Source of the DNA: Eledone cirrhosa
Taxonomy: Eukaryota
NCBI GenBank assembly: GCA_964016885.1
Contig: OZ024740.1
Location: 57,412,001 to 57,476,000 of the forward strand
DNA: 64,000 nucleotides
Direction: 5' to 3'
Shown here: positions 1-64,000 of the stretch, piece by piece
Layout: every line of letters starts with the position of its first letter
Position numbering within the stretch: position 1 is the stretch's first letter
Notes under the pieces: generated by a model
The model's database searches: none
Told to the model about the DNA's origin: nothing
What the model saw: the letters and a program-made list of their open reading frames with translations, nothing else
Program-made: the position numbers and the translations under genes

Positions 1-594
1 TATTCATATGCATACTAGTATTTCAGTATACATATGGGGATGTACATTTTTAACTTAATTGTTTAAGCGTCAGTCATACAAAAGTGAGTTACAAACGAAA
101 CGAAATTTAATTTCGTTTCGTTATTTGTTTTCATCGTCTCCGCTGAACCGGTACGTACTCACGCCCTATGCAAATTAGTCTGCCCACTACTAATTTTCAT
201 AGAAAAAGCATATAACGATATGTGCTTTTACGATTCTCTAGAAAGGCCGGAAGATAGGTAAATATTGCTGATGAGATGTAACAACATCGAAACTAGTCCA
301 ATATTCCTGTCTGGCTTTCTGGAGAATAGAGGAAAGGTGTTTCCTCGAAAACCAGTATGACTCTAAAAACCGGTTTGTCTGTGTTTACATACAGAATAGC
401 TGGACACTCACAGTAAAGTGTCCAGTGAAAAACTCGGTACATCTACATATGTACACGTGTGTGTATTCATATGCATACTAGTATTTCAGTATACATATGT
501 GGATGTACATTTTTAACTTAATTGCTTAAGCGTCAGTCATACAAAAGTGAGTTACAAACGAAACGAAATTTAATTTCGTTTCGTTATTTGTTTT
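1..594 (+). repeat. Partial tandem repeat (1-131 = 464-594, period 463) enclosing a hammerhead; Penelope-type pLTR arrangement
   Basis: Direct repeat with about 2 mismatches, ending in (TA)n. Confidence 0.85.
261..305 (+). ncRNA. Type I hammerhead ribozyme (minimal, Penelope-type)
   Basis: AATATTG-CTGATGA-GATGT(aaca)ACATC-GAAAC-TA-GTC-CAATATT: perfect helices I and II, palindromic ACTAGT helix III. Confidence 0.9.
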
Positions 595-680
595 TATATA
601 TATATATATTTATATATATATAAATTTATATATATATATATTTATATATATATATATTGATATATATATATATATTTATA

Positions 681-755
<75 letters not shown>

Positions 756-1290
756 ATATATATATATATATTTATATATATATATATATTGATATATATA
801 TATATACATATCATGTTAGATGTCTGTATATTTTTTCTGTAACAACATATTTTTTCTGTAACATCATAATTGTTCCCTGTACCAATATAGTTTTTTTGAG
901 TATTATTGTATTATATTATATGATTGATATTTCCTCATTTATTATGTAACCCAGTATGAATCATGTTGTACATATTGTTTATGGTAATTGTTAATATAAT
1001 GTTAACATTTTATCATTGTATTTCACTGTGACATCTATATTGTTTCTGTAAATTAACCGGGGATTATATATTCTACTTTATTATATTGTATTGTATTATA
1101 TAATTTTGTTGTTTATTATTTATTATAAGTGTTTCTTGTAATTATATCATATTATTGCCTCATGTATATTGGGTAGATGTATTAGCATTATTTTCACTAT
1201 TACCATGCTTATTTTTGATATTTTTGATGTTCAAACTTCCAATAGGGCTTAATTTCTGTGTAATAGAAAATAGATATGTGCATTGTAATA

Positions 1291-1322
<32 letters not shown>

Positions 1323-1650
1323 CACATATATACATGTATATATTGTACCTTTTGATTTTTAATTTGGAATTTTAATGTTGGTATAGATATATTATTATTA
1401 TAATGTATTATACTGTGTTATATATAATTCCTGCTCTATATAACCAAATTTGTTTAGATTTAAGTTGGTGACTTTGGACTATATTTGTAATATGGTTCTT
1501 AATGTTATCTACATCCTTAGTTATTATAATTTTATTATTTTTATCTTCATTTTTATTATCGTATATCTTTGTAAGACATTAGTGTATGTAAACTCCATAT
1601 TCTTCAGAGTTTCTGGCTTGTATCTGCCGAAATTACCTCTTGTTGTTTTG

Positions 1651-1695
1651 ATTGCCCTGATGAGTCCTTAATAGGACGAAACATTGTCGGCTAAT
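1651..1695 (+). ncRNA. Type I hammerhead ribozyme
   Basis: GCC-CTGATGA-GTCCT(taat)AGGAC-GAAAC-att-GTC-GGC, followed by AATAAA. Confidence 0.9.
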
Positions 1696-1736
1696 AAAAA
1701 CTTTTGGTGTATTAAAGGATTCTTTGTTTTACTCTC

Positions 1737-1838
<102 letters not shown>

Positions 1839-1845
1839 TATACAA

Positions 1846-1876
<31 letters not shown>

Positions 1877-1882
1877 TATATA

Positions 1883-3142
1883 CTAGTTGCGACGGTATTT
1901 GAGGACACATGCATTTTTAGTCATTATCTTATTTGACTAATTTTCATTGAAATTCTATTTGAGAAAATAACAATGAAGATAACTATGCTTACTAATGAAA
2001 TAAAAAGGCCTGCTGTGATTGTGGCTTTGAAGGCTAAGCTTGGGGATTTAGAAATTTCTCGTTTTCTGAAAGTTGCAAGATCTTTTGTCCACAAGATTCA
2101 GTGTGAGTTAGAGGAAGAAGATGGAAGCGTATTACCTGTATCAAAATGTAAAAAAGATTCCAAACGCTCAGATTCTATCAGGACACCTGAATTTATTCAG
2201 GAAATTAAGCAAAACATTGATGACAATCCAGGAAAATCAATGAGGTCAATCGCAAAAAATGTTGGTGTGTGAGAAAAAACAATCAGAAATGTTGTACATG
2301 AAAACATTAGATACAAATCTTACGTGGTGATGAGAGGTCAATTCATGTCAGAAAAAACAAAAGAAAACTGTTTAATCAGATCTAAAAGACTTTTGAACAA
2401 ACTTAAAAATCCATCAGAAGATGATGTGATTTGTTTTTTCTCAGATGAGAAAACCTTTGACCAGGACCAGAAAACTAACAGAAGAAATGACAGGTGGCTA
2501 TGTGCAGACCCTTCTGAGGTTCCAAGAGTAGTACACACAAAATTTCCTGCAAGTGGCTTGGTTTGGGATGTTGTTAGCAATGAAGGACATGTGATACCTC
2601 CTCACCTTTTTCCACAAGGCCTTAGGATGAATGCTGCTGTGTATATTGAGGTTCTGGATAAAGTTGTTAAGCCTTGGATGAACAGTGTATGCAATGGAAG
2701 GCCTTATGTCTTTCAACAAGATTCTGCACCATCACACAAGGCTTAAATGGCACAAGAATGCATGGCCGACAATTTTCATGATCACATCACCCCCAACATT
2801 TGGCCTCCTAATTCTCCAGATCTCAACTGGATTACTATGTATGGAGCATCGTTGGGGAAAATGTCAATGAACATCCCCATAGCATCAAAGATTCATTGAA
2901 AGCCGCCATAGTTCGAGTCATGTCCGATATGAACAAGGGCCACTTAATCCGAGCTTGTAAACGATTTCGACCCCGTGTAGAGGCAGTTATTGATGCTTAT
3001 GGTGGTTTTATTGAATGAAATATTAAATTGATAATTTAGCTTTATGCTTATGTTATTTTTATAAGAATACAGTTTTTTTCTGTTATTATATAAGCGTTAC
3101 TTTAAAACCATAAATCCGCCCTCAAATAACGTCCGCACCCTG
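1883..3142 (+). mobile_element. Tc1/mariner DD37D (maT-like) transposon, decayed
   Basis: Imperfect ~25-bp TIRs flanked by TA; transposase 1973-3018 with FSDEK, QQDSAPSH and WPPNSPDLN..DY motifs; 37 residues between the 2nd and 3rd Asp after repairing the frameshift. Confidence 0.9.
1973..3018 (+). pseudogene. Transposase pseudogene (stops at 2270-2272 and 2744-2746, frameshift near 2828)
   Basis: Contiguous ORF fragments 1973-2272 and 2324-2746, with a frameshifted C-terminus ending GGFIE*. Confidence 0.9.
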
Positions 3143-3733
3143 TATATATTAGAAAGTGAGGTTTCTTTACAAAATGAAAAAAAAAACGAGATGCCCTACA
3201 CGAGTGAAAGTATAAGGAAAAAAGATGAAACCGAAAATGCAACTGGAGTCTTTTTTTTTTAAATATATTTATTTGGTTCCTTTACCGGTTTCGTAGTTCT
3301 TGTGCTTTTCAAAAGTAGAATTGAGATGAAGGGTTTGTGGTTTTTCAAAAACTGAGAAAAACCACAAACCCTCCATCTCAATTCTACTTTTGAAAAGCAC
3401 AAGAACTGCGAAACCGGTAAAGGAGCCAAATAAATATATTTTAAAAAAAAAGACTCTAGCTGCATTTTCGATTTCATCTTTTTCCTTATATATATATATA
3501 TATGGGGGGGGGGGGTAAAAGGTAAACAGAAATAACAACACAATCGGTACAGTATATGGAAGGTATATATTAGGTTAGCGCTTGATATAGCAGGAAGAGG
3601 GTCTTAACGTTTCGGACGCTAGTCCTTCATTAGAAGAAAGAATGAGAAATAAAATAGATTGAGGGGACATGTGGGCTGGAATTGGAAAACAATGTCTTTA
3701 GATAAAAATAACAGGTGTACATTCATGTGGACA

Positions 3734-3826
<93 letters not shown>

Positions 3827-4241
3827 ATACATTAACAGAGAAAGCTTTAAGCTATACTCTGACTGGCTTCCATCTCACTCAACAAACATTAGGATATACC
3901 TTAGTATAATCCCAATTTTACGTTTGGGGTGCTAACTATATGTATTTTGCGGATAGCCAGTTGTATTATTTTATATGAGACATAATTAAAATACATCTCC
4001 CTTTCCAAACAATTGTTTCATTATAAGTTTTCTACAAGTTGGGAAAATGTGTCCAGGTTATGTAGAAGCCTGCACATAGTCAGTAGGAATATATGCAGGT
4101 GGGCACTTATAAATCATCAGTGGATGCCCGTCAAACATCGATATATAAAAAAACTTTCTTACCGATATTCAATGTCTTACGATGTTCCCTCTCCGTATCA
4201 GAAAGACCGCCAAATTTGAAATTCCAGCAGTCTCAAAAGTG

Positions 4242-4905
<664 letters not shown>

Positions 4906-5164
4906 GATGGGGATATGTAAACAGGCCAGAAAATACGAATTTCCCTGTAAAAATGGAAAAAATGTGAATCATTTCATCATTTTTTTCAATTTACATAACT
5001 CTTATCCTAAGAGCTTCCATGCCAAAGATGTCGAACTAACGAGCAAACGAAATAATTCCCCAGCAAAACGCGCGTCTTGGACAGATGAATATATGGATTT
5101 AACCTAATTTTGTATATTGCAACTCAACCCTCTGACTGAGTGTTCATCCAAGTTTGGATACATA

Positions 5165-5387
5165 CCGTATTTCCCGGCGCTAAAGACTCTTCGTCCTCGA
5201 GGACGCACCCTAATTTTGACAACCAAAAATTTGAAAAGAAATAATTATTTCTACTTTAGGCACAAGGCCAGCAAATTACCAGTGCATTACTGGTAATAAT
5301 AAACAACCTTCGGCCCCCAGGACGCATGGTAGATTTTTGAGACTTATTTTAGGAAAAAAGTAGCGTCTTCGACGCCGGGAAATACAG
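5165..5387. mobile_element. pogo/Tc2-type MITE
   Basis: TIRs CCGTATTTCCCGGCG/CGCCGGGAAATACAG flanked by TA. Confidence 0.8.
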
Positions 5388-6799
5388 TAATTATTTTTTT
5401 TACGAAATTCACTAATCTTTTTATTTTAATGTTTGTATATTCTCAGACACTTCGATCTTCTCTTTCTCACTTCTCCTTCTGTGTATACCTTCACTTCTAG
5501 GCTAATATGTTGGACTTTGTTTCCATCTCTCCTTTCCAGTTGCAGCACATTGGTTTGTAACAAATTTTATTTCATTTGTAAATAGTCGAAAGGCCAATCG
5601 TCCTGCCCTGTGTCCATTGTGTTACTATCCCACGTGCACTGTTGCTAGTGCAATCGAACTTAAATACCAAAATCACGAGGACCGCCAGCGGTCGACTAAT
5701 GTGAAGGGACTGTCCTGTGTTTCGTCCGTTGCCTTCACCCATTTTTCAAAATTTATTTTGTATGATCTTAGTCACGTGGGACACTTTTTCCAATTGAAGG
5801 TCGGGCGCCATGCTTTGCAGCATGAAGTTACAGCCCCTTTACGGTCCTAGTTCAAATCCCACCGAGGTTAACTTTGCCTCTCATCCTTACGGGGTCGATA
5901 AAATAAAGCACCAGTAATGCAGTGGGATAATTGCTGGTCTTATGCCAAAAAGTAGAAACAATTATATTATATTATATTATTTATTTATGTTCATACACGG
6001 AACATAGTGCTACCATGTCACCAGATTGTACGAGGGATCGAAATTGTGACGTAACATTCAGGCGTTTAGGCGAATTTGAAGATACCGTTAAAAGCATAGC
6101 GCGTTAAAACGCTAGTATATGAAGAAAAAAACGTATTATAAAAAACTGAAATAACTCAAAGATGTAAATTTGAAATAAGAAAGCAGCTTACACACGTATT
6201 CGTGCGTTATAGCAGATGTATGGTATTATGTGGTTGTATGTAATATAGAGATGGTAATATTTATTAAGGTATGGAATAGAGAAGTATAGAGTGTGTACTG
6301 TATTGTGTAAGCGATGAAAAAGAAATAGAACAGAAAAGATATTAAGAAAGTATATAAATCAAATTAAGGTAATTGAAAATCATTTGAATTTCTTGAGTGT
6401 TTCCACTTAGCAAGGATTGGTTTTAAGATGGAGGAGGCATCCTATAAAATTTCCTTCTTTGAATTCAAATAATTATTGTTTGGAAATGACAAACCTTGTA
6501 ATATTCTAAATTTCTCACTAAGACAAGAGACTACATCTATGGAGATATGGTCAATATTGGGCCTTGAAACCGTAGGTAGTGCTTTTGTTCCGTGTATGAA
6601 CATAAGTAAATAATATATGTCACCTCTCTTCCCTGATGGAGCAACTGTTTTCCTTTTTCCTTTTCACACCTATAGATATTTTCTACATATACATATATAT
6701 ATATATAAAGTATTTCCGTAGAAAATGTAAAGGAAAAAAGAGTGCTCTATGTATAGAACAGAGCTATTTAATTATGTCATAAACAACACAATATAATTA

Positions 6800-6870
6800 T
6801 TCCATTACCCAAGGTTTCACGAAGACAGGCGACCTTAACAGAGGCGTCCGAAGTCGTTCATCAGAAGGAA
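6800..6870 (-). ncRNA. Hammerhead with long helix II, in the left arm of a palindrome
   Basis: TTCCTT-CTGATGA-ACGA...TCGT-GAAACC(ttg)GGTA-ATGGAA. Confidence 0.75.
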
Positions 6871-7190
6871 AATTTAATATCTTGTGATGAACGACTTCGG
6901 ACGCCTCTGTTGGGGTCGCCTGTCTTCGTGAAACCTTGGGTAATGGAATAATTATATTGTGTTGCTTATTACATAATATATATATGTATATACATATTTT
7001 CCTTTCAGATAGACGCGCTCCATCATCACCTTTAAAAAAAGGTATATCATACAGAAAACGCCAGCATCAGCAGTTTTCCAAGAGATTGCAACATGAATGG
7101 ACCTGTTATTTTTCTCTAAAAAATCGTTTTCCCGGTTCCGCCCTGCCAGTCTCCTCAATCTTTCTATTTCTTCTTTAATTTCTCATTCTA

Positions 7191-7226
7191 TCTTCTGATG
7201 AAGGACTAGCATCCGAAACGTTAAGA
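7191..7226 (+). ncRNA. Minimal hammerhead; sister copy at 3601-3637 (-) has a CTAATGA core
   Basis: TCTT-CTGATGA-aGGA(ctagca)TCC-GAAACGTTA-AGA with palindromic AACGTT. Confidence 0.75.
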
Positions 7227-7324
7227 CTCTTTTCCAACTATATCAAGCGTAAAACTAATAATTTTTTAATTTATTTCTTCATTGTACTGTGTCGTTTGCT
7301 TTGTTATTTCTGTTTGCCTTTTGC

Positions 7325-7396
<72 letters not shown>

Positions 7397-7590
7397 TCAG
7401 GTTTGAGGTTCACCACTGTATAGAGCTGGTCTATTCCGTATGGTCAATCGTAATGCAATAATATAGAGAGTACTCAACGTAAGGCAGTTCAACCGTCTTT
7501 GTTTTTGTAGTTGGTGGTGCTATTACGGAGTTAAATATTATAATGAAATGACAGGAGGCTGGATTTGTGTAAATCCTTGAAAGGTTTATT

Positions 7591-7648
7591 ATACTATGAT
7601 CATTTCAATGACCGGGTTCCGTATGAATCCGGTGATATCATCAGGTAT
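7591..7648 (-). ncRNA. Hammerhead ribozyme
   Basis: ATAC-CTGATGA-..CCGG..CCGG..-GAAATGATCATA-GTAT then AATAAA; palindromic ATGATCAT helix III. Confidence 0.7.
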
Positions 7649-9441
7649 TCGAAATATAATACGTGAATGTAATAGATAAAATCCATGGGGCTGAAAATCG
7701 AGGACCCGAGGGCGACCGCTATTCTGTTCCTTCAACCTCAGCCAGTCGCCCTGGAGTGACGTGGCTAAAGTTTATAGTATGCTACTACCGGTCAGATAAA
7801 CGAAAACAGAAAGGGATGGGAACATAAGTTAACGTCAATCTCATGACACAAGGTAAAAGAAAGAAAGAAAGAAAGAAAGAAAGGAAGGAGAGAGAAGAAG
7901 GGGGAAGAAAGAAGAGAAGCCAGGGTTAATGTCAGCTAAAAGAAGAAAGGCAACTACTACCGGTCAGATATAGGCAAGCAAGAGGGGGAAGGAAGATAAG
8001 TCTGCGGGAGGAAGACAGGAAGAGGGGAGAAGAGAAGGAAGAGAAGAGAGAAGTAAAAAAGTAAGGGTTGATGGCTACAAGAAGGAAGATAGAAAGAAAG
8101 AGGAAGAAAGGTCGATATTAATGTCAGACCACAGTCAGGCCAGGAGTGGCGCGAGAAAATGTTCACAGGGACCCGCATCTTAGCAGAGGTGAATATATTG
8201 GGAGTCAGTGTGTTACAGTGTTTAGACTTCTAGGATGAAGTTAAAAAAATTAATAATCAATATTCAATATTAAAGAGGTTAGAAAATTTAAAGTTCAACA
8301 GTTTAACTTTTATTATATAATAGTTCCGATTTGTTCTGTAATTTAAAGGTACTATGTGGCGGTTAAAACACCGGCCGCGCCCCGGGCCCCATGGCGAATT
8401 AAGCTACGCCGAGTATTTTCATTTACCGAAAGAAGGGGAAATTTATTTTTCCAAGCACTCCAGGTAAGCTCGTGCGCCAGGAAGCTGGTCGCGCCGCCAT
8501 CAAAACCCACCCAACAGTCCGACAGAAAGTTGGAACTTTAAAATTTTGCTTAGAGAAGTAGAAGAGTAATGGTTGATGGCTACAAGAAGGAAGTTCACCA
8601 TTTACACACACCCCAACACACATGTCTGTGTGTGGGGGGGGGGGGGGTAAATGGTGAACTAGTAGCTGGTATCAACATATGTGGAGACAGAGGGGCTGGG
8701 AAAGATAGAAGTAAAGATGAAGAGAGCAAGGTAAGGGGAATAGGGTGGGAGAAGTATAAGATGTTCTGTGTGTGTAGAAGTGGTAAGGAAGGTATGGTAG
8801 TGGTGAATTCTATAGTAGTATAATTTAGTGGTAGCGAGAAGATTGGGGGCAGGCGGAAGGGAGAAGACGTGATCTATGTATGTAGAGATGACAGTAGTGG
8901 TTGTGTGCAGAATGTTTTTAGCATTATGAGTATTTTTGTGTGCTGATGTATGTGTTGCATTAGATCAGAGAAGGGCGGTGGATTGACAGTATCGGTAGAG
9001 GGTCGGAGCCATGCTTTGCAGCATAGAATAACGGCCCTTTATGATCTGAGTTCAAATCCCGCCGAGGTTAACTTTGCCTTTCATCCTTACGGGGTCGATA
9101 AAATAAAGTACCAGTCACGCACTGGTGTCGATTTAATCGACTTTCCCCTCCCCTCCCCCCACCCCAAACTACTGGCCTTGTGCATATACTAGAAATCATT
9201 ATGTTCGCCTAAGGCGGTGGATTGGCTGAATCGGTAGGGCGTCGGATAACAACATGCTTAGCAGCATAGAGTTACAGCCCTTTACATTCTGAGTTCAAAT
9301 CCCACCGAGGTAAACTTTGTCTTTCATCCTTACGGGGTCGATAAAATAAAGTACCAGTCACGCACTGGGGTCGATTTAATCGAATTTCCCCTTTTCCAAA
9401 ATTGCTGGCCTCGTGCCTATATAAGAAACCATTATGTAGAT

Positions 9442-10577
9442 CAGAGGTTCTCAAACATTTTGGGCCACCACCCCTCACGGTCACGGAATACCCTCAGTAC
9501 ACCCCACTCCTATTTCTAGAGAGACCTTCCTACACGCAAATTGTAAATAATATATAATAAATTAAATCGTTAATTTATATATAATAACGTTGAAAGAGAT
9601 AGAAGGCTAGACAATGCAACATGGACTGTAAGATGAGGTAACGAAGAGATAGAAGGCTAGACAATGCAACATGGACTGTAAGATGAGGTAACGAAAAGTA
9701 AAATTTACCTGGTAATCTTTGTTGTTTTTTTTTGTTTTGTTTTTTGTTGTTGTTCTTTTATCTGTCCAATATTTCGGGTCATCAGGGTTTAAGGAACTTT
9801 CAGTGGATAATGTTCCAATGTCCTCTCTTTGGGATTAAATTTCGATTTTTATTTAAATTTTTTCTAAGTCGTTTTCAAGCGTTTATATATATATAGTTTT
9901 GCGAGGTTTTGACATGAAATCGTGTGTCGAAACAAATATTGTTATACTTGGGGAGGGTCATATTTGTGTAATATTGCCAGAATTAATAACAGAACATACT
10001 CACTGTTTCGTTGGTTTTCGCTTCTGTATCTTTTACATCAGTTAATTTATTCGGTCCTCAATGTTTACCATTGACTGACCAACGGTCAAAAATACAGATA
10101 TAATATAGACACAAACGCATATACATAGTCTAACAAAGTTATTTCGTTGCACATCTGCAACATCGTCAGTGGTGCTAGTATGTTTCCCCCTGTTGTATTG
10201 TATGTTTACGCCATCTTTATTTAATCTGTTTATTTATTTATTTATTTTTGTGTTCTTCTCTGCGCAGTGTATAGTGTTTGATGTGTGTTCGCAGATTAAA
10301 TAAAGATGGCGTAAACATACAATACAACATGAGGAAACCTAATAGCACCACTGACGATGTTGCAGATGTGCAACGAAAGAACTTTGTTAGACTATGTATA
10401 TGCGTTTGTGTCTATATTATATCTGTATTTTTAACCGTTAGTCAGTCAATGGTAAACATTGAGGACCGAATAAATTAACTGATGTAAAAGATACAGAAGC
10501 GAAAACCAACGAAACAGTGAGTGTGTTGTTATTAATTCTGGCAATATTATTACAGCAATATGACCCTCCCCAATTAT

Positions 10578-10648
<71 letters not shown>

Positions 10649-11642
10649 GAAAAGGCCGATAAGATCAGTAACCTCCGCAGAATCGCTGGCGCCCATACTC
10701 ACGTCGAATGGGGTACTATTAGATTTTAATCCAAATAGAGTCTATTTGGATTAAAAAATCTAATATATATATATGTGTAAAAGTTCTATTTAAATTGTTG
10801 GGATGCAACAAGCAAATATTTTTATAACTGATATAAAGCACTCAACAAATAATTGGAGTAAAAATACGATATTAACAAATGGAAACTATATTTATAAAAC
10901 CATATTTATTTCATTATACATATTTCAAGGACACCAAGTTAAATTATGGTGTGCTTTCATCAGATAAAATATAATATAGAGCAGTTTTATAAATAAATAT
11001 TGACATACCCTTAAAGAATGCAACCATTACTATCCGGGAGCTTCCAACAGTAATGGTTGCATTCTTTAAGGGTATGTCAATATTTATTTATAAAACTGCT
11101 CTATATTATATTTTATCTGATGAAAGCACACCATAATTTAACTTGGTGTCCTTGAAATATGTATAAAGAAATAAATATGGTTTTGTAAATATAATTTCCA
11201 TTTGTTAATATCGTAATATCATCATCATCATCGTTTAACGTCCATATTCCACGCTTGCATGGGTTTGGACGGGGGTTTTTCCACTTGAGGCAAGAGTGGT
11301 TGTCTTGCTCGCATAGGACTGTCTGGCGGGTTTTCTACGGCTGGATGCCCTTCCTAACACCAACCACGTTTACAGTGTGGACTGGGAGGTTTTTACCGTG
11401 TTACCTATACGGCCACATTACAGCGTGGACTGTGTGTTTTTTTGTCGTGACACCTATATATATATATATATATATTAATAAATATATATATTATGTATAA
11501 ATAAATATTACATATTTTTTTTATTTTGCCTCATTTATATATATTTTGATATTTAATATACTATTAGATCATCTCTACTGTCCCCAAGGACTTTCTCACC
11601 ACCATCACTCCCGGGGGGGGGGGGGCACTTTGAGAACTTCTG
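9442..11642. mobile_element. Possible hAT (Charlie-like) MITE expanded by nested insertions
   Basis: TIRs CAGAGGTTCTCAAA/TTTGAGAACTTCTG; TSD only partly matching. Confidence 0.5.
11110..11172 (+). ncRNA. Hammerhead; mirror copy at 10908-10970 (-); family members at 43981-44044 (+) and 39320-39384 (-)
   Basis: ATTTTAT-CTGATGA-AAG.ACACCA...TGGTGT.CTT-GAAATATGTATA-A.GAAAT; helix II differs between family members but stays paired. Confidence 0.8.
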
Positions 11643-13879
11643 CTACAGATGTATGGATGTAGAAGATTGATGTATATATCCTGTGAAGTGTATATGAGTA
11701 TAGTGGTGTGTGTATGGTATGTTGTGGTAGGATGAGAAATGAAAGGTTGTGTAGTAGTAGGGTGCGAAATGAAAGGGTGATAAGGTGAAGTTAGCTAAAC
11801 ATCTCTACACTGTTGAAACCAAAAGGTGCAGAGCAATCAAGGTGAAAAACGAGAGATTGTTCCTTGTAATGGTGAAAAACAAGGAGTGTAGTGTAAAAGA
11901 ATTCTACTGACTGAGTAGTAGGAAGTAGTGTCAGAAAGTGAGTTGAAATGATGGGCACCAGATGATGTGCTGTGATTTAAACAGATGTTTTGCAGATGTT
12001 CAGTGAAACGATCTGCTATTCAGCAGCTGGTTTCTTCAATGTATATGAAACCAAGCATTTAATACAACATATGACCTATGTGTAGAGGTGAAGTCATAGT
12101 ATTGTGGATGTAGAGACAAGAGTTGCAGCTGACTCGGAAGCAAAAGACAGATCCAGGTTGGGTATTAAGAGGAGTAGAAGAGCTGTGGACTAAGAGATCA
12201 CACCGGTTGACACAACTGAAGAATCTTCTCAATCCTTTGTTTGGCAAATTTTCTATGGCTGGGTGCTCTTCCTATCGCCAACCAGTATAGGGAATAAATA
12301 TAGTCAATTCAATTAATTCATGATTCCATGCTTGTAATTAAATGTGGCATTCTGACATATTTGATGACAGTTTAATAACAGAATATTGTTCCTTTGCATT
12401 AATTTTATAGGGCAGTGAATTGGCAGTATCGCTAGAGCGACAGACACCATGCTTCGAAGCAGAATTATGGCCCTTTACGTTCTGAGTTCAAATCCCACCA
12501 AGGTTAGCTTTGCCTTTCATTCTTACGGGGTCGATAAAATAAAGTATCAGTAATGCACTGGGGTAATTGCTGGCCTTGTGGCAAAAGTAGAAATAATTAA
12601 TTTTATAACTGCCTCATGAGAAAAGATGGATTCAAGGAACTATTCCTGTCTCATTTCCACTAATGTATTTGACTATAAATATCAATTGATCAATATGTAT
12701 GATGTCCAGAGTACAATTGAGACCTATTGAATAATACTTTATATGATTTATCCAAGAATGGCACAAAATATATGTTGTCCAATTATTTCAATAAATTCTT
12801 CACAAATGTTTACCAATACGTATCATAGATTCCCCACTTTCTAGAAATTCCATATAATTTTAAATGTTCTTCTAGAAAGGATAAAACTCAATCAATAGTT
12901 CTAAAATACCAAGAAAGTTTGTTTTTTAAGGGACCACTAGTTTGGATCTCTTCACCAAATACCAAACCCCTGCAGACAAGGAAGTGGATAACAGAAATCA
13001 TGCTATGAGAAAAACATTAAACAAATGTACAAGAGTACTGGTGCCACAATAAAAAGAACCTAGTCCACCTTGTAAAATGGTAGAGCTGGTGTCAATAAAA
13101 AGAACCCAGTAAAGTGGTAGTGCTTGGGTCACTATAAAAATCACCCAGTCCACCCTGTGTCACAACATAAAACATACAGTTCACCTAATAAGGTAGCAGT
13201 TCTAATAGTGATAAAATGCTCACAATAAATTCTGTAGTGTTTGATGTTAAGAAAGACATCCAGCCATAAAAAAACAAGCAAAAATCAAAACATGAGAAAA
13301 ATGTCACCTAACCTGTCTAGTTTTAAAACATGACAACCTGTCTAACCTATGGAAGCATGGAAAATAGATGCTAAAGAGTGATGATGATGTGCACTGGTTG
13401 ACATAGGAGACTAGAAATTGTTTAGGGAATAAATAACTGAGATACCTCCCACATGAAAAATAATACATAAGTTAGTATTCACATATTTAATATGAAGATT
13501 AAAAGATAATATCAATAGATCTTACATAATAAGACTGCAACTTGCGTGGCAGACTTAACCTGTTGACTGCTGCGTATATTTTATGCAGCTACAGTTTCTG
13601 TGCTGGGTTGTTTTTCAGTAAAATGACTATTTTTTTTTTAAACAAACTTACTTTTAAGACAAACGTCACATCAATAAACTAGTAACCCCATCTAGCTTTG
13701 ATGTTATGAACTGTTGGAAGCAAGTTCATAACTTTGAAGTTATATAACTGTTGGAACAGGTTAGTACGAGTTATCTCGTCTACGGCACTGGAATGCATAC
13801 ATATTAGGATGAGTTATCTCGTCTACAGCACTGAAGAGGTTAATCCATTGCTTGATTCAACATCACTTCCTGGTCAGAG

Positions 13880-14046
13880 CAGTGACGGATTTACCATTGT
13901 GCTTAAGTGTGCTTAAGCACAGGACCCTGTTGGCCAGATGGGGCCCATCTTCCTGGCAAAAAAAATCTTTACCTCCTTCAGGGCGCAAGTAAGAGGCCTC
14001 ATAACTTAACAAGCACAGGGCCTCATTTGTCCTAAATCTAGCATTG
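13880..14046. mobile_element. hAT-type MITE
   Basis: Perfect 8-bp TSD GGTCAGAG; imperfect TIRs CAGTGACGGATTTA/TAAATCTAGCATTG. Confidence 0.8.
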
Positions 14047-15776
14047 GGTCAGAGTTAATTATGCTGCAAGCATTAAAACCAAGTTGTCTCCAGTTTGAAG
14101 ATATCAAGACATTCCTCTTTTTCTCTCACCAGTCACAGATGTTCTACTAAAAGGTAAAAGGTACTGGCTTTCCTCCTTTGGCTAAGCCTCCCCCCCCCCC
14201 AAAAGGTATCTTAACCAAACTACCTGAAAGCACACCTGGTTCTATGATACAAAATCGTTTATTTTAAAGTATTATTATTTGAATTTAAACCTTCCATCAT
14301 AAGTAAGAAAAAAATATTGAGTTATGTCTCAAACACCACAAAAAAATTATTTTACTAAACTCTCAAAAATTCCCGATTCCAAATATTTGAAAATCATAAG
14401 TAGCATCTTTCATGAGAAAGATGGTAATGAAAAGCAACAGCAATTTTTTCTGTCTCTGTTGTGATAAATATACTCAAATCATTTTGCTGCCATCAAATAG
14501 TAATTTTAACAATAAATTCTTTACCAAAATGAATAATTAAAGTAAAAGGTAAATGTATATTTCTCTTCCTACAATTTAATAAAATAGTTTTTTTTTTCTC
14601 TTTCAGAGTAGAAGCATTTGTTTTTTTCTCTTTCAGAGTAGAAGCATTTGTTTTTTTCTCCAAGTCCCATTACTAATCAACAGCCAAAGGCTGCTTATCG
14701 TAAAGAATGGAGACAATCACATTTCATCATCATCAATGTTTTTTCATCTATTTTCTATGTTTACATGCATTAGATAGGTTGCCATGGTCTGAGGCAAGAC
14801 AAGTCAGATGACTGCATCTTGTTCATATATGTTCTATTGAATTTCTGATTTAGAACGAGATCTACCACTTTCCTGTTGGAAAAAACTTGATTTGAGCTAT
14901 TGCACTATATTTTACATTTAACATTAAATAATTGTTTCTACTTTAGGCACAAGGCCAGCAATTACCCAGTGCATTACTGGTACTTTATTTTATCGACCCC
15001 GTAAGGATGAAAGGCAAAGTCAACCTCGGCGGGATTTGAACTCAGATTGTAAAGGGACGTAACTATGCTGGAAAGCATGGCGTCCGACCCAATACTGCCA
15101 ATCCACAACTTCCAACCTCAAAAGAAAAACAAAATAACTCAAGCAGTTTATTAATGGAGGAATTTGTAGTTTACTTGAAGCATTGTGTATGGTATATAGA
15201 ATTTGAAATTTGAAAGCCACGATGATGATGATGACAATGTGAAATGGACGGATAAAGAAGTTGAATGAAACAAGATATGTGTTTTTACCTTCGTTTATGT
15301 CCTGATATTTCGAGAATAAACTCTCTTCTTCTGAGGAAAATAAAAGGGACTAATCTAGTGTTGGAACACGCTATACCATCAAACACTGGATTAGTCCCTT
15401 TTATTTTCCTCAGAAGAGAGTTTAATCTCAAAATATTAGGACATATAAATAAACTAAGGTAAAAACATATATCTTGTTTCACTCGACTTCTTTATCTGTT
15501 GTGGCTTTCAAACTTCAAATTCTATAGTTTATTAATCCTTTTGATACCCATACAAGACTGTTTATTTTGAAGTATATATATATATATATATATATGCATC
15601 TAAAACCTCCCATAATAATAATTTTATGTAAGAAACTTTATGTTTCAAATACCAATTTAATAATGAGAAAATTAGTTACATTACTAAATTCTTCCAAATT
15701 TTTTATTTGTAACATGATTTAAGGCAGAGGCATTCATTAAAAATATGGTAACAAAAGAGTTAAATAGTGTAACCTT

Positions 15777-18700
15777 TGTGGGTATGGTGTGGCGTGCGGT
15801 GGCCGGAAGCGGGGGAGTGCTCGACCGGAAGGGTGCTTGGCCGGAAGGATGCTCGACCGCAAGGGCCAGCAGAGGGCCTCTCTCTAGTGGTGACCAGCAA
15901 ACGGTGTGGACGCGAGTTTTTGGCAGCTCCCGGTGTTAAGCAGTTGGACGCACGTGGAAGAGGAGTAACCTGCAGTGGAGTTTAGCGGCGCCTATGAAAA
16001 GCGGTAAGTGAGATAGCTTTTTCTAACCACAAGCTATTTTGGCGAATGGGGAAAAAAAAAAAAAAAAAAAAACACTTGCCGCAAGACAGATCAGAAGATT
16101 GCGACAAGACGGATGCATTCGCCGAGGGACCGTTGGCGGCTTTTGCTAAGCTGGCGAGAATCAGGTGGAATGGTGAGCGCGTCGACATTTTCGCAGCGGA
16201 AATACGGCGGTTGGCCATGTTGGCTGGTTATCAGGTGGAATGCGAACGCACGGTGCGGTGTGTCGTTTGGCGCCGCTGCATCGGTATGCGCTGTGAGTGC
16301 ACGTCATGAGAACCAGAAGGCCCACGAGGAGGAATACCCCACTTACACTGTGCAGGACAAAGACTTCAAGGCCCTGTTTGATGGGCAGCGATGGGTTGTT
16401 GAGTGGTACTGGAAGGGAGAACCACCAACACTGAAGACCAAAGTGGGCTGCTATCAACACACATTGAAGGGAAACGTTAGGAGCGAGTTCGAGCGAGAAG
16501 TAGAGAGATGGATCGAAGAGGGCATACTGCTTCCCTGGAAGGAGGAGGTGAAGTGCGGAGTATTGCCGTTAATGGTGGTGGTGCAACCCACGAAGAGCAA
16601 GGTGAGGCCGGTGCTGGACTATCGGGAGCTGAACGAGCACGTGTCATGCCACACGGATGTCTGTGGGGAAACCCTGCGTGAGTGGAGACGCATGACGGGG
16701 GGTTCAGCGATCGTAGATCTAAAGTCGGCTTACTTGCAGTTGCATACAGATGAGAAGCTCTGGCAGTATCAGCTGGTCAAATATAAGGGCCGGACATATT
16801 GCCTGACCAGGCTCGGTTTCGGGCTGAGCTCCGCACCGAAGATCATGGCAGCGGTCCTCAAGACCGCTCTGGGGAGGGCCGACAAGGTAAAGAGGGCTAC
16901 TAACTCCTATATTGACGACATCCTAGTGGACGAGTCGGTGGTGTCGGCGGCGGAGGTCACGAGCCATTTACGGAGGTATGGACTGACTGCGAAGCCGTCA
17001 GAAGCATTGGAGGGAGGAGCCGTGCTGGGACTTAGGCTACGGCGAGACAGGACGGGCGTTTTGGTATTCCAGAGGGGAAACGAAGTTCCGGAACTGGGCC
17101 CAAGTATGAGTAGGCGGGAGCTTTTCTCGGTGTGTGGAAAGCTGGTGGGTCACTACCCAATCGCTGGGTGGCTCCAGACGGCATGCAGCTATGTCAAGAG
17201 ACGAGCGGGAGGAGTAACTTGGAGTGACAGAGTGGGAGAGAGGACGGTGGCCATGATGCAGGAGATCGTGGGGAGGGTGAAGGCCGACGACCCAGTGCGG
17301 GGACGCTGGTATGTTCCCAAATCACAGAGCGGGACCGTATGGTGCGATGCCAGCAGCATAGCGCCGGGTGTCACGTTGGAGATAGGATGTGTTGAGGTCG
17401 AGGATGCAGCCTGGCTTAGAAAGAAGGACGACTGCAACCACATCAATGTGGCCGAGCTGGACGCGGTGTTGAGAGGGGTGAACCTCGCCCTGCGGTGGGG
17501 GCTGCGCACCATCGAGATACGCACCAACTCGGCTACTGTACTTGGATGGGTAAGATCAGTGCTCACCAGTGAGAAGAGAGTGCGAACGAGAGGCGCGGCG
17601 GAGATGCTGATAAAGCGCCGCCTGGGAACGTTAGGAGAGCTGGCCACCGAGTTCGACCTGAGGCTGAGCGTAGTTTTCGTGCCCTCAGAGAAAAATAGGG
17701 CGGACATCTTAACTAGAGTGAAGAAAGCCTGGATGGAAGCGCCGGAGGAGGTAGAGGATGAGATAGCTGCCGTGTGTCGGCTGACCGAGTCAGATCTGAA
17801 GGGGTTGCATGACATGCACCACATGGGGGTGGATAGGAGCCTGTTCCTAGCCAGGAGAATCGACTCGGACGTTAGCAGACACAGTGTTCAGGGGGTGGTT
17901 AGAGGCTGCGTCCGATGTCAGTCCATTGATCCCGCCCCGGGTGTACACGAAACGGGAAGCCTCTCGGTGGATCGCGACTGGAAGCGATTAGCGGTGGATG
18001 TGACGCACTACCGGCAGGGAACGTACCTCTCGATGGTCGACTGTGGACCAGGTCGAATGGCGATATGGAGGGAGATGAGGACTGGAACAGCCGAGGAAAT
18101 CGTGCGGACGTTGAGAGAGGTGTTCTTGGAGCGGGGCCCTGTGGACGAACTGCTGATAGACAACAGCGCAGCGTTCCGCTCGGAGGCACTGAGGGAGATG
18201 CTCGATGGATGGAAGGTGGACCGTTTCTTCAGAGTGGCGCACAGGCCGAGCGGGAATGGAATCGTGGAGCGACACCACCGGACGATCAAGGCAATGGCGG
18301 AGCGGGGCCATATCTCACCAATGGAGGCAGTGTTCTGGTACAATATGTCCCCTCGGGTTGGACAGGTCGAGGAATCGGTGCCACACAGAGCAGTATTCAA
18401 ATACGAGTGGCGGCACCCGTGCACGCCACCACAACGGCCAGTGGGGAGAGAGAGTGCATTCGTGCAGGTGGGCGAAGAAGTCTGGGTTAAGCCCCCAGAT
18501 GCAAGTTGCACATCTCAATGGGGAAGGGGAACGGTGACAGCCGTAAATTCAAAGAACAATGTGTCCGTGGACGGGGTACCACGTCATGTCCTGGATGTAA
18601 GAAGAATCACTGTGTCGACGGACTCCGAGGAAGAGGAAACCCAAGATGAGGTGGAAACCCAGAGCTCTGCCCCAATACTACGGAGATCGCAACGAAGTCG

Positions 18701-19032
18701 TAGACCACCAACCTGGACAGCAGACTTTCATATGCAGAGGGACGAGGGGGAAATTGATCCTTGAGATCAGGGGGGTGTGTGGGTATGGTGTGGCGTGCGG
18801 TGGCCAGAAGCGGGGGAGTGCTCGACCGGAAGGGTGCTTGGCCGGAAGGATGCTCGACCGCAAGGGCCAGCAGAGGGCCTCTCTCTAGTGGTGACCAGCA
18901 AACGGTGTGGACGCGAGTTTTTGGCAGCTCCCGGTGTTAAGCAGTTGGACGCACGTGGAAGAGGAGTAACCTGCAGTGGAGTTTAGCGGCGCCTATGAAA
19001 AGCGGTAAGTGAGATAGCTTTTTCTAACCACA
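15777..19032 (+). mobile_element. Gypsy-type LTR retrotransposon, young, internally deleted
   Basis: 255-bp LTRs (15777-16031, 18778-19032) with TG...CA ends and one visible mismatch; 5-bp TSD ACCTT; polypurine tract before the 3' LTR; GC-rich relative to flanks. Confidence 0.96.
16113..18764 (+). CDS. Pol ORF: RT (VLDYR, DLKSAY, LGFGL, YIDD), RNase H (WCDAS, INVAEL), integrase (H..HH...C..C, D..D..E); real pol begins near 16306
   Basis: Domain order RT-RH-IN; no protease motif seen. Confidence 0.9.
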   Translation: MHSPRDRWRLLLSWRESGGMVSASTFSQRKYGGWPCWLVIRWNANARCGVSFGAAASVCAVSARHENQKAHEEEYPTYTVQDKDFKALFDGQRWVVEWYWKGEPPTLKTKVGCYQHTLKGNVRSEFEREVERWIEEGILLPWKEEVKCGVLPLMVVVQPTKSKVRPVLDYRELNEHVSCHTDVCGETLREWRRMTGGSAIVDLKSAYLQLHTDEKLWQYQLVKYKGRTYCLTRLGFGLSSAPKIMAAVLKTALGRADKVKRATNSYIDDILVDESVVSAAEVTSHLRRYGLTAKPSEALEGGAVLGLRLRRDRTGVLVFQRGNEVPELGPSMSRRELFSVCGKLVGHYPIAGWLQTACSYVKRRAGGVTWSDRVGERTVAMMQEIVGRVKADDPVRGRWYVPKSQSGTVWCDASSIAPGVTLEIGCVEVEDAAWLRKKDDCNHINVAELDAVLRGVNLALRWGLRTIEIRTNSATVLGWVRSVLTSEKRVRTRGAAEMLIKRRLGTLGELATEFDLRLSVVFVPSEKNRADILTRVKKAWMEAPEEVEDEIAAVCRLTESDLKGLHDMHHMGVDRSLFLARRIDSDVSRHSVQGVVRGCVRCQSIDPAPGVHETGSLSVDRDWKRLAVDVTHYRQGTYLSMVDCGPGRMAIWREMRTGTAEEIVRTLREVFLERGPVDELLIDNSAAFRSEALREMLDGWKVDRFFRVAHRPSGNGIVERHHRTIKAMAERGHISPMEAVFWYNMSPRVGQVEESVPHRAVFKYEWRHPCTPPQRPVGRESAFVQVGEEVWVKPPDASCTSQWGRGTVTAVNSKNNVSVDGVPRHVLDVRRITVSTDSEEEETQDEVETQSSAPILRRSQRSRRPPTWTADFHMQRDEGEIDP

Positions 19033-19674
19033 ACCTTAAGCATTTAAACCAGTCGTATCCGTCCAGAATTGTCTCACCGCTTTCTGTTCAAACCAGCTGT
19101 AACTGGCCACTCATCCTGATGTTAATGTATTGTTCTCAAAACAAATAATATCAAAATCTCTTAGATTCGATATTAGGTGAGATAAAGCCTTTACCGTGAA
19201 AATACAATAGTAAATATAGAGTAATGCAAATGCTAAAGGGTTATTGGCAGTATCTTATTCTGCTAAGTATAAGAAAATAATTTTGAAAAATACTTTTTAA
19301 AAATGTAAGCACCATGTTTATTAATATAATTTATTAAGTGGCCAAATTTTTGGAATGTTAAAATATATATAAAAATAACAGTATTTGAGTAAAAATAAAA
19401 GAAAACTGTGTTGCTGATTTTTGTAGATGATTATAAAAAAAAATAAAATTTAACACAGGCACGAGGCAACAAATGTTGCAGGGTATGCTCATTATGTAAC
19501 CTGAATTATATAACTAGTATGGTACTAATAGGATTTCAGTTTGGATTGTAAAAGACATAGATAAATACAATATGGTATTTTATCTACCAATTTAGCAATT
19601 CTGCCCATTTCAGAAAATTCATTCAGTCGTTCAGTATATTCTTTTCAGTGGAGAGATTTACAATGATTTTCACT

Positions 19675-19779
19675 TTAGTATATTTTCAGTTTCCTCCTCT
19701 CCAAAAGCCACAATAAAGCTGAAAACAAAGCAACTACTGCAACGGTTGAGATTAAATAGATATCCATAGGGAAAACGCC
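19675..19779 (-). CDS. ATRAID: ATRAID exon 7, TM helix plus basic tail (GVFPMDIYLISTVAVVALFSALLWLLERRKLKIY*)
   Basis: ttgcAG acceptor in phase 0, TM segment, LLWxxxRRK tail, TAA stop; candidate AATAAA at 19318-19323 (minus). Confidence 0.93.
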   Translation of the reverse strand, partial: GVFPMDIYLISTVAVVALFSALLWLLERRKLKIY

Positions 19780-20641
19780 CTGCAATAGAAAACAAAGATA
19801 AATACATAAATTTAACTTGTATAAAATTAAAGTACAACTTTAATAAAAAAAATAATGTTAAACACATTATGATTTTACCCTTTGTGTGATGATATTTCTG
19901 AGTAAACTGCCTATGTGTTTCAATTAATTTACAATATAATCTACATTTTGAAGGGTTTTAGTAAAATATTTCTAGCTTTCATGATCATCATCATCACTTT
20001 TTTACCTATTTTTCCATGCTGGCTTGGGTTGGACAAAACTTCTTAAAGTAGATTTCTACATCAGGATGCCCTTTATGTCATCAACCCTCACTATTTTTTT
20101 TTTAACAAGATATGAATCTTTGCATGCATAACTACTGAGCAGCAGAAAGTATGTTGACAGAATATAAACAAATATCATCACTTACAATGCTGAATGCAAA
20201 GAAAAGAACAAACACAAAGAAACACACACACTCATGATTAGCTGGCTTAGCCTTTAGGATGTGGAATTTTTTTATGAATTGCTTCCCTTGGCACTGCATT
20301 ATGGATTAAGGGGAGATTACTCTCTTGTTGCAATTTGTCACCGACTGTGTTGAAGGTTATTTTCCATCTAACAAATCAATCACAAGACATTGATTGGCCA
20401 AAGCTATAGTAGGAGATACTCAGTCAAGGCACCATACAGTGGGATTAAAACAATGACCCTGTGGTTGCAATGCATTTTACCTCTGGTAAAAAAAGATTCC
20501 CCACTTTTGATAACAGAAGCTCCTTTGATGCTTTGTATATTAACATGAGGATATCCTAGATACCGTGAATAACCCAGTGAACTGTTAACACACCACTGAC
20601 AATTTTGTTTACATTCAGTATATTTAGCTACACTAGTTTAA

Positions 20642-22028
20642 CCCTTTTGATAACAAACCATAAACGAGAAAACCCAAATCCTCCACTCACATTATGCTAA
20701 ACCCATGGCCTCCAAATACCTAATACACAAAAACTCAGTGATCTCCAATAGTGCTAAGTTTAATATCCTGATCGCAGACTTTGTAAGAGTGATGAAAAAT
20801 GTGTCCTGCATGTGCGATCCAACTGAACTAGAAAGACACGTACAACACTTTATCAATCTCATGCAGTTTTCTGGCTACAGCCAAAGAGACAGGATCAGCA
20901 TGTATAAAGTGACCACGGAGAAATACAAGACCATCATAGTGATAGACATGAAAGCCCACTGTACAGGAGCAAATCATTGAATAGCATACATAGGACTGGG
21001 CAAAAGATACGGAAAGCCAAATCATGGTGTGACAACCAGAGATACTAAAGTGTCAAGTTCATGGATGCAACCCCTGGAGGTGAACTAGCTAACCACTTTA
21101 CAAAGGCCCTAAGAAAAACCTATTTAAAAATTAAAGTGGTAGAAAAGTGAGGAACTACCATAAAATCCCTGATCAGTAAAATTACCCCCTTAAGAAAACC
21201 CTCTGTACAAATAAAAAATGTGTAATATGTAGAGTAAGTCCACAAATAAATTGTAAAACTAGAAATGTAGTCTATAGCATAAGATGCACAGAGGGTGCCT
21301 GCAGAAACTTGACAATGACATACATAAGAGAGACATCGAAGTTATGGTGGGGGGTCTACCTCTTATTGGTCTACTGCGGCAGAAGCTGCTAAGGTCATAA
21401 TTGTCTAGTTATTCTCTAATATTCTCTAACAAACACACAATAGTAATCTAAGATAAATATAAATAAATATACACAGATACAATAACAACACACACATATA
21501 AACACACACTAGTGACCAAAGGAAGAATATAAACAAACACACACACACAAACACATGCGCAGAAACAACAATAAATAAATAAATATATAAAAATAGAATA
21601 AGAATACAACGGGAGGAAACATAGAAATACAGATGATGTCACAGTTGTGTGACGAAAGAACTCTGAGAAACTATATTTATATTTTTAACTGTTGGTCAAT
21701 CAATGATAGACATTGATTGCCAGCTAAATTATTTATAGAAATATAAAGATACACTGAAGTGAAAATCAAACCAATCTGTGAGTGTGTTTTACTATATTTT
21801 TCTGGCAATATTAGAACAACAAGACACTACCCTTCTATGATACAAAGCTGTTTGACTTAAAGTGTTAATATTTAAATAAAAACCTTCTATCATAATTTTC
21901 TTAAGTTATACACAAAACACCAGCTTGATACTGATATATTACTAAATCCCTTTGAATTCTTGATTATTTTTTAAATGATTTGAAAATCACAGGCACTGTG
22001 TTTCAATAGAAATACAGTAACAAAAGGG
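20642..22028. mobile_element. piggyBac-type MITE (TTAA-CCCTTTTG...CAAAAGGG-TTAA) split by the Penelope-like insertion; related uninterrupted copy at ~15536-15759
   Basis: TTAA at 20638-20641 and 22029-22032, matching TIRs. Confidence 0.7.
20660..21670 (+). mobile_element. Penelope-like element 3' part (RT thumb plus GIY-YIG) with downstream hammerhead-like motif, nested in a piggyBac-type MITE
   Basis: KPMASKYLIHKNS...SGYS thumb region; C..C....NCKTRNVVYSIRC...TYI.ETS (21219-21340); hammerhead-like motif at 21630-21663. Confidence 0.8.
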
Positions 22029-24267
22029 TTAACAGACCTCAACAACATCACAACTCAAGAAAGTTCAGTGAAATCTATGATTTGCTGATAAGGTCAAATT
22101 ATGATGACTACATGCCCAGAAATGCCACTTCATTATCATCATCATCATTGTTTAACGTCTATCTTCCACGCTAGCATGGGTTATTTGGAAGTTGTCCCAC
22201 TTGAGGCAAGATTGGTCGGGTAACCGTGTCTCGCTCGTATAGGACTATCTGGCAGATTTTCTACGGCAGGATGCCCTTCCTAACACCAACCACATTTACA
22301 GTGTGGACTGGTAGCCTTTTTACCATGTTACCTACACGGCCACATTACAGCGTGTGATTTTTTGTTGTGACACCTACACGATCTCATTAGTTTGGACTGG
22401 ATGTTGTGGTACCAACATAACTTTATAGACAAAGGGCGGTGTTGGTGGGAGTGGGAGGATGAAGTAGGGGTAGTGGGTTGGGATATGTTTGGTTTGGAGG
22501 GGCCTACTAACTGTAGGTTAACTTTGCACGTAGGGAAGGTGGGTCTTCTGTAATACTGCGTGGCGCCAAAGATCTCGATCCAGTGACATTGTACTTACTA
22601 AAATAATTGTTCCTACTTCTGGCACAAGACCAGTAATTATCCCAGTGTATTACTTGTACTTTATTTTATCAACCCTGTAAGGATGAAAGGCAAAGTTAAC
22701 CTCGGCAGGATTTGAACTCAGACCATAAAGGGCCGTAACTTTTTGCTGCAAAGCATGGCGTCTGAACCTCTACCAATACTGCTAAATGAAGACATTAGTC
22801 AATGATTAATATTGTATTTTTCCTCATGTCAATTATTTCTGGTTAGTTTTTCAATGTTTACTGCATTAAGCATGTTAACACTAACTTAGCTATTGCTGAT
22901 TAATGACTGACAGAAATTGCCTAGAGACCCCCATCTGCATGGAAAACAATAATCAAGTCAAGATCGAGGCACTTAATGTAGCAAGCAAGAAACATAGTTT
23001 AATAAACTCTCTGCTTGCATTGAAAAGTAAACACTGCATCATTACTCAAATCTAATCAATGCAGATAAGGGGTAACAACTCCATAATCTCAAGTAATTGT
23101 TATAGCTCTCTCAGCTTTGAGTTCAAATTTTGCCACAGTCAACTTTTCTTTTCATTTTTGTAGGGTCAACAAAAAATAAAGTAGCAATCTAGGGAGGTGG
23201 GTTAGTGGAATTGTTAGAGCATCAGTATTTGTTGTGGCTCCTTGCATTCTGAGTTGTGAACTTGGATGGTAGACTTAGTATGTTGCCTGGTTTAACACAA
23301 CCTCATAGCCTTTAGGTGTTTTCAGCACAGTTCATTCTGTTGCAAACTTTCAGATCTGGTCTACCATTTGTGAATACCTGCATCCTTCCACTTAGTAATC
23401 TAAAATCTCAATTACATTTAGAACCACATTTTCAAAAAACAAAAGTGAAGACATGAGTAGCTGGGGTAATATGAATCTCATCTCTGGCAAGCACAGTGAC
23501 AATTCCAGCTAAGTTTTGACTTAATTAGACATAAGCAAAACATAATCTATATCATACATGCCAGATATGCAATAATACTATCTAATTGAGGTACAAGGTC
23601 AGCAATTTGGAGAAAGGTGAAAGTCGATTATATCCAGTACAACACTTGATTGATACTTGATTTTAGCAACCCCCAGAAGAATATAAAGAGCAAACACCGC
23701 TAAAACATTTTTTTAAATGCTTTAACAATTCTGCCAATCCACCACCTTTGTCAGATTTGTAATAATAGAATTACTTTATATGCATGCACAATAACACATG
23801 TGTTAACATGGGAAATTACCTTCTTTAATTGTGATGTTACTGTGCTTGTTAAAGACCAAATTAATTTAATATTATCATGTATATTAATATTATCATTTGT
23901 GCCAACACTCTTCGTCCTTCACTCGTCATAATTTAATGTTTACTTTCCCTGCCAGCAAAGATTGGACAGGTCATCACAGATCAAATCAGTACTTAATCAA
24001 AGCCACTGATCTCACATTCTACAGAGCACCATGTATTTTATCATGGAACCAGTAGATTGTTGTACCTTTAGCACAACTAAAGAGTCCTCTGTACCTGTGT
24101 TTGGCAAGTTTCCTATGGGTGGAAACCATTCCTATCAACAACCACTTTTCATTGAGTACTGCATGAGATTTATCGTGTCATCAACACTAACGAGGTTGTT
24201 GTACCCTATACACACGAGTTCTCTCATCCCTTCATCCCACCCCTTTTTTTGGCATAATTCAAATTTC

Positions 24268-25560
24268 GATTAAGATTTGGAAGCACAGCCTAGAATCAAA
24301 AGGCCTTAAAATTAACCTGGCTAAGACTAAAGTTCTAGTTTGTAAGAAAGAAAATAAGGCGGCGGTCCCTTCCGGGAAGTGGCCATGCTCAGTGTGTAGG
24401 AAAGGCGTAGGTAGAAACTCCATTTTGTGTCCCAAATGCAAAGTATGGGTGCATAAAAGATGTAGTGGGATCACAGGTAGGCTAACTAAGAACATAGATT
24501 TTACATGTGGCCGGTGCTCTGGTGCAATGAGTAGCAGCAAGTGCCCACAAAATACTAGCACTTTCAACTGCGCAGAGGGTCCTATAGAAATAGTGAACAG
24601 CTTCCGTTACCTGGGTGACAAAATCAGCAGTGGGGGAGGGTGCTCTGAAAGTACAGTAGCTAGAGTCAGAACTGGATGGAAAAAGTTCAGAGAGCTTATA
24701 CCACTATTAGCCGCTAAAGGGTTCTCCCTAAAAATGAAAGGCAGGTTGTATGATGCCTGCATACGAACAGCAATGTTGCATGGCAGTGAGACCTGGGCAT
24801 TGTGTGCAGAGGATATACGCAGACTAGAGAGGAACGAAGCTTGCATGCTCCGCTGGATGTGTAATAGTAATATACGTGAACGGCAAAGCATAAACGAACT
24901 AAGGAAAAAATTAGAAATAAGAGGGATCAGATGTTGTTTACTCGAGAGAAGGCTACGTTGGTATGGTCACGTGATGCGCATGAAAGACGATAGCTGTATA
25001 ACAAAGTGCAGGACAATAAAGATAGACGGTAGCCACGGAGTAGGCAGACCCAGAAAAACCTGGGACGAGCTGATAAATTCCAACCTCACACACTTACACC
25101 TCTCCAAGACAATGTCACTGGACCGAGACCTTTGGCGGTACTCAGTAATAGAGAAGACCCGCCTTACCTAAATACAAAGTAAAACCTACTACAATCAGTA
25201 GGCATCTCTAACAAAATACACCCCCCGTCCCACCACCCCCATCCCATCCACACCGCCCCTTTCAATGTAAAGTTATGTTGGTGCCACAACATCCAGGCCG
25301 AAACAAATGAGATCGTGTAGGTGTCACAACAAAAAAACACACAGTCCACGCTGTAATGTGGCCGTGTAGGCAACACGGTAAAAACCTCCCAGCCCCACAC
25401 TGTAAATGTGGTTGGTATTAGGAAGGGCATCCAGCTGTAGAAAACCCGCCAGACAGTCCTATGCGAGCAAGACAATCACTCTTGCCTCAAGTGGGAAAAC
25501 CCCCGTCCAAACCCATGCAAGCGTGGAACACGGACGTTAAACGTTGATGATGATGATGAT
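24268..25560 (+). mobile_element. RTE LINE 3' part, different subfamily, (GAT)n tail
   Basis: ORF 24392-25171 homologous to the RT C-terminus; 3' UTR ending in (gat)n. Confidence 0.92.
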
Positions 25561-26053
25561 TTGTATTGTATTATTAATATACATATATATGAGGGCAGTG
25601 GATTGGCAGTATCGGTAGAGCGTCAGACATGTTTGTGGCATAGGGTTATGTCCCTTTATGTTCTGATTTCAAACCCCACCATGATTAGCTTTGTCCTTCA
25701 TCCTTCCAGGGTCAATAACATAAAGTACCAGTAATGCATTGGGTAGATTTAATCGACTCTCATCTCCCCCCTAAATTGTTGGCCTTATGCCTAAATCAGA
25801 AACAATTATTTGAGATACAGTTGTCTCCCATTACTTGCTTTGATTAGATTTAAGCATCTGCCCCCCAAAAAATTTGCCCCTGCTTAATAAATACAGTAAG
25901 AAACTTGGTTAAATAATTTTTTATTACTGGCTACAGTAAATGTATTAACTCTTTCATTACTATCTAAACTATAATAAAGTAAGGAGTGCAGGACTGTGTG
26001 CAGTTTATTTCTTTTAATCCAGTTAGTAAAATAAGTTGGATTACTTTGAATAA

Positions 26054-26239
26054 ATAATTGTTTCTACTTTTGGCACAAGGCCAGCAATTACCCAGTGCAT
26101 TACAGGTACTTTATTTTATCGAGCCCGTAAGGATGAAAGGCAAAGTTAACCTCGGCGGGATTTGAACTCAGAATGGCAAGGGCCGTAACTCTATGCGTCA
26201 AAGCATGGCGTCCGACCCTCTACCGATACTGCCAATCCA
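26054..26239 (-). mobile_element. tRNA-head SINE family A, representative copy; others at ~5799, 8973, 9212, 12410, 14929, 22604, 25592, 35758, 46127, 47825, 49558, 50147, 54764, 55371, 55612, 55866
   Basis: A-box-like TGGCAGTATCGG, B-box GAGTTCAAATCC, conserved GCCTTTCATCCTTACGGGGTCGATAAAATAAAGTACCAG core. Confidence 0.9.
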
Positions 26240-27703
26240 TTGAATAAATAATGAATGAATATTACATAATTTATCTACTAAATTTTGTAGCTGTTGATTA
26301 AATATATTTTATTGCTTATTTAAAGATTCACTTCTTTAAAATTTCCAAATGTAACACTTCCGGTTAGCGATCACTTAAATAAACATTCCTATATTTCCGT
26401 CACTAATTTTATCCTAATGCAGTTTATATATAATATCGTCTCTTTTTAATGTATCATGGATTACGTTACTGATTACATAAGAGAGTGTAACACAGTCTTC
26501 GTTCAATTTCTGTGTATTTCTGTGTCAATTACGATTTTATTTGATGTATCATATCTACATGCATATATATACTTGCGTATAATATCAATATGCACACGAC
26601 ACATGTTAGCAGAAAACCACCCTTCAGGTGGTTTTTCTGCTAGTATTTCTGATGAAAGACACTGTTTATGTGTTCCAAATGATTTTGAAAATGACCAATA
26701 ATTTAAATGGATTTAGTAAAATACCTTACATTATTATTATTATTATATCTATGTTTGGAATATAAAAAGTTTTTAATCAAATTATGAAAGGTTTTGATTT
26801 GAACATAGACAATGTAAAATAAGCAGTTTTATATCAAAGAATCCATCTAGAAAAGGTTGGATCTAATTCACTGTTGTTGTTACAGCTCACAACTTTGTAG
26901 GTTTAGCCAACCTTCTATGAAGTTGTACCTCAGTGTAATTCACCCTTCTTCTTCTTCTTCTACTTATTCCTGTGAGGGTTATAGGGGCAGAGTCCTCAAA
27001 CACTCCTTCCAGCAGGCCCTGCCAGAAGCAACCGTCTCCAACTGATCCAGCTGGATCCCCAAGCGTGACCAGCCAAGCCTTATGGATGTTACCCAAATAT
27101 TTTGCTCAGGGTTTACCCCTGGTTGGTTTTACCTGTAAAAACTGTCCAGCAATTCTTTCCTAAGACATTCTAACTACATGCCCATAGTATCGGAGCTGTG
27201 ATCTTTCAATTTGGAGAAGTAGTGGCTCTACCTGGAGTGACTCTCTAAAAAAAGGTTGGATTTAATTTTCTATTGTTGTTACAACTCACACCAATATCAT
27301 CATCATTTTACGTCCACTTTTCCCTGCTTGAAGGGTGGGACGGGAACTGATTCTGGCTTGATTTCTACAGCTGGATGCCCTTTTAACACCAATCTCATTT
27401 ACAGTGAGTGCTGGGTGCTTTTTTTTCCATGGTGCCTACACAACCACTTTACAGTGTGGGCTGGGTGCTTTTTTGCCGTGGCACCTCCACGACCACTTTG
27501 CAGTGGAATGATATAGACCCCAGTCCCTATCATCTCATTTCTACAGCTGAGTAAACTGGAGCAATGTGAAATAAAGTGTCTTGCTCAAGGAAACAACACA
27601 TCCCCCGGTCTGAGAATTGAACTCACAACCTTTCGATTGCAAGGCCAATGCTCTAACAACTAAGCCAGTAAAAAACAATATTTTCATATATATATATACA
27701 TAC

Positions 27704-27801
27704 AGTTCTTTTGCACTTGTAGCCATAAAAACCCGGTTCGCAACTGCACACAGCATAACCTGGTCCTCCTATTCCACAAAAAGAGTTGTTAGGGCATTTT
27801 A
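27704..27801 (-). CDS. ATRAID: ATRAID exon 6, EGF-like (KCPNNSFCGIGGPGYAVCSCEPGFYGYKCKRT)
   Basis: EGF cysteine spacing with GPG...GFxGYKC; ttttcAG/GTATG boundaries, phase 1-0. Confidence 0.95.
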
Positions 27802-28399
27802 CTGAAAATAAAAAAAAAAAGAGAAAGCAGAAGTAAAATATCTACAGAAAGTTCTTTTTTTTTTTTTTTTCCGCTGCTTAGTTACGGAGACCTTTTTCAA
27901 AGCCTCTGGAACTGATAGGAACAAAGAAGGACCCTCAAACTGGAAACTTGGTCTAAATACATGCAACAATGAAACCTGCTAAATACAACCAGAAGACAAG
28001 TTGTAGAGTTAAACTATGTAGCACATCAAGTCTTCCACCCCAGAAAGAATGTACGAGATCAGAAACTCTTCACCAATGGGTAAGATTCTGTCCTAATTCA
28101 TATCTGAATCTGAAACTAGCCACTGATTAATTAATGCATCACATTTTTATTGTTGCTATTGCTGATCCCAGGAAATCCCAGTGGAAGTAAGCTACAGTAG
28201 AGGTAGACCAAACAAGACCTGGGTGGAGGTGGTAAGAGCTGATCTCAAATCACTGAAACTCACAGAGGAAATGACAAAAGAATGCGATGAGTGGAGAGAT
28301 GCTGTGCGAGCAGGTTAAAACAGACACAAAAATGACAATGATGATGATTTATACATGGGGAAAGTGGATGAAAAATATAAGAAGGAAATAATTTCTTAC

Positions 28400-28518
28400 A
28401 TTGGAAAATGTCACAGGAATTTCTTTGGTCTTGGCATTCAACATATTTGTCATGTACAGTAATGTTATTCCACGATGCCTCACCACCAGGACAAGCACTG
28501 TTGATGTTTGGAATAGAT
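28400..28518 (-). CDS. ATRAID: ATRAID exon 5 (SIPNINSACPGGEASWNNITVHDKYVECQDQRNSCDIFQ)
   Basis: Diagnostic CPGGxxxWxxIT...CQxQxNxC motif; AG/GTAAG boundaries. Confidence 0.95.
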
Positions 28519-28794
28519 CTTGAAAAAATATAACAATAAATAAATATAAGAAAACAATACAGTAAATTAAGTGTCTCGTAACTTAATAACATTTCACTTT
28601 TTTTTATATACTATTTATAGCCCGGATTTTCCTTACGACATACAGACATGCACATCCTTTTTCACCCATACTTGTTGACAGACTTTCACTTAAAATACCT
28701 GCATTTTCAAGTGACAGCACTCTCTATATATTTATCTTTCACACACACTCTCTCATTGCCAGACACTTAGCATAGACTTTATATGAATACCTGA

Positions 28795-29690
28795 GTATTT
28801 GTGTTTGGATAAATGGTGCTAAAATAAAACCATTCAATGTTGGAGTCAAACTCTGCCAAGGGTGCATAGTGTCATCTCTTCTGTTCATTATTTTCATGAA
28901 TAGGATTAACATGTGCAGCCGGGTTGGAAGTGGTATCACAACTGGTGGGTGTAAAATCAGCCGGCTGGAATTTGCAGATGACATGGTGTTACTTAACTCA
29001 ACAGAAGGTGATCTCTGATTTACACTTGAGAGGTTTGATGCGGAGTGCTGTATGGCTGGAATGAATCTCAGTGCTGCGAAAACTGAGACATTCATCCTCT
29101 CAAGGAAGCATGCACAGTGCACTCTACATGTGAATGGAGTTCCACTGAAGCACGTGGAGAAGTTCAAGTATTTCGGGGCCATGTTCATGAGTGATGGAAT
29201 GTAGGAGGTTGAATTAAGTGCAAAAATTTCAGGAGCTGGTGCAGTAATACACCAACTTCAGCATTTGGTAATCAGAAGGGAGGGAGGTGTAAAAGCCAAA
29301 ATCGCTACCTTCAATTTGGTATTCGTGACAACCCTTACCTATGGTCGTGAATCTTCAGTAATGACCAAAAGAATATGATCGCAAATACAAGCAGTCGAAT
29401 TGGGATTCCTCCGTAGAGTCTGTGGGTAAACGTTACTCAATAGAGTGCATAGCTCGGACATCAGAGAGTCATTACTTCTCTGAATTGAGAGATCACAGCT
29501 CCGATACCATGGGTATGTTGTTAGACCCAGAGCAAGATGGTGGGAGAACATCCATGAGCTTGGCTGGTCTCGTTTGAAGATCAAGCCGGATCTGTTGGAG
29601 ACAGATGATTCTGACAGGACCCGCTGGAAGGAGTGTTTGAGGACTCTGCCCTAACAACTCTCTCAGGAATAAGTGGGCATAGAAGAAGAC
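28795..29690 (+). mobile_element. Decayed RTE/BovB-like LINE 3' part, separate family
   Basis: QGC.VS.LLF, FADD, VEKFKYFG and LTYG.ES remnants; (gaa)n tail. Confidence 0.8.
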
Positions 29691-30986
29691 ATACTCTCTC
29701 TCAATAACAACAACTTGTCATTATAGTAAAAGTCTTTTACTGAAGTCTGTGTTGCTGTTCTCTATATGCTGAAGAACACACACAAACAAACAACAACAAA
29801 AAACTCTGTATTTTCGTTCATTCAGACGTTATGTTTTAGTAAGTTAGAGAGAGAGGGAGATGGAGTGAAGAGTATAGTATTTCGCTCTCTCTATAAAGAG
29901 GCTCTTATTATAGTATAGATTAGGAAATAATTTTTTTATATTTAATATTGTGTTTTTCTCCTTTTGGTAATATTGTGTAAGTGCATGATAGGAGTGTATA
30001 ATTTCAGAGAATTTTTCCCCTTTACTTTTGATTGAACGAATCGTGCTGTTAGAGTCAACAATTTTTAGTTATAAAGGGAGACTACTCTTTCATATTGTAA
30101 ATTCTGTCGTACGGAGAAAATATTTTTTTCAACAGATGTTATAATTATCAATAATTATTTGAAAACTAATTAATTGGGCATCTTTAAATGATTGAACTTA
30201 TTTAGCTACATATTCTAAATTAGTAGCAATGTTTAGCAATATTAAATTCTATCAAATTTGTTTAATTTCTCTTATAGAGCCTTTTAGTTAACAACATAAT
30301 GTAATTCTTTGAATGAATTTGAATAAAGAGAAAACTAAATATAGAAAACAGATCTAGCACTCAAAAGAAGTCAGAAACAATCTCAATAATATATTTTTTC
30401 ATTAAAATAAAATTCAAATCTTTTTTACGAAATTTTATATAATTTATAACACAGAGACCACAAATTTTGTGGTAGAGGTTGTTGTTGTTGAACCTCCATT
30501 AAGTGTAAGTGACTGAGCATTGCTCAGACACATTATACCCAAAATGTAATTCTCGTGGAGATTTAGCATGACACAGTGTGAGACAAGGCTGGCCCTTTGG
30601 TTTATAGGAACAACTAATTTTCGCCAGCTGAGTGAAAATACGAGCCTTGTTCAAAGACACAAGTCACCAGGAGTCGAACTCACGACTCTAAGATCGTTAG
30701 ACAAACATCCCTAAACACTAAACCAGACACCTTTCCTGGGGCTGAAGTATAGTCGATTATATTACCTCCATAACAGATGAAAAGCAAAGTCAAAGCCGAT
30801 AGGATTTGAACATAAAGGGACGTAACTAAATATTGTAAGGGCTGCTGTTCTAAATTTAGTCAGCCACTGCCCATCACAACATTTTAAATAAAATCTTTAT
30901 AATTTTAGAATCTAATTTTAAAAATTGTTCCAGCCTTATTTTTCCAAAAAGTGAAACACATTCTAATTCAAAAAATTCAAACTTAC

Positions 30987-31058
30987 AAATAATTTAATGA
31001 TTTCAGACCAAAGAAGTCAATTTTTTCATAGTTTGTGAAACTATTATTTTCTAACATC
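30987..31058 (-). CDS. ATRAID: ATRAID exon 4 (MLENNSFTNYEKIDFFGLKSLNY), LRR-like
   Basis: ttttgcAG/GTAAGT boundaries, 72 nt, phase 2-2; LxxN...FxGLxxLxxL pattern. Confidence 0.9.
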
Positions 31059-31146
31059 CTGCAAAAAACAAATTTTTTTTTTTTCAATTAAAGTTTAAAG
31101 GTTATATAAGAAACATCATCAAACATTTATAATTGATATTGTAAAA

Positions 31147-31241
<95 letters not shown>

Positions 31242-32057
31242 TGAAAAATCAGAAGGTTATATCAAAAGTTGGTAGAGCACTCAGTCCAAAGGACGAGTTG
31301 GGTATAGAGTTAATTCCACAATAATTATCAAACTATACTCGAGAACATGCATTTCACCTAAAAAGGATTTTCAATTTATGTATGGTTATAGCGTGAACAG
31401 AAGTGCTTTTGAACTAGGTGGATTCTGCACAGAAGAGACCAGTTTTCATTTCCGTGAAGGGGGGGAACTCCAATTAGACTGTTGTGAGGGAGATAACTTT
31501 TAAAGAATTATAGCTTGTGGTAGTTTAGCTCGGGATATCGTCAATCATCTGGTTATCCTGGGTCCTTCCAGTTATGTAACAAACATTTGAGGCATGGGGA
31601 CAGTGATTGACCACAAAACAAGCATGTCACATATGGTCACTCAAGGAGGCGGGCGTGAATTTCTCCATCAAACAGAAAATCTTTGAGAAATTGAGACCAA
31701 ATGTAAATTGATCTGAAGCCTGCAGATTGTACATTCATGAAAGAAAAAATATGTTACAGAAGTTACACAAGAATACTTGCCTTAACACAGGAGCCAATGT
31801 TTTCAACCTCTGTCCCTATGCCTTGAAATTGTGGAACCTTGGTTCATCAACACAATTCATTCCTAAAGGCCAATCATCACCCAAAATGTTCGTAAACCAA
31901 AATTATTTTTCCCAAATGAAATGTTAAGAGAGAAATACAGTGAGAGTGACACTGTGTGTAACTAACTATACAGGCTTTAGTCTACTATATCTTATTGAGT
32001 GCATTCCAAGCGACTTTGTTTTAAAGGTGTCCTTTTCTTGCTTTCAAAAGGTTCCAC

Positions 32058-32128
<71 letters not shown>

Positions 32129-32161
32129 GTATGTATAAATATTTCTTACAATTAAACTTAC

Positions 32162-32236
32162 AAAATGTCTACATTCACATATTCTTTAAACATTTTGTCT
32201 TGCAGGTTTTTTATTCCACAATCAGTCAGATCAAGT
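32162..32236 (-). CDS. ATRAID: ATRAID exon 3 (LDLTDCGIKNLQDKMFKEYVNVDI), LRR-like
   Basis: tttcAG/GTAAGT boundaries, phase 2-2; LDLxxC motif like ATRAID LDLQNCSL. Confidence 0.9.
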
Positions 32237-32280
32237 CTGAAATGTAAAAATGTATTTTAAAAAAGTGTGTAAATAAATAA

Positions 32281-32324
<44 letters not shown>

Positions 32325-32626
32325 CCCATGCTAGCATGGAAAAATGAACATTAAACGATGATGATGATGATAATTCTCTTTTTTCCAATTTACTAATACA
32401 TGTTGGTTGATCTTCACAATAAACAAAATATGGTGTAAGCCTTCTTAAGTACTCCATGCCTTAAGTATCCATAAAGCTAAGAACCAGCACTACTTATACG
32501 GTATCAGAGTATTGTTATGCTATTAAGTAATAAGAAGAGACAGTTTAGCATTTTATGCTTCAATTTATTATCTAAGATAATAAACTGAAGCATAAAATGT
32601 AAAACTGTCTCTTCTTATTTAATAGT

Positions 32627-32672
<46 letters not shown>

Positions 32673-33224
32673 GATAAACATATATAGGATAAAGGATATT
32701 ATAAAGAGTTGCGACCGAACAGCTGAGCCATTTCAACAGCTAGTTCCAGATATGGTCAAGAACTAGCTGTTGAAATGACAAGAGCTCAGCCCTCAGGTCC
32801 CAACTCTTTATAATATAGCCATACTCTACTACCCGAAGTATCAAGTACTCTGTTGAATAATGGTTTAACTAGTTTTAAACTGGTTGCATCCTGGTTTATA
32901 TATATATGTATATTATCATCATCCTCATTTAAATATATATATACATATATGTGCGTGTGTATGTTATGTTGGTACCATAAAACATCCAGCCCACACTGTA
33001 AAGTGGTCGTGAAAAAGAGTTGGCAAAAAGCACCCAGTACACACTGTAAATGTGGTTGGCGCTAGGAAGGACACCCACCCATAGAAAACCAGCCAGAAAC
33101 AGTCCTATATGAGTGAGACACGGTCACCTGACCCAACATGCCTCTGAATGGGACAAACCCATCTAACCCATGCTAGCATGGAAGATAGACGTTAAACGAT
33201 GATGATGATTATATATATATGATG

Positions 33225-33259
<35 letters not shown>

Positions 33260-34177
33260 TTTTATTGGTTTCAGTCTTTGGACTGTAGTATCAATAGGGT
33301 TGCACTTTTAAGGTTTATAGTCAATCATCCAAAGCCCCCAAACTCTCTTCCCCTCTTTGGTCAGACATGAAGAGGAATAATCACTGCCAAGTTTAAATGT
33401 CCAAAGAATCCTGTGCGCCAGTACAGTTCTCACTATGACTCCATAAAGAGTTGAAGGTTCAAGGCAAGGCAATATTTTACTATAATGAAACTAGACAGCA
33501 GATCTTACAATTAACTTGTTTTGTGCATAAAGTACAAGGAAAGAGTAATGCAGAGAGCATTTTCTGGTAGCACAACAGCACCAACACCATCATCAATAGG
33601 TCTGACTGATTGGCATGAAGCTGCTCACAATCACTGGCCTATAAATATACTCTTCTGTCTCTCTGCTTTTTCTACAGTTTCTATAGTGGCTTCTGTACCT
33701 CAGAGCTGGATGGTTTCATACCATTTCTATTTAACCACTACCAACTCACTTATCTCCCCTCTCATTACCCACAATATGTCCATCATCCAGACCATAAACT
33801 AAACTCTACAATTCAGTCCTTCTTTCCCAAAACGTTGGCCCTCTGGAATTGTCTCCCTGCACACGTTTTTCTTGCAGACACTTACTTGGAACAGTTTAAG
33901 TGGAATGTTAATGCCATCAATATCGTTGATTTAAGAAAAAATACAAAAGACATGAACACAGGTTCTTCCTGACCTAACTAAAACTATTTTTCATTCATTC
34001 ACAGTGAAAACAAATACTAAATATATACTGTGTCTATTTAATTAACAATGTGTCCAACATTAAAAATTAGTTTTGTAAGTATTCAAGAGAAATTTATAAT
34101 AATTTAAACCATGTCTAAATGTTGTAGGTTTTTTTTTTGATTTTCTAATTATTAGTTTAAAAAATCAGATTACTTAC

Positions 34178-34311
34178 CCAAATACAATAGACTGATTCAT
34201 GCTCACACAGCACCGACCGTACATTCTGTTAGCTTTATTGCTGTTACAGAAGGTAACAACTTTAGAATCATCTGAGGGCACAGCACGACAATTTAAACAT
34301 AAACTCAAATT
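34178..34311 (-). CDS. ATRAID: ATRAID exon 2 (NLSLCLNCRAVPSDDSKVVTFCNSNKANRMYGRCCVSMNQSIVFG)
   Basis: ttttcAG acceptor and GTAAGT donor; Cys pattern matches the ATRAID N-terminus (C..C...SKV..C...RCC...G). Confidence 0.92.
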
Positions 34312-35408
34312 CTGAAAATGAAAATAGTTATATTAAATATGATTTGGGGGAAAAATAATGAAATAATTTTTCTTATGTATTTATCTATATTATCATGTTA
34401 TCTTAAAGATGGTGGTTTATCATAAATACCTTCAAATCAATATTACTTTTCATTCCTCTGGAGTCAAAAAATATATATATGCAGTGTGCAGGAGAGGAGA
34501 CTGTGATGATATGAAAATGTAACTCATATGGCAGAGGAAAACTTGGGATGATGTGGTGATGGCTGACCTCACAAAGATGACACAGGATTGAATTGACTAG
34601 CAACATGCTGTTCTACAGAAAACTCGCCTTCTAATGTGAGTAAGCTATATCAAGTATAGAGAGGATAGTAGTGAAGATGATGATGGTGATGATGATATGA
34701 CTGTGTAGGGAATAAATTCATTTTGCAACCACAGATTTCCAGGTTCAAATCTACTGTGCTGTACCAAGGTGTTGTTAGGGAATTAGTGTGAGGAAGAAAG
34801 GAAATTATCCTCAAACTGGACACCTCATTTGAGTGCTTGCAACTGAATGAAATCTGTTAAAGGTGTGGGATAATAAAAAATGAGTGTGTCAAAATTAAAC
34901 TACATTCTGTTATTTTAATCCATCTAAGTTATGTCCCTTTATGCTCAGTTGCATTCTCCTATTGTCTGAAGTCAATAAATTAGAATAAGATACTATACAA
35001 TGTACTGGAGTCCATATAGTCAACCTTTCAAAATAGTGCTCCAATATCAACACACTAAAATGGTTGAAAAGAATATTAAAGACAATATCTATGGTTTTCA
35101 AATAATTTTTAAAATAATAAAAAGTTGCTGAAGCATGGAACAAACTACCTGCATCAGTCGTTAGCTGTCGAGATACTGCATCCTTTAAAACCTCCATGCT
35201 TCCTGAAATTCGCCAACACTATACCTGATATCCCTCCTCCATGCACATGCACACATGTATATCATGACTCATACACTGTTAACTTTCCTGACATTTGTAC
35301 ATTATTCTATGTACTATACATGCCCCTTTGATGAGTTGTAGTGCACCTGAGCACTGTACACAATAATTTCATTATTATTATTATTATTATGAGAAAGTTT
35401 ATAATAAT

Positions 35409-35742
35409 CATCATCATCATCTTACGTCCGCTTTTCCCTGCTTGCAAGGGTGGGACGGGAACTGATTCTGGCTTGATTTCTACAGCTGGATGCCCTTCCT
35501 AACACCAACCTCATTTACAGTGAGTGCTGGGTGCTTTTTTTCCGTGGCGCCTACACGTCCACTTTACAGTGGAATAATAGCGACTCCAGTCCCTATCATC
35601 TCATTTCTACAGCTGAGTAAACTGGAGCAATGTGAAATAAAGTGTCTTGCTCAAGGAAACAACACATCACTCGGTCTGAGAATTGAACTCACAACCTTTC
35701 GATTGCAAGGCCAATGTTCTAACCACTAAGCCATGAGCCTTC
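35409..35742 (-). mobile_element. tRNA/CORE-like SINE with RTE-derived 3' tail; second copy at 27298-27667; related heads at ~30600, 48070, 48761, 50830, 52700
   Basis: TGGCTTAGTGG A-box, GAGTTCAATTC B-box, TTGAGCAAGACACTTTATTTCAC core, tail homologous to the RTE 3' UTR with (gat)n. Confidence 0.85.
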
Positions 35743-36149
35743 AATAATAATAATAATAATTGTTTCTACTTTTGGCACAAGGCCAGCACTTACCCAGTAC
35801 ATTACTGGTACTTTATTTTATCAACCCCCGTAAGGATGAAAGGCAAAGTTAACCTCAGCGGGATTTGAACTCGCCGTGGTTAACTTTGCCTTTCATCCTT
35901 ACGGGGTCGATAAAATAAAGTACCAGTAATGTACTGGGTAATTGCTGGCCTTGTGCCAAAAGTAGAAACAATTATTATTATTATAAACTTTCTCATTATT
36001 TATCTGGTGATAAGGGTGGTGGATTGGCAGTATCAGTAAAGCAATGTACAACATACTTTGCAGCATATAGTTACAGCCCTTTATGCTCTGAGTTCGATAC
36101 TCAGCCACCATACATATCTATAGTGTTGCAGCTATAATAAGAAATCATT

Positions 36150-37840
36150 ATTCTGGAGATTCACAATAGATCAAATTGATAGTGATCTGACTTACCAGCT
36201 AAGAAACAATGGTTTGTGTTACCTTGTCTCTGGCAACTACAACTAAATGGGTTAGGTAGGGTGGGCATATTACTGACTGAGAGATGGATCAATAAGACAA
36301 TAGAGGCAGTTAGAGTTAGTAATAGAATAATTAAGCTTAGTTGTAGGCAAGAGACTACTGACAATCATCTCTGCCTAGTCTCCCCAGGCAGGCCTAGGTA
36401 AAGAAGAGAAAGACTGCTTTACAAGCAACTTTTACAAACAGCCTCAATGACAGAGGACAGAGACATCGTTATGCTAGCAGGGGACTTCAATGGACATGTT
36501 GGACAGCTCCAAGATGTATACACTGGGGTACATGGTGGGCACGGTTACGGCTAAAGAAATGAAGGAGTGAGGCTTCCTGAATTTTGTGATGCAAATGCAC
36601 TAACCATTTGCAACACTAACTTCCAGAAGCCTACCAACCACCTAATAACCTACAAATCAAGCGAGCACATAAGCTAGATTGACTTCTTGCTAGTTAGACA
36701 GCAAGACAGACAGATGGTGTCAAATACTAAGGCATACCCCAGGGAAGAATGTCCCCTGCAGCATAGGTTAGTCGTTAGTGACATCTCAGTAAGCAAGAGA
36801 AAGAATGAGACATACAGGAAGGTGTGGAAAAGAAAGGTCTGGAAGCTAAAAGACCTTTCATTGAAATATAAATTTAGCAAAGCCCTTCAAGATGTGTATG
36901 ATGAAAAAGAAGACGATTTAGAGTTGTATGACATAGATGATAACTGGAATTTCTTGCGTGACAACTTACTGCAGGCTACTGAAGAAACTTGTGGTTGGGG
37001 CAGAGCTTCAACCATACATATATATATACATTTATATATGTGTGTGTGTGTGTATAGATATGCAAGTTACAGAATAGGTAGACCCAGAAAAACCTGGGAC
37101 GACATGATAAATTCCAACCTTGTACACTTGCACCTCTCTAAGACAATGTCACTGGATCGAGATCTTTGGCGCCACGCAGTATTACAGAAGTTCTGCTTTC
37201 CCTACGTGTAAAGTTAACCTACAGTCAGTAGGCCCCTCCAAACCAAACATACACACCAACCCACTACCCCTACTCCATCCTCCCACTCCCGCCAACACCA
37301 CCCTTTCTCTATAAAGTTATGTTGGTACCACAACATCCAGTCCAAACTAATGAGATCGTGTAGGTGTCACGACAAAAAGAAAACCACACTATCCACGCTG
37401 TAATGTGGCCGTGTAGGTAACACGGGAAAAAGTTCCCAGTCCACACTGTAAATGTGGTTGGTGTTAGGAAGGGCATCCAGCCGTAGAAAACCTGCCAGAT
37501 AGTCCTATACAAGCGAGACATGGTCACCCGACCAATCTTGCCTCAAGTGGGACAACTGTCTAACCCATGCTAGCGTGGTAGATGGACGTTAAACGATGAT
37601 GATATATATATATATATATATATATGCTGTAATGTGGCCGTGTAGGCAACACGGTAAAAACCTCCCAGCCCCACACTGTAAATGTGGTTGGTGTTAGGAA
37701 GGGCATCCAACTATAGAAAACCCGCCAGACAGTCCTATGCGAGCAAGACAACCACTCTTGCCTCAAGTGGGAAAACCCCCGTCCAAACCCATGCAAGCGT
37801 GGAACACGGACGCTAAACCTGATGATGATGATGATGATAC
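36150..37840 (+). mobile_element. Decayed RTE pieces: APE endonuclease region plus 3' end and two tails
   Basis: AGDFNGHVG, NTNFQKP..LITY, IDFLLVR and QHRLVVSD motifs; GRPRKTWD and (gat)n tails. Confidence 0.8.
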
Positions 37841-38456
37841 GTATATATGTATCATCATCATCGTTTAATGTCTATCTTCTTTATATATATATTGCACATA
37901 TATACATAAATATATATATATTTATATATGTATATATGTTTATATATGTATATATATATATATATAAATTAGCGAGAATCGTATTTCGGCTTAGGAATTA
38001 ACGAAAAACAACTTCCGAGATGTGTGACAAGCGCTCAATGATTCAGATGAACCAGAGCTACAACATACGTTAAAGGCCAAACACACTGAGACGATGGTTA
38101 AACAATCATCCGCACAACCATAAAAACGACCAAGTAATTCGGGTCAAACAAATAAAAATATATGTAATTGAAAAAATTTTACCCGGATCCCTGGATGGAT
38201 GGTAAAATCCAGCATTTGGGTTTCTGCGACTCCTAAATCAAGTACTGTCCGCTTACACAAATAATGTTAGGCTTCTGGTAAGATGATTGAACAAGGAAGC
38301 CACTTTTTCAACAGGTTTTAGTTTGAGTGCTATATATATACACTATATACAACTATATACAACTATAAACAGGAAAGGTCAGTAATTTATTACTACCTTA
38401 TTACCAGTAAGAGAAATAGCTCAATGTAAGAACATCAGGTGTTTTACAGAGCAGGA

Positions 38457-39257
38457 ATATAAATTACACAATAATCAAAACTATGTTCAAAACATTTTAT
38501 TGCTGACAATCGTTTCTTCCAAACTTTCGTTTGGAATCCTCGGAGCACTAGCAAAGTTTTGACATATAATTAACTTCCTATTCAACTGAACAATCATATA
38601 GATACATGGATATTAATGTTGTCATTAACAGTTTCTATTTACAGAGTGGAATGGATGTGACAGAGATTACAAGAGAATTGTATAATAATTAAAGCAGTAT
38701 AGAGAGTGCAAATGCGTTAGGCATATACAGAACAGTTAGGTAGGAAAGAAGCAATGGTACTAGGCATATATAATTACTGCATGGCAAAGGTATCACATAA
38801 AATAACATAGGTTTACAAGCATATCAAGCAGGCACACTACATCCACCATAAACTCATAATTTTAATACACGAACAGCTTTGTCTGCTTGATATGCTTGTA
38901 AACCTATGTTATGTTATGTGATACCTTTGCCATGCAGTAATTATATATGCCTAGTACCATTGCTTCTTTCCTACCTAACTGTTCTGTATATGCCTAACGC
39001 ATTTGCACTCTCTATACTGCTTTAATTATTATACAATTCTCTTGTAATCTCTGTCACATCCATTCCACTCTGTAAATAGAAACTGTTAATGACAACATTA
39101 ATATCCATGTATCTATATGATTGTTCAGTTGAATAGGAAGTTAATTATATGTCAAAACTTTGCTAGTGCTCCGAGGATTCCAAACGAAAGTTTGGAAGAA
39201 ACGATTGTCAGCAATAAAATGATTTGAACATAGTTTTGATTATTGTGTAATTTATAT
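38457..39257. repeat. Long inverted repeat (~375-bp arms, ~46-bp spacer)
   Basis: 38457-38833 is the near-perfect reverse complement of 38880-39257. Confidence 0.95.
39167..39213 (+). ncRNA. Hammerhead with CCGAGGA (U4C) core; mirror copy at 38501-38547 (-)
   Basis: TGCT-CCGAGGA-TTCCAAAC(gaaa)GTTTGGAA-GAAAC-gatt-GTC-AGCA then AATAAA. Confidence 0.8.
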
Positions 39258-39319
39258 ATATATATATATATATATTAATTCAAAATATTAACAAAATAGA
39301 TATTCTTGTGATCAATTAT

Positions 39320-39384
39320 ATTTTATTATACATATTTCAGAGGTACTGAGTTAAGTTCAACAGTACGTCCTCATCAGATAAAAT
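39320..39384 (-). ncRNA. Hammerhead ribozyme
   Basis: ATTTTAT-CTGATGA-..GTACTG...CAGTAC..-GAAATATGTATA-ATAAAAT with perfect helix I. Confidence 0.8.
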
Positions 39385-39581
39385 AAGATGATGCATGACA
39401 AACCCTGACATAGTAGATGGTTAAGATTCAGTCATGGTAGTGATTAACTTATGACAAAACTCAATATTTATACCCTAATATTGAGAACATGAGATAACAT
39501 AATACAAGAATATCTTTTTGTTGAGTGCTTCCAATCTATTGTAAAACTCATTCTTTGATGTATTCATTGAACCTTGTTTAA

Positions 39582-39621
<40 letters not shown>

Positions 39622-39678
39622 TATATATACACATGTATATATATATATATATATACACACATGTATATATATATATAA

Positions 39679-41625
39679 GTAAGGCAATCAGAGATATGAA
39701 GATAGGGAAGGCAACCAGTCCATCGGGTATAGCTGCCGAGATGCTGAAGGCATCTGGGTCTGTAGGTCACACTATAACCACACGTATCATTAACCAGGTA
39801 ATACTAGAAGGGGCTATACCAAAAGATTGGTGCAGTAGCATCATTGTCAACTGCTACAAAGGTAAAGGCGATGCACTAGATAGAGGAAACTATAGAGGTA
39901 TAAAGTTGATGGACCAGGTCATGAAAGTAACAGAAAGAGTTATAGCACAGCTGATTAGGGACCGGGTGAATATAGACGAGATGCAATTTGGGTTTGTACC
40001 AGGGAAAGGCACCACTGATGCCCTCTTCCTTGTGAGGCAATTACAGGAAAAGTACCTAGCTAAAAGTAAGCCACTCTACTTGGCATTTGTCGACCTTGAG
40101 AAAGCCTTTGACAGAGTTCCACGTGCAGTAATCTGGTGGGCTCTTAGAAAACTAGGAGTAGATGAATGGCTTGTGAAAGCAGTACAAGCCATGTATAGGG
40201 GAGCAGTCAGCAAAGTTAGGATTAGCAATGAGTATAGCGAGGAATTTAGCGTACAGGTTGGGGTCCACCAGGGCTCTGTTCTTAGCCCTCTCCTGTTCAT
40301 CATAGTCCTGCAGGCAATAACGGAGGAGTTTAAGACCGGATGCCCATGGGAACTCCTGTATGCTGATGACCTCGCACTCATAGCTGAATCTATGGTAGAA
40401 CTAGAGAATAAATTCCAAACCTGGAAGCAGGGACTAGAGAGAAAGGGCCTCAAAGTCAACATGACAAAGACTAAGGTCCTTGTAAGTAGACGAGAAAACA
40501 GAACCCAGATCCCCTCAGGGAAATGGCCTTGCTCAGTATGTAGGAAAGGTGTAGGTAGGAACTCCATTCTCTGCCCCAAATGCAAACAATGGGTACACAA
40601 GAGATGTAGCGGGATCTCAGGAAGCTTAATTAAGAATGTAGGATTCACATGCAGCAGCTGTGCTGAAACAGCAAGCAAACAGCCACAGGAAACAAGTACC
40701 ACCAATCTCTGGGAGGGCCCTGTAGAAACAGTAGACAGCTTCTGCTACCTAGGTGACCGAATTAGCAACGGAGGTGGGTGCTCAGAAAGTACAATAACTA
40801 GGGTAAGAATGGGATGGAAGAAGTTTAGGGAACTACTACCACTGCTAGCTGCAAAAGGCTTCTCCCTCAGAATGAAAGGCAGACTGTATGATGCGTGTAT
40901 CCGAACAGCGATGTTGCATGGTAGTGAGACCTGGGCGCTGAAGGTGGAAGACTTACGTAGATTAGAGAGAAACGAAGCCTGCATGCTCCGATGGATGTGT
41001 AACAGTAATATACGTGAACGACAAAGCATAAAGGAATTGAGAGAGAGACTGAGCATAAGAGGAATCAAATGCTGCGTGCAGGAGAGGCGGTTACGCTGGT
41101 ATGGACATGTGATGCGTATGAAGGATGACAGCTGCATAAAAAGGTGCAGAGCATTAGAAGTTGATGGAAACCGCGGAGTGGGGAGACCCAAGATGACTTG
41201 GGATGAGGTGATAAAAGCCGACCTTACCCAACTACACCTCTCAAAGACAATGACACACGACCGTGACTTCTGGCGTCACGCAGTAATACAGGGTACCCGA
41301 CCTCCCATGGGTACATGCTGAAGCATATAAACAATATGCCCCCACTCCCCCCACCGCAAGGTGGTCGTGGAGGTGCCACGGCAAAAAAGCACCCAGCCCA
41401 CACTGTAAAGTGGACGTGTAGGCGCCACGAAAAAGCACCCAGCACTCACTGTAAATGAGGTTGGTGTTAGGAAGGGCATCCGGCTGTAGAAATCAAGCCA
41501 GATCAGTTCCTGTATGAGCAAGGCATGGTCAGCCGACCAGACACTGCCCACAACAGGACAACCCGTCTAACCCATGCTAGCGTGGAAGAACGGACGTAAA
41601 ACGGTGATGATGATGATGATGATGA
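39679..41625 (+). mobile_element. RTE-clade LINE, 5'-truncated, RT C-terminal ORF intact to 41321, (GAT)n tail
   Basis: NYRGIKL, QFGF, FVDLEKAFD, GVHQGSVLSP, YADD, YLG, RLRWYGHV, GRP..TW motifs; inserted in (TA)n. Confidence 0.95.
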
Positions 41626-42306
41626 TATATATATACACATACACATGTTTATACACATATATATATATACACACATGTATATATATATATATATATATCT
41701 GCTGCCACTTGTCTGTTTCTCTCTTTGTATCTTTACCCTTTCTAGCAGTCTCTCTCTCTGTTAGCCTCTTCCTCAACTTTCACTCACTCATACCCTGTCA
41801 CTACCTCTCCTCCACTCCTCTTTCTTCCCGCTTGACCTGTCCGATTCCTTTTCTCGCGCACTCTTGGCCAAGCCGGTATGAATTTTTTTTCTCTCTCTCT
41901 CTCGTCTGCGTCTTCACAAAACTTATGTTTACCGAATTCGCAGACCAGACCCCTTCTTCTTCTTCCTCCCGTTCGACCTGTGCGAAATTCCTTCCTTACT
42001 CACATTTCAACCAGGTCTGATGGTCTTTATTCTCTAGTAGTTCACGATTTTATCGAGTTTATATTCATAGAAATCTGGGACTTGTCTCTTTCCTCTCACT
42101 TTCTGTTGCTTAAACCATTTTGTTTGTTCACCCTAACGTTCTCTTTATTTACGTGTCCCAACGACTTTTTTTAGCCGTTGTTCGCACCAACCTGAGGTAT
42201 ATGGCCCTTAAAGCGATGAAATGCCTGGGACGGTTGGAGGGTCACTGATGAAGGACTCCCCCCCCCCTTTTTTATATGTAACCCATTTGCAACGCCGCAG
42301 CTCCAT

Positions 42307-42351
<45 letters not shown>

Positions 42352-43802
42352 AACATTTGTGTTGCATTTATAACATGTATATTTAATTTATGAAGTTTCA
42401 CATTGTTATATTTGAGTTTTTATGAAATATCCACCACCACCACCTTTCAAAACCAAGGTTCAACTATTTCAATTGTATTTCTCTTCTGTTGATATTAGAT
42501 ATATCCATTAAATTATTGACTTTCAGTCAGCACTGTGGCCAAATATAGAATACAAACAGACACACACATGTTTAAAGTAAACAGTTAAATAAATACTGCC
42601 TTAGTAAAATGATGTCAAAAAGAAGAAAATACTTCTAAATTCTCAAAAATACTCAAGAAGCATAGACATGGCTGCATGGTTAAGACATTTCCTTTGTAAT
42701 TATGTAGTCTCAAGTTCAATTCCACTGTGAAGCACCTAAAGCAAATGATATTTACTCTATATATGTGTGCATGTATGCAAGTGTGTATATATATTGGTGC
42801 TACTGGTAACATGTATCCCAGTACAACCTGTCCCATGGTCGGGTCGTTTGCGACTAAACTGGCAACCCCACCAAGGTTTCTTGGTGAGGAGGGTGACTTT
42901 GGACATCCTGCAGGACTAAAAACAAAACCTGTCAAAGGGCAAAGGAGCTCTTAAGAGTTAATGGCCATCCAAATTCACCGGGAGAGATGACCCCTTAGCC
43001 TTTGTCAAGGCAGAATTCTAGGAGAAGGAAAACTCTGATATAACACCTGCAACCCTAATGGTATCCAATGATGTTGACTTGTTCTTCTTTTTGGTAAATA
43101 TCATCTTGGTTAAGAGAGTGGGACTGGCTTTGTGCAGTGCCTTTGCTCACTATAAAAGCTTCACGGCACAGGCATTGCTTTATATCTGGAGATCTCTCTG
43201 CACTTGTCATCACATGGTACCATGGGCCCAGCACTATGTGTCAATAATTGTCACAAGTGTAGTGTTTGTACCAGAGTTTTCAAGTCGCTGGCTGGACTAA
43301 AAAGTCACACTTGTTCAGCGCATCGGTAGGGGTTCTCCTACATGGATATAAAGTAGTGGCCGTACTCGAAAACGAGTTGGCAGCCACTATATATATATAT
43401 ATTCTTTTCCTACTATATCATACATAAAACTATATCATATATTCCTTCATTATACTGTGTCATTTGCTTTGTTATTTCTGTTTGCCTTTCGCACACACAT
43501 ACATTCATATATATATATATATATATATTTAACCGTTCAACACATTGGCAGAGAGGCATACACTCCTCATGAAGGGTAATGACCCAGAAACATGTCGATT
43601 GTTCCTCAAAGCCAGAGTTGAACAAACAGTTGACGATCGATCACCAGCACGGCACAGGTTCAAATCGGGCTGTTTGTTTACAAACGAATCGAACATTATT
43701 AATGTTCGATATAATCCATACGTACCTATGTGTGTGTGTGTATGTGTGTGTACGTATGCATACTTACATTTATGTATCAGCTGTGCTAGGAAGAGAAATA
43801 AT

Positions 43803-43846
<44 letters not shown>

Positions 43847-43980
43847 AAGGTTATATTTAATTTGTTGGAATTGAAAAAACTTAAAAGTTTTATAACTGAT
43901 ATAAAGCACTCAACAATAGTGGAGTAAATATCAAGGTTGTTCTTCTGCGGGTATGTCAACATTTATAAAACAAATTTTGT

Positions 43981-44044
43981 ATTTTATCTGATGAAAGCGC
44001 ACCAAAATTTGCCTTGGTTGCCCTTGAAATATATATAATAAAAT
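43981..44044 (+). ncRNA. Hammerhead ribozyme
   Basis: ATTTTAT-CTGATGA-AAG.GCACCAA..TTGGTTGC.CTT-GAAATATATATA-ATAAAAT. Confidence 0.8.
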
Positions 44045-44308
44045 AATTATGGTTTTATAAATATAGTTTCCATTTATTAATATAATGTATATATATATAT
44101 ATATGACGTGTAGGCACCACGGAAAAAAAGCACCCAGCACTCACTGTAAATGAGGTTGGTGTTAGGAAGGGCATCCAGCTGTAGAAATCAAGCGAGAATC
44201 AGTTTCGGTATGAGCAAGACAAGGTCAGCCGACCGGACACTGCCCACAACAGGACAACCCGTCTAACCCATGCTAGCGTAAAAGAACGGACGTAAAACGG
44301 TGATGATG

Positions 44309-44342
<34 letters not shown>

Positions 44343-44389
44343 ATATATACTGTGTATATATATATATATATACACATATATATCATGCA

Positions 44390-45198
44390 GGCCAGGTAGG
44401 TGCCCATCATGACTGTGTTCTTAGCCCTCTCCTATTTATTATTATCCTGCAGGCTATAACAGAAGAGTTTAAGACTGAGTACCCATGGGAACTTCTGTGT
44501 GCAAATGATGTAACTCTCGGCTAAATCTATGGCAGAATTAGAAAAGAAATTCCAAACCTGGAAACATGGTCTAGAATCAAAAGATCTTAAAGTTAACTTG
44601 TCAAAGTCTAAATTCCTAGTATGTAGAAATGAAAACAGGGCCCAGATTTCCCCAGCAAAATGTCATTGCTGTGTGCAGGAAAGAATTAGGTAGAAATTCG
44701 ATCCTATGTCCCAAATGCAAGCTCTGGGTTCACAAGAGATGTAGTGGGATAATAGACAATCTATCACAGAACGTAGGTTTTATGTGGCCGATGCACAGGT
44801 GCAATAAGTAGCAGGAGCCCACAGGATCCTTGCTCCTTCAAATGACAAGAGGGCTCAGTACAAGTAGTCAACAGTTTCTGTAACCTGGGTGACAAAATTA
44901 GCAGTGGGGAGGGTGTTCCGAAAGTACATTAGGCAGAGTAAGATTGAGATGGAGAAAATTCAGGGAGCTACTATCGCTGCTAGCTACAAAAGAGTTTCCC
45001 CTCAAAAAGGAGGGCAGATTGAATGAGGCATGTATACAAACAGCAATGTAGCATGGTAGTGAGGACCTGCGAAGGTTGGAAAGAAATAACGCCTGCATAC
45101 GAGCGAGATACGGTCACCCGACCAAACTTGCCTCAAATGGGACAAACCCGTCTAACCAATTTCTAGTGTGGAAGATCAACGCTAAACGATGATGATGA
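44390..45198 (+). mobile_element. Decayed RTE LINE fragment
   Basis: VLSPLLF..TEEFK..PWELL, CPKCK.WVHKRC motifs, (gat)n tail. Confidence 0.85.
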
Positions 45199-45274
45199 TA
45201 GGTGCAAACTTGTTGAAGATCTGGCAGTAATAAAAGAAAATCAAACAAAAAGTGACATAACTACAGTTTGGTTG

Positions 45275-45640
45275 GACCAAAGGGACGGCAAAAGGCCAGA
45301 TTACATAATGATTTTCCGTTCAGCGGCGATAAACCCGTCATCTGGAACACGGTATGTAGCGATACTTTCTCCAGCGACAACAGGCCCAGTTTTCGTTATA
45401 AGACAAGCTAAAGATCCCATGCTGTTGTATCGACCGCTTTCGAATAGGATTGTCGTTGAAACTGTAGCGGTGGAGACGTCTGGGATTCTTGGTCGCTGTA
45501 CGAGTACTTCTCCCTACTCACTGCTATCGGGACAAAGTTGGCTGCCTGCAGGTGTAAGCCCTGCGAGATCGAATGGTTATCTCAACGCGTCTCCTTCGCC
45601 ATTGTCTATTCTGTCCGCTGGAACTACGAGGTAGCTTCAG
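45275..45640 (+). mobile_element. Non-LTR element 3' end with restriction-like endonuclease (CRE-like), decayed
   Basis: DGKRPD, W..TVCSDT, AVETSG.LG and LSQRVSFAIV motifs across frameshifts. Confidence 0.7.
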
Positions 45641-46363
45641 CCTGGGGGCTCTGCACGCCAAAAAGCATTCTCCCATACAATCCGGACTCGTGTCATTAGA
45701 GTAGCGATGTTAAGAGCTGCATGATCCTTATGCACACTTAGAAAGATAATATAAACACATAAACAAGCAACACTTTCCTAATTGTGTATATTTTTTTAAT
45801 GAAATGTTTACAATACGATTATGTTGATAAAATTAAAAAAATTAATTTCACTTTTTTAATTTCGATGTGTCTGTAGTAGGTTAAACATAAACTCCGATTT
45901 TTTTTAAACCGTGCCTTCCAATTTCATGTTAATGAATAATATCAATCAAGATAATTTAATAGCTGTTCTACACGAACGTAATTGCAGATTTTTTTTTTAT
46001 CATCAACATATTCGAAAATGTATTTGAAAGTTGAGGTAATAGGAGGGGTCACCAATATGTAGTTATGTTCCCCAAATTATAATGTAACACAAATCTTAAC
46101 CCCGCTGAAATATATTTTAGTTTGAAATAATTGTTTCTACTTTAGGCACAAGGCCAGCAATTATCCAGTGCATTACTGGTACTTTATTTTATCGACCCCG
46201 TAAGGATGAAAGGCAAAGTCAACCTCGGCGGGATTTGAACTCAGATCATAAAGGGACGTAACTATGCTGGAAAGCATGGCGTCCGACCCTCTACTGATAT
46301 TGAAATAATACTTAAAAGTTAAAATGTATATTATATATATATATATCAAATATATATATATAT

Positions 46364-46465
<102 letters not shown>

Positions 46466-46763
46466 CTGTTATTTTAATAAATATTTGCTCTACGGTTCTT
46501 ATATATTTGATATATCGAGCCCTCTTTGGATTTTAGTCTTCAAATTTATTATTATTACTATTTGGATCCCTCGGTTGAGCACTCTATTGACTTATATTCA
46601 TCATGCAGAAACAACATCTGAATATTTCTACAAAGAACATACACGTACGTTTTTTGAAATATCCACTTCTGCGTTTACAGATTGACTTCGTTAGTTTCAG
46701 AAGATCCCGTTAAGGGTGAAAGCAGCGATTCTTTGCCTAAACTTTAATCTGTTATTTTAATAA

Positions 46764-46816
<53 letters not shown>

Positions 46817-47256
46817 ATATTTGATATACCTCATATGAAATAATACAGCTAATTATCCATACAATACAATATAGTTAGCACCCCAAACGATTAATTGGGG
46901 ATATACTCAGGTATTTCCTAATGTTTGTTGAGTGAGTTGGAATTTGGCCGGAGTATCGCTTTTAGCTTTCTCCGATTATGTATTTATATATATATATATA
47001 TATATCAGAATAGAGGCGGAAATAACCAGTTAGAGCATTACTCACCAGAGTACTCGATACTTGGGGTAGTAGAGTGGGTAATATGAAAAATTCGGGACCC
47101 AGACGGCTGAGCTCCTGTCGATTCAACAGCTAGATCAGGTTCGGATCTAGCTGTTGAAACGGCAGGAGTTCAGCTGTCGGGGCCCCGAATTTTTCAAATA
47201 TATATATATAGGAATCAAAGTCGATTTAGTAAGAGATATAAGCTAAAGTTGTTTAC

Positions 47257-47331
47257 CTTAATCGAGTGAACTTGTAGGACAAAAACAAACAAGTATAATC
47301 CGGCAAGAATCTTTTTTGGGGCGGACTCCAT
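47257..47331 (-). CDS. ATRAID: ATRAID/APR3 exon 1 (signal peptide MESAPKKILAGLYLFVFVLQVHSIK)
   Basis: ATG, hydrophobic signal-like peptide, phase-0 GTAAAC donor matching the phase-0 start of the next exon. Confidence 0.8.
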
Positions 47332-47605
47332 AGCGATAGAAGAAAACGAATAATGAGTATAAGAGAAGGAACTCCACAAATATATTAAAGGTTCATGTTT
47401 ACTATCAAAGTTTACGACAGCTACACTTTACAATTAGTAAACAAGTCATAAGATGACAATCATGTGATACATAGTGCATCGTTAGTAAACCAACATTTGA
47501 TTGGTTAAGGCTGCAGTAGATTCCACTAATTGCTAACGAGTTAACACGGTCAGTTGTTGTCATGACAACATTAATGCAATTCTAAACGACAACTCAAAAC
47601 ACCAG
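47332..47605. promoter_or_regulatory. Probable bidirectional ATRAID/TEKT2 promoter with a putative non-coding TEKT2 exon ending at 47605
   Basis: Perfect palindromic X-box GTTGTCATGACAAC (47556-47569), forkhead motif GTAAACA (~47437), ATTGG/CCAAT box (~47500), CAG|GTAAAT donor at 47605/47606. Confidence 0.65.
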
Positions 47606-50600
47606 GTAAATTATTTATTTTTCTTCTTCGAAATTCTCTGATTTTCAATGTAATGATAAATCTGAATACTAAATTTTATTACGATATTTGTCTGTATTTT
47701 ATATAATTATAACTGTTACAGAAATCCTTTGTTATTGTCATTTAGATACATTTTTATGTACAATTAAATAATGAAAAATTCTGTAAACATTTTTAAAAGT
47801 TGGCGTTATAAAAATCTCTTTTGTGGCTGTAGATTGGCAGAATCAATAGAGCGTCGAACAAAATGCTTTGCAGTATTTAGTTACGACTTTCTACGTTCTG
47901 AGTTCAAATCACGCGTTTTCAACTTTGCCTTTCATCCTTCCGGAGTCGATAATAAAATACCAGTTTAAAAAGGTACGATCGACATTCGTCAAATCGGACC
48001 GAGGAAACAATATTTCCATTGGTCTTTCCAATTGCTAATACTATCTATCGGTCGCAACTCTAGGTAGAAGGAGCAACGTGAAACAAAGTGTCTTGCCCAA
48101 GGACATAACGCATCGCCACGATTGCGAATCCAATTCTCTAACCACTCAGCCACACGCCTTCATACCAGTTTAGTAGTGGTTCGATATAATCTATTTTCAC
48201 CTTCCACACAATTGCTGGCCTTGTGTCAATGTTAGAAAGAATTATAAGAATCTCTTATTTTTTTCCCCCTTTAATTGTTTGGGGAAATATTTCTTTGTTG
48301 TATCGCATATTTAAATGATTCTTTCTAATTTGTGCACAAAACCAGAAATTTGGTGAGTACTTGACTGGTACTTTATTTATCGACCCCGGCTGGATTTGAA
48401 CTCAGATTGAATTAGCCTAAACAAATATTGCTAGATATTTGTCCGATGCTTTAACGACTCTGTCAATCCACCACCCTTGACGTGAATTAACTCGTATGTA
48501 TGTATGCAAGGAGCCTCGTTTGCCTTTAAAATGTGAGGGGGACAAACCAACATTTGTTGATTCTTAAAGGAGTATGTTAGTATTGGTTATGGTGCCTTTC
48601 CCGGACCTTATCACATAAGTAAAATTTTACACTAATTAAATTTGATATATTCAAATGAAGTTCGGATGTAAAAAAATAAGCTTAAAAAGAGTTTATCATA
48701 TCTAATAAACAAAAAATAAAACATAGACGTTTGAACATTCTACTATATAAGTATGTGCAAGGCGGTGCATGGCTTAGTGGTTCGAGTGTCGGGCTTACAA
48801 TCTTGAGGTTGTAAGTTCGATTCTCGGACCGTCTGTTGCGTTGTCTTCTTGAGCAAGACACTTTATTTCATGTTGCTCCAGTTCATTCAGCTGTAGACAG
48901 GAGTTGCGGCGTCACTGGTGTCAAGCTGTATCAAACATTGCCATTCCCTTGGACAACATCGGTGTCGTGTATGTATGACTGGCATGTATGGCCGATTGCT
49001 GGTCTTCCACAAACAACTTTGCTTGGCCTTGTGCTTTGGAGGAGAACTTTCTAGGTGCAAATCCCTTGGTCATTCGTGACCGGAGTGGGTCTTTACCTTT
49101 TATTTTCTGCCAAATATATTGAATTGAATTGAAAAGACATGACGTGACGGTCGTGGCTGAAACCTTTTTGATCGTAGGCCTATTGAATCAAGGCTCACCT
49201 GCCCTCTCTCCCTCTCCGTTGTACATCGAGTCATTTTCATGGCACTAACACTAGGGGGGTTATCATCGTAATTGTGTGGCAGTAAGTGAAGGTGTAAAAT
49301 GTTCCAGATCTAAACTCTCGCCCACTACCACCACCACCTGGCCTATGGGTACCTTTAGCAAAGTTCACTCTGTTGCAAACGTTTATATCAGGTCCTTACA
49401 AGGTTAATTTTAATATCTTATTGTACTGCTTCCCTGTGATGTAGCTAGGGGCAGCCCTTCAGTTTTCCACTTCTAACTCCCCACAAAAAATACATATTGC
49501 TCAGTGATTCACTCTTAAAGTTATATATATATTAACTAGTCTGTGTACAATTATAATATTGGTTTCTGATTTAGGCACAAGGCCAACAATTTTGGGGAAG
49601 AGGTAAGTCGATTAAATCGACCGCAGTGCATTACTGGTACTTTATTTTATCGACCTCCATACGGATAAAAGGAAAAGTTAACCTTGGCAGGACTTGAACC
49701 CAGAATGTAAAGAGCAAGAGCAAATGCTGCAAAGCATTTTATCCATAGCATATAAAGAATGCTTATAGCCTACATCAGACCCAAAAGTGTTACCCGGGGC
49801 AGACCACCCCCTCACTTCCCTCTATGCTACTGCTGCTTCCTACGGCAGCAACCTGTGAGTCATTATTTTGTATAATTACTAGTGACATTCATTAAATGAA
49901 TGTTTTTGCATGAATTATTTGAACAATAAAAAATGTTTCAAAGCAATTTATTCCCTGCTAAAGAAGGGGTTAGCCTTGCAAATCCCATCACAAACTTTTC
50001 CATTTAGCTTTATCGTCTGCATTCCTCCTCCTCCTCACACTAGCCTTTCATTTTTTTCTTCCATCATCCCCAGCCATTTGATCTAGATCTTTCTCAATAG
50101 TAACAATATTTCCAAAATGTAGTCATAATTTTCGTTTTAACAATAGGCGGTGAATTGGGTGTATTGGTAGAGGGTCGGACACCATGCTTTCCAACATAGT
50201 TACTTCCCTTTACGGTCTGAGTTCAAATCCTGTCAAGGTTAACTTTGCCCTTCATCCTTACGGGGTTGATAAAATAAAGTACCAGTAATGTACTGGGTAT
50301 TGTTGGCTTTGTGCCAAAAGTAGAAACAATTATAATTTTCATTTTAGCACGTAGTGGGGGGGGTAATATAAGCCAGCTATCTAATGTAGGAGGATGGGAG
50401 TGTTTCCATGATCACCTTTGCAGGTACTCTCAGGTAGGTGGAATTGTTGAGGCTTAATTAATTAATTATGTAAAAGAAAACATGCATGGATGAAAAAATT
50501 GATAGGCTGCCAGGCAGCAAGCTGAATAATGTATATTATCAGTGGTATTTGTATTGTCATGCTTGTGCAGGACTAGTAGAATGTCCATCATCATCATCAT

Positions 50601-52184
50601 CATCTTCTTCTTCTTCTTCTTCTGTTGTTGTTGTTGTCATTGAACCTCCATCACTTTTGGCAATGAGTGTTCCTGTTGATCAAACAATGGAACAGCTTGA
50701 TCTTAAAATCAACATGCAAATTAGCTGAGAATTCCACTGACACGTACTTTTAACGTAATTCTCAGGGAGATTCAGCATGTCACAATTGTGACAAGTGACA
50801 AGACTAGCCCTTTGACTTTACAAGTACAACTCATTTTTGCCAGCTGAGTAGACTGGAGCAACGTGAAATAAAGTGTCTTGCTCAAGGACACAATGCTCCG
50901 CCAAGAATGGAACTCACAACTTTACATTCATGAGCCAAACACCCTGACCACTAAGCCAAACAACTTCAATAACAGCCCCATGGTGAATTTAATATCTAAT
51001 GCCTTCCCTCTCCCCCACCCCACCCACACACAAGGATTACACGTGGGCCTGGTATGAAATTTAGACCCCATTTCAAACTATTCATTAAATATTTTCCTAA
51101 TTAATCCTATAATCTATGTATGTGTTAAAATTGCATGTGGTATACTTGCGAGTAATAGAACAAAATAGTAGAGCTATAACTGTGGGCAAGTAGACACCCT
51201 CAAAACCATACACCCATGTCAGCTCGGTTCTCTGTCCTCTCCCCCACCTTCTACTCTGGACTGTGCAATATGCATGTGAGAGCATGTTGCTAAAATCTCA
51301 ACTGGTCGTGAGACACTGTCAGTTCACTCAACCTATTAGAAATAACAGCCAAATAATCTTCAAATCATTTGACACTTTAGCATTTAAAGTGGCCGGATAC
51401 AGCCAAAATTGTCTCACCTCTTTCCGTTCAAACCAGCTGTAACCGGCCATTCATACTGATGTTAAGGTATTGTTCTCAAAATAAATAATATCAAAATCTC
51501 ATAGATTCGATATTATAAAGCCTTTACTGCGAAAATATAATAGTAAATATAGAGTAATGTAAATGCTAAAGGGTTAAGATAGGAAAGAGATATTGGACAA
51601 GGGAGTCACTGATATACAAAAATAGATAAATAGACAAAAAAAAAAAAAAAAGATGAGCTTTGGTTATATGGTTGCTCAATCTGAGATGACCTATAGGGCT
51701 AAACAACAATTCTCAATTAGCCCAAGACAACTAGCTGTAAATCATTTACATTAAAGAACAAAATACTTCTGTATGCAGGAGCTCCACAAAAATTTAGCAA
51801 GTATTTAGTTGGCTTGCAGTTCTCAGTTTAATTCCACTCAGCTCAAACATTGGAAATGAGGAACTTGCCAATGCTTCATGGAGGTCTATACAAAAAAACA
51901 TGAAAAGTAAAAAAAAAAATTGTTAATGATTTTTTTTTTTAGAAAAACATATTTACACTATAAGCTCCAAAATAATTTTATGAGAATTAAAATGTGTGGG
52001 CCTGGCAACCTTTTACCTACATGTTTTTCCTCTCATTTAAAGTTATTAACATCCCTCTATCCAAACCTTAGTTCAAGGCTGTCTTAACAGCAACACAATA
52101 CACAACCACAGCAAACATAGGTTAGCATTGGACCCCTAGACCCTGTAAGCTCATGGGCAAATGTCCAGTGTGGTCATGTCTTAA

Positions 52185-52402
52185 CCCTTTAGCATTTAAA
52201 CCAGCCATATCTGGCCAGAATTCTCTCACCTCTTTCTGTTCAAACCGTCTGTAACTGGCCACTCATACTGATGTTAAGGTATTGTTCTCAAAATAAATAT
52301 CTAAATCTCATAAATTTGATAATATGTGAGATAATTATCTAAGGTAAAGCCTTTACCATGAAAATACCATAGTAAATATAGAGTAATGTAAATGCTAAAG
52401 GG
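52185..52402. mobile_element. piggyBac-type MITE (CCCTTTAGCATTTA TIR, TTAA TSD); copies at ~51373-51577 and 19033-19243
   Basis: TIRs with TTAA on both sides; three alignable copies in the window. Confidence 0.85.
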
Positions 52403-53552
52403 TTAAGATGGTACTACCTTAGGTATTTCTTTATTTATCTCTATAAGATCTTCTACAAATGCATAGAATGTTATTTGAGCACTTATGTTTTATGTTGTTG
52501 TTTTTGCTATTTGACCTCTGTCGTTTCTGACAACAAATGCTCCCAGTTGGTTCAGTTAATGGAACTGCCAGCTCATGAAATTAACATGTAAGTGCCTAAG
52601 CATTCCACAGACATGTGCACCTTTAACATAGTTCTCAGGGAGATTCAGCATGACACAATATGTGACAAGTTTGGTCCCTTGAATTATAGATACAACTCAT
52701 GTTTGCCAGGTGAGTGGAATGGAACAAGATAAAACAAAGATATCTTGTTCAAGGAAATAATAAACACACTACCAGGTCTAGGAATGGACCTCACAACCTT
52801 ACAATCATGAGCTGAACAGCCTAACCACTAAACCACACATATTCAAATGTTCTATATCCACATAGAAGAATAAAACACATAATATCAATGAGAGAACAGA
52901 CTGGTGGCAACAGCGAGGCCTCCAAGAGAAATTTTGCAAGATGGTAAAAGACCCCTTTTGGGGCCCAAAGCAGACAAAAATTTTTCTGAAAATGGATGTT
53001 GCATGGTTGCTGTGGGGCCTTCTTAGCTCTTGGGCTCTGGAACAAAGTACCGGTTGGACCCCTACCTCTCATAGGCCCTGAGCAACATAGTGTAAATGTA
53101 AATTTGTTTTGTTTTTTTTTTGTTTGTTCTCTTAATGTGAGGTAAATAGTCTAAAACATTATATTCTTAGCAACAACAAATTCATTTCAAACATTCAAAC
53201 ATTTAATAAACTGTTTATATATTTATAAAAATTATTCATTTATTTATTTTTTTTTTTTTTATGCATGATGAAAGTAATATAAAAGCAGCTTTTTGAAAGT
53301 GATATCATTATCATCATCATCTACATCATCAATTAACATCTTTTTCATGATGATGATATTACTTTCAAGAAGCTGTTTTCATATTGCCTTCATCATGAAA
53401 ATAAATAAATAAATATACAGTTTTATAAATATTTAATTTAATTTAATCTATAATTTTTATATGTTAATGATATATAATTAATTTCTGATGCAAATTTCTT
53501 TAAATTGACAGTAGATACATAATTACAAAAATATTACAGTGAATTTTTCAAA

Positions 53553-53963
53553 ATGGCTACTGAACATCATAAAGTCCATTACCAAGAAAAGGATTGGTAT
53601 ACTAACAACAATAGCATCTCTACTAATTGTGAACGAGAACAAAAAGCCTCCATTAACTGCCGACATGAAGGCCGATACCTGCGCAATGAAACTTATCTTC
53701 AAACTAAATGGGACCAGTACTACAATAATATCAGGCTTGGTGACAGAACTGATCAAATTAGAAAATGGAAGGAATTACTTGAGAAAACCTTACACGATAT
53801 AGATATAGAAATTACAGAGTTATCCGAAGCCAAAGATTTGATAGAACAAGAGCTTCAGCAAATGAATCTACCAACTGAGGTTGCTTTAGAAAATTTGACT
53901 CTCAGAGAAAGTCATTTTGGTGTAGACCTTAATGATGATGGACCTCAGGAGGAACTTAGAAAG
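53553..53963 (+). CDS. TEKT2: Tektin-2 (tektin B1) first coding exon
   Basis: MAT...DWYTNN...LRNET..QTKWD...RLGDR....KWKELLEK...NLPTEVALENLTLRES...EELRK matches the TEKT2 N-terminus; GT donor at 53964. Confidence 0.95.
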
Positions 53964-56044
53964 GTTTGTGGCTTTGAAAAAGACTGTTTAATTTTAGTAT
54001 TAGCTTTCTATTAATTTTTTTTTTTTTTTGTATTGGTGCTTTTACATAGCTGTATACATATAAATATTCATATTGTATATTTAATAATGTCTGGGATGCT
54101 TATGAAAAACATTTGAAAGCCTTTCACATGACCATCATCACACACCCAGCCTCAGCAAAAACAGGGGAAAGTAATTGACAATGCCATCGTTTCTCACTTA
54201 TTAGCAGTTATCAAAACTACATATCTCCTTGCTTTTCATGAGGCTAAAGTAAGCTAGAATCTTATAGATTTCTGCTTATGTTTATGAACTGATGAAACAT
54301 ATTTGCATACGGAGCAGTAGCCAGCCAAGCTTAAATTAAGAAATTCTTCTATTATAATTCCTATCAAATCTAGGATACTTTATAGAAATATTAAATTGAT
54401 TGTAATTTTGTTTTAATCAAACCCAGAAGGCTAAAAGACAAAGATGACGTTGGTATAATTTGAACCCAGTACATTAAGGCAGATCTGTCAACTCTCCCTG
54501 TCCGACGGGGAGATCTCCCACCCACTTTGTGGTGGATGAGAGATGTCTTCTCTTGTGAAAATGGGTATAGCTTTCATTATGTAAAATCTCCCCATTTGGG
54601 GCACATTTTTCATGGTACTTCCCGTAGAGGTTGGCAGGTTTGTAAAGGGCTGTAACTAAATACCGCAGGCATTTTGTTCAACACCCTAAATAATCTGCAA
54701 ATTTCCCACTTGTATTTAGAATTGAACAATTCAGTAAAAATGTCATTATTTTCAGGGTGGGTAGGGTGGTGAATTGGTAGCATAGGTAGGGCGACAGACA
54801 ACATGTTTTACAGCATTATCAATTTACGTTGTGAGTTCAAATCACCCCAAGGTTACCTTTGCTTTTCATCCTTACACAGTCAATAAAATATAGTACCAGT
54901 AATGCACAGGGGTGGATTTAATCGACTTTCTCCTCAAAAATGGTTGGCCTTGTGCCTAAATCAGAAACCGTTATTTTCAGGGTGGGTGGAGTGGGTCCAC
55001 TTGCTAAAATTTATAGGGATATGAGACTTGAAAATTCTTTTCTTTATGTGGTTAATTATGAAAATCTTCATAAACAAAACAAACAAATGAGCTCTCTCTC
55101 AGTCACACGATGTCAAACTAGTAATGAAAAGAGTTGTTCCCCCTAGATGGCTTGTTTTTATGGGAAAATGAATGATTGCTGCTCGAACATATTTTTGACA
55201 CACAACGCAGCAGTTACTGATCAAGAGTTGAAATAATCTGTAATAGTTGAGGTATTTAATCGCTAGTTCACCAAACTAAGGGTATTTAGTTTTTAGTTTC
55301 TTCTATCTAAGTTTAACCTTTCTATTACCTACTTCTTATCATTTCCAATTATTATTTTTAAAATAAGCTCCCGCCGAGGTTAACTTTGCCTTTCATCCTT
55401 ACGAGGTCGATAAAATAAAGTACCAGTAATAACACTGGGTAATTGCTGGCCTTGTGCCAATGGTAGAAACAATTATTTTTAAAATAAGCAAGGATTTGTA
55501 GGAATTTAATCATTTTTTTTAGCTGGTTCTTACAGTTTTTGACGGTTTTTATATAAAAAAAAAAGTGACCATCTGCAAAGGTTGATAGGAAATGCACCAG
55601 TAGTATATTAATAATTGTTTCTACTTTTGGCACAAGGCCAGCAATTACCCAGTGCATTACTGGTACTTTATTTTATCGACCCCGTAAGGATGAAAGGCAA
55701 AGTTAACCTCGGTGGGATTTGAACTTAGATCATAAAGGGACGTAACTCTATGCTTTAAAGCATGGTGTCCGACTCTCTACCGATACTGCCAATTAATAAT
55801 GATAATGAAAGTACAGTGCTCAGGTGCACTACAACTCATTAAAGGTGCATGTATAGTACATAAAGTAATTGTTTCTACTTTTGGCACAAGGCCAGCAATT
55901 ATCCCAGTGCATTACTGGTGCTTTATTTTATCGACCCTGTAAGGCAAAGTTAATCTCGGTGGGATTTAAACTCAGATTGTAAAGGGTCGTAACTCTATGC
56001 TGAAAAGCATTGCGTCCGACCCTCTACCGATACGGCCAATCCCC

Positions 56045-56370
56045 AAATAATGTACAAATGTCAAGAAAGTGAATAGTGTTTGAGTCATAATATACACACA
56101 GACACATACTCATACATGTGCGCGAGGGGGAATATCAGGTGTAGTGTTGGTGAATTTCAGGAAGCATGGAGGTTTTAAAGGATGCAGTGTCTCGACAACT
56201 AACAACTGATGCAGGTAGTTTGTTCCATGCTTCAGCAACTCTGAGCATGAAAAAATATTTCCGACAGTCATGGGAACTGTATTGTTTTCTGATTTTGTAA
56301 GCATGTCCACAGGTGTTAGACATATGGAATTCAAAAAGGTGCTCAGGCTTGTTGTTGGAAAGATGGTTAA
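56045..56370 (-). mobile_element. CR1-type LINE 3' end; other copies at 35123-35372 (+) and 63480-63625 (-)
   Basis: RKYFF..RVAEAWNKLPASVVS..TASFK terminal motif and shared 3' UTR. Confidence 0.8.
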
Positions 56371-56914
56371 TAAAGACGATTAATTAAAATTAAATCAATA
56401 TTCCTAGTGCCAACCACATTTACAGTGTGTACTGGGTGCTTTTTGCCATGTCTTTTACACTACCACTTTACAGTGTGGGATGGGTGCTTTTTGTCGTGAC
56501 AGCTACATGACCACTTTACTGTGTGGGCTGGATGTTTTGTAGTACCAACATAACATACATATATATATATATCATCATCATCGTTTTACATCCGTTCTTC
56601 CACGCTAGCATGGGTTAGACGAGTTGTCCTATTGGAGGCAGTGTCCTGTCGGCTGACCTTGTCTTGCTCATACAGGAACTGATTCTGGTTTGATTTCTAC
56701 AGCTGGATGCCCTTCCTAACACCAACCTCATTTACAGTGAGTGCTGGGTGCTTTTTTCCGTGGTGCCTACACGTCCACTTTACAGTGTGGGCTGGGTGCT
56801 TTTTGTCGTGACGTCTACATGACCACTTTACAGTGTGGGCTGGGGCTTTACTGGATGCATTTCCTTTGGCCTGTCCTCATGGGGGTGTATGGGAGGATAG
56901 GTTGGGACATACTG

Positions 56915-58477
56915 TACTTGGCATTTGTCGACCTTGAGAAAGCCTTTGACAGAGTTCCATGTGCTGTAATCTGGTGGGCTCTTAGAAAACTAGGAGTAGA
57001 TGAATGGCTTGTGAAAGCGGTACAAGCCATGTATAGGGGAGCAGTCAGCAAAGTTAGGATTGGCAATGAGTATAGCGAGGAATTTAGCGTACAGGTTGGG
57101 GTCCACCAGGGCTCTGTTCTTAGCCCTCTCCTGTTCATCATAGTCCTGCAGGCAATAACGGAGGAGTTTAAGACCGGATGCCCATGGGAACTCCTGTATG
57201 CTGATGACCTCGCACTCATAGCTGAATCTATGGTAGAACTAGAGAATAAATTCCAAACCTGGAAGCAGGGACTAGAGAGAAAGGGCCTCAAAGTCAACAT
57301 GACAAAGACTAAGGTCCTTATAAGTAGACGAGAAAACAGAACCCAGATCCCCTCAGGGAAATGGCCTTGCTCAGTATGTAGGAAAGGTGTAGGTAGGAAC
57401 TCCATTCTCTGCCCCAAATGCAAACAATGGGTACACAAGAGATGTAGCGGGATCTCAGGAAGCTTAATTAAGAATGTAGGATTCACATGCAGCAGCTGTG
57501 CTGAAACAGCAAGCAAACAGCCACAGGAAACAAGTACCACCAATCTCTGGGAGGGCCCTGTAGAAACAGTAGACAGCTTCTGCTACCTAGGTGACCGAAT
57601 TAGCAACGGAGGTGGGTGCTCAGAAAGTACAATAACTAGGGTAAGAACGGGATGGAAGAAGTTTAGGGAACTACTACCACTGCTAGCTGCAAAAGGCTTC
57701 TCCCTCAGAATGAAAGGCAGACTGTATGATGCGTGTATCCGAACAGCGATGTTGCATGGTAGTGAGACCTGGGCGCTGAAGGTGGAAGACTTACGTAGAT
57801 TAGAGAGAAACGAAGCCTGCATGCTCCGATGGATGTGTAACAGTAATATACGTGAACGACAAAGCATAAAGGAATTGAGAGAGAGACTGAGCATAAGAGG
57901 AATCAAATGCTGCGTGCAGGAGAGGCGGTTACGCTGGTATGGACATGTGATGCGTATGAAGGATGACAGCTGCATAAAAAGGTGCAGAGCACTAGAAGTT
58001 GATGGAAACCGCGGAGTGGGGAGACCCAAGATGACTTGGGATGAGGTGATAAAAGCCGACCTTACCCAACTACACCTCTCAAAGTCAATGACACACGACC
58101 GTGACTTCTGGCGTCACGCAGTAATACAGGGTACCCGACCTCCCATGGGTACATGCTGAAGCATATAAACAATATGCGCCCCCCCCCCCCCCCCCCCCCC
58201 CCCACCGCAAGGTGGTCGTGGAGGTGCCACGGCAAAAAAGCACCCAGCCCACACTGTAAAGTGGACGTGTAGGCGCCACGAAAAAGCACCCAGCACTCAC
58301 TGTAAATGAGGTTGGTGTTAGGAAGGGCATCCAGCTGTAGAAATCAAGCCAGATCAGTTCCTGTATGAGCAAGGCATGGTCAGCCGACCAGACACTGCCC
58401 ACAACAGGACAACCCGTCTAACCCATGCTAGCGTGGAAGAACGGACGTAAAACGGTGATGATGATGATGATGATGAT
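56915..58477 (+). mobile_element. RTE LINE, near-identical sister of 39679-41625, more 5'-truncated
   Basis: Aligns to 40077-41625 with only about ten substitutions by eye. Confidence 0.95.
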
Positions 58478-58494
58478 ACTGTATATATGCTTCG

Positions 58495-59938
58495 GCTTGT
58501 GCTCGTGGGAAGTTGGGTCTTCTGTATTACTGCATATCACCAGAGAGTTCGGCCATATCTCATCACCTTTGAGGGGTGCAATTGGGCAAGGTCAGCTTTT
58601 ATTACCTCATCCCAAGTCTTCCTGGGTCTTCCCACTCCAAGGCTTCCATCAACTTTGAGTGCTTTGCACCTTTTTATGCAGCTCTCATCCTTCATACACA
58701 TCACATGCATAGTTTCCTCTAATGCCTAGTTTCTCTCTCTGTTCATTTATGCTTCGCCGCTCTCGTATATTACACATCCATCGGAGCATGCAAGCTTCAT
58801 TTCTTTCCAATCTATGCAAGTCTTCTGCACACAGTGCCCAGGTCTTACTACCATGCAACATAGCTGTATGTATGCATGCATCATACAGTCTGCCTTTCAT
58901 TCTGAGGGAGAAGCCTTTTATAGCCAGCAGTGGTAGTTGCTCCCTGAACTTCCTCCATCCCGTTCTTACTCTGGCTACTGTACTTTCAGAACACCCACCT
59001 CCACTGCTAAGTTGGTCACCCAGATAGCAGAAGCTGTCTACTGTTTCTACAGAGCCCTCCCAGAATTATTAGTGCGTGTTTCCTGCAGTCATTTGCTGTG
59101 CAACTGCTACATGTAAAGCCTACATTCTTAGCTAACCTTCCTGAGATCTCACTTGTGTACCCATAGTTTGCATATGGGGCAGAGATGGAGTTTCTACCTA
59201 CACCTTTGCTACATACTGAACAAGGCCATTTCCCTGAGGGGATCTGGGTTCTGTTTTTCTCTTCTACTTACTAGGACCTTAGTCTTTGTCAGGTTGATTT
59301 TAAGACCCCTTCTTTCTAGGCTCTGCTTCCATGTTTGGAATTTCTTCTCTAGTTCTACCATAGATTCAGCTATGAGTGTAAGATCATCTGCATACAGAAG
59401 TTCTCATGGGCAGCCAGTCTTAAACTCCTCTGTTATAGCCTACAAAATGATAATAAACAGGAGTAGGCTAAAAACAGAGCCCTGGTGGACGCCAACTTGT
59501 ATGCTAAATTCCTTGCTATAGTCATTGTTAATCCTGACTTTGCTGACTGCTCCTCTATACATGGCTTGTACAGCCTTCATAAGCCAATCATCTACTCCTA
59601 GTTTTCTAAGAGCCCACCAGATTATGTCATGGGGCACTCTGGCAAAAGCTTTCTCCAGATCAACAAATGAGAGAGGCTTACTTTTAGCTAGGTACTTTTC
59701 CTGTAACTGTTTCACGAGGAAGAAGGCATCAGTGGTGCTTTTGCCTGGTACAAATCCAAATTGCATCTCATCTCGATTTACCCTGTCTCTAATCAACTAT
59801 GCTATGACTCTTTCTGTTACTTTCATTACCTAGCCCATCAGTTTTATACATCTATAGTTATCTCTATCTAGTGCATCACCTTTACCCTTGTAGCAATTGA
59901 TAATGATGCTGCTGTGCCAATCATTTGGTATGACGCCA
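58495..59938 (-). mobile_element. Decayed RTE LINE, inverted relative to the adjacent copy
   Basis: ORF fragments QFGF/FVDLEKAF/GVHQGS and MKGRLYDAC on the minus strand, with frameshifts. Confidence 0.9.
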
Positions 59939-60142
59939 TATATATATATATATATGAAAAGATTCAGGACCCTGACAGCTGAGCTCCAACCGTTTCGACA
60001 GCTAGTTCGGATCTAGCTGTCGAAACGGCTGGAGCTCAGCTGTCAGGGTCCTGAATCTTTTCATATTACCCACTCTGCTACCCCAAGCATCGAGTACTCT
60101 GGTGGGTTATGGTCCACCTGGTATTTTACCACACCCTATCTG

Positions 60143-60194
<52 letters not shown>

Positions 60195-61019
60195 ATTTAT
60201 ATATATATATTTATATATATATGTGTGTATATGTATATATATAGGGTTGAGAGGACTGTTCAGTTGTGTAAAAGGCATGACAACCTCCACACTCAGTACA
60301 CTCTAAAGAGGTTGGTGATAGGAAGGGCATCCACCTATAAAAAAAAAAATTGCCAATCAAAAGACTGAAAATACTCTTCAGTTGTATCAGAAATATGACA
60401 ATCTTCTTAACTTCTTAATGTTGTTGCCATGAAAATGCACGTGTGGCACTCTGTTGAGAGAGAGAGAGAGTGAGTGAGTGAGTGCAGCAACATATTTAAG
60501 CGAGATGTGACCCCCATATATGGCCAACATATTTAAGCGAGATGTGGTCAATAGCTCTAATTAAGTATTGATTTTGACCTATTCAAGTCTTGCTATTATG
60601 GAGAATTGATGTTGAATGATGATGAAGACAATGATGATGATGTTGATAATGATACACACATGTAAACCATACTAAAATCATAATCATGATATCTACAATT
60701 ACAATGAAAACCTCTAATTGCATATAGAGGACTAGCACTTAGCATGTTAGTTCTGTGCATGATGGTGGTGTCACCAGGTGTAAATACCTGGCTATTTCAG
60801 AACATTACTCAACTGTCATCAAATGATCACACCAACTTTGGGAAGGGTGGAGTAGACATATTGTTGCAGAGGAAATGAACAGATAGAGTAATTGAGATAA
60901 TCAGGGTATGTGACAGAATATTTAAGCTATGACTAGACATAAGCAATATGACAGCACCAGCGACCTTTGAATATACACCACAATCAGGACTGGTAGATGA
61001 GCAAAAGGGCCATTTTTAT

Positions 61020-61500
61020 GAGGATCTCTTGCAGATTACATGATCAACCTTGTCAAAGGTTTTTGCAAAGTCGAGATATATCACATCCATGTTCGAACAG
61101 TCTAGCAGCTGTTTGAGTATCCAGTCATAATGCTGCAAGAGCTGTGTAAGTTAACTTCTACCTGGGCAAAAGCCATGCTGGGTGTCAGTTAGAAGACCAT
61201 TTTCCTCTAGAAAATAATCAGTTTCTTTCTGATAATTCATTCTATGACATTGCTCTACTTCCTCCTTTATGGATAGGACATAGTATGCCTTCTGTTAGTT
61301 TTCCGGGTAGCTTACCACTTGCAAGGATCTTTGGAAGAGGATCTGCTATGGTTTTGCTTATGTTCGCTTGCATGTTTTTAGGAGGATTGCTGGGAATCAT
61401 CAGAGCCAGCAGCTGAATTTGGTCTCGTTTCATCTATGACTGATATTACGACTTTCTCCTTTATATCTATAGAGTGGATAGTTGCCATTTCTTTGTGTAA
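61020..61500 (-). mobile_element. CR1/L2-like RT fragment, adjacent to a plus-strand RTE APE fragment at ~60830-61020
   Basis: MDVIYLDFAKTFDKVDH, QHGF and PIHKGG on the minus strand. Confidence 0.8.
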
Positions 61501-62464
61501 TGCAGAAATCAACTGATTTCTTCAAAAAAAAGAGAGTTGGGTGAGAGTGATAGTGAGGAAGTGAGAAAGAGATATAGAGGAAGAATCAACCCCAGTATTT
61601 GACTGGCACTATTTTTATCAACCTCGAAAGGATGAAAATTCTAATGACTCTGCTAATTTGCCACCTCAAATTCTCTGTAGGAATTGTCAAAATATATAAA
61701 GAACAAACAAGGAATATAACGAGTATAAAAATAAACTTACTGAAATTTTGAGAAAATGAAAATGATGTAAAGAAGAATAAATCATAAATATCTATGATAT
61801 TATTAGTTTATAAAGTCAATAAAAGTAATATGGTGAGATACCATAATTACAAAAGAACAGAGTTAAAAATCAGTAGAATGATAAAATGTGCAGCTAGTGT
61901 TTGTATGTTTGTGTGTAGAAATGATGATGTACTATCTATGTTTATCATATATATATTGGGTTGTCAAGTATGAAATTTGTAGAAATTTGTTGTTTTTTTT
62001 TTTCCCTACAAATGTCATACTTGATGACCCAATACATGATGAACATAGATAATATGTGTGTGTGTATATTCTTACAAAGATACTAAATATTCTATTGCTT
62101 AAAATAAAATTAAAACCAGTTGTTAAAATCCTCTTCATATGGTATGATAGCATATATTATTAGATTTCAATTTTTGAAAATTCTATAATATTGATCTTTT
62201 TTTTTGTATCACAAATAATTTTAATAATTTTGGGAGCTATGAACAGACTATGTAAGAAATCTATACTGACCCTATATTTTTGGTAAAATTTAAATGAATG
62301 TATTTGACATTGGATATTTTTAGTAAAGTTGTAAAAGTAAAAATACTTCATAAACATAATAAATTCTTCATAAAGTAATTCCACATTGACTTCTATGCCA
62401 TGGTATGTATTATCATTTTTCATTTCTATTTAATTATCAAAGACTTATAATGCATCTATTGTAG

Positions 62465-62679
62465 GAGACACAAGTTATAAATGGTATCAAAGCATTATTA
62501 CAACAACGCATCTCAGAGAGTTTTGAACAAATTGTTCGTCTTCAGGAAGCACGCCAACAAGTTCAGGCAGACTTACAAGATAAAAATATTGCCATGAATA
62601 TAGATATTGAACAATACAATTTGAACCAGAATTCTCCAAATGTTAGCTACAAACTAGATCCATTGAAAATTCCAAAAGG
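62465..62679 (+). CDS. TEKT2: Tektin-2 second coding exon (ETQVINGIKALLQQRISESFEQIVRLQEARQQVQADLQDKNIAMNIDIEQYNLNQNSPNVSYKLDPLKIPKG); gene continues beyond window
   Basis: tAG acceptor in phase 0 continuing the previous exon, GTAAG donor; tektin SPNxSxKxDP motif. Confidence 0.93.
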
Positions 62680-63714
62680 GTAAGAGATTCTTCCCATTAA
62701 TTTTAGATATTTTTTAAAGGCATTGAGAAAGAAAATATCTACTGAAAAAAAAAGCAGCATGGTCTTTATTCTATATTCCATAATGATTTTTTTAAATATT
62801 TCTTAAATTGGTATAACAAGATTATATACTACAGATTGTGAGTTTATGATGTTAACTTTTGTTTGTGAATGTACGAATAATATAGTGCAAAGAGGCTTAA
62901 CATTTTGTTTTTTGGAAGTCGATTAACTCACTTAGCTTAGATATTTAAGTTTGTCAATCCTGAAAGTTTTCAAAATTTTAAAAGGCTTAATTAATTTTGT
63001 GTCTGTGTTTCTAATGAATTCATAATTCATCTTGGCATGGTAAATTCACTTTAATATTGTTATCTTTCAAGATGTTAGAAGAAATTTCTTGAGGTATCTA
63101 CATTTGTTGAAAAATTTGGATGGGTTGTTTAAATAGATTTTTTTTTTTTTTCCGTTTCCTTAGTATAACATTTTTGAATTACATAAATGTCATTCAAGAA
63201 CATTCGATAACTTCTTCCATCCCGTTCTTACCCTAGTTATTGTACTTTCTGAACACCCACCTCCACTATAGATAGATAGATATATAGATATAGATGAAGA
63301 AGTTGCATTTAAAAAACATTGAACATTGAAATAAGCAAATGGGGAGCCTCAAAAAGAGAAAGAGAAACTGTAAAAATAAGCCACAATATTTAGATTTTGT
63401 TGATATGGTGGTCCTTAAGGAAATTAGGTGTAGAATAATGGATTGTGAGAGTAGTGCAAGCTATGTAAATAATAATGAAATTATTGTGTACAGTGCTCAG
63501 GTGCACTACAACTCATCAAAGGTGCATGTATAGTACATAGAATAATGTACAAATGTCAGGAAAATGAACAGTGTACGTGTCATGAAATACATGTGTGCGT
63601 GTGTATGGAGAGGGGACATCAGGTGTAAAAAGGTTACATGTACCTCTTGACCAGGATTAAACCCAAGGCCAGGATTTCCACCATCTCTAGTACCTACCAC
63701 GAGGCCACAGAGAC

Positions 63715-64000
63715 AACTATGTACAGAGGAGCTGTCAGTAAAGTGAGAGTAGGAAGTGAGTTAAGTAAAGAATTGAAGGTATAGGTAGGAGTTCATCAAG
63801 GTTCGGTTCTTAGCCCACAGCTGTTCATCATAGTTCTGCAGGACATAACAGAGGAGTTTAAAACTGGCTGTCTATGGGAACTTCTCTGTGCAAAGGATTT
63901 AATCCTTATAGCCGAATCCATAAAAGAACTAGAAAATAAGTTCTGTGTATTGAAACGGAATTTGGAATTAAAGGGTCTGAGAGTAAACTTAGCCAAAACT
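63715..64000 (+). mobile_element. Decayed RTE RT fragment, runs off the window
   Basis: GVHQGSVLSP...TEEFKTGC.WELL. Confidence 0.8.

Follow-up and report, generated by a model that had tools for sequence, protein, structure and literature searches.

The window, i.e. the whole stretch of 64,000 nucleotides analysed here, contains at 59952-60066 a near-perfect hairpin made of two 54-nt arms (59952-60005 and 60013-60066) with one mismatch and a 7-nt loop, and its right arm carries the 3' half of a hammerhead ribozyme (the 3' strand of helix II, GAAA, helix III and the GTC triplet). Both features had been described in an earlier note on this DNA and are found as described. The locus raises the question of how a retroelement copy came to lie head to head with itself inside a ribozyme helix, and whether it was the ribozyme that set the site of the inversion, as that note had proposed.

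The hairpin and its homologues in the window

The predicted fold of the hairpin has a z-score of -21.9, and none of 200 shuffled sequences was equally stable. It is followed by a unique tail of ~75 nt and surrounded by (TA)n, and the whole is a fragment of ~190 bp of a Hydra-like Penelope element (PLE). Its parts and two further copies are listed below; signed positions refer to the parent element, in which the G of GAAA is 0 (window position 60022).

59952..60005, minus strand: short (inverted) arm, parent about +45 to -9, beginning at the short PLE 3' end beside (TA)n
60003..60143, plus strand: long arm, parent -19 to +121, with the hammerhead 3' half and the PLE tail; long 3' end in (TA)n
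60003..60005, no strand: TAG common to both arms, a 3-nt microhomology at the junction
60013..60048, plus strand: hammerhead remnant, with the helix II 3' strand, GAAA (60022-25), helix III, the GTC triplet (60042-44) and the helix I 3' strand
60068..60143, plus strand: PLE tail, ~75 nt separating the short from the long 3' end
47010..47196, minus strand (opposite orientation): second copy, long arm ending at -12 and short arm at -17
about 32696..32894-32900, plus strand: third copy, of the older subfamily C, arms ending at about -12/-16, with filler

The 5' catalytic core is not present in the window copy, which begins at -19, the parental core being at -63, and without it the hammerhead remnant is unable to form a ribozyme. 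A60004 lies at -18, where cDNAs end most often (see below), and would correspond to the 5' end of the RNA. The copies at 32696-32900 and 47010-47196 are homologous to the hairpin at 59952, as had been noted; the axis that the three were said to share is common only to within ~10 nt, since their junctions differ (-19/-9, -12/-17 and about -12/-16 with filler). About 10 nt at the centre of the third copy match the native sequence directly behind the catalytic core, which indicates that its template extended upstream of -18. The copy-specific bases that had been reported in both arms of each copy turned out to be mostly subfamily markers. With an arm identity of 98%, the window copy is an outlier (only 5 of 39 subfamily-A hairpins reach 95%, the mean being 89%), and gene conversion may be the source of this identity. 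A general role of the ribozyme structure in setting the inversion site is not borne out in the window, where four other hammerhead- or repeat-bearing hairpins have their axis elsewhere.

The window is very rich in near-perfect fold-backs, further ones being found at 3219-3483, 15327-15417, 38457-39257 and 53282-53379 (arms of up to 378 nt, 99% identity). Long inverted repeats with short loops at 6771-6977, 9993-10527 and 10865-11215 belong to other families and carry CTGAnGA cores in their arms, with a full hammerhead-like motif in both arms of 9993-10527; their axes are at or upstream of the core, outside helix II. Complete type I hammerheads are found at 250-320 and 1651-1695 (Rfam HH9, 33.7 bits, and Hammerhead_1, 31.7 bits; both below gathering), and behind the latter come ~60 nt and (TA)n in the manner of a PLE 3' end. 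There is also a tRNA-like match at 27610-27667 (25.8 bits), and SINE-like repeats (families D7-D9, D17, D19 and D20) are abundant.

The parent element and its ribozyme

The PLE origin suggested in the earlier note is confirmed by parents with a whole ribozyme and an RT/endonuclease ORF in the same genome. A whole tandem parent (loci L365/L318) comprises a pLTR, the ORF, a 3' UTR and a second pLTR; in L365 the pLTRs are at 970-1185 and 4169-4291 and the ORF at 1305-2978, covering residues 8-688 of a 720-aa RT-endonuclease homologue (P0002) in a tblastn search. The tail of this parent belongs to the subfamily of the window copy and its ATG lies at +228, so the window element, including its long arm, comes from within the parent ORF's 5' UTR. 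There are 239 homologues at E<=1e-10, many of them of 700-720 aa, with the RT motif YRDD. The Pfam match is weak (only GIY-YIG, E 0.006, below the cut-off, in one of four homologues); no Pfam match was obtained in the host fragments, and the PDB search was empty. Copies that reach further upstream contain ~1.1 kb of 3' UTR, then the endonuclease-coding region and then RT, and inverted copies are represented by L065, L073 and L155. The parent thus has the hallmarks of PLEs: a single ORF with RT plus, at its C terminus, an endonuclease of GIY-YIG type, tandem pLTRs, inverted 5' copies and an optional tail. The translations of L318 and L088/L077 contain RW(K/R), DKT, the CxCx5C linker, CxxC and CxH, and insertion is into (TA)n; judged from these motifs, set against the clade description in the available text of PMC8557442, the parent is a Hydra-like PLE. 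An initial assignment to Neptune was dropped once the motif definitions were compared. One locus, L157 (G000:C1:438160700-438168700), holds PLE copies in tandem and inverted order that are nested and in which RT segments are duplicated.

The parents bear a complete type I hammerhead with the core 62-63 nt ahead of GAAA, which gives a helix II of ~55 nt with an apical domain. Cores were found in 34 of 73 parent-like copies within the span searched, those of subfamily C lying just outside that span; allowing just 8-38 nt between core and GAAA overlooks true parents. The GTC triplet is present in 22 of the parent-like copies with a core, and mean pairing is 3.1/4 for helix I, 4.3/5 for helix III and 10.2/13 for helix II. 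The core, GAAA, an NUH triplet, three helices and the 3-8 pair are all in place, as predicted for a type I hammerhead from its sequence. Rfam hammerhead models gave no match in 11 parent loci because helix II is ~55 nt long, and minimum free energy folds of single decayed copies mostly fail to give the hammerhead fold. The 3-8 core pair is C-G in 7, U-G in 12, U-A in 14 and C-A in 1 of the 34 cored copies, and drifts from C-G through U-G to U-A across subfamilies (e.g. L065, L088, L226), a compensatory path suggestive of selection on the ribozyme; U3-A8 is a known variant of PLE hammerheads, going by the portion of PMC4209133 at hand. The axis of the window hairpin, which the earlier note had placed at the helix II loop, is in the 3' strand of helix II, and not one of 102 oriented hairpins retains the native helix II loop; scanning the genome with a strict pattern for this loop in a palindrome likewise gave 0 matches, a result that is weak alone.

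Two 3' ends and a common stop site

Short dead PLE copies of this kind, among them the window hairpin, number many thousands. The 3.0-Gb genome of the species has 5,297 first-look candidates (40 of them scored); a 35-nt arm motif is matched exactly 1,546 times, and hairpin centres with <=30 nt separating the arms are matched exactly 1,363 times. Nearly all copies in this lineage are fragments of 60-190 bp, and a hand count of 18 inserts over 510 kb (contigs C1-C4 only) puts their density at ~35 per Mb. Copy anatomy was read from 97 arms among the first 100 of the 1,546 matches, the other three hitting an element or stretch already counted; they were picked only for an exact match to -5 to +29, blind to the junction.

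The copies have two independent 3' ends, a short one at +43/45 and a long one at +120. The 97 arms comprise 60 long/short head-to-head pairs, 18 short-only copies, 14 long-only copies and 5 that are unclear, i.e. a hairpin is a long arm with the PLE tail joined to a short arm without it, and each arm is also found alone. Short-ended copies also extend into the ORF (L088, L122), which together with the short-only copies indicates independent priming at the short end. Among the 60 pairs are 17 in which the long arm halts at +7 to +70 and the short arm reaches -5 or beyond; the tallies of these pairs (32/17/11) are soft, a few near-symmetric junctions being assigned to the wrong arm (e.g. L272), and the 17 clear cases are those relied on. 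A self-primed cDNA cannot give pairs in which the short arm runs past the long one, so both ends are primed independently. Among second long arms, 8 of 35 halt at +34 to +42, adjacent to the short start, which recalls twin priming. A small tail-anchored incidental sample (16 arms) is in agreement.

The other end of the arms is sharply limited. The breakpoints are, as the earlier note implied, non-random and strongly clustered within helix II: 81 of the 97 arms end at -21 to -5, with a mode at -18 (14 arms), 9 end at -33 to -22 and 7 beyond -33, so that 16 pass -21. Of 59 arms reaching -16, 38 halt within -16 to -19, which amounts to 23% per nt compared with 4% per nt before (two or three near-symmetric junctions may be misplaced in these counts). 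Non-inverted copies abutting (AT)5 start at -18/-19 in 54 of 60 loci and continue with native sequence in 6, as tallied by hand among the first 100 of 242 matches with a pattern covering only -18 to -24. The same stop in non-inverted copies makes it an end point of the cDNA, and not a fold-back point. In a random 510 kb covering all subfamilies, with one edge-cut arm dropped, 18 of 26 arms end at -21 to -5 and 3 beyond -33. A second cluster of cDNA ends at -29 to -31 accounts for 6 of the 97 arms; these (L177, L217, L245, L250, L258, L262) belong to subfamily E, and their ends coincide with a TA step next to a CTAAY motif. The cluster may reflect a start site of minor use; a stop at a branch point is less likely.

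The base at -18 is the A of YAGT in 11 of 11 parent copies (subfamilies A, B, C and E) despite differing upstream sequence and structure. We take YAGT to be initiator-like, with an MTE-like and a partial DPE-like sequence at the expected spacing. An extra G before A(-18) occurs in 8 of 42 cases, and at a control site in 1 of 29 (p = 0.07); C is equally enriched (12 of 42), and the G is no more than suggestive of a copied cap. From this context, position -18 would be a Pol II transcription start inside helix II. According to the accessible parts of the literature, PLE pLTRs hold transcription start sites (PMC8557442; PMC2377424) and an Inr-like motif (PMC3846280); for Penelope of D. virilis, our own reading of those of PMC2377424 and PMC4209133 places the start upstream of the ribozyme. 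Two other sources of the stop were considered and rejected: YAG at -19 to -17 as a splice acceptor, where the modal end retains AG and the fillers show no common upstream exon, and ribozyme cleavage as the main terminus, where ends at +20 to +22, near the cleavage site, number just 3 among 65 second arms.

The hairpin centres are heterogeneous, with 90 distinct centres in 105 hairpins and short microhomologies or filler between the arms, which indicates that junctions were made per copy, as the earlier note had held. Both arms are of the same subfamily in 82 of 87 hairpins (33.9 expected). A general homogenisation of arms was rejected (intra-copy identity 0.888/0.895, inter-copy 0.871/0.888). 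In a set that includes loci chosen for their likeness to the window copy, the two arms share 25 non-CpG variants, compared with 7.4 +/- 2.5 expected, and in the exact-hairpin-centre subset alone 9 compared with 3.8; most of the differences (242 non-CpG) are not common to both arms, which makes the signal of one template modest. As a rule both arms probably stem from one source and later decay apart. Majority differences separating long from short arms are absent, and short-short identity is not above long-short identity. In L239 (G000:C1:232308900-232309700) a subfamily-B long arm is joined to a subfamily-E short arm through 29 nt of A/T filler, so the template is not always one RNA.

Routes to the hairpins and comparison with known systems

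The hairpins probably arise by dual target-end priming at the two PLE start sites, with cDNA run-off at the RNA 5' end inside helix II and head-to-head end-joining. An RNA initiated at -18 would lack the catalytic core, and so would not self-cleave. The enzyme would bind near the 5' end of this uncleaved RNA, and both ends of the cut (TA)n target would prime reverse transcription at the two start sites, one RNA, or one source locus, usually serving both primers. The cDNAs, of about 61 and 138 nt, would run off the RNA 5' end and be joined head to head by host microhomology-mediated repair; where the two overlap on a single RNA, strand displacement would be required. According to the available text of PMC11167929, both target strands are cut and extended by a PLE in vitro, with RT starting at two sites that bound the tail. 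The scheme brings together features read directly from the copies, namely the parentage, the two 3' ends, the sharp limit at -18, the per-copy junctions and arms of one copy that come from the same subfamily; the hairpin would then be a by-product of symmetry and not of ribozyme folding. Against a single start at -18, the 16 arms beyond -21 and the cluster at -29 to -31 demand other starts or read-through RNA, and near-symmetric junctions are explained equally well by snap-back.

Dual priming could also be combined with a stall of RT at -18, in the long helix II or at a bound protein, in place of the end of the RNA. This is unlikely, although the stop zone lies entirely within helix II, below the apical stem, the 32696 copy apparently skips the apical domain, and helix II pairing is kept in the parents. 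RT would be expected to stall where a stem begins, yet only 1 of 65 unselected second arms ends there (-1 to -4), and the same stop base is used in subfamilies whose apical stems begin at different positions. Somewhat less likely still as the general route is self-priming, in which the cDNA reaches about -18, snaps back on a palindrome of 2-4 nt (TAG/CTA, GATC) and copies itself, later deletions causing the asymmetry. It fits the window junction exactly (3-nt microhomology, 7-nt loop), and for the window copy taken alone snap-back and dual priming fit equally; it would also account for source variants common to both arms, and it has been proposed for junction palindromes of PLEs, as far as the text of PMC3846280 at hand goes. 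The short-only copies (18 of 97), the short-ended copies entering the ORF and the 17 of 60 pairs with a far longer short arm speak against it, as does L239 with its two subfamilies; in TAG-type junctions read by hand, the loop bases come from the long arm in 9 and from the short arm in 6. Priming on the helix II hairpin itself, as in the earlier note, is further contradicted by the absence of the native loop. Self-priming may yield a minority of copies; as a general route it is largely refuted.

It is improbable to a much greater degree that long inverted PLE insertions were later collapsed by deletion of the palindrome centre, halting in helix II by chance or microhomology: there are long inverted copies whose junctions vary (L057, L065, L073, L043, L044), and within-arm deletions in some copies, but the sharp -18 edge in non-inverted copies joined directly to (TA)n is left unexplained, and deletion between the helix II direct repeats would retain the native loop, which the hairpins lack. 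A MITE-like or master hairpin copied as a unit is hardly credible; the fixed outer ends and TA context that recall one are the start sites of the PLE, the centres differ from copy to copy, and the left arms form no separate lineage. A MITE or foldback DNA transposon was accordingly rejected on the arm comparison, in agreement with the earlier note. Non-LTR retrozymes, defined as tandem monomers each with a complete hammerhead (in the part of 10.64898/2026.07.22.740005 available), were also rejected, the copies being dispersed, head-to-head and without a core.

Beyond dual priming with run-off, it is conceivable, if doubtful, that PLE integration is intrinsically two-ended, a dimeric enzyme priming both target ends at the sites that define the tail, so that every head-to-head pLTR would be a footprint of dual TPRT. 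With the promoter inside its own ribozyme, self-initiated RNA would escape cleavage and give only run-off cDNAs of 60-140 nt. The copies might be re-transcribed, because each keeps the putative Inr, the downstream promoter elements and both RT start sites, and might multiply as a SINE-like Pol II family with about 10^5 inserts, filling the genome with ready-made dsRNA hairpins. At ~35 inserts per Mb the hairpins would be a large source of short-loop dsRNA.

In twin priming of LINE-1, the second target end primes internally and a 5' inversion results that is joined by microhomology, the arms being without overlap. The copies in which the long arm halts at +34 to +42 resemble this, whereas here an overlap of ~55 nt between the arms is usual and produces a palindrome, and the second primer acts at a fixed site.

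Among PLEs, the parent shares with the Hydra clade (Craig et al. 2021, PMC8557442, as far as its text was available) the single ORF of ~710 aa with RW(K/R), DKT, the CxCx5C linker and the CxxC + CxH endonuclease, the pLTR hammerhead, (TA)n targeting, tandem and inverted copies and the optional tail; it differs in a helix II of ~55 nt, a tail of ~75 nt compared with 30-40, a 3' UTR of ~1.1 kb and copies that are nearly all fragments of 60-190 bp. The same source names the origin of tandem and inverted PLE insertions as an open task, and dual priming with run-off would account for these long-puzzling inverted ends. In the literature consulted neither dual priming nor run-off was found described for PLE hairpins; subscription papers, Repbase or supplements may hold one. 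The PAc element (Poseidon) studied in vitro (Frangieh et al. 2024, PMC11167929) is of another clade, and inverted hairpins or a run-off site are not derived in the available text; it is alike in having two RT start sites that bound the tail, close to where the ORF begins and downstream of the hammerhead, in the cutting and extension of both target strands, in AT-rich targets and in that cleavage is not needed. The genomic tail and inversion are thereby tied to two start sites and two-strand extension in vitro, and the model predicts an exact transcription start. The present family supplies thousands of minimal insertion products in which both ends and the junctions can be mapped. Closest are the inverted pLTRs of Penelope in Adineta (Arkhipova et al. 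2013, PMC3846280, in the parts at hand), already published as head-to-head, with a tail on one arm, a junction palindrome and an Inr-like pLTR motif. For the few copies there, self-priming on an antisense template was proposed; the evidence here argues against it as the general route, the thousands of minimal copies pointing instead to two target-primed cDNAs and one stop site.
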